A DNA stretch of 32,000 bases. Origin: Ruminococcus albus 7 = DSM 20455. GTDB taxonomy: Bacteria; Bacillota; Clostridia; Oscillospirales; Ruminococcaceae. Position 1 is the stretch's first letter. The number at the start of each line of letters is the position of its first letter. The DNA lies in assembly GCF_000179635.2 (NCBI RefSeq), contig NC_014833.1, positions 3,420,001-3,452,000 of the forward strand, in the 5' to 3' direction. The position numbers and the translations under genes were made by a program. Positions 1-32,000 of this stretch are shown piece by piece. The notes beneath the pieces are model-generated. The model ran no database searches. It was not told the origin of the DNA and saw nothing but the letters and a program-made list of their open reading frames with translations.

Positions 1-1
1 G

Positions 2-133
2 CTCGAAAAGGATGTAATAGTGATGGGACTTACCGACCGCTGCGAGATCTGGGACAGATGCAGATGGGAGGAGCGCAGTGCAAAGCTGGATGACGAAGTG
101 CTGCTGGCAGCTCTTGAAGGAGTTGGGATATAA
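2..133 (+). CDS. mraZ: Transcriptional regulator MraZ, C-terminal fragment (5' end lies outside the window)
   Basis: Frame 2 reads LEKDVIVMGLTDRCEIWDRCRWEERSAKLDDEVLLAALEGVGI*, which resembles the second SpoVT/AbrB-like half of MraZ (G..xEIWd...W). The stop overlaps the rsmH start (TAATG at 131-135). The mraZ-rsmH order is canonical. Confidence 0.6.
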   Translation, partial: LEKDVIVMGLTDRCEIWDRCRWEERSAKLDDEVLLAALEGVGI

Positions 134-1068
134 TGGAATTCAAACACATCCCTGTTTTGCTGAACGAATGCATCGAGGGACTTGATATAAAGCCCGACGG
201 TATCTACTGTGACGGTACGGCGGGCGGTGCGGGTCATTCCCGCGAGATAGCAAAAAGGCTGACCACAGGCAGACTCATCTCGGTAGACAGAGATCCCGAG
301 GCTGTGGCTGTAGCAACGGAAAGATTGTCGGGACTTCCTGCAACAGTAGTCCGGGGGAATTATTCCGAGCTTGATGAGATATTCGCAAGGCTCGGTATAG
401 AAGGCGCCGACGGCATACTCATGGATCTGGGAGTATCCTCCTATCAGCTTGATAACGCTGAAAGAGGTTTTTCCTACCATACGGATGCTCCGCTGGATAT
501 GAGGATGAGCAGCGAAGGACTTTCCGCCCGAGATGTAGTCAACAGCTACGATGAACGTACACTGGCACGGATAATATTTGAGTACGGTGATGAGAAATTC
601 TCCCGTAACATCGCAAAAAAAATAGTTCAGGTCAGGGAGGACAAGCCCATAGAGACCACGCTGGAGCTTGCCGAGGTAATAAAATCGGCTGTTCCGCAGA
701 AGGTCAGGAGAGAGAAAAATCCCTGCAAAAAAACTTTTCAGGCGATACGCATAGAGGTCAATGCAGAGCTGGAACATCTCAGCATAGCGCTGGATAAGGC
801 ATTTGACCTGCTTAACGCAGGCGGTAGATTGTGTATAATCACTTTCCATTCGCTGGAGGACAGGCTCGTAAAACAGAGATTCAAGAGCTTTTGTCAGGGC
901 TGTATATGTCCGCCCGATTTCCCCGTGTGCGTATGCGGAAGAACTCCGCGCGGCAAACTGATAACCAGAAAGCCCATTGAACCATCCGACAGCGAAAATG
1001 AAGAGAACAAACGCGCTCACAGCGCAAAGCTGAGGATAATAGAAAAGATAAAGAACGACCCGCAGTGA
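133..1068 (+). CDS. rsmH: 16S rRNA (cytosine1402-N4)-methyltransferase RsmH
   Basis: 311 aa. It has a HIPVLL N-terminus, the SAM-binding motif DGTAGGAGHS, FHSLEDR, the Cys-rich C.C....P.C.CG segment and a SAKLR C-terminal motif. It sits first in the dcw cluster after mraZ. Confidence 0.95.
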   Translation: MEFKHIPVLLNECIEGLDIKPDGIYCDGTAGGAGHSREIAKRLTTGRLISVDRDPEAVAVATERLSGLPATVVRGNYSELDEIFARLGIEGADGILMDLGVSSYQLDNAERGFSYHTDAPLDMRMSSEGLSARDVVNSYDERTLARIIFEYGDEKFSRNIAKKIVQVREDKPIETTLELAEVIKSAVPQKVRREKNPCKKTFQAIRIEVNAELEHLSIALDKAFDLLNAGGRLCIITFHSLEDRLVKQRFKSFCQGCICPPDFPVCVCGRTPRGKLITRKPIEPSDSENEENKRAHSAKLRIIEKIKNDPQ

Positions 1069-1171
1069 CGGGATATAAAGAGATAATACAAAAGACAGAG
1101 GACAGACAAAAGATAAGCTTGTGTAAAAATTTTCTGTGCGCTTTTGGGGCGCGTATAGAGGTGTATCAATA

Positions 1172-1669
1172 ATGACAAAATATAATGACCACAGCAACCT
1201 TGCTCATGAGCTCGAACTGCCTTATGATAACAATGCCGACCGCGACGCTGCGGCTGAACGCGAGGGCAGAAAAAACGGAGCACGCGCTGTTCCTGCAATG
1301 AGTTTCGGATCCAAGCTCGCATGGGCTGTTCTTATCATAGTTGCTATCTCCATGATGGGCAGCCTTATCTACGGTAAGGTGGAAATATCCAGACTTTACA
1401 GCGAAAGGGCAGGTCTTGAAAAACAGCTCGATCAGCTTCAGAACGAGAATATCAGTATGCAGTCCGAGATCGCTGAAAGAATGAATATGACCAAGGTAGA
1501 AGAATATGCACGAAACGATCTGGGTCTGCATAAGCTGGATAAATCCCAGATAGAGTATATCGAGGTAGAAACACCTTCTGTAGCCGAGGTAAAGACAAAC
1601 GACAAGGAAGATGTATTCATGCGATTCAAACACTGGTTTGATCGTGCATCGGAATATGTAAGTCACTAA
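1172..1669 (+). CDS. ftsL: Cell division protein FtsL / septum formation initiator-like (bitopic, coiled coil)
   Basis: I prefer the ATG at 1172 (MTKYND...), preceded by AGAGGTG, over the ORF-track start at 1136. There is one TM segment (LAWAVLIIVAISMMGSLIYG) followed by a leucine-zipper-like coil (LEKQLDQLQNENISMQSEI). The position between rsmH and the PBP is canonical for ftsL. Confidence 0.7.
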   Translation: MTKYNDHSNLAHELELPYDNNADRDAAAEREGRKNGARAVPAMSFGSKLAWAVLIIVAISMMGSLIYGKVEISRLYSERAGLEKQLDQLQNENISMQSEIAERMNMTKVEEYARNDLGLHKLDKSQIEYIEVETPSVAEVKTNDKEDVFMRFKHWFDRASEYVSH

Positions 1670-1683
1670 ATCATATATTGTAT

Positions 1684-1732
1684 AAGAAAGTTAAGCACAG
1701 ATAATTGTACTTAGCTTTCTTGTTCTATTTTT
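1684..1732 (+). terminator. Hairpin plus T-tract between ftsL and the PBP gene (possible attenuator or partial terminator)
   Basis: AAGAAAGTTAAG (1684-1695) pairs with CTTAGCTTTCTT (1710-1721), giving 12 bp with one G-U pair. It is followed by GTTCTATTTTT. A second 7-bp hairpin, TATCCCG/CGGGATA, lies at 1742-1762. Confidence 0.3.
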
Positions 1733-1790
1733 AAATAAGTCTATCCCGCCGTTTTCGGGATAAAGCATTTATCGGGACGGAGGTTATGTA

Positions 1791-4124
1791 ATGACCGATA
1801 AACCAAGTCTTAAAATGAAAACCAGGCTGACTATATGGCTTTGCCTGCCTGTACTGCTCCTGCTGATATACATGATATGGGGCATATGGAAGGTATCCAT
1901 AAAGGAAGGTCAAAAATGGAAGGATCTGGCTAATTCTCAACAGCTGAAATCCACAGTAGTAACAGCGTCAAGAGGTTCAATGTACGATGCCAAGGGCAAC
2001 GTGCTCGCCCAGAGCGCTACGGTATTCAGGATATACGTTGATCCCATAATGCTGCGCCAGCAGTGCGATGCGAGGGATAAACGTATTGAAGAACTGAAAG
2101 CCGCTATCAAGGAAGAGGATAACGCGGACAAGGTGCTCAAATACAACGAAGAGCTCAAGACCGCCAAAACAAGCGAAGAGACCTTCAATGAACTGGCTGA
2201 TTTCCTTGCGCTGAAACTCCAGCTGGAAACAGGCGAGGTGAAAAGCAAGCTGGGCGATGTTACCAGCCAGTACGTCATTCTTGCTGATGATGTTGAGAAG
2301 ACACTTCGCGATGAGATAGATTCCAAGCTTACAGAGCTTAAAATAGACGGTGTAAGAGGCGAGCCGCAGACCAGACGCGTTTACCCCCAGGAATCACTGG
2401 CTGCCCATGTGCTGGGATATACCGATTTCGAGGATAACGGTATCTACGGTCTTGAAGCTTATTACGATGACTACCTCAAAGGCGTTGACGGAAGAGTGAT
2501 CACCGCAAAGGACAAGGACGGAAACGATATCCCCTACCGCTATAAGCAGAGCTATGATGTTCAGGACGGCAACGACCTCAACCTGAATATAGATATAAAT
2601 ATACAGTATATGCTGGAAAAGGGTCTGCGTAAGGCTTATGAGGAGAACCTCCCCACCGACAGAGTCTGCGGTATAATAATGAACCCCAAGACAGGTCAGG
2701 TTTACGCAGAGGCTACGTGCTTCAGCTATGACCCCAATGAACCCTCGCTGATATCCGATAAGCAGGTGTCCGAAAGACTTGCAGGACTGAAGGGTAAAGC
2801 CGAATACGATACCGAAAGACAGAACGCATGGAGCCTGCAGTGGAAAGACAAATGCGTTTCCGAGCTGTACTTCCCTGGCTCTGTATTCAAGATAATCACA
2901 GGTGCATCGGCGCTGGAAGAAAAGGCGATATCACTGGATGATACATTCACCTGCGGCGGCCATATAACCGTAGAGGACAGAGATATCTCCTGCTGGACCA
3001 CCGGTGACCACGGCACACAGAATCTGGCAGCGGCTATGGCAAATTCCTGTAACCCTGCATTCGTGCAGATAGGTCTTAAACTTGGCGCTGATAACTTTGT
3101 AAAATACTTCGACGGTTTCGGATATAATGAGCTTACAGGCATCGACCTGCCCGGCGAGGTAAATTCTTACAATATACATTTTCTTAACTGGCTGGGTCCC
3201 GTTGAACTGGCGACCTCAGCTTTCGGACAGACCAACAAGGTAACTCCGATACAGATGATAACAGCCGTTTCCGCAGCAGTAAACGGCGGCTATGTGCTTA
3301 CACCGAGAGTTGTCAGCAGCATAACCGACCAGAACGGAAACGTGGTAAAAAGAAATGATAAGGAAGTAAAAAGACAGATAATCTCCGAGGAGACCTCGGC
3401 TGCCATGAGAGATATACTCAAAGGCGTCGTTGAAACAAACAAGAGCTCAAACTGCTATATCCCAGGTTACAGCATAGGCGGTAAATCTGGTACTTCGCAG
3501 AAGCTGGACGAAAACGCAAAGGGTGATACCTACGTTGGTTCCTACTGTGCATTCGCTCCCGCTGAGGATCCCGAGATCATCATGCTGGTGCTGGTAGACC
3601 ACCCTACAGGCGAGCAGTTCTACGGAAGTATGGTGGCTGCACCTATCTGTCAGGAGGTCCTCAGTGAGGTCCTGCCCTATATGGGTATGTTCCCGAATTA
3701 TACCGATGAGGAGCTCCAGTCCATCTCAATCAATGTTCCCAACGTTCAGTATTATACCGTTGAGGAAGCTCAGAAGACACTTGAAGAACTGGGCTTCGTA
3801 GTCAAGATCAAGGGCGAGGGCGATACCGTCCTAAGACAGATGCCCGCAGGCGTAAAGATCGAACACGGCGGTTCCGTGGTGCTGTATACAGACCAGAGGA
3901 CTGAGATCGAAAAGGTCACTGTTCCCAATATACAGGGTCTTACCAGAGAACAGGCAAAGGCAACACTTGAAATGTACGGTCTGAACCTTATAGCAGAAGG
4001 CTCTGCAGCAGCGGAAGAAGTAAGCTTTGCTATGGGTGACCAGACCTATGAACCCGGTACCAGCGTACCTCTCGGCACAGCTGTTACTGTAACATTCACT
4101 ACCACCGTGGTAGCCTCGCAGTAA
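1791..4124 (+). CDS. ftsI: Class B penicillin-binding protein (FtsI/PBP2B/SpoVD-type transpeptidase) with two C-terminal PASTA domains
   Basis: 777 aa with GGAGG 7 nt upstream of the ATG. It has an N-terminal TM anchor and the transpeptidase motifs SVFK (SxxK), SCN (SxN) and KSGT. Two PASTA-like repeats are present (YTVEEAQKTLEELGF..., IQGLTREQAKATLEMYGL...). The dcw position is as expected. Confidence 0.93.
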   Translation: MTDKPSLKMKTRLTIWLCLPVLLLLIYMIWGIWKVSIKEGQKWKDLANSQQLKSTVVTASRGSMYDAKGNVLAQSATVFRIYVDPIMLRQQCDARDKRIEELKAAIKEEDNADKVLKYNEELKTAKTSEETFNELADFLALKLQLETGEVKSKLGDVTSQYVILADDVEKTLRDEIDSKLTELKIDGVRGEPQTRRVYPQESLAAHVLGYTDFEDNGIYGLEAYYDDYLKGVDGRVITAKDKDGNDIPYRYKQSYDVQDGNDLNLNIDINIQYMLEKGLRKAYEENLPTDRVCGIIMNPKTGQVYAEATCFSYDPNEPSLISDKQVSERLAGLKGKAEYDTERQNAWSLQWKDKCVSELYFPGSVFKIITGASALEEKAISLDDTFTCGGHITVEDRDISCWTTGDHGTQNLAAAMANSCNPAFVQIGLKLGADNFVKYFDGFGYNELTGIDLPGEVNSYNIHFLNWLGPVELATSAFGQTNKVTPIQMITAVSAAVNGGYVLTPRVVSSITDQNGNVVKRNDKEVKRQIISEETSAAMRDILKGVVETNKSSNCYIPGYSIGGKSGTSQKLDENAKGDTYVGSYCAFAPAEDPEIIMLVLVDHPTGEQFYGSMVAAPICQEVLSEVLPYMGMFPNYTDEELQSISINVPNVQYYTVEEAQKTLEELGFVVKIKGEGDTVLRQMPAGVKIEHGGSVVLYTDQRTEIEKVTVPNIQGLTREQAKATLEMYGLNLIAEGSAAAEEVSFAMGDQTYEPGTSVPLGTAVTVTFTTTVVASQ

Positions 4125-4162
4125 GGATATCAACTGCTAATAATGTAAGGGAATGAACTGAA

Positions 4163-5596
4163 ATGAAATTATACGAACTTATAAAGGATGTGGCAGAGAC
4201 CTCTCTGCCCGATATGGAAATAACAGGTATCACCTCCGATACAAGAGCGGAGGTCACTGAGGGCAGCATATTCGTATGCATAAAGGGCAAGACCTTTGAC
4301 GGCCACGATGCTGCTCAGCAGATGCTCGACAAGGGCTGCGCTGCAGTTGTCTGCGAAAGAGATCTCGGTCTTGAAAGACAGATAATCGTCACCGATACAA
4401 GAGCCGCTTTCCCCATGCTGTGTTCAGCATGGTTCGGTCACCCCGAGAGAGAACTGGAACTCATAGGAGTTACAGGCACTAACGGAAAGACTACTATCAC
4501 CACCGTCATTAAGAAAGTTCTCAGCGGCTTCGGCTTCAAGGTAGGCCTTATAGGTACCTGCCAGAACGAGATAGGCGATAAGATCATACCAACAGCCAGA
4601 ACTACTCCCGAGCCCTATGACCTGTTTGAGCTGTTCCGCAAAATGGCGGATGAAGGATGTAAATACACCGTAATGGAAGTATCATCTCAGGGACTTGAAC
4701 AGAAGAGAGTGCAGGGCTGCCATTTCAAGGCAGGTATATTCACCAATCTTACCCAGGATCACCTTGATGTTCACGGCACCATGGAGAACTACTATCAGGC
4801 AAAGAAGATGCTGTTCGATATATGCGATACAGCCATAATAAATACCGATGACGAGTACGGCAGACGTTATGTCACAGAGATACCCTGCCCCTATAAGACA
4901 TATTCGGTAAACGGCAAAGCCGATTTCCGCGCCGAGGACGTTATGCTTGGCACAACAGGCGTAAAGTACGTCTTCTGTGACGGCAAGGTAAAAAAGAATG
5001 TCAGCTTTAATATGCCCGGACTTTTCAACGTATCCAACTCCCTGGCGGTAATCGCCTGCATGGAAGTGCTCGGATTCACCCCTTGCAATACCATAAAGGA
5101 ATTCGAGAAGATACAGGGTGTCCGCGGCAGAGCCGAGATAATCCCCACGGGACGTGACTTCACGGTTATATGTGACTACGCACACACTCCCGATGCGCTG
5201 ATAAATGTGCTCTCAGCTATCAAGGAGGGCTCAAAGGGCAAGGTCAAGTGCCTGTTCGGATGCGGCGGCAACCGCGACCGTACAAAGCGTGCACCAATGG
5301 CAGCAGCCGCTGCCGAACACGCAGATTTCCTGATAGTTACATCGGATAATCCCAGAGATGAAGATCCCGATGATATAATAAACGATGTTCTCAAAGGTCT
5401 TGAAGGCAAGGATACTCCCTATGTCCGCATGACCGACAGACGCGAGGCTATACACTGGGCGATAAAGAATGCCGAAAAAGACGATATCATCGTGCTGGCA
5501 GGCAAGGGTCACGAAGACTACCAGATACTGGCAGGCGGTGTAAAGATACATTTCGATGAACGCGAAGTAGTAGCTGACGCACTGAAGGAGATCTGA
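4163..5596 (+). CDS. murE: UDP-N-acetylmuramoyl-L-alanyl-D-glutamate--2,6-diaminopimelate ligase
   Basis: 477 aa with the Mur ligase P-loop GVTGTNGKTT. The DNPR motif (VTSDNPRDEDP) is typical of meso-DAP-adding MurE. The C-terminal GKGHE is present. Confidence 0.95.
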   Translation: MKLYELIKDVAETSLPDMEITGITSDTRAEVTEGSIFVCIKGKTFDGHDAAQQMLDKGCAAVVCERDLGLERQIIVTDTRAAFPMLCSAWFGHPERELELIGVTGTNGKTTITTVIKKVLSGFGFKVGLIGTCQNEIGDKIIPTARTTPEPYDLFELFRKMADEGCKYTVMEVSSQGLEQKRVQGCHFKAGIFTNLTQDHLDVHGTMENYYQAKKMLFDICDTAIINTDDEYGRRYVTEIPCPYKTYSVNGKADFRAEDVMLGTTGVKYVFCDGKVKKNVSFNMPGLFNVSNSLAVIACMEVLGFTPCNTIKEFEKIQGVRGRAEIIPTGRDFTVICDYAHTPDALINVLSAIKEGSKGKVKCLFGCGGNRDRTKRAPMAAAAAEHADFLIVTSDNPRDEDPDDIINDVLKGLEGKDTPYVRMTDRREAIHWAIKNAEKDDIIVLAGKGHEDYQILAGGVKIHFDEREVVADALKEI

Positions 5597-5634
5597 CGGA
5601 TAACTCAACAAGTCAAGATAAGGTGGGAAAAGCA

Positions 5635-6999
5635 ATGGAAAAATTAATGCTTTCAGAAATAATAGAGGCAGTAAGAGGAAGCTACGGCTACCCTGCCAAT
5701 GTGGAGGTCAAGGATATCTCCACCGATACAAGGACCATAACCGAGGGTTCCCTGTTCATAGCACTAAAGGGCGCTAATTTTGACGGTCATGACTTTGCCG
5801 CAAAGGCAATGGAACTCGGTGCGATAGCTGTTGTAACGGAAAGACCCGTAGACGGTGCCAGATGCCTTATCGTGGATTCCACAGCACAGGCACTGCTTGA
5901 TTCAGCCTCCTACTACCGCAGCAAGTTCGATATACCGCTGGTGGGAATAACAGGCAGCGTGGGCAAGACAACTACCAAGGAAATGATATACAGCGTCCTT
6001 TCCCGCAGCTTCAAGACCCTCAAAACAGAAGCCAACCACAATAACGAAGTAGGTATGCCAAAGACCCTGCTGGAGCTTGACAATACTCATCAGGCTGCTG
6101 TAATAGAGATGGGCATGAACCACAAGGGCGAGATATCGAGAATGTCCACAAGCTGCAAGCCGACTATATGTGTCATCACCAATATAGGTGTATCTCATAT
6201 AGAGAACCTCGGTTCGCAGGAGGGTATACTAAAAGCCAAAATGGAGATACTCGACGGTGCTTCCGCCGATGCGCCGCTGATACTCTGCCGCGATGACAAA
6301 CTTCTTGCAAAAGCTGAGATATACGGCGGCAGACAGGTGTGGTATTACTCAGTCTCCAAAAAGGACTGTGATGTATACGCATCCGATATCGCCGCTGACA
6401 GCAAGGGCATAAGCTTCACTATACACTATAAGAGAGAAAAGCTCAACGCAAGGATAAACTGCCTTGGCGAGCATAATGTAAAGAACGCACTGGCTGCCTT
6501 CTGCGCAGGTGCGGCGGCAGGTATGGAGAATGAAGATATCATCGCAGGCCTTGCCGATTTCAGACCCGAGGGTATGCGCCAGAACATCATCACCGAAAAC
6601 GGCATGACCTTCGTGCTGGACTGCTACAACGCAGCTCCCGATTCCATGAAGGCAAGCCTTTCTGTACTGAGCCAGATATCCGTCCGCGGCAGACGTTTTG
6701 CTGTGCTTGGTGATATGCTGGAGCTCGGCAAGGGTACCGCGAGATATCACCGTACAGTCGGTGAATATGTCAAGGCTTCAAAGACAGATGTGCTCCTCTG
6801 CTACGGAAAGAATTCCACATACTATATAGAAGGTGCCTGCGACAAGGGCTTCGACCGCGAGAATACTAAGCATTTTGAATCTCACGAGGAACTTGTGGAG
6901 TATCTGAAGGCTAACCTCAAAGAGGGCGATGCTGTGCTGTTCAAGGGCAGCCGCGGCATGAAGCTTGAAGAAGTATACGAGGCGATAAAACAGGCGTGA
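5635..6999 (+). CDS. murF: UDP-N-acetylmuramoyl-tripeptide--D-alanyl-D-alanine ligase
   Basis: It has the P-loop GITGSVGKTTTKEM and the Mur ligase middle and C-terminal domains (LGDMLELG, FKGSRGMKLE). I prefer the ATG at 5635 because AAGGTGGG lies 7 nt upstream. The ORF-track start at 5623 is a GTG inside that SD-like sequence. Confidence 0.9.
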   Translation: MEKLMLSEIIEAVRGSYGYPANVEVKDISTDTRTITEGSLFIALKGANFDGHDFAAKAMELGAIAVVTERPVDGARCLIVDSTAQALLDSASYYRSKFDIPLVGITGSVGKTTTKEMIYSVLSRSFKTLKTEANHNNEVGMPKTLLELDNTHQAAVIEMGMNHKGEISRMSTSCKPTICVITNIGVSHIENLGSQEGILKAKMEILDGASADAPLILCRDDKLLAKAEIYGGRQVWYYSVSKKDCDVYASDIAADSKGISFTIHYKREKLNARINCLGEHNVKNALAAFCAGAAAGMENEDIIAGLADFRPEGMRQNIITENGMTFVLDCYNAAPDSMKASLSVLSQISVRGRRFAVLGDMLELGKGTARYHRTVGEYVKASKTDVLLCYGKNSTYYIEGACDKGFDRENTKHFESHEELVEYLKANLKEGDAVLFKGSRGMKLEEVYEAIKQA

Positions 7000-8012
7000 A
7001 GCTGACATTTATCATATTCGCCCTTCAGCTTGCTGTGGGCGGACTTGCAGGGCGGCTTTTCATACCCGCCTTCAGAAAAATGAAAACAGGAAAATTCGAG
7101 ATATACATCGGTGACCGTTTCAGACAGGACGGTTCAGAACCACGGGGCGGAGGGGCGCTTATGTACCTCTGCTTTGTGACTGCCTGCTTTGCAGCGGCTG
7201 CTGCGGAGGGTTTTGGTGCCGATGCCATAAGGGCAGCGGCTTTCACGGCTATATTCGCCGCAGTGCTGACTGCTGTGGGACTTATGGAAGACTATGACCG
7301 TGACGTGCGCGGCGGAATAGGTATGAAAAGCAGGTACAGGGTGACGATAAAGCTTCTGCTGTGCGGAGGATACACGGCACTCATGGGACTTTTCGGTTAC
7401 CGCTGTGATATGGTGCTTCTGCCATTCAGGTGGGGCTATCTTGATCTCGGATGGGCTTATATACCGCTGAATGCACTGCTGATGACTGTTATCATCACAG
7501 CGGCGGAGATATGCGACTGCCAGAAAGGTATACATGAAACAGGGATAGACGGACTTTGTCCGATGACGATGTTCGTAAGCTTTCTGGGACTTTTTGCGGC
7601 TTTCGGTGACGGCAGCCGCGAGATAGTAAAAGTTATATCCCTTTGTGCAGCAGGAAGCTGCGCAGGGTATCTGATATGGGGCGCTAAGCCCTCAAAGCTG
7701 TTCCTCGGTCAGTCGGGCGGACTTTTTCTGGGGAGCATGATGTGTGGAATACTGATGCTTTCAGGGCTGCACGGAGCGGTGCTGCTTGCTATGGCAGTAC
7801 CATTCATAGAGCTTGCTGCACATTTATTGCAGCGGGCAGTATTCAAAAAGAATAAAAAGCTGCTGTTCAAAGGGGCGACCCTACATGAGCATTTTCGCAA
7901 CATCGGGTGGAGCGAATACCGCATCACCGCAGTGTATGCAGCAGCGCAGGCATTGTTCTGCGCAGGGGCAGCGGCTTACAGTATATATGAAGCAAGGCTA
8001 GTGATCAATTAG
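6996..8012 (+). CDS. mraY: MraY-like polyprenyl-phosphate sugar-phosphate transferase homologue with non-canonical active-site residues
   Basis: 338 aa multi-pass membrane protein whose GTG start overlaps the murF stop (GTGA). It resembles MraY along its full length (FIPAFRKMKTGK, AKPSKLFLGQSGGLFLG, TLHEHFRNIGWSEYRIT) and sits in the mraY position. However, the DD, MGDxGS and HHH motifs read ED, LGQSGG and HEH (see findings). Confidence 0.75.
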   Translation: MKLTFIIFALQLAVGGLAGRLFIPAFRKMKTGKFEIYIGDRFRQDGSEPRGGGALMYLCFVTACFAAAAAEGFGADAIRAAAFTAIFAAVLTAVGLMEDYDRDVRGGIGMKSRYRVTIKLLLCGGYTALMGLFGYRCDMVLLPFRWGYLDLGWAYIPLNALLMTVIITAAEICDCQKGIHETGIDGLCPMTMFVSFLGLFAAFGDGSREIVKVISLCAAGSCAGYLIWGAKPSKLFLGQSGGLFLGSMMCGILMLSGLHGAVLLAMAVPFIELAAHLLQRAVFKKNKKLLFKGATLHEHFRNIGWSEYRITAVYAAAQALFCAGAAAYSIYEARLVIN

Positions 8013-8046
8013 TCTTGTAATGATAGTGAGCGGAGGTACAGCATTA

Positions 8047-9279
8047 ATGGCTGATAAGGGTATATACCGCGACCGCGACGGCGGTCTTACACTGAACAAT
8101 CACCTGCTGGTCAGACAACCTGTGGCGCAGGCGAGAAAAAAACTCAACTTCAATTTCAAGTCCATAAACAAAGGCGTTGATATGCCGTTTTTGCTGCTGA
8201 TACTTATGCTGCTGGGCTTCGGAGTGCTGATGATGTTCTCAGCCTCCTACGCATGGGGCATAAACGATATGGGCGACGGCTACTACTACGCAAAAAAACA
8301 GCTGACCTTCGCAGGCATCGGTCTTGTCGGTATGCTGTTCGTATCTATGCTGGATTATCACTTCTTCCAGAATACGGCAGTTTGTTATCTGTTTTTCGGC
8401 GTGATGTATGTCATGTGTCTGTATGCGGCATTCTTCGGATCGTCAACAGCGGATGCGAGCCGATGGATAAATCTGGGATTTGTACAGTTCCAGCCCTCCG
8501 AGCTCCTTAAAGTATCCTTCATAATAATATTCGCATATATCATGGCGGTAAATTTCCCAAAATTCAATAACTGGAAGTACTGCGTAATACCCTTCACGGT
8601 GATAATGGGTCTTTCCGTTATCGTACTGGGGCTTCAGCGTCATATGTCTGCGGTGCTGATCATAGGTATCATCGGTGTCAGCATGATGTTCGTCAGCGGT
8701 ATGCCCGCAAAAACCTTCTGGAAATTCATTGGTATACTGGCTGCCGTGGCTTTACTGGGTCTTGCCATACTTCTCATGGCAGGCAAATTCTCATATATAC
8801 AGGAGAGAATAGACGGCTGGCGCAATCCCGAGGCTGATATACAGAACAATACCTGGCAGACCTACAATTCCCTCGTTGCCATAGGCTCAGGCGGATGGTT
8901 CGGTCTTGGATTCGGTGAATCAAGGCAGAAATTCCTCTACCTCCCCGAGGCGCAGAACGACTTCGTCTTCGCTATAATATGCGAAGAACTGGGATTCGTG
9001 GGCGCACTGGTAGTTGTGGTGCTGTTCGTTATATTCGTGCTGAGAGGCTTCTATATAGCTTCAAACGCCAAGGACAGATTCGGTATGCTGGTGGCTGCGG
9101 GCATTACGATACAGATAGGTATACAGGCTTTCCTGAATATAATGGTCGCTTCAAACTCCTTCCCGAATACAGGTATATCCCTGCCGTTTTTCAGCTACGG
9201 AGGTACCGCGCTGATAATACAGCTGGCAGAAATGGGAATACTGCTCAGTATCTCACGTCAGGGTAATATCAAAAAATAA
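8047..9279 (+). CDS. ftsW: SEDS-family peptidoglycan glycosyltransferase FtsW/SpoVE
   Basis: Multi-pass membrane protein with the SEDS motifs PSELLK, PEAQNDFVFAIICEELGFVG and SLPFFSYGGTALI. I prefer the ATG at 8047 (GGAGG 10 nt upstream) over the ORF-track start at 8020. Confidence 0.9.
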   Translation: MADKGIYRDRDGGLTLNNHLLVRQPVAQARKKLNFNFKSINKGVDMPFLLLILMLLGFGVLMMFSASYAWGINDMGDGYYYAKKQLTFAGIGLVGMLFVSMLDYHFFQNTAVCYLFFGVMYVMCLYAAFFGSSTADASRWINLGFVQFQPSELLKVSFIIIFAYIMAVNFPKFNNWKYCVIPFTVIMGLSVIVLGLQRHMSAVLIIGIIGVSMMFVSGMPAKTFWKFIGILAAVALLGLAILLMAGKFSYIQERIDGWRNPEADIQNNTWQTYNSLVAIGSGGWFGLGFGESRQKFLYLPEAQNDFVFAIICEELGFVGALVVVVLFVIFVLRGFYIASNAKDRFGMLVAAGITIQIGIQAFLNIMVASNSFPNTGISLPFFSYGGTALIIQLAEMGILLSISRQGNIKK

Positions 9280-9363
9280 TATCCTGCTTTTCGGGATATG
9301 GTATAAAATATATGACTTATACTTTAAAGCACCTGTTTTTTGTTAACTGTTAACCTAAAACTA

Positions 9364-9392
9364 TTGCTTTGTTAATAATAATTTATTATAAT
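9364..9392 (+). promoter_or_regulatory. Sigma-A-type promoter upstream of murG
   Basis: TTGCTT (9364-9369), an exact 17-nt spacer, then TATAAT (9387-9392). It lies in an AT-rich 177-bp gap after ftsW. Confidence 0.55.
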
Positions 9393-9456
9393 AGAAATGA
9401 TAATCCGACAGACTGTAATTACAGCCCGTCAGGGATAAGAAAGAGGTATCTGCTGT

Positions 9457-10587
9457 ATGCTCAGAGTACTGCTGGCAGGCGGCGGCACAGCGGGTCATGT
9501 TAACCCCGCACTTGCCATCGCTGAGATAATAAAAGAAAACTACCCCGATGCTGAGATATGCTTTGCGGGAAATCCCGATAAACTGGAATCAAAGCTGGTC
9601 CCTAAGGCGGGATATAAATTTGAACCCCTGAAAATAGAGGGCTTCCAGAGAAAGATAAATGCTGAAAACATCAAAAGGAACTTCCGCGCAGCCGTGTATC
9701 TGGCCAGATCCGGCAGCAGATGCAAGGAGATCATCAAAGGCTTCAAGCCCGATCTTGTCATAGGCACAGGCGGCTATGTAAGCGGTCCGGTTGTAAGGGC
9801 TGCGGCTAATATGGGCATAAGAACTGCCATACATGAACAGAATGCTTTTGCGGGCGTGACAAACAAGATACTCTCCAAAAAAGTCGATGTGGTCATGATG
9901 ACAGTGGAAGAGTCAAGGAAGAATTTCCCCGATGCTAAAAAATGCGTTGTAACAGGTCTTCCCGTCAGGGGAGGCTTCGGCAGACTTACAAAAGCTGAAG
10001 CACGCCAAAAGCTGGGTATCCCCGAGGATGCACAGGTCGTGCTTTCCGCCGGCGGAAGTCTTGGTTCAAAAGTTCTGAACGAAAACATCATGAAGCTGTT
10101 CAAGTGGTATCAGAGCGAGGGCAGAGAGGTGTATCATATACACTCCTACGGCACCTACAAGGATTATGAAAACTTCATAGAGGACTGCGAAAAGCAGGGA
10201 ATAAAACTCAAAGGCAACGATCACCGCATGGTGGACAGCTATGTTGATATGCCTAAGGCTATGGCAGCCTGTGACCTTATCATCACACGCTGCGGTGCGG
10301 CATCACTGGCTGAGATCGAAGCCATGGGCAGATGCTCGGTACTGATACCCTCCCCATGGGTAGCCGAGAACCACCAGTACCATAACGGTATGGTGCTGCA
10401 GAATGCAGGCGCAGGAATGGTCATCGAGGAAAAAGACCTTACTGAGGATAAGTTCATCGGTGCGGTCAGGGATTATCTCGACAACCCCGATAAACTGAGA
10501 GAATGCTCCGAAAAGGCAGCAGCTCTCCATATAAAAGATACAAAGGAACGCATTATGAACTGCCTCAGACCCCTTATAAAGAAATAA
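9457..10587 (+). CDS. murG: UDP-N-acetylglucosamine--N-acetylmuramyl-(pentapeptide) pyrophosphoryl-undecaprenol GlcNAc transferase
   Basis: 376 aa with the N-terminal GGGTAGHVNPALAIAE motif and a GT28 C-terminal domain (ITRCGAASLAEI, HQYHN). Confidence 0.95.
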   Translation: MLRVLLAGGGTAGHVNPALAIAEIIKENYPDAEICFAGNPDKLESKLVPKAGYKFEPLKIEGFQRKINAENIKRNFRAAVYLARSGSRCKEIIKGFKPDLVIGTGGYVSGPVVRAAANMGIRTAIHEQNAFAGVTNKILSKKVDVVMMTVEESRKNFPDAKKCVVTGLPVRGGFGRLTKAEARQKLGIPEDAQVVLSAGGSLGSKVLNENIMKLFKWYQSEGREVYHIHSYGTYKDYENFIEDCEKQGIKLKGNDHRMVDSYVDMPKAMAACDLIITRCGAASLAEIEAMGRCSVLIPSPWVAENHQYHNGMVLQNAGAGMVIEEKDLTEDKFIGAVRDYLDNPDKLRECSEKAAALHIKDTKERIMNCLRPLIKK

Positions 10588-10670
10588 CAATACGTATATT
10601 ATGTGAAGGATGGTTTAATTTGGCAATAGACAGATCTATACAGACTAAGCGTTCAGGCTCGGGAAATACT

Positions 10671-11558
10671 ATGGATACTCTGAGAGTGCCCGACAAGCTG
10701 GATATGGACAAGCTCAGCCATAATACTTACAGAGGGTCTAAAACCAATGCCGTTGCAGATGAGATATTCTCAGGCGGAAGGTATACAAAACAGACCCGTT
10801 TCGGTGCTGCCGATGAAAAGTATGAGGGCGCAGAGCAAAGAAGAAAACGCGAAGGCACCGAAGATGCTGAAAACATCAAGTCAAGATCAGCCAGGCATAA
10901 AAAAGACCCCGACAGGCTGCATCAGGGTGTAAAAGTCGGTTCTTCCTATGTTGAAAGAAAAAAGGTGATAATATGGATCACCGTTGCACTGGTGCTTCTT
11001 GCCTGTGCACTGCTTTTCCTGCCGCCGCTGATGAACAGCACCTCGGGAGAAACAAGGGTCGATCATAACAGGAACATCTTCGAGAAAATGGGCATGACCG
11101 AGTTCAAGACCTTTGCACTGTCGAACTACTCGGTATATAACCAGGAAGCTTTTTCTTCCGAGAAAAACGAGAACTACCGTATAATAGAGATGACTGTCCA
11201 TGTGCAGAACTCTTCGCCTTTTCAGGTTACTATACCCCAGTATAAGGCGCTTCACGTACCAAAAATGTACGAGGATAAATTATGCTATGTTTCCTCAGCC
11301 AGAATGACCACCACAAGCGACGGCACACGCAAGGTCGCAGGTGATGTCATCGAAGGCTTCTCCGGCAAGGATGTCACTATCGAGATGATGATAAATGTCA
11401 AGGATATGACAGAGGAAGAACTGGATGAATGTGTTACCGGCATGGTACTCACTACCGTCGGCGCAAAGAAGAAAATAGCAAAGAAAGTAACCGTACCTTG
11501 TATACCTGCTGTCCTCTTCATATCCGATGCTGTTACCGTCCACCTGGAACCTCAGTAA
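10671..11558 (+). CDS. Hypothetical bitopic membrane protein (charged N-terminal region, one TM, ~175-aa extracytoplasmic domain)
   Basis: The long ORF 10503-11558 overlaps the murG 3' end. The first ATG after murG is at 10671, and an alternative TTG at 10620 is preceded by GAAGGATGG. The TM segment is VIIWITVALVLLACALLFLPPL. I recognise no family. Confidence 0.6.
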   Translation: MDTLRVPDKLDMDKLSHNTYRGSKTNAVADEIFSGGRYTKQTRFGAADEKYEGAEQRRKREGTEDAENIKSRSARHKKDPDRLHQGVKVGSSYVERKKVIIWITVALVLLACALLFLPPLMNSTSGETRVDHNRNIFEKMGMTEFKTFALSNYSVYNQEAFSSEKNENYRIIEMTVHVQNSSPFQVTIPQYKALHVPKMYEDKLCYVSSARMTTTSDGTRKVAGDVIEGFSGKDVTIEMMINVKDMTEEELDECVTGMVLTTVGAKKKIAKKVTVPCIPAVLFISDAVTVHLEPQ

Positions 11559-11624
11559 AAAAGTAACATAATACAGACCTTATGCATAGTATGAGCTATA
11601 CTTCATCTGAAAGGGGCATAGCTT

Positions 11625-12881
11625 ATGCAGAAGCTTATAATAAACGGCGGAAAACGGCTGTGCGGTGAGATACGGGTGCAGGGCGCAAAAAACAGTGCGC
11701 TGCCACTGCTGGCAGGGTGTCTGCTGACAGATGGCAGAACAGTGCTGAAACGCTGTCCCGAACTTACAGACGTTTTTGCCGCCTGCAGGATACTTAACGA
11801 ACTGGGCTGCAAATGCAGCTTCAGACAGGGTACTGCCACGACCGATGCCGACAGTGCCGCAGGCTTCAGGATAACCGAGGAACTCATGCGCGAGATGCGA
11901 AGTTCCATAGTGTTTCTGGGCGCTGTGCTGGGCAGGCATGGCAGATGTGAACTCAGCTACCCGGGAGGATGCGAGCTTGGTCCCCGACCGATAGATATGC
12001 ATCTTTCCGCACTCAGACAGCTGGGTGTGAAGATACATGAGGAACACGGCAGGATAAGCTGCACCTGTCCCAGAGGGCTGAAAGGCGCTTCCATAAGTCT
12101 GCCCTTCCCTTCTGTGGGAGCCACTGAAAATATCATGCTCGCCGCTGTATGTGCTGACGGCGATACCGTTATACACAATGCAGCCCGTGAACCCGAGATC
12201 ACAGATCTTGCAAACTTCCTTGTACGCTGCGGTGCTGACATAAAAGGCGCAGGCTGCAGCACTGTGCGTATCTCAGGTGTGAAAAAACTCCGCGGATGTG
12301 AGTATGATGTCATGCCCGACAGGATAGCAGCAGCGACATATATGGCTGCTGCAGCTTCAACAGGCGGTGAGCTGGGTCTTACAGATATCAGCTGCGATGA
12401 CCTTCAGGCTGTCACCTCTGTTTTCGAGGAGATGGGAGCTGCGGTGTACTCCGCAGGCAGCAGGATATTCATAAGCTGCAAGGCTCCGCTGAAAGCTGTG
12501 CGCATAATAAGAACTATGCCGTACCCGGGCTTCCCCACCGATGCCCAGGCTGTTGTAATGGCAGCGCTGACTACGGCACGCGGCAGCAGTATGATGGTGG
12601 AAAATATATTTGAAAGCAGATTCCGCCATGTGGACGAATTAGTGCGCATGGGGGCTGATATAAAAGTATCGGACAGAACGGCTGTGATACAAGGCGTCAA
12701 AAAACTATGCGGCGCAAATGTCAGAGCCCATGACCTGCGGGGCGGCGCAGCCCTTACGATCGCTGCACTGGGCGCTGAGGGTACTTCCTCAGTAGGCTGT
12801 GTCGGGTATATCGACAGAGGGTATGAGCTCATAGAAAACGTGCTGAGCTCAGTCGGCGCTGATATACGCAGAGAGTTCTGA
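11625..12881 (+). CDS. murA: UDP-N-acetylglucosamine 1-carboxyvinyltransferase
   Basis: 418 aa with GAKNSALPLLA (Lys22 region), YPGGCELGPRPIDMH (the catalytic, fosfomycin-target Cys is present) and PYPGFPTDAQA. Confidence 0.95.
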   Translation: MQKLIINGGKRLCGEIRVQGAKNSALPLLAGCLLTDGRTVLKRCPELTDVFAACRILNELGCKCSFRQGTATTDADSAAGFRITEELMREMRSSIVFLGAVLGRHGRCELSYPGGCELGPRPIDMHLSALRQLGVKIHEEHGRISCTCPRGLKGASISLPFPSVGATENIMLAAVCADGDTVIHNAAREPEITDLANFLVRCGADIKGAGCSTVRISGVKKLRGCEYDVMPDRIAAATYMAAAASTGGELGLTDISCDDLQAVTSVFEEMGAAVYSAGSRIFISCKAPLKAVRIIRTMPYPGFPTDAQAVVMAALTTARGSSMMVENIFESRFRHVDELVRMGADIKVSDRTAVIQGVKKLCGANVRAHDLRGGAALTIAALGAEGTSSVGCVGYIDRGYELIENVLSSVGADIRREF

Positions 12882-12921
12882 CGAAGAATATGTAAAGATG
12901 AATACAGAGGAAAGATAATAC

Positions 12922-14103
12922 ATGAATGATAATTATGAAAACGAACCTGTGCCTGCGATGACAGCCAAAAAACCGGCACGAAAGCTGGATCTGCGTATGC
13001 TGTACGCGGGCGCGGCAGTCACCGCGGCAGTGGTGATACTTCTCCTGTGCATGACGGTATTTTTCAATGTCAGCAACGTGGAGATCCGGGGCGTGAGCCT
13101 CTATACCGATGACCAGATAATCAACGTCGGGGGGATATACGAGGATATGAACCTTGTAAGAACAGATCCCGCCCGCGCCGAAAAGCGGCTTACGGATAAT
13201 CTCGTTTACATAGACGAGGTCAAGATTTCCAAGTCATACCCCTCAACAGTTGTTATCGACTGCAAGGAGGCTGTCAAGGCTGCCGATATCGAATATGAAG
13301 GCGGCTACTATGTGCTGAGCTATTCGGGACGTATCCTGGAAGCCGACAATCCCGAACCCACAGGGGATATCCCCATAGTCACAGGCTTTAAATTCTATGT
13401 GGCTGAGGATCAGATAGAAAAAGGCGCCGAGCTTACCGAAGAGGAGATATTCGCTTACCGTGCCCCCGGAGCAAAGCTCAGATCAGAGGACGATTACAGC
13501 GACAAGATACTCATCGACCTGCTGAACGGACTGAAGGATCAGGGCTTTGAAAAGGTCAAGAACATAGATATGACCTCCCGCGCAAATATACTTATGAACG
13601 TGGATAACAGGCTCGATATAAAGCTGGGCAGCTCCGCGGATATAGAGTATAAACTCAGCTACTTCAAGGCTGTTATGGGCAAGCTTGCCGAGAACTACGA
13701 GGGAACCCTTATTTATAACGGTTCTGAGAACGGAGTTTCGGCTATACCTAAGGATCAGTACCTCGGAAAGCCTACCTTTGCCAAGGATCCCGAAAAGCCC
13801 AAAGACGAAAGCAAGGCTGAGGATGAAACCGCCGATAATACCGATAATACCGATAATACCGAAAATGCTGATAATACCGCTGAAGATCAGAACACTGAGG
13901 TCAACGGCGATAATGCTGATGATAACACCGAAAATATCCAGGAAGGCGAACAGTACTACGATAACGGAGACTGGACGGATAATACCTGGGATGACGGACA
14001 GTACTATGATTACGGCGATCAGAACTATGATTACGGCGATCAGAACTATGATAACGGCGGCTGGTATGATGATACCAACGGCGGCGGCGAATACTATTGG
14101 TAA
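12922..14103 (+). CDS. ftsQ: Cell division protein FtsQ/DivIB with a long acidic D/N/Y/W-rich C-terminal tail
   Basis: It has a short cytoplasmic N-terminus, one TM (AAVTAAVVILLLCMTVFF) and a POTRA-like segment (VSNVEIRGVSLYTDDQIINVGGI...). It sits immediately upstream of ftsZ. The last ~105 aa are low-complexity. Confidence 0.8.
   Translation: MNDNYENEPVPAMTAKKPARKLDLRMLYAGAAVTAAVVILLLCMTVFFNVSNVEIRGVSLYTDDQIINVGGIYEDMNLVRTDPARAEKRLTDNLVYIDEVKISKSYPSTVVIDCKEAVKAADIEYEGGYYVLSYSGRILEADNPEPTGDIPIVTGFKFYVAEDQIEKGAELTEEEIFAYRAPGAKLRSEDDYSDKILIDLLNGLKDQGFEKVKNIDMTSRANILMNVDNRLDIKLGSSADIEYKLSYFKAVMGKLAENYEGTLIYNGSENGVSAIPKDQYLGKPTFAKDPEKPKDESKAEDETADNTDNTDNTENADNTAEDQNTEVNGDNADDNTENIQEGEQYYDNGDWTDNTWDDGQYYDYGDQNYDYGDQNYDNGGWYDDTNGGGEYYW
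13834..13878 (+). repeat. In-frame 9-nt tandem repeat (GATAATACC x3, then one degenerate and one exact copy) encoding DNT repeats
   Basis: Exact units lie at 13834-13842, 13843-13851 and 13852-13860. GAAAATGCT follows, then GATAATACC at 13870-13878. All are within the ftsQ tail. Confidence 0.9.
14005..14055 (+). repeat. In-frame 21-nt tandem repeat (TATGATTACGGCGATCAGAAC x2 plus a partial third copy) encoding YDYGDQN
   Basis: Units at 14005-14025 and 14026-14046 are identical. A partial third copy (TATGATAAC) begins at 14047. All are inside the ftsQ tail. Confidence 0.9.
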
Positions 14104-14158
14104 GTTTATCAATTAACAAAAAATTAACAGTCGAAATGGCATTAAATTGTCAAAATCC

Positions 14159-14187
14159 TTTACAATTCGGGAAATTTGTGATATAGT
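14159..14187 (+). promoter_or_regulatory. Extended -10 sigma-A-type promoter upstream of ftsZ
   Basis: TTTACA (14159-14164), a 17-nt spacer ending in TGa, then TATAGT (14182-14187). Confidence 0.55.
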
Positions 14188-14293
14188 ATTAGTGTATCTA
14201 ATTATGTTCTTCGGGTCGAGCTATACACAGACAGAAGAAATAACGGTTAATTACCCGAGGGATATGTGAAAAATTTTCAGGAGGATGTTTACT

Positions 14294-15481
14294 ATGAGTT
14301 ACGAATTTGTAGAAGAGCCCCTTGTTGGCGCAAGCATTAAAGTCATCGGCGTTGGCGGCGGCGGCGGAAACGCACTTAACGGCATTGCCGAGGCAGGTAT
14401 ACAGGGTAATGTTGAGTATATAGCAGTTAATACTGATATACAGGCACTTAAAAAGTCACTGGCTGACAGACAGATACAGATAGGCGCTAAGCTCACCCAC
14501 GGTCTGGGTGCAGGCGCAAAGCCCGAGATCGGTGAGGCTTCCGCACAGGAGAGCCAGGATGAGATCGCAGAGGCTATCAAGGATGCCGATATGGTATTCA
14601 TCACCGCAGGTATGGGCGGCGGAACAGGTACAGGCGCAGCTCCTGTAGTAGCAGAGATCGCACAGAGCCTCGATAAGCTGACCATAGCTGTAGTTACCAA
14701 GCCCTTCAAGTTCGAAGGCGTAAAGAAGATGCAGAGAGCAGAGAGCGGTATCGAGCAGCTGGTAAAGCACGTTGATGCGCTGATCGTTATACCTAACCAG
14801 AACCTCATCACAAGCGATATGAGACTGACCATGAAGCAGTCCTACCAGATCGCAGATGAAGTACTGAAGACAGACGTTATCGCAATTGCTGAGATAATCA
14901 CAAGACATGACGAGATAAACGTTGACTTCGCAGACGTTACCACCATACTCAAGGGTGCGGGCAGAGCTCACATAGCTATCGGCCACGGCGAAGGCAAGGA
15001 TAAGGTACAGGATATCGTAGATCAGGTAATAGCTTCCAGAATACTGGAAACCTCTATCAGAGGCGCAAGAAGACTGATCGTAAACGTAAATATGTCCGAG
15101 GATCTGCTCATAAGCGATATGGACGAGCTGACAGCAGCTATCGCAGATGCAGCTGATGACGGCGCAGAGATCATCTTCGGTAACGGCACAAATCCTGATA
15201 CAAAGGATTGCATGGACGTTACAGTTATCGCTGCAGATTTCGTTGACGGCATCCCTTCCGCTGCTAACTATCAGGAAGCAGCAGCACTCCAGCAGTCTCA
15301 GGTACAGGCTGTTCAGGCTGTACAGGCAGTATCCCCTGCTCCTTCCGCTCAGACATTCTCTTTCCAGAGAACAGAGGCTGATAAGAAGGCTGATGCTGAG
15401 GCTATGTACAAGGCAGGCGTAAAGGCAGCTGATAAGACAGATATCTACGATGATATCTTCAACGTATTCAAGAATAAGTGA
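14294..15481 (+). CDS. ftsZ: Cell division GTPase FtsZ
   Basis: It has IKVIGVGGGGGNA, the tubulin signature GGGTGTGAAPVVA and NVDFADV. The variable linker carries a QAVQAVQAV repeat, and the conserved C-terminal peptide is DIYDDIFNVFKNK. I prefer the ATG at 14294 (GGAGG 9 nt upstream). The ORF-track ATG at 14285 directly abuts the SD. Confidence 0.97.
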   Translation: MSYEFVEEPLVGASIKVIGVGGGGGNALNGIAEAGIQGNVEYIAVNTDIQALKKSLADRQIQIGAKLTHGLGAGAKPEIGEASAQESQDEIAEAIKDADMVFITAGMGGGTGTGAAPVVAEIAQSLDKLTIAVVTKPFKFEGVKKMQRAESGIEQLVKHVDALIVIPNQNLITSDMRLTMKQSYQIADEVLKTDVIAIAEIITRHDEINVDFADVTTILKGAGRAHIAIGHGEGKDKVQDIVDQVIASRILETSIRGARRLIVNVNMSEDLLISDMDELTAAIADAADDGAEIIFGNGTNPDTKDCMDVTVIAADFVDGIPSAANYQEAAALQQSQVQAVQAVQAVSPAPSAQTFSFQRTEADKKADAEAMYKAGVKAADKTDIYDDIFNVFKNK

Positions 15482-15491
15482 TCCAAGCTCT

Positions 15492-15520
15492 AAGACGAGT
15501 CCGGCGGCTCGTCTTTGCTT
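15492..15520 (+). terminator. Putative intrinsic terminator after ftsZ
   Basis: AAGACGAG (15492-15499) pairs with CTCGTCTT (15508-15515) around an 8-nt loop, followed by TGCTT. The U-tract is weak. Confidence 0.45.
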
Positions 15521-15728
15521 AACAGAATTTGTTCAGATATTCTGAATTAAGTTCAGCTATACTATTGAAGAACTAAACTGCAGCAACAACTGTACGGCGG
15601 CAGCTGAAAACAGCTTGATACCGACAAAAAACAGCATCCCACGGATAGAAATATGCACAATTTAAGAAGTGAATATTGTGTAGATTACTGAAATTTCGGG
15701 TTTATGCTCAAATCGTCAAATCAAGTGG

Positions 15729-15757
15729 TTGAAATAATTCTTTAATTATAGTATAAT
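15729..15757 (+). promoter_or_regulatory. Sigma-A-type promoter of the DivIVA-like gene
   Basis: TTGAAA (15729-15734), a 17-nt spacer, then TATAAT (15752-15757). Confidence 0.6.
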
Positions 15758-15822
15758 AAGGTAGTATAAAACTTTATTGCAAATAATATTTTCGCAAACA
15801 TATATTCAGGAGGGAATTGAAA

Positions 15823-16758
15823 ATGGCTAGTAATGGTTATTTGAGAACAGTAAGAGTCGGCGGCTTCGATAAGCAGGACGTTCTGCAGTATGTTGATGAG
15901 CTGACTTCCAAGATCTATCAGCTGGAAACTAAGGTCAAGGATCAGGAAGAACAGATAGACCAGCTCGAGCAGGGCGGCGGCGACACTAAGGGCGATGACG
16001 AGGCTAAGAAGGAGCTCGAGGCTAAAGTCGAGGAAGCTAAGCAGAAAATCGCTGAGCTGATGGCATCTACCGATACCATGAAAGTCAGGATCGCAGATTA
16101 TGAGCAGCAGATAGCTGATAAGGATGCAGAGCTCGAGGATAAGAACGCTGAGATCGAAGCACTGAAGGACAAGGTAGCAGAGGCAGAGCAGAAGGCTGCT
16201 CAGACTGCTGACAGCGGTTCTCAGCAGGCATTCGATATGGGTCAGATCTTCGTACAGGCTCAGCAGACAGCTAATATGGCTATCGAGAAGGCAAGAGCAG
16301 ATGCTAAGCAGATCACCGATGAGGCTGAGGCTCAGGCTAATCAGGTCATCGACGATGCTAACGCACAGGCTGAGGCTACCGTTACAAAGGCTAATACCGA
16401 GGCTGAGCAGACCATCAGCGCTGCTAAGGAAAGTGCAGAGGCTACTAAGTCCGAAGCAAAGAAAGAGGCAGATCAGGTCACTGGTGCTGCTTATTCCGAG
16501 GCTTCAAGAGTCAAGAAGGAAGCTGAAGAAGAGGCTGAAAGACTCATCAGCGATGCCAAGAGCAAGGCTGCAGCTATCAAGAACGACACTGTTGAGATCA
16601 GAACAGCTGTTAAGGAGCAGTTCACAAACCTCAGCGATACCGTTCAGAAGCTTGTAACATCCCTCAATGACCTGTACGGCAGCAGCATAGGTGCTGTTAA
16701 TACTGCAAGAGATCTTATCGACGACGGTCTTGATATCGTTTCCGACGAAGAAGAATAA
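15823..16758 (+). CDS. DivIVA-domain-like coiled-coil protein (A/E/Q/K-rich)
   Basis: The ATG at 15823 lies 8 nt after AGGAGGG. The N-terminal VRVGGFDKQDVLQYVDEL resembles the DivIVA-family RGYD..EVD.FLD motif. The rest is a long predicted coil. It lies directly downstream of ftsZ. Confidence 0.65.
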   Translation: MASNGYLRTVRVGGFDKQDVLQYVDELTSKIYQLETKVKDQEEQIDQLEQGGGDTKGDDEAKKELEAKVEEAKQKIAELMASTDTMKVRIADYEQQIADKDAELEDKNAEIEALKDKVAEAEQKAAQTADSGSQQAFDMGQIFVQAQQTANMAIEKARADAKQITDEAEAQANQVIDDANAQAEATVTKANTEAEQTISAAKESAEATKSEAKKEADQVTGAAYSEASRVKKEAEEEAERLISDAKSKAAAIKNDTVEIRTAVKEQFTNLSDTVQKLVTSLNDLYGSSIGAVNTARDLIDDGLDIVSDEEE

Positions 16759-17318
16759 TGGCAGAACTCAGAAAATTCCGCACAGAGGAGCTTAAAGCCA
16801 GAAGCAGCGAGCTCCGCTGCGGTGATAAGATACTGGTAACTGGTACAGTTTATACTGCAAGAGATGCAGCGCATAAAAGGTTCGCAGCACTGCTCGATGA
16901 GGGCAAGGAGCTGCCGATACCGCTGGAAGGCGCTGTGATATACTACGCAGGTCCCACACCCGCACCCGAGGGCAGACCGATCGGTTCATGCGGTCCCACT
17001 ACTTCAGGCAGAATGGACAGGTTCGCTCCTCGTCTTCTTGATCTGGGTCTTGGCGGCATGATCGGTAAGGGCGAAAGATCGCAGGAGGTCAGGGACGCTG
17101 TTGTAAGAAATAAAGCTGTTTATCTATGTGCAGTCGGCGGCGCAGGTGCGCTTGCCTGCAATTGCATAAAGTCCTGTGAGGTCATCGCTTTTGAAGACCT
17201 CGGCTGTGAATCCGTAAAAAAGCTTTACGTTGAGGACTTCCCTCTTATCGTGGCAGATGATTGCTTCGGAGGAGATATTTTCTCAAGCGGCAGGGCTGAA
17301 TACTGCACAGCAGAATAA
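16758..17318 (+). CDS. Fe-S-type hydro-lyase beta subunit (class I fumarate hydratase / L(+)-tartrate dehydratase C-terminal-domain protein)
   Basis: 186 aa with GTVYTARDAAHKR, IYYAGPTPAPEGRPIGSCGPTTSGRMD, MIGKGERS, VGGAGAL and EDLGCESV..L.VEDFPLIV, which are typical of the Fumerase_C family. The start overlaps the upstream stop (TAATG at 16756-16760). Confidence 0.85.
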   Translation: MAELRKFRTEELKARSSELRCGDKILVTGTVYTARDAAHKRFAALLDEGKELPIPLEGAVIYYAGPTPAPEGRPIGSCGPTTSGRMDRFAPRLLDLGLGGMIGKGERSQEVRDAVVRNKAVYLCAVGGAGALACNCIKSCEVIAFEDLGCESVKKLYVEDFPLIVADDCFGGDIFSSGRAEYCTAE

Positions 17319-17329
17319 TGATATATACC

Positions 17330-17358
17330 GCGGCAGATTCATTTCTGCCGCTTTTTTG
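17330..17358 (+). terminator. Intrinsic terminator
   Basis: GCGGCAGA (17330-17337) pairs with TCTGCCGC (17344-17351), followed by TTTTTTG. Confidence 0.8.
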
Positions 17359-17505
17359 TTTGATATACATATATCTGACATTGAAACTTTGTGCAGTTTC
17401 ATCCCATAAATATCCCCATTATCATACGTATATAAAGTGTACAACAAAGGAAAGGTGACTTCAAGCCGCCCTGAATATAAAGACATATATAACGGAGGTA
17501 ATATT

Positions 17506-18882
17506 ATGAATAACTCATATATCAAAAAAGCATTGTCTGCCGCCCTTGCAGCACTTGTGCTATCTATGACATCCTGCGGAAATATCACCGAAAAGAAAGA
17601 TACACCGCCAACGAAAAAGCCCGATACTGATTCATCTTCAGCCACACCTTCCGATGAACCCGTAGTGACCTCCGACGAGTATTCCGATACACCCGCTCCC
17701 CTCTCTGTTGCGCCGCTGTCATCCGTCACCCTTGATGAAAATTATATCCTGCCCGATGCTGACTTCTATGCTTCCTACCGCGACTACGCCGCAGAGCTTT
17801 TCAAAGCAGTATGTACCGATGATATCAAATCGGGCAAAAACGCTATGATATCCCCCGAGAGCGTTATGATGGCACTTGGTATGACAGCCAACGGCGCTAA
17901 GGGCGATACCCTTTCACAGATGGAAACAGCCCTCGGCGGCAAGGGTATCGACGCTATAAACAACGCCATGCAGTACCGCATGAACAGATTCATGGCTAAC
18001 GAAGATGTAAGCTTCAATGTCGCAAATTCCGTGTGGGTGCGCGATGATGCCAACCGTATACAGATGTCACAGGACTTCTGCGATAAGGTAAAGTCGGTGT
18101 ACAACGCAGACAGCTTCCTTGCCCCCTTTGACAGCACAACCCTGGATGTTATAAACTCATGGGTAAACAAGAACACCAATAATATGATCCCCAATATACT
18201 CGATTATATCCCCGATGAAGCTGTTGCTTACCTTATTAATGCCATCGCTTTTGAGGGCGCATGGGCTGATAACTACGAGGTCTACCAGATATCCGAGGAC
18301 GATAAATTCACTAACTACAAAGGTGAAGAAGAAAAAGCAGTTATGCTGTATTCTCAGGAGGGCAGCTATTTCTCAGATGAGAATACCACAGGCTTCATGA
18401 AAGACTACGAAGGTCATGACTACGCTTTCATGGCTATGCTCCCATCCGAAGACACTGATATCGCAGACTATGTCGCAGGTATTGACGGAGACAAGCTTAG
18501 CAAGCTGTGGCGTTCAGCAAGCGGCGATGTTAACGTGTGCATACCTGAATTTACATTTGATTACAACAGTGAACTCAGCGATGAACTGAAGTCTATGGGC
18601 ATGGAGCTCCCCTTCACCGAATCAGCAGATTTTTCAGGCATGGCAGAAACCTCATCGGGTGCCCTCTATATCAACCGCGTCATCCACAAGACCCATATCG
18701 AGCTCGACCGCAACGGCACAAAGGCAGCTGCAGCTACCGCAGTAGTGATGACCGACGAATGCGCCATGGAGGAGGAAGAACCCAAGATAGTATACCTGAA
18801 CAGACCCTTTGTATACGCTATAATAGATAAAGAAAGCGGTACTCCCATTTTCATAGGTGCTGTCAACACCTTAAATGGCTGA
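17506..18882 (+). CDS. Serpin-family serine protease inhibitor, predicted lipoprotein
   Basis: The ATG at 17506 has GGAGG upstream. The signal peptide ends in a lipobox-like LSMTSC, followed by a T/S/P/D-rich linker. The serpin core includes NSWV..NT...I, INAIAFEGAW and a hinge/RCL of GTKAAAATAVVM followed by NRPFVYAI. Confidence 0.85.
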   Translation: MNNSYIKKALSAALAALVLSMTSCGNITEKKDTPPTKKPDTDSSSATPSDEPVVTSDEYSDTPAPLSVAPLSSVTLDENYILPDADFYASYRDYAAELFKAVCTDDIKSGKNAMISPESVMMALGMTANGAKGDTLSQMETALGGKGIDAINNAMQYRMNRFMANEDVSFNVANSVWVRDDANRIQMSQDFCDKVKSVYNADSFLAPFDSTTLDVINSWVNKNTNNMIPNILDYIPDEAVAYLINAIAFEGAWADNYEVYQISEDDKFTNYKGEEEKAVMLYSQEGSYFSDENTTGFMKDYEGHDYAFMAMLPSEDTDIADYVAGIDGDKLSKLWRSASGDVNVCIPEFTFDYNSELSDELKSMGMELPFTESADFSGMAETSSGALYINRVIHKTHIELDRNGTKAAAATAVVMTDECAMEEEEPKIVYLNRPFVYAIIDKESGTPIFIGAVNTLNG

Positions 18883-18923
18883 CCCCCTGAGATCAGTTCC
18901 CTTCGGTTAGATCAAAACACACA

Positions 18924-18968
18924 AAAAACGTCCGACAGCTGCCATAAGGCAGTGCCGGACGTTTTTTG
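18924..18968. terminator. Bidirectional intrinsic terminator shared by the convergent serpin and pilin genes
   Basis: The sequence is AAAAAACGTCCG...CTGCC-ATAA-GGCAG...CGGACGTTTTTTG. It forms a nested stem flanked by an A-tract upstream and a T-tract downstream. Confidence 0.8.
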
Positions 18969-19000
18969 ATTTATTACAAAAGCCCAAAACCGTCGATAGC

Positions 19001-19738
19001 TCAATACCAGCCGCCCATATTTCCGTCAGAACCGATCTGCTTGTTGGAAAGATTTATATTGTAGAAACTATCCGGAGATTGTTTCTTGCTGTCAGTATAG
19101 ATCTTATCCCATGTGCCGGTACCGATAAAGTGAGCCTTGCTGGATGTATTAACGATGTATTCACCGTTTACGTATGTGACCAGTATACCCTTTCTGTAAA
19201 GCTGGATCATACGCACTTCACCTGTGTTGTTGTATACAACTACAAGTCCGAAGTTAGTATTATTGTCTTTAAGGTATTTAGCACAGTTCTTGGTATCTGA
19301 ATTGTAGCTCAGCGGATTTACCTTCTTACCTTTTTCCCAGCTTTCCGAGAATGTCGCATCAAGCTGACCGGCTATAAGTCTGTCGATCGCCTGAGAACCC
19401 GTTGAAGTGCCGGGCTTGGAGGTCTTGTATACATTCCAGCTGTAGTTGGTGAAACAGCCTACTATCTCGTATTTTCTGTTTTTGTTATTGCCCTGTTCAA
19501 GATAAAGCACCTTGTTGAACGCCGCTGTCGATTCGCCATAATTAATTACCAGATGATCTGTCAAAGAACTTTCGATAGAAGTTTTTATCGTCTTTGTATC
19601 TGCGATAGCAGCAGCTATCTTTGCCTTTTTGATGAAGCTTATCAGATTCGGTACAAGCAGGCAGGACAAAATACCGACAATACATATAACAACAGATAAT
19701 TCTACCAGAGTGAAACCCTTTTTATTATTATTTTTCAT
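19001..19738 (-). CDS. Type IV pilin / pseudopilin-like protein with N-terminal prepilin cleavage-methylation motif
   Basis: I prefer the start at 19738 (MKNNNKKGFTLVELSVVICIVGILS...) because AAGGGA lies 7 nt upstream. It has a class III signal, the KG|FTLVE motif with Glu at +5, and a hydrophobic alpha1-N helix. A ~200-aa globular domain follows. Confidence 0.8.
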   Translation of the reverse strand: MKNNNKKGFTLVELSVVICIVGILSCLLVPNLISFIKKAKIAAAIADTKTIKTSIESSLTDHLVINYGESTAAFNKVLYLEQGNNKNRKYEIVGCFTNYSWNVYKTSKPGTSTGSQAIDRLIAGQLDATFSESWEKGKKVNPLSYNSDTKNCAKYLKDNNTNFGLVVVYNNTGEVRMIQLYRKGILVTYVNGEYIVNTSSKAHFIGTGTWDKIYTDSKKQSPDSFYNINLSNKQIGSDGNMGGWY

Positions 19739-19808
19739 AAGCTCATCCCTTTCCATTATATTCTTATTACCACAAAATAGTAATTCTATCCCTTTATCTG
19801 TTACCTAT

Positions 19809-19837
19809 ATTATATCAGTTTTAGACAAAACAGTCAA
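19809..19837 (-). promoter_or_regulatory. Extended -10 promoter of the pilin gene
   Basis: On the minus strand it reads TTGACT (19837-19832), a 17-nt spacer ending in TGa, then TATAAT (19814-19809). Confidence 0.6.
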
Positions 19838-20013
19838 TGTTATTAATCTAATTTTGTAGACATACACAAATAAAGCGCATATAGTTTCCGCAATTTGACC
19901 AAATCACAAGTTGACTAATTTTACAAATTAAAAGCATCCATCAAGGTTTTAAACAGATAGGAAATGATTTTTGTTTCTAAGTTTTAACTAAATATTTCCC
20001 ATGCTCAACAAGG

Positions 20014-20056
20014 CATAAAATAAGGAGCTGCTGCAGGTGTGCAACAGCTCCTTATT
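20014..20056 (-). terminator. Intrinsic terminator of the ricT-dehydrogenase operon
   Basis: AAGGAGCTG (20022-20030) pairs with CAGCTCCTT (20045-20053). On the minus strand the stem is followed by ATTTTAT. Confidence 0.7.
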
Positions 20057-20070
20057 ATCATAATACATAA

Positions 20071-21033
20071 TTATAACGGTGTATTCACCACGTTCTGAGG
20101 TCTGCCGTCTATCCACGCTTTTACGTTGTCCGCTACTACCTCCAGCAGACGTATCCTTGTCTGTCTGGGTGCCCACGCGATATGGGGCGTTATCGTAGCA
20201 TTCTTCGCATTTCTCAGGGGACAATCCTCACGCATAGGCTCAAATGTCAAAGCATCAATACCAGCACCTGCGATCACTTCCCTTTCCAGCGCATCTGCAA
20301 GGTCATACTCATTTACTACTCCGCCTCTTGCGGTATTCACAAAGTATGCCGTCGGCTTCATCTTGGAAAGAGCCTCTTTGTTTATCATTTCTTTGGTCTG
20401 CTCGTTCAGCGGACAATGCATAGTCACAACGTCGCTGGTTCTCAGCAGTTCATCAAGGCTCACAGCCCTTGCACCCTCACCGACTTTCTCGGGCGAACGT
20501 GTGAAGGTCACGACCTCCATGCCGAAAACTCTCGCTATCTCAGCCACGCGCCTGCCTATGCTGCCATAGCCGATTATACCTATCCTCATGCCCTTCAGCT
20601 CATAGGTAGGTATATAGAAGTAGGTGAACAGCTTGTAGTTGACCCAGTCACCGTTATCAACAGTATCTGCGTACTCCCTTATCCTGTTGAAATGGTTGAG
20701 TATCAGTGCAAAGGTATGCTGAGCCACCGAATCTGTGGAGTATGCAGGAACGTTGCATACAACTGCACCGTGGCTGTCAGCCGCCTTCAGGTCAACATTG
20801 TTGTAGCCCGTTGCAAAAAGCCCTACGTATTTAAGGTTCTTGCAGCTTTCAAAAACCTCCTCCGTGATAAGGCACTTGTTGCAGATGACCGCATCAGCAT
20901 CACCTATCTTTTCAGCCACCTCATCATTGGGTGTGTAGCCGTATACCTCGCACTCCCCCAGAGAGGTTATCCCCTCCAGGCTCACATCTCCGCCGCGTGA
21001 TACAGTTTCGCTGTCAAGGATCACTATCTTCAT
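20071..21033 (-). CDS. D-isomer-specific 2-hydroxyacid dehydrogenase (glycerate/hydroxypyruvate reductase-like)
   Basis: 320 aa with the NAD-binding motif GIIGYGSIGRRVAEIA. The catalytic Arg/Glu/His context is present (NTARGGVVNE, TPHIAWA). Confidence 0.88.
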   Translation of the reverse strand: MKIVILDSETVSRGGDVSLEGITSLGECEVYGYTPNDEVAEKIGDADAVICNKCLITEEVFESCKNLKYVGLFATGYNNVDLKAADSHGAVVCNVPAYSTDSVAQHTFALILNHFNRIREYADTVDNGDWVNYKLFTYFYIPTYELKGMRIGIIGYGSIGRRVAEIARVFGMEVVTFTRSPEKVGEGARAVSLDELLRTSDVVTMHCPLNEQTKEMINKEALSKMKPTAYFVNTARGGVVNEYDLADALEREVIAGAGIDALTFEPMREDCPLRNAKNATITPHIAWAPRQTRIRLLEVVADNVKAWIDGRPQNVVNTPL

Positions 21034-21036
21034 GCT

Positions 21037-21393
21037 TTAGTCCTCAAAAGCGCTGCCCACAGTATCATTGTCCTGCTTGGGAGCTTTCTTCTTTTTCTCT
21101 GCCGCCTTCTGAGCCCTGCTGTACTTTATCGAGAAGAAAGCCGCACCTATAAGGAGCACTATCTCCGCGATGAACAGGAATGTCAGCGCAGGCTTGGATG
21201 TGTTTATCTGTGTCAGAAAAGTCAGGTCACAGGCAAGCAGCATCAGCATATGATGTGTGGTCTTCTGCTTGATAAAGTATATACCGTAAACTATGGTAGC
21301 TACTATACAGAATCCCAGATGCATACCAAAGGGAAAAGGAGTAAATACGTTCTGTACTGCGTTTGCAGTATCATTTGCTAAAGTCATTAACAT
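21037..21393 (-). CDS. Small hypothetical membrane protein (about 3 TM, lysine-rich C-terminus)
   Basis: 118 aa with a GGAG upstream of the start. It is packed 3 nt from the downstream gene and 14 nt from the upstream gene. I recognise no family. Confidence 0.5.
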   Translation of the reverse strand: MLMTLANDTANAVQNVFTPFPFGMHLGFCIVATIVYGIYFIKQKTTHHMLMLLACDLTFLTQINTSKPALTFLFIAEIVLLIGAAFFSIKYSRAQKAAEKKKKAPKQDNDTVGSAFED

Positions 21394-21407
21394 TCAAAAC
21401 ATCTCCA

Positions 21408-22037
21408 TCAAATATTTCTAAGTTCGTCACTGTACCCCGCCTCGTCCATGCGCTGCACAGTAAGGTCTATATGTCCGCTGTTAAGGAAAAGCGGCCTTTC
21501 ATCTAATATCTTGTCGCGGTAATCATCAGCCACATAAGCCGCATACCTGTCTATAAGGTCTGCCGGGCATCCTGCTGTATCCACAGCCCTGCCCTCTTTC
21601 AGCAGCCTTGTACACTCGCGGTATTCATCGCTTTTCACCGCCACACTGTTGAAACGGTACAACTCTCTCCACTTCTGCTCGGTCATATCGTCATAGCCGT
21701 AACCGAGGGTGCCCAGAAAATCGAATATCTTAGGCTGCACCGCTTCGTCCCATGCTATATCCGTCCAGCAGTGGAAAAGGTATCCCTTCAGGAAGTCCTT
21801 GTTATCCGCATACCTTACGGCGTTATCTTCCCTGAAGGAACGCAGCCTGTCTTTCCATATATCGTAGTCCCTGTCACGGATATGCGCCTTATAGCGCACC
21901 TCCTCACTGGCCTGCTCCGTACCGTAGTTCACGCAGTCGGGCGCTATCGCACCAAGAAGGAAATCCGCCTTGTTTTTAACGTTCAGGGAATCTGCCATTG
22001 TGTAAGCCAGCAGCAGATGCACAGGTGATGACGGCAT
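21408..22037 (-). CDS. Hypothetical protein, possibly a zinc-dependent phospholipase C / metal-hydrolase-like fold
   Basis: 209 aa. The start is adjacent to the ricT stop (TAAATG), with GGAGGG upstream. The N-terminal pattern H..LA...(17)...LGAIAPD....(15)..H is reminiscent of Zn-dependent PLC-like families. The functional call is weak. Confidence 0.45.
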   Translation of the reverse strand: MPSSPVHLLLAYTMADSLNVKNKADFLLGAIAPDCVNYGTEQASEEVRYKAHIRDRDYDIWKDRLRSFREDNAVRYADNKDFLKGYLFHCWTDIAWDEAVQPKIFDFLGTLGYGYDDMTEQKWRELYRFNSVAVKSDEYRECTRLLKEGRAVDTAGCPADLIDRYAAYVADDYRDKILDERPLFLNSGHIDLTVQRMDEAGYSDELRNI

Positions 22038-22901
22038 TTACTTACCCTCCAGTTCTTTGAGAGCCTTCAGCTCGTTCTTATCTACCCTGATGTTTCCGTC
22101 CTTGATGACCTCCACATCATCTTTCTTTACCGTTATAACATTGTCAGAACGGTCAAGCTTTACCCTCAGCTTACCGGTAAGCAGATTTACCTCCTGAACT
22201 ACACCCTTGCCGTCGCTTGTCTTTACTATCGCACCGACCTTCGGGGTATGCTTCAGCAGATCCTCATAGCTGTCCTGCTCGTATTTAAGGCAGCACATAA
22301 GTCTGCCGCAGCAGCCGCTTATCTTGGTAGGGTTAAGGCTCAGCCCCTGTTCCTTAGCCATTTTTATGGATACAGGCTGAAAATCTCCAAGAAATCTCGA
22401 ACAGCAGAAGGGCTGTCCGCATATACCCAGGCCTCCGAGCATCTTGGCTTCATCTCTGACACCTATCTGACGAAGCTCTATCCTCGTCCTGAATACGCTT
22501 GCCAGATCCTTGACCAGCTCACGGAAATCCACCCTGTTCTCCGCAGTAAAATAGAAAAGCATCTTGTTGTTGCTGAAAGTGCATTCAACATCTATCAGGT
22601 CCATTTTAAGACCGTGGTCTTCTATCTTCTGCCTGCATATCTCAAAAGCTTCCTGCTCTTTCTGCTTGTTGCGTTCTATGGTTTTAAGGTCGCGCTCGTC
22701 GGCCTTTTTGATTATGGGCTTTATGGGATTTTTGAAATTGCTCTCATCTATCTCCCTGTCAGTCATTACTACCTCACCGCACTCTACACCGCGTGAAGTT
22801 TCAACAATGACCTTGTCACCGTTGTTTATTTCGGTATCGCCCGGATCGAAATAATATATCTTGCCAACGCTCTTAAAGCGTACACCGATTATCTTGAGCA
22901 T
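22038..22901 (-). CDS. ricT: PSP1-domain protein RicT (YaaT, stage 0 sporulation protein)
   Basis: 287 aa with the typical N-terminus IGVRFKSVGKIYYFDPGD...GD.VIVETSRG.E.G.V. The Cys cluster is present (GICGQPFCCSRFL ... CCGRLMCCLKYE). Confidence 0.9.
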   Translation of the reverse strand: MLKIIGVRFKSVGKIYYFDPGDTEINNGDKVIVETSRGVECGEVVMTDREIDESNFKNPIKPIIKKADERDLKTIERNKQKEQEAFEICRQKIEDHGLKMDLIDVECTFSNNKMLFYFTAENRVDFRELVKDLASVFRTRIELRQIGVRDEAKMLGGLGICGQPFCCSRFLGDFQPVSIKMAKEQGLSLNPTKISGCCGRLMCCLKYEQDSYEDLLKHTPKVGAIVKTSDGKGVVQEVNLLTGKLRVKLDRSDNVITVKKDDVEVIKDGNIRVDKNELKALKELEGK

Positions 22902-22966
22902 CTGTTTTCCTTTCTGTTTCGGCTTTCAATTTGCCAAACATAAAAACTCATCATACATACTATATT

Positions 22967-22995
22967 ATTATAACACATCTTTCTCCAAATGTAAA
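22967..22995 (-). promoter_or_regulatory. Extended -10 promoter of the ricT operon
   Basis: On the minus strand it reads TTTACA (22995-22990), a 17-nt spacer ending in TGt, then TATAAT (22972-22967). Confidence 0.6.
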
Positions 22996-23134
22996 GACAC
23001 CACAATACAATTTCTACCGCTTAACTCACACCGTTCCGCCGCATCCCCGACCTTCTTTCCTTGGGCATACTGTACATGATCCGCGCACGCGCTTTGTACA
23101 AACAAATGATTTTAAATTTAACTCGGACATATTT

Positions 23135-23176
23135 CTGCAAAAGTTGTACAAAAACGTACAACTTTTTGCAGTTTTT
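23135..23176 (+). terminator. Orphan terminator-like hairpin (15-bp stem plus T5) with no upstream + strand gene
   Basis: CTGCAAAAGTTGTAC (23135-23149) pairs with GTACAACTTTTTGCAG (23156-23171) with one bulged base. TTTTT follows at 23172-23176. Confidence 0.35.
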
Positions 23177-23407
23177 CGCTGTATATAGAAGGGGTATTCA
23201 TCAGGCAGACCCTCTTATCACTTTTCGGCAAGGAACATATATCTTCCGGAATGATCCCTTTTTTAGCATAAAGATCCCGGCAACCCAAATGCCGTTTACA
23301 TATATCGACTTCTGTACGCACGATGGCAGGCTGACGCTGACTATGACTACGGGGATATGAAGCGACGTGTTATACTGTACAGAGGACAAACAACAGTATC
23401 TTGACAA

Positions 23408-23416
23408 TAGAATAAT
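23408..23416. repeat. Left copy of the target-site duplication TAGAATAAT
   Basis: An identical 9-mer lies at 24449-24457, directly flanking the IS ends. Confidence 0.8.
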
Positions 23417-24448
23417 ATGGTTATCCCCTTAACACACCACAAGTAAGATCACTGCACCAAAGCAGCCAAAAGCCTTAAATACGCACTGTTTCCCAGCTTA
23501 CGACGGTTGAATTTGTAACAGTATTCGGCAGCATATAACGCTGTGTGGATCTTTTCGTTTCCGTGGTAAGTTCCCATGATCATTGCTTTGAAGTTTGATA
23601 TAACTTTATGCATCCAGTTCAGCTGACCGCTTGTCGGATCATATGTTTCAAAAACATGGAAGTATTTCTGTGCCAGCGGTTTCTTGTAACTTCGAGCATT
23701 ATCACTCTCGATCTTCGAGCCTGCGCGGATATTATCCCTGGCAAATCTACCCACAGTTATACCCTTTAAATTCGGCACATCGCTCATTTTAACGTACTCG
23801 GGATTTCCTGCTGCGTTCTTCGATAAAGCTACGATCATCTTGACTTTTTCAGTACCTCTGCCGCGCTTTTTACCGTGAGTCGGAGCACCGAGATACGTGT
23901 CATCAAGTTCAACGATCCCGTCGAGCAAATAGCGTTCTTCACGGCATTTCATAGCTTTTCTGATGCGGTGAAGGATGTACCATGCAGTCTTGTAGGTCAC
24001 TCCCAAATTCCTCATAAGTGTAACAGCAGAAACGCTGCATTTGTTGCTCATAATGAGGAATGCGGTGATTATCCACAGTCTGAGCGGAATATGTGTTCTG
24101 TGCATAAAAGTTCCGTTTGTGTCGGATATATCTGCTTTACAGAACTTGCAGCGCAGCAGATGGCGTGACCTTATCCTGCGGTACTCAGAGCCACCGCAAA
24201 ACGGGCAGGCAAAGCCCTTTTCGAAGCGGATATCAAGCAGAAAATCCTTGCAAAAGCTTTCATCTGCGAACTTTGAGTATATCCCATCAAGTGTGATCTC
24301 AGGTTTCGGAAATCTTTTTGACATAGCGACAGCTCCTTTCGGTTTCTGTCACTATTATACTATATTTTCCGGTTTTTGAGGTCTGTTTATTTGGACAGTT
24401 TTGTAAATTATCTGTGGTGTGTTAAAGGGATAACCATGTAGAATAATA
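23417..24448 (-). mobile_element. IS1595-family insertion sequence (about 1.03 kb), apparently intact
   Basis: The terminal inverted repeats are ATGGTTATCCCCTTAACACACCACA (23417-23441) and the reverse complement of 24423-24447 (ATGGTTATCCCTTTAACACACCACA), matching at 24 of 25 positions. It carries a single transposase ORF and is flanked by the direct repeat TAGAATAAT. Confidence 0.85.
23449..24324 (-). CDS. IS1595-family (ISXO2-like) DDE transposase with N-terminal zinc ribbon
   Basis: 291 aa with the Zn ribbon CPFCGG...CKFC and an HTH-like segment (VSAVTLMRNLGVTYKTAWYILHRIRKAM). It has DDE-region motifs ELDDTY and IESDNARSY, and the C-terminal YAAEYCYKFNRR. Confidence 0.88.
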   Translation of the reverse strand: MSKRFPKPEITLDGIYSKFADESFCKDFLLDIRFEKGFACPFCGGSEYRRIRSRHLLRCKFCKADISDTNGTFMHRTHIPLRLWIITAFLIMSNKCSVSAVTLMRNLGVTYKTAWYILHRIRKAMKCREERYLLDGIVELDDTYLGAPTHGKKRGRGTEKVKMIVALSKNAAGNPEYVKMSDVPNLKGITVGRFARDNIRAGSKIESDNARSYKKPLAQKYFHVFETYDPTSGQLNWMHKVISNFKAMIMGTYHGNEKIHTALYAAEYCYKFNRRKLGNSAYLRLLAALVQ

Positions 24449-24457
24449 TATCCGTTC
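24449..24457. repeat. Right copy of the target-site duplication TAGAATAAT
   Basis: It is identical to 23408-23416. Confidence 0.8.
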
Positions 24458-24488
24458 CAAACTCTTTTCATATCAGGCAGACAGCGGC

Positions 24489-24517
24489 TTTACTTTTCCG
24501 CCGAAATCTGGTATAAT
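24489..24517 (+). promoter_or_regulatory. Extended -10 promoter of dnaE
   Basis: TTTACT (24489-24494), a 17-nt spacer ending in TGg, then TATAAT (24512-24517). It lies between the IS right end and dnaE. Confidence 0.6.
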
Positions 24518-24549
24518 TTAGTTACACCAATACCAAAGGAGGACTTTCC

Positions 24550-27500
24550 TTGTCCGATTTCGTTCATCTTCACCTGCACAGCGAATATTCCCTGCTTGAC
24601 GGTGCCTGCCGCATCGACAGGCTGGCAGCCCGTCTTAAAGAAGTGGGGCAGACCGCCTGTGCAGTTACCGACCACGGCAATATGTTCGCGGCGATAGAAT
24701 TCTATAACACCATGCGTGCCGCAGGCATAAAGCCCATACTCGGCTGTGAGGTGTATGTTGCCCGCGGCAGCCGCGAAGACAAGGATCACCGTGAGGGCAA
24801 ACCATATCATCTGATACTCCTCTGTGAAAACGAAACAGGCTACCGCAATCTTATAAAAATGGTGTCCCTTGGGTATACCGAGGGATTTTACAGCCGTCCG
24901 CGTATAGACCTTGAACTGCTCAGAAAATACCACGACGGTCTGATATGCCTTTCAGGCTGTGTAGCAGGCGAGCTTTCGACGAAGATAGCAAACGGCAATT
25001 ACAAAGGCGCCGAAGAAACAGCTTTGCTTTACCGCGATATATTCGGTGCGGATAATTACTTCATCGAGATACAGAAGCACCGCGACCCTGTTGAACAAAG
25101 GGTGATGCCATCGCTTATAAGACTTTCGCAGGATACAGGCATACCTCTTTGTCTTACCAATGACTGCCATTATCTCCGCCGCGAGGATTCTCAGGCACAG
25201 CAGGTACTCATGTGCATATCCACAGCCACCACCACCGATGACCCTGCCATATCCTTTGCAAGTGATGAGTTCTATGTAAAGTCTGCCGAGGAAATGGCTG
25301 AGTTATATCCTGCCATTCCCGAAGCTATGCTGAATACTGTCCGCATCGCAGACAGGTGTGATGTGGAGATAAAATTCGGCAGCACAGTACTCCCCTATTT
25401 CGGTATAGACGGTGTCAGCGACAATGCGGCTTACCTCCGCAATATGTGCCGTGAGGGACTTTACAGGCGATACGATGAACCCTCGGAAGAAGCTCTTGAA
25501 CGTATGGAATACGAGCTTTCGGTAATAAACGGCATGGGCTATACCGACTACTACCTGATAGTCTGGGATTTCATAAACTATGCCAAAAGCCACGATATCC
25601 CCGTGGGACCCGGACGAGGTTCGGGCGCGGGCAGCCTTTGCGCTTACTGCATCGGCATCACCGATATAGACCCGCTGAGATACGACCTGCTGTTTGAACG
25701 TTTTCTAAATCCCGAGAGAGTTACCATGCCCGATTTTGATATCGACTTCTGCGTTGAGGGCAGACAGAGGGTAATAGATTACGTGGTGGAGAAATACGGC
25801 GCAGACCATGTGGCACAGATAGCGACCTTCGGTACTTTGGGCGCAAAACAAGCGCTCCGTGATGCTGCAAGGGCTATGGGCGAACCCTATGCCACAGGCG
25901 ACAGGCTTGCCAAGGCTGCACCGCGTTCCATGCTGCTAAGCGATTCCGTTGAAAAAATACCCGAGCTCAGGGATATGTACAACAGCGATATGAAGCTTAG
26001 AAAAATAATCGACACCGCCATACTCATCGAGGGTATGCCCAGGAACGTTTCCACCCATGCGGCAGGTGTCGTTATAACAAAAGAGCCCGTTGACTTCTAC
26101 GTGCCGCTGTATGCCCGTGACGGCGCTGTATCCACACAGTACACCATGACGGTGCTTGAACGGCTGGGACTTCTCAAAATAGACTTTCTGGGGCTCAGCA
26201 ACCTTACGATAATCAAGCACTGCTGTGACGAGATAAAAAAGACTCATCCCGATTTTGATATAGAGCATATCCCCCTTGATGACAAAGCGGTGTACGATAT
26301 GCTGTCCCGAGGTGAAACAGAGGGCGTTTTCCAGTTTGAATCGGGTGGAATGACAGCTACTATAATGAAACTTCGTCCCTCGGGTATAGAGGACCTTATC
26401 GCGGTGCTTTCGCTTTACCGTCCCGGTCCTATGGATTCGATACCGAACTATATCCGCTGCCGCCATGACCCAAAACTCGTGCGCTACAAGCACCCCATGC
26501 TTAAACCCATACTTGAAGTCACCTACGGCTGTATAGTATATCAGGAACAGGTCATGCAGATATTCCGTTCACTGGCAGGATACTCCTTCGCACGCGCCGA
26601 CCTGGTAAGACGTGCCATGTCCAAGAAAAAGGCAGACGTGCTTGAAAACGAGCGCAAAGCCTTCGTATGGGGCGATGAAGAAGTATGCGGCGCGGTAGCG
26701 AACGGTGTTCCCGAAAAGACAGCGAATGATATATTCGATGAAATGACAAGCTTTGCCAGCTATGCCTTCAACAAATCCCACGCGACGGCTTACGCTACGG
26801 TGGCATACAGGACTGCTTATCTTAAATGCCACTTTTTCAAAGAGTACTTTTCGTCACTGATGACGGATGCCATAAACGAGAGTACAGAGAAGCTGTACGG
26901 GTATATCTCGGCGGCAAGAAAACGGGGCGTTGCTGTACTTCCGCCAGATATCAACAAAAGTATTGGCGGTTTCTCGGGCGAAGGCGATTCCATACGCTTC
27001 GGACTACTTGGCATAAAGGGTCTCGGAAGCAATTCCATAGCCGCGATAATAAGGGAGAGAACACTCGGAGGAGATTTTCTCAACCTGCAGGATTTCTGCC
27101 GACGTATGCAGGGCAGGGATATACACACAAAGGCTGTCGAAGCACTTATAAAAGCAGGGGCTATGGATCCGCTGCCCCTGAACAGGCATGAAAAGCTTAT
27201 AAACTGTGGTATAATCATGGGTGACCTCAGCCGCGCGGCAAGCGACAGGCTGGAGGGGCAGCTGGACTTTTTCGGCAGCGGCGGCGCCTCCGGTGACGGA
27301 CTTGACAAGCCCATGATAGACGCTGAGGAGCTGACCTCGGAGGAACTGCTGCTTTATGAGCACGAGGCACTTGGTATGTACCTTTCGGCACATCCCATAG
27401 ATACCTGCGAACCTTTTGCAAGGGCGGCAGGATTCACCTCAGTAAGGACTATACTTGAAGCAGGACTGAAAGGCGAAGGCAGGACAGCGGACATCCTTGT

Positions 27501-27975
27501 AATGGTTACCAGGAAACGTTCAATAGCCACAAAGAAGGGCGATATGATGTGCTTTGCCGCCTGTGAGGACAAAACAGGAGAAATGGAAGTCATCGTATTC
27601 CCGAAGGTATATATAGCGGCAGGTGAACTTGTAAAGGAGAATGCCGTACTGCACGTACGCGGAAAGGTATCTGTCAAGGAGGACGAGCCCCCGAAAATAC
27701 TGGCTGACCTTGTGGAAACGGGCGAAAGGTTCGTGATGCAGGCGCTGGGTATGGGGATCTGTCTGCGGATAGATTCAAGGGACAAAGCGCGGCTTGAAGC
27801 GGTATCGGCGGCGGCACACAAATATTCCGCCGAAAACGGCACTGCGCTGACGGTATACTTCTCAGACCTGAAGCGCCGCACCGCCATAAAGGGTGCCCAC
27901 AGGATACGCATAAACGACAGGATAATGAATGAACTTTCCGGCATAGTCGGAGAGGGAAACACTGCGTTCGGATAA
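24550..27975 (+). CDS. dnaE: DNA polymerase III alpha subunit DnaE
   Basis: 1141 aa with a TTG start 7 nt after AAAGGAGG. It has the PHP domain FVHLHLHSEYSLLDGA, the catalytic PDFDIDF, LLKIDFLGL, the fingers/thumb regions and a C-terminal OB-fold region. Confidence 0.97.
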   Translation: MSDFVHLHLHSEYSLLDGACRIDRLAARLKEVGQTACAVTDHGNMFAAIEFYNTMRAAGIKPILGCEVYVARGSREDKDHREGKPYHLILLCENETGYRNLIKMVSLGYTEGFYSRPRIDLELLRKYHDGLICLSGCVAGELSTKIANGNYKGAEETALLYRDIFGADNYFIEIQKHRDPVEQRVMPSLIRLSQDTGIPLCLTNDCHYLRREDSQAQQVLMCISTATTTDDPAISFASDEFYVKSAEEMAELYPAIPEAMLNTVRIADRCDVEIKFGSTVLPYFGIDGVSDNAAYLRNMCREGLYRRYDEPSEEALERMEYELSVINGMGYTDYYLIVWDFINYAKSHDIPVGPGRGSGAGSLCAYCIGITDIDPLRYDLLFERFLNPERVTMPDFDIDFCVEGRQRVIDYVVEKYGADHVAQIATFGTLGAKQALRDAARAMGEPYATGDRLAKAAPRSMLLSDSVEKIPELRDMYNSDMKLRKIIDTAILIEGMPRNVSTHAAGVVITKEPVDFYVPLYARDGAVSTQYTMTVLERLGLLKIDFLGLSNLTIIKHCCDEIKKTHPDFDIEHIPLDDKAVYDMLSRGETEGVFQFESGGMTATIMKLRPSGIEDLIAVLSLYRPGPMDSIPNYIRCRHDPKLVRYKHPMLKPILEVTYGCIVYQEQVMQIFRSLAGYSFARADLVRRAMSKKKADVLENERKAFVWGDEEVCGAVANGVPEKTANDIFDEMTSFASYAFNKSHATAYATVAYRTAYLKCHFFKEYFSSLMTDAINESTEKLYGYISAARKRGVAVLPPDINKSIGGFSGEGDSIRFGLLGIKGLGSNSIAAIIRERTLGGDFLNLQDFCRRMQGRDIHTKAVEALIKAGAMDPLPLNRHEKLINCGIIMGDLSRAASDRLEGQLDFFGSGGASGDGLDKPMIDAEELTSEELLLYEHEALGMYLSAHPIDTCEPFARAAGFTSVRTILEAGLKGEGRTADILVMVTRKRSIATKKGDMMCFAACEDKTGEMEVIVFPKVYIAAGELVKENAVLHVRGKVSVKEDEPPKILADLVETGERFVMQALGMGICLRIDSRDKARLEAVSAAAHKYSAENGTALTVYFSDLKRRTAIKGAHRIRINDRIMNELSGIVGEGNTAFG

Positions 27976-27986
27976 GGAGGGATGAT

Positions 27987-28154
27987 ATGGGACCTATTAT
28001 ATATAAGGTAGCAAGGATAGACGGCGATTACGCACACCTTACCAATACCGAAACAGGTGAGGACGTGCTTGTTGCCATGGCACTTCTGCCGGATGAGACC
28101 GATGAGGGCATAGTACTCAGGTGGGAAAACTTTGAGTACAGCGTTATCGGATAA
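27987..28154 (+). CDS. Small protein (55 aa), DUF3006-like
   Basis: It falls below the ORF-track size cut-off. The ATG at 27987 lies shortly after AAGGAGGG, 11 nt after the dnaE stop. The translation is MGPIIYKVARIDGDYAHLTNTETGEDVLVAMALLPDETDEGIVLRWENFEYSVIG. The pattern RIDGDYA....(n)..LP....EG resembles DUF3006 proteins as I recall them. Confidence 0.5.
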   Translation: MGPIIYKVARIDGDYAHLTNTETGEDVLVAMALLPDETDEGIVLRWENFEYSVIG

Positions 28155-28172
28155 TCGTTATACAAAAACAAA

Positions 28173-28220
28173 CGGAGGACAAGGCACTTCGGGATCACAG
28201 CCTGTCCTCCGCTTATTACT
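28173..28220 (+). terminator. Putative terminator after dnaE and the small ORF
   Basis: CGGAGGACA (28173-28181) pairs with TGTCCTCCG (28203-28211), extended by GGC/GCC. The tail CTTATTACTT is T-rich but imperfect. Confidence 0.5.
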
Positions 28221-28226
28221 TATTAT

Positions 28227-28263
28227 GCAAAAGACACCTCAGCCGCAGCGGCATGAGGTGTCT
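28227..28263 (-). terminator. Intrinsic terminator of the metK-acyltransferase unit
   Basis: AGACACCTCA (28232-28241) pairs with TGAGGTGTCT (28254-28263). On the minus strand the stem is followed by TTTGC. Confidence 0.6.
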
Positions 28264-28270
28264 GAGTATA

Positions 28271-29374
28271 TTATGCTGTTTTATGTACAGAACTTTTCAG
28301 CTTTGTGATGATCAGCTTCGGCAGTTCCTTGATGTATTTCCATACAAGTGCGGCCGGTATGACCATAAGGCAGGTCACGAGCCATATCAGGATGAAGTTT
28401 GTTCCTCCCGCAGCTTTTACTATTATGGAATTTGCAATAAATATAAACGGCATCGGATCGTAATGTATGACCATTATCTCCATAGAGTCCCTGCCGATCT
28501 CCCTGAGAGGCTTTATACCTTCGGGCAAAGCCGAACTCAGCAGGATGACCGCCGCGGAACCTGTAACACCAGTCAGCATGAAAAGCATCAGGCTGCCGAA
28601 TTTGAGAGTATGCATATTCACAGAGGGCGGATACAAATAACAGCACACCACAAGGATGCATCCGAGTATCAGACCGTATGCCAGATCCCTGCGTTTTTTC
28701 TTGGGATCAACATATCTGAAAAACAGATATCCGAAAGTGATGAAAAACACAGCAGGTATCATACGCACAAATGAAGCCGTAAGAAATCTTATGACCCTTT
28801 CTGCCATCAAGTCCTCTTTTTTGAGTATCGAGTATATCTTTACTGCAAAAAGCGTGGCATAAAGCGTTCCCGCAAATATCACACGGGCATCCAGCCTGAG
28901 TTTATATCTCAGGAAATGGAACACAAGTCTTGCAAAGAAAAGTGTGGCAAGAAACCACAGCGGTGCATTTCCCATTGTTGTCCAGGTGGCAGTTATCATG
29001 GCGCCGATGTGGTCATCGGCATTTCCGTAACGATAATAGGATACAAGTATGTATATCGCTGAATAGATAAAGTACGGTACCATAAGCCGCACGAAAAGTC
29101 TGCCTGCTTTAAGGGCAGGGACAGCATCCTTTTTGGATATACTGTCCTTATAGCCCAGTAAAAAGCCTGTAATAACAAAGAACAGGGGCATATGGAACGA
29201 GTAGATGATTCTTACTAAACTGTAAAATGTGTGATCGCTTTTAGGTATCACAAGTTTTACGTGACCCAGTACGACCAGTAATATACCGATCGCCTTTGCA
29301 TAGTCCACATGATCAAGAGATTGCCGTTTTGCGGCTGATCTGCTCATATCCCCGGCATTCTTTTTTTCAGCCAT
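28271..29374 (-). CDS. Acyltransferase family 3 (membrane O-acyltransferase) protein
   Basis: 367 aa, roughly 10 TM, with the N-terminal motif D..KAIGILLVVLGH and FHMPLFFVITGFL typical of the AT3 family. The start lies 3 nt after the metK stop. Confidence 0.8.
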   Translation of the reverse strand: MAEKKNAGDMSRSAAKRQSLDHVDYAKAIGILLVVLGHVKLVIPKSDHTFYSLVRIIYSFHMPLFFVITGFLLGYKDSISKKDAVPALKAGRLFVRLMVPYFIYSAIYILVSYYRYGNADDHIGAMITATWTTMGNAPLWFLATLFFARLVFHFLRYKLRLDARVIFAGTLYATLFAVKIYSILKKEDLMAERVIRFLTASFVRMIPAVFFITFGYLFFRYVDPKKKRRDLAYGLILGCILVVCCYLYPPSVNMHTLKFGSLMLFMLTGVTGSAAVILLSSALPEGIKPLREIGRDSMEIMVIHYDPMPFIFIANSIIVKAAGGTNFILIWLVTCLMVIPAALVWKYIKELPKLIITKLKSSVHKTA

Positions 29375-29377
29375 AGC

Positions 29378-30550
29378 TTATTTTACTGCATCGAGGAGAG
29401 CCTGTGTCCTGTCTGTACGCTCCCATGCAACACCGAGATCCTCTCTGCCCATATGACCGTAAGCTGCAAGCTGCTTGTACTGAGGCTTGCGGAGATCGAG
29501 CATATCTATGATAGCTGAGGGACGAAGATCGAAGATATCGTTAACTGCAGCGCTGAGCTTTTCATCGGATACCTTACCTGTGCCGAAGGTATCTACCAGT
29601 ATGGAAACAGGAGTTGCAACACCGATAGCGTATGCCAGTTCAACTTCGCATCTGCTTGCAAGGCCTGCAGCTACTATATTCTTAGCTACGTATCTTGCGG
29701 CATAAGCTGCGGAACGGTCTACCTTCGTGGGATCCTTGCCGGAGAAGCATCCGCCGCCGTGACGGGAGTATCCGCCGTAGGTATCAACGATTATCTTTCT
29801 GCCTGTAAGACCGCTGTCGCCCTGAGGTCCGCCGATAACGAATCTGCCTGTGGGGTTTACAAAGTAAGTGGTCTTGTCATCGAGAAGTCCTGCAGGGATA
29901 ACGTGCTTGATGACCTTCTCGATTATATCAGCTCTTATCTGCTCCATAGATACCTTTGCATCATGCTGTGAGGATACTACAACTGCATCTATCCTTGCAG
30001 GCTTGCCGTCAACATACTCAACAGTTACCTGAGTTTTTCCGTCGGGACGGAGATAAGGCAGAGCACCGTTCTTGCGTACCTCTGTAAGTCTGAGTGCCAG
30101 CTTGTGAGCGAGAGATATGGGCAGAGGCATGAGCTCGGGAGTTTCATCGCAGGCATAGCCGAACATGATACCCTGGTCACCTGCACCTGTATCGAAGGCA
30201 TTCTCATCTCTGCCCTCAAGAGCGTTATCAACGCCCATAGCGATATCGGGGGACTGCTTGTCGATAGTAGTCATAACAGCACAGGTATGGCCGTCAAAGC
30301 CGTACTTTGCTCTGTCATAACCGATACCTACTACGGTATCTCTTACTATCTGTGGGATGTCCACCTGTGCCTTTGTGGTGATCTCACCCATGCACATGAT
30401 CATACCTGTGGTGGTGACAGTTTCGCAAGCTACTCTGGAATAAGGATCCTGTTCCAGCATAGCATCGAGTATAGCGTCTGAGATCTGATCGCAGATCTTA
30501 TCGGGGTGACCCTCAGTCACCGATTCGGATGTAAATAAAAATCTTGACAT
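29378..30550 (-). CDS. metK: S-adenosylmethionine synthetase
   Basis: 390 aa with [33 protein letters not shown] and [16 protein letters not shown]. Confidence 0.97.
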
Positions 30551-30640
30551 ATTCTTTCCTCCTTGTCAATAAAGAAACGCTGTCGGTACGTCCGACATAC
30601 AACTGCTGCTTACCGTTAAATCAACAGCCAATAAAAAGCC

Positions 30641-30810
30641 TCCCATTCCGAAGAATGAGAGGTGAAATTTTACATGAAATTCCTCATCTTCCGGAAATAA
30701 CCGCAGGATTTGGCACCTTGACAAGATACGAACGGTAACTACCGCACGCACTATAACAGGTTGCCGGGCTTCACAGGACCTGATTCCTCCACCACTCTTG
30801 ATAAGGCTAT
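30641..30810 (-). promoter_or_regulatory. SAM-I (S-box) riboswitch with intrinsic terminator in the metK leader
   Basis: The minus strand reads CTTATCAAGAGTGGTGGAGGAATCAGGTCCTGTGAAGCCCGGCAACC...AAGGTGCCAAATCCTGCGG, matching the S-box consensus. A terminator follows: CCTCTCATT-CTTCGG-AATGGGAGG then CTTTTTATT (30642-30672). Confidence 0.9.
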
Positions 30811-30827
30811 TTAATTTAACGTTCACT

Positions 30828-30856
30828 ATTATACAACATTATTCTTCGCTTGTCAA
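30828..30856 (-). promoter_or_regulatory. Consensus sigma-A promoter of metK
   Basis: On the minus strand it reads TTGACA (30856-30851), a 17-nt spacer, then TATAAT (30833-30828). It lies about 20 nt upstream of the riboswitch. Confidence 0.7.
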
Positions 30857-30989
30857 CAGATTTAACATTTTTTTTACAAGGTGAAGCTCACTAACTTTAT
30901 CAGAAGTAATCCTATTTGGTGTGAAAGACGATTATAGACGCTTATTTTTAATTATTTTTAAGCAAATGATAGAATGTTTGAAAAACCGC

Positions 30990-31018
30990 TTGACAAATCA
31001 TCTGCAAAGTGATATAAT
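30990..31018 (+). promoter_or_regulatory. Consensus extended -10 promoter of the tRNA operon
   Basis: TTGACA (30990-30995), a 17-nt spacer ending in TGa, then TATAAT (31013-31018). Confidence 0.7.
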
Positions 31019-31054
31019 AATTTTCGTTGACTAAGCAAGGTCAATGACCCAGAT

Positions 31055-31125
31055 GCGGGTGTAGTTCAATGGTAGAACTCCAGCCTTCCAAGCTGGCCAC
31101 GTGGGTTCGATTCCCATCACCCGCT
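31055..31125 (+). tRNA. tRNA-Gly (anticodon UCC)
   Basis: Manual cloverleaf fold. The acceptor is GCGGGTG/CACCCGC and the D stem GTTC/GAAC. The anticodon stem CCAGC/GCTGG carries loop CTTCCAA. The T arm is GTGGG-TTCGATT-CCCAT. No CCA is encoded. Confidence 0.9.
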
Positions 31126-31147
31126 TTTACTGTTGAATACAGTATAT

Positions 31148-31221
<74 letters not shown>

Positions 31222-31225
31222 TTAC

Positions 31226-31300
31226 GGTGGGTATAGCGTAGTTGGTTAACGCGTCAGATTGTGGTCCTGAAGATCGAGAGTTCGAATCTCTCTACCCACC
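31226..31300 (+). tRNA. tRNA-His (anticodon GUG) with encoded G-1
   Basis: An extra 5' G pairs with C73, which is the His identity element. The acceptor is GTGGGTA/TACCCAC, the anticodon loop TTGTGGT and the T arm GAGAG-TTCGAAT-CTCTC. Confidence 0.88.
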
Positions 31301-31303
31301 CTT

Positions 31304-31341
31304 ACAGCTTCTCGGAAATATTCGGGGAGCTGTATTTTTTA
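31304..31341 (+). terminator. Intrinsic terminator of the tRNA operon
   Basis: ACAGCTTC (31304-31311) pairs with GGAGCTGT (31326-31333), followed by ATTTTTTA. Confidence 0.7.
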
Positions 31342-31432
31342 TGTGTATGATTTTTTGGTATATATGACGATACGAAAATTAATTATTGTCATCATGTATA
31401 TGAGACGGATCATATTATATTATAGTATATGA

Positions 31433-31464
31433 CTGCGGCAGCCTATGAGGGGTGCCGCAGTTTT
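31433..31464 (+). terminator. Second hairpin plus T-tract downstream of the tRNA operon
   Basis: CTGCGGCA (31433-31440) pairs with TGCCGCAG (31453-31460), followed by TTTT. Confidence 0.5.
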
Positions 31465-31694
31465 CAATTTAGCATACAGGGTCATAGCGCCGGAAGAAAC
31501 GATATCCCTCAGAGCAAACCAAAGATATGTACATACCGGATACCTGCGATGTATGCACGTGGTACGTACATCAAGTACAAGTTTATCAGGGTTGTATGTA
31601 ACTTGTGACCCCGACTTATAAATTTCGTAACATTATCCATACGAAAAATGTATAAACTGCGCAATAAATGGTGAGGTAATGCCAAATTATAGAA

Positions 31695-31723
31695 TTGACA
31701 CAAAGTTGTATATGTGATATAAT
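31695..31723 (+). promoter_or_regulatory. Consensus extended -10 promoter of the downstream isomerase-like gene
   Basis: TTGACA (31695-31700), a 17-nt spacer ending in TGa, then TATAAT (31718-31723). This leaves a leader of about 95 nt before the ATG at 31823. Confidence 0.65.
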
Positions 31724-31822
31724 GTGTGCAACGATGAAGATCGCAGTTTATATGCGCCCGGCTGTCGGCGGAAACGTCGGGGCACACACAGCAGCGGCGC
31801 ACCAAAACGGAGGTAATTATCA

Positions 31823-32000
31823 ATGAGCAACAAGCTTGCAAACACACCTGAAGTAAAGATAGGTCTGGTAGCAGTATCAAGAGACTGCTTCCCCATGAGC
31901 CTGTCCGAAAACAGAAGAAACGCCGTTGCTAAGGCTTATACCGACAAGTACGGCGCAGAGGGACTTTTTGTATGTCCTACCGTTATCGAGAATGAAGTAC
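31823..32000 (+). CDS. N-terminal fragment of a possible sugar isomerase (L-fucose/L-arabinose isomerase-like); runs off the window
   Basis: The ATG at 31823 lies 9 nt after GGAGG. The translation is MSNKLANTPEVKIGLVAVSRDCFPMSLSENRRNAVAKAYTDKYGAEGLFVCPTVIENEV. The KIGL.....R...P motif resembles the N-termini of FucI-like isomerases. The functional call is tentative. Confidence 0.45.
   Translation, partial: MSNKLANTPEVKIGLVAVSRDCFPMSLSENRRNAVAKAYTDKYGAEGLFVCPTVIENEV

Follow-up and report, generated by a model that had tools for sequence, protein, structure and literature searches.

MraY, which makes lipid I by transferring phospho-MurNAc-pentapeptide to C55-P, is essential in peptidoglycan-walled bacteria. 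It has long been a target of antibiotics, and the aspartates of its catalytic site are regarded as invariant. D117, D118 and D265 (A. aeolicus numbering) are critical for MraY activity, and D265 is a conserved, essential Mg2+ ligand (PMC6606608). One Ruminococcus sp., two Ruminococcaceae sp. and two Treponema sp. sequences have been placed outside the MraY clade, basal in most trees (doi 10.1101/2022.11.30.518518; PMC11915815), and the authors suggested that a four-sequence Ruminococcaceae/Treponema group 'could be divergent MraY sequences'. These unannotated bacterial outliers, reported without motif, context, distribution or function, are probably a sighting of the protein family described here, or of its relatives.

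We analysed a 32-kb stretch of Ruminococcus albus DNA (the window, to which all coordinates refer) in which a gene at positions 6996 to 8012 of the + strand encodes a 338-aa membrane protein with a predicted ten-helix MraY fold. We call this product X, and its relatives the 'DGSEP' family. Upstream of X lie mraW, ftsL, a PBP gene, murE and murF, and downstream ftsW, murG, murA, ftsQ and ftsZ; the gene thus holds the slot typical of mraY in dcw clusters, which follows directly on murF (or murE) and precedes murD or ftsW. The gene for murD is absent between X and ftsW, as it also is in related lineages with a canonical mraY. The GTG start codon of X (6996-6998) overlaps the TGA stop codon of murF (6997-6999) in a GTGA at 6996 to 6999 (+ strand), and this translational coupling, together with the extent of the reading frame, agrees with what the first-pass annotation had described. 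Loci L001 and L012 share the identical 4-nt overlap, and in L010 it is a single base. The coupled upstream gene, murF (5623 to 6999, +), encodes the UDP-MurNAc-tripeptide--D-Ala-D-Ala ligase, and an ftsW/SEDS gene (8020 to 9279, +) follows 7 nt past the stop codon of X, both being assigned by Pfam. Between murG and murA lies a gene for an unnamed single-pass membrane protein without a family match (10620 to 11558, +). Of the X-bearing loci, 45 extend far enough to cover this gene, and it was detected in 43 of them and in 0 canonical-mraY loci. Any association with X is putative, and the kind of protein encoded, single-pass and unmatched, ruled it out as the source of any catalysis missing from X.

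The earlier claim that X differs from its neighbours in base composition (55-63% G+C in 60-nt blocks, against 30-40%) proved not to be real. G+C content is 51.9% in X, 49.8% in murF and 47.5% in ftsW, and 60-nt blocks cover the same span in all three genes. The slight excess in X fits its Ala+Gly content (26% versus 19%), and its GC3 (0.534) equals that of the neighbours (0.51-0.58), which rules out a horizontal origin or compositional anomaly.

X matched the Pfam profile PF00953 (Glycos_transf_4) over residues 85-255 with 57 bits (E 3e-15; cut-off 27). Canonical MraY is represented by the structures 4J72, 5JNQ and 8G01 and by the NCBIfam model TIGR00445 (mraY), which serves as a GTDB phylogenetic marker. 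Against this model X scored 78.9 bits over residues 49-320, below the cut-off of 192, and the least-diverged family member, at 121.3 bits, also remained below it. The closest relative of solved structure was C. bolteae MraY (5jnq), aligned by phmmer over residues 5-324 with an E value of 2.6e-18. An AlphaFold model of X had a pLDDT of 88.6 and a pTM of 0.90, and Foldseek gave query-normalised TM scores of 0.76-0.83 for most MraY chains (0.68-0.83 across all those listed) and 0.66-0.73 for human DPAGT1, with at least 10 MraY structures superposing on the model at a TM of about 0.8. Both the PF00953 profile and, as modelled, the ten-TM fold of the MraY/GPT type place X in the PNPT superfamily, and the profile match and structural superposition bear out the resemblance to MraY and the intact fold proposed from the sequence. 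In precomputed domain lists, PF10555 (MraY_sig1) occurred in no X family member and in many canonical matches. In practice, automated names for the protein are inconsistent: NCBI records read 'glycosyltransferase family 4 protein', as for the R. albus protein, or 'hypothetical protein', and one UniRef entry labels a family member phospho-N-acetylmuramoyl-pentapeptide-transferase.

The active-site motifs of MraY were located in X by a phmmer alignment to 5jnq and three MAFFT alignments, all of which agreed, and residue counts were taken from 50 aligned family sequences. Loop A, KTGKFEIYIGDRFRQDGSEPRGGG (7083 to 7154, +), stands in place of the MraY signature GP..H..K.GTPTMGG, with SEPRGGG aligned against GTPTMGG (signature 1) by both programs and DGSEPxxGG as the family form. 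This GDRF..DGSEP loop is the best-conserved stretch of the family: 11 of its 20 positions are at least 90% identical, D40, R41, D45 and E48 each occur in 50/50 sequences, and a genome scan for the family selected GDR[FWS]x[QKT]DGSE as its own pattern. The counterpart of K70 is Q44 or D45, owing to a one-residue alignment ambiguity. The DD motif (A. aeolicus D117-D118) is replaced by E98-D99 (GAAGAC, 7287 to 7292, +); across the family, position 98 is E in 34 sequences, D in 11, Q in 3 and R in 2, and position 99 is D in 50/50. In loop D, PSKLFLGQSG (7689 to 7718, +), Q239 (CAG, 7710-7712) aligns with the Asp of MGDTGS, the Mg2+-coordinating D265 of A. aeolicus. This position is E in 22 members, Q in 16, S in 8, R in 4 and D in 0/50, a variability consistent with the loss of a catalytic role. 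The equivalents of F262 and G264 in the same loop are retained. Loop E, KKLLFKGATLHEH (7854 to 7892, +), carries H297-E298-H299, encoded by CATGAGCAT (7884-7892), in place of HHH; the outer histidines are kept in 49/50 and 48/50 sequences, and the middle residue can be any of 12 different amino acids.

Loop C, EICDCQKGIHETGIDGLC (7506 to 7559, +), had been described as losing the first Asp of NxxNxTDGLDGL and carrying an insertion. The NxxNxTD part can indeed no longer be recognised, and the segment exceeds that of the nearest canonical MraYs by 8 residues, but the site of the extra residues varies with the alignment, and GxDGL, which belongs to the uridine pocket, is retained. D185 is present in 40/50 sequences, and a Cys/His pattern, [H/C]-D-C ... 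DGL-C, in 42/50. Of the uridine pocket of MraY (K70, G194, L195, D196 and F262), X has G183-I184-D185 and F236, with F or Y at 236 in 42/50. Besides loop A, the invariant residues are D99, K234, H297 and H299 (the histidines in 48-49/50), and most members retain the equivalents of D118, D193 and D196 as well as the residues of the uridine pocket. A subclade of eight species loci (L053-L060) has N in place of D174, G in place of D185 and R in place of F/Y236, with loss of the D193 and D196 equivalents and retention of loop A; L050 and L051 also have D185 changed to G. X has neither the DDD motif of MraY, nor HHH in loop E, nor signature 1. Neither the phmmer alignment nor any of the three MAFFT alignments placed Asp/Asp/Asp/His-His-His at the catalytic positions, and the ED, Gln, HEH and SEPRGGG replacements of the first-pass annotation hold, the first three at the exact coordinates it had given.

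X is not a single-genome oddity but belongs to a conserved family, which has invariant motifs peculiar to it. Members occur in 51 GTDB species, drawn from the R. albus group, further Ruminococcus species and Hominimerdicola, and in every one of them the gene lies between murF and ftsW. The frame is intact, with 333-351 codons, in 48 of the 51 species loci, and the remaining three end at a contig edge. The dN/dS ratio of X was 0.05-0.10, indicating purifying selection, compared with 0.018-0.031 for murF, ftsW and murG. This comparison of orthologues confirmed that the gene is not a simple decayed pseudogene, and the substitutions proved to be family-wide, the Mg2+-binding position never being D. 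The family evolves faster than its operon neighbours throughout: identity between loci was 39-49% for X, as against 75-80% for MurE and 84-89% for FtsZ, whereas in canonical sister lineages MraY was conserved like MurE (63% versus 60%). Mean conservation was 0.71 in the cytoplasmic loops of X, 0.54 in the TM segments and 0.52 in the periplasmic segments, and is therefore focused on the cytoplasmic face, the site of the active site in MraY.

All ten related lineages with readable context (10/10) carry a canonical MraY in the slot that X occupies elsewhere. Compared with the least-diverged family member, sister-clade MraYs scored 151-175 bits, and the score fell to 133 for Subdoligranulum, 119 for Monoglobus and 97 for C. 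bolteae, the reference sequences including mislabelled Subdoligranulum and Monoglobus chromosome pieces in PLSDB. X scored 23-67 bits with two WecA-like proteins, compared with about 100-175 bits with sister Oscillospiraceae MraYs. Since the least-diverged member is closest to the MraYs of sister lineages, the sequence comparisons indicate that the family descends from the clade's own mraY lineage. An ancient paralogue unrelated to the local mraY was ruled out, because the similarity gradient tracks species relationships.

We searched for a second, canonical MraY in the regions available. Pfam analysis of 20 long ORFs identified no other GT4/PNPT protein in the window, and tblastn with canonical MraY queries detected no second homologue within 10 kb on either side of X, to the contig limits, in the GTDB species loci. 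Among the PLSDB matches listed, tblastn with C. bolteae and sister-clade MraY gave no Ruminococcus record, and tblastn with X returned no X-bearing record in PLSDB. A protein search with P0077, the best named canonical relative, gave sister lineages only among the 120 matches listed. Of the five top canonical matches of P0422, the least-diverged X, four were placed, and each of these lies in another lineage's dcw cluster. By cluster name, 30 cluster representatives included no canonical MraY from R. albus. Every placed canonical MraY belonged to another lineage and lay in its own dcw cluster, and 0/10 of those whose context was read lay outside such a cluster. A metagenome scan aimed at another group of degenerate MraY-like proteins (P0092 and its relatives) brought up nothing but additional X loci, and a literature search on R. 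albus and mraY, or on inactive MraY paralogues, found nothing relevant. The absence of a second copy is weak evidence, because the regions covered amount to <1% of any clade genome, and as these regions hold no second homologue, a real mraY elsewhere is something that we infer only.

A scaffold or regulator, an enzyme of altered chemistry and a sole, rewired MraY all remain candidates for the role of X. Practically no credence can be given to the view that the gene is decaying into a pseudogene, or that a misalignment by eye has produced an artefact. Only the substituted motifs speak for it, and it is refuted by the 48 intact frames, the dN/dS ratio, a native GC3, the high-confidence fold, and the recurrence of the substitutions in the phmmer and MAFFT alignments. 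We consider it unlikely that X is the sole MraY of these organisms and makes lipid I at a rewired, D265-independent site, perhaps selected as an escape from nucleoside antibiotics or protein inhibitors. By position X is the exact orthologue of mraY: in 51/51 species loci it is coupled to murF and adjoins ftsW. No other homologue occurs in any region covered. All placed canonical MraYs come from outside the clade, where MurE identity to the window is at most 59%, compared with at least 70% inside it, and the other peptidoglycan-pathway genes of the operon are well conserved and unremarkable. The changed residues T75, N190, D265 and H325 (and K70, depending on the alignment ambiguity) are also largely contacts of nucleoside inhibitors. 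However, the Mg2+-binding Asp is universal and essential in the superfamily (PMC6606608), and the X family has Q, E, S or R there interchangeably; the catalytic positions keep changing between subclades, and an essential enzyme should not be about threefold less constrained than murF, ftsW and murG. That the R. albus clade is without a canonical MraY is to our minds similarly improbable; in that event either X would make lipid I without the universal Mg2+-Asp, possibly through an inhibitor-escape redesign around its loop A, or a non-MraY enzyme would do so.

It is conceivable, if rather doubtful, that X is a PNPT-fold transferase or hydrolase of changed chemistry, using D40, D45 and E48 with D99, K234, H297 and H299 to act on another nucleotide-linked substrate or lipid, lipid I being made by a canonical MraY elsewhere. 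The strongest conservation in the family falls on a new motif on the catalytic face, the equivalents of D118, D193 and D196 and the uridine pocket survive in most members, and the Cys/His pattern of loop C could make a different metal site. Nevertheless, because L053-L060 have changed D174, D185 and F/Y236 while keeping loop A, no single complete catalytic constellation runs across the family; D185 is changed in L050 and L051 as well. In addition, apart from the ordinary dcw genes X has no linked gene that points to a candidate substrate, and its rate of evolution is high for a protein with an enzyme active site.

The reading that we tentatively favour, while giving it somewhat less than an even chance, is that X descends from the local mraY, has kept the MraY membrane scaffold and is no longer a conventional phospho-MurNAc-pentapeptide translocase, lipid I being made elsewhere. 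Lacking the Mg2+-binding aspartate, X would probably not synthesize lipid I in the usual way, and is probably a neofunctionalised, non-translocase MraY derivative. Lipid I would then come from a second gene in the genome, for a canonical MraY or a different PNPT, and X, which would be produced in a fixed ratio with MurF, might assist the membrane step of peptidoglycan precursor synthesis as a non-catalytic accessory. Its remodelled cytoplasmic face may still bind something. Since the greater part of the uridine pocket is preserved, with GxDGL and the loop D Phe/Tyr, a uridine nucleotide or a precursor could be the ligand, and a cytoplasmic partner such as MurF or MurG is an alternative candidate. 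MraY is dimeric, which raises the possibility that X pairs with the real MraY enzyme. Two observations are counterpoints to an accessory role: no second MraY or PNPT was found in the window, the flanking 10 kb or the PLSDB plasmids, and the hyper-conserved loop A, with its three invariant acidic residues, and D99, K234, H297 and H299 would suit a catalytic site no less than a docking surface.

In a coherent clade of fibre degraders that abound in rumen and gut, the mraY slot is held by a fast-evolving protein under selection that is without the Mg2+ ligand. If a canonical MraY lies elsewhere, X would be a natural MraY-derived pseudoenzyme or neo-enzyme within the division and cell-wall operon, and could offer a way into the organisation and regulation of the membrane step of precursor synthesis. 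If there is no other MraY, the accepted mechanism would not be valid for all MraYs, inhibitors contacting T75, N190, D265 or H325 would be expected to miss organisms of this clade, and the clade would be the first exception to the conserved catalytic architecture of MraY among peptidoglycan-making bacteria.

Compared with known systems, X resembles MraY in its ten-helix fold (TM about 0.8), its place between murF and ftsW, a periplasmic PF hairpin and the retained equivalents of D118, GxDGL, F262/G264, H324 and H326, and its nearest sequences are the MraYs of sister Oscillospiraceae. It differs in its TIGR00445 score (78.9 against 192 bits), in having Q, E, S or R for D265, mostly E for D117 and HxH for HHH, in the change of GTPTMGG to DGSEPxxGG, and in a loop C that has lost NxxNxTD and gained 8 residues; it also evolves much faster than its operon neighbours, which canonical MraY does not. 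Other PNPT paralogues (WecA, TagO, WbpL and the 'MraY family glycosyltransferase' of PGAP) have PF00953 in common with X, but these enzymes keep DD, NxxNxxDGxDGL and the Mg-Asp, lie outside the mraY slot and are more distant. Against the archaeal pseudomurein MraY-like model NF053644, X scored 39.9 bits, compared with a cut-off of 450. A conceptual match may be seen in the trypanosome AdoMetDC prozyme, a dead paralogue that regulates its active counterpart (PMC5201418) and is, like X, conserved under purifying selection with its catalytic residues substituted. Unlike the prozyme, X occupies the ancestral locus and is not a displaced copy, and its active counterpart would be hypothetical; the likeness is one of analogy only.

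Gene X, a 338-aa ORF in the mraY slot (6996-8012, forward strand), is part of an operon with the order mraW, ftsL, class B PBP, murE, murF, X, ftsW, murG, an unnamed gene, murA, ftsQ and ftsZ. The GTG start of X shares the sequence GTGA with the murF stop, and 7 nt separate its stop from the ftsW start. Its composition is native, with a G+C content of 51.9% and a GC3 of 0.534, compared with 0.51-0.58 in its neighbours. The G+C contrast counted by hand in the first-pass annotation was not upheld, as 60-nt blocks of X, murF and ftsW cover the same range. In one X-bearing lineage (locus L004, 11019-11852), X and ftsW are separated by an additional ORF of 277 aa without a family match, and R. albus AD2013 (locus L012) has a small ORF, weakly matching DUF3784, between ftsW and murG. 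Further along the window, a serpin gene (17437-18882, forward strand, 481 aa; PF00079, E 2e-78) is found just downstream of a fumarase subunit gene, and also at the end of L012. An IS1595-family transposase gene (23449-24324, reverse strand; DDE_Tnp_IS1595 and zinc ribbon) adjoins an ORF of 1141 aa (24550-27975).

An AlphaFold model of X generated from 32 family sequences (pLDDT 88.6, pTM 0.90) gave TM-scores of about 0.8 with solved MraY structures, better than with human DPAGT1, and by this predicted fold X is an MraY. The protein belongs to Pfam PF00953 (57 bits) and matched C. bolteae MraY (5jnq) in phmmer with an E value of 2.6e-18. It scored 78.9 bits on the NCBI MraY equivalog model, whose cut-off is 192, and because X fails this model the R. 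albus orthologues are named 'glycosyltransferase family 4 protein' by NCBI.

Residues D117, D118 and D265 (A. aeolicus numbering) are critical for MraY activity, and D265 is the Mg2+ ligand; the uracil pocket comprises K70, G194, L195, D196 and F262, a pocket adjacent to it T75, N190, D193 and G264, and H324 and H325 are assigned to loop E (PMC6606608). The phmmer alignment to 5jnq and three independent MAFFT alignments were concordant, bearing out the catalytic substitutions that had been read from the sequence by eye, and misalignment is excluded as their source. D117 and D118 correspond to E98 and D99 of X (7287-7292), D265 to Q239 (7710-7712) and H324-H325-H326 to H297-E298-H299 (7884-7892), all at exactly the positions first annotated. 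GTPTMGG is replaced by SEPRGGG, G194-L195-D196 correspond to G183-I184-D185, and F262 and G264 to F236 and G238. The counterpart of K70 is Q44 or D45, depending on the alignment. The segment from the periplasmic PF hairpin to GxDGL is 8 residues longer in X than in the nearest canonical relatives (MraYs with the usual catalytic motifs), and the counterpart of D193 is therefore D174 or absent, again depending on the alignment.

A word-indexed search yielded 41 relatives of X, the near-full-length ones ranging from 100% down to 38% identity, followed by a gap and then by canonical MraYs, which are about 25% identical. When 1.84 billion representatives were searched exhaustively with a profile, about 25 members of the family were recovered at 440 to about 150 bits, with full-length canonical MraYs from 148 bits down and an abrupt switch in motifs. 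We also scanned one genome per GTDB species with the most conserved peptide of the family, GDR[FWS]x[QKT]DGSE, and obtained 51 X loci, including those of R. albus KH2T6 and AR67, Ruminococcus sp. Marseille-P6503, FC2018 and YE71, Hominimerdicola aceti, and many rumen and gut Ruminococcus MAGs. Gene order around X was identical in every locus. The type strain R. albus 7 and R. flavefaciens were missing from these hits, possibly owing to the choice of GTDB representatives or to a variant motif missed by a single pattern, or because the absence is real.

In 50 family sequences, the position of the Mg2+-binding Asp was occupied by E (22), Q (16), S (8) or R (4), and by D in none; the D117 position held E in 34, D in 11, Q in 3 and R in 2, and D99 was invariant. 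The outer histidines of loop E were kept, with 12 different residues between them. A deep subclade of eight species loci (L053-L060, e.g. Ruminococcus sp. YE71, L054 9992-11005) is missing the D193 and D196 equivalents as well, along with the aromatic residue of loop D; it shows the motifs NRFGTDEE[TS]CIGGL and PSK.R.GSSGG, mostly D-D at the DD motif, and an intact loop A. Two further loci lack the D196 equivalent only. What the family has gained is an invariant loop A (G39, D40, R41, F42, D45, G46, S47, E48 and P49) and a conserved [H/C]-D-C ... DGL-C pattern. The profile search also returned a second MraY-like group of about 330 aa (P0092, P0103, P0113 and P0110) with degenerate motifs such as ...AKTTGG, DDW, LTEGT, IGNAG and PVDQQ. 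This group lacks the 8-residue extension of X and shares KTG..[PG]DR and D.KG..G.K with it; P0092, from a Clostridiales MAG, scored 77 bits on TIGR00445. A metagenome scan for loci of this group returned X loci only.

The dN/dS of X was 0.067 between the window and R. albus AD2013 and 0.05-0.16 (mostly 0.05-0.11) among five close genomes, with values of 0.018 for murF, 0.031 for ftsW and 0.027 for murG. This indicates purifying selection, which excludes decay and agrees with the earlier view that X is not a simple decayed pseudogene. X nevertheless diverges much faster than its operon neighbours, being 39-49% identical between loci in which MurE is 75-80% and FtsZ 84-89% identical, whereas MraY and MurE are equally conserved (63% and 60%) between two canonical sister lineages. 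Mean conservation within the family was 0.71 for the five cytoplasmic loops, 0.54 for the TM segments and 0.52 for the periplasmic segments. The most conserved face is thus the cytoplasmic one, which forms the active site in MraY, and loop A is its extreme (at least 90% identity at 11 of 20 positions).

A canonical mraY was found between murF and ftsW in ten related lineages with readable context, namely Monoglobus, Subdoligranulum and eight Oscillospiraceae or 'Ruminococcus sp.' lineages; the wider gene order, legible in most of the ten, agrees with that of the window. All ten fall outside the X clade, their MurE being at most 59% identical to that of the window, compared with at least 70% inside the clade. 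The least-diverged X (Marseille-P6503) scored 151-175 bits with sister-clade MraYs, 133 with Subdoligranulum, 119 with Monoglobus and 97 with C. bolteae. This gradient tracks organismal relatedness, indicating that X derives from the local mraY lineage and is either the mraY orthologue itself or a lineage-specific duplicate in its place; an ancient paralogue or an import was rejected on the same gradient. The dcw cluster lacks murD in X-bearing and canonical relatives alike (the window; L007, L009, L064-L066), mraY or X abutting ftsW, and no murD was seen at any readable mraY-ftsW junction of the canonical lineages, so that its loss from the cluster predates X. Two PLSDB entries labelled as plasmids of Subdoligranulum variabile and Monoglobus pectinilyticus, OY725839.1 and NZ_OY725739.1 (L006, L007), hold complete dcw clusters and look like misfiled chromosome fragments.

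The unnamed gene between murG and murA (10620-11558, forward strand; also L001 13508-14437, L004 14470-15402 and L012 13908-14837) encodes a single-pass membrane protein whose cytoplasmic N-terminus is disordered and whose outer domain spans about 170 aa; it matched nothing in Pfam or NCBIfam. By tblastn, the gene was detected in 43 of 45 X-bearing loci extending that far. Canonical-mraY loci spanning the interval lack it, murG being followed directly by murA (ftsQ in one locus); the gene therefore co-occurs with X.

The first-pass annotation had described an MraY-fold protein with substituted residues in the mraY slot, which is confirmed; its interpretation, a non-catalytic scaffold or a transferase of altered chemistry with the true mraY elsewhere, is partly supported, a true mraY elsewhere being its putative half. 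We lean, tentatively, towards a non-catalytic accessory. Within the family, residues are interchangeable at the position of the would-be Mg2+ ligand and at other 'catalytic' positions, and X evolves persistently fast, unlike a sole essential enzyme. X would no longer perform the standard Mg2+-dependent translocase reaction, while its MraY scaffold and most of the uridine pocket are retained and its cytoplasmic face is remodelled and under strong selection; co-produced with MurF, it may act at the membrane step of precursor synthesis, leaving lipid I to an enzyme encoded elsewhere. The chief rival, that X is an enzyme whose new chemistry relies on the invariant acidic loop, appears unlikely. 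Less probable still, and a major surprise if true, is that X is the sole, rewired MraY, a reading at odds with its rate of evolution and favoured by its perfect positional orthology and by the absence of a second copy wherever searched. No other GT4 gene was found in the 32-kb window, no second homologue within the 10 kb fetched on either side of X in any species locus or on Ruminococcus plasmids in PLSDB, and no canonical MraY outside a dcw cluster among those placed; as these searches cover <1% of any genome, the evidence is weak. The presence or absence of a canonical mraY in X-bearing genomes is what decides between these readings.

The literature on such sequences amounts to a passing note on outliers to the MraY clade, in which a few Ruminococcus, Ruminococcaceae and Treponema sequences 'could be divergent MraY sequences' (PMC11915815). 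X is a new, uncharacterised, clade-wide variant of the known MraY/PNPT family, and its own defining motifs, origin and genomic position are now defined.
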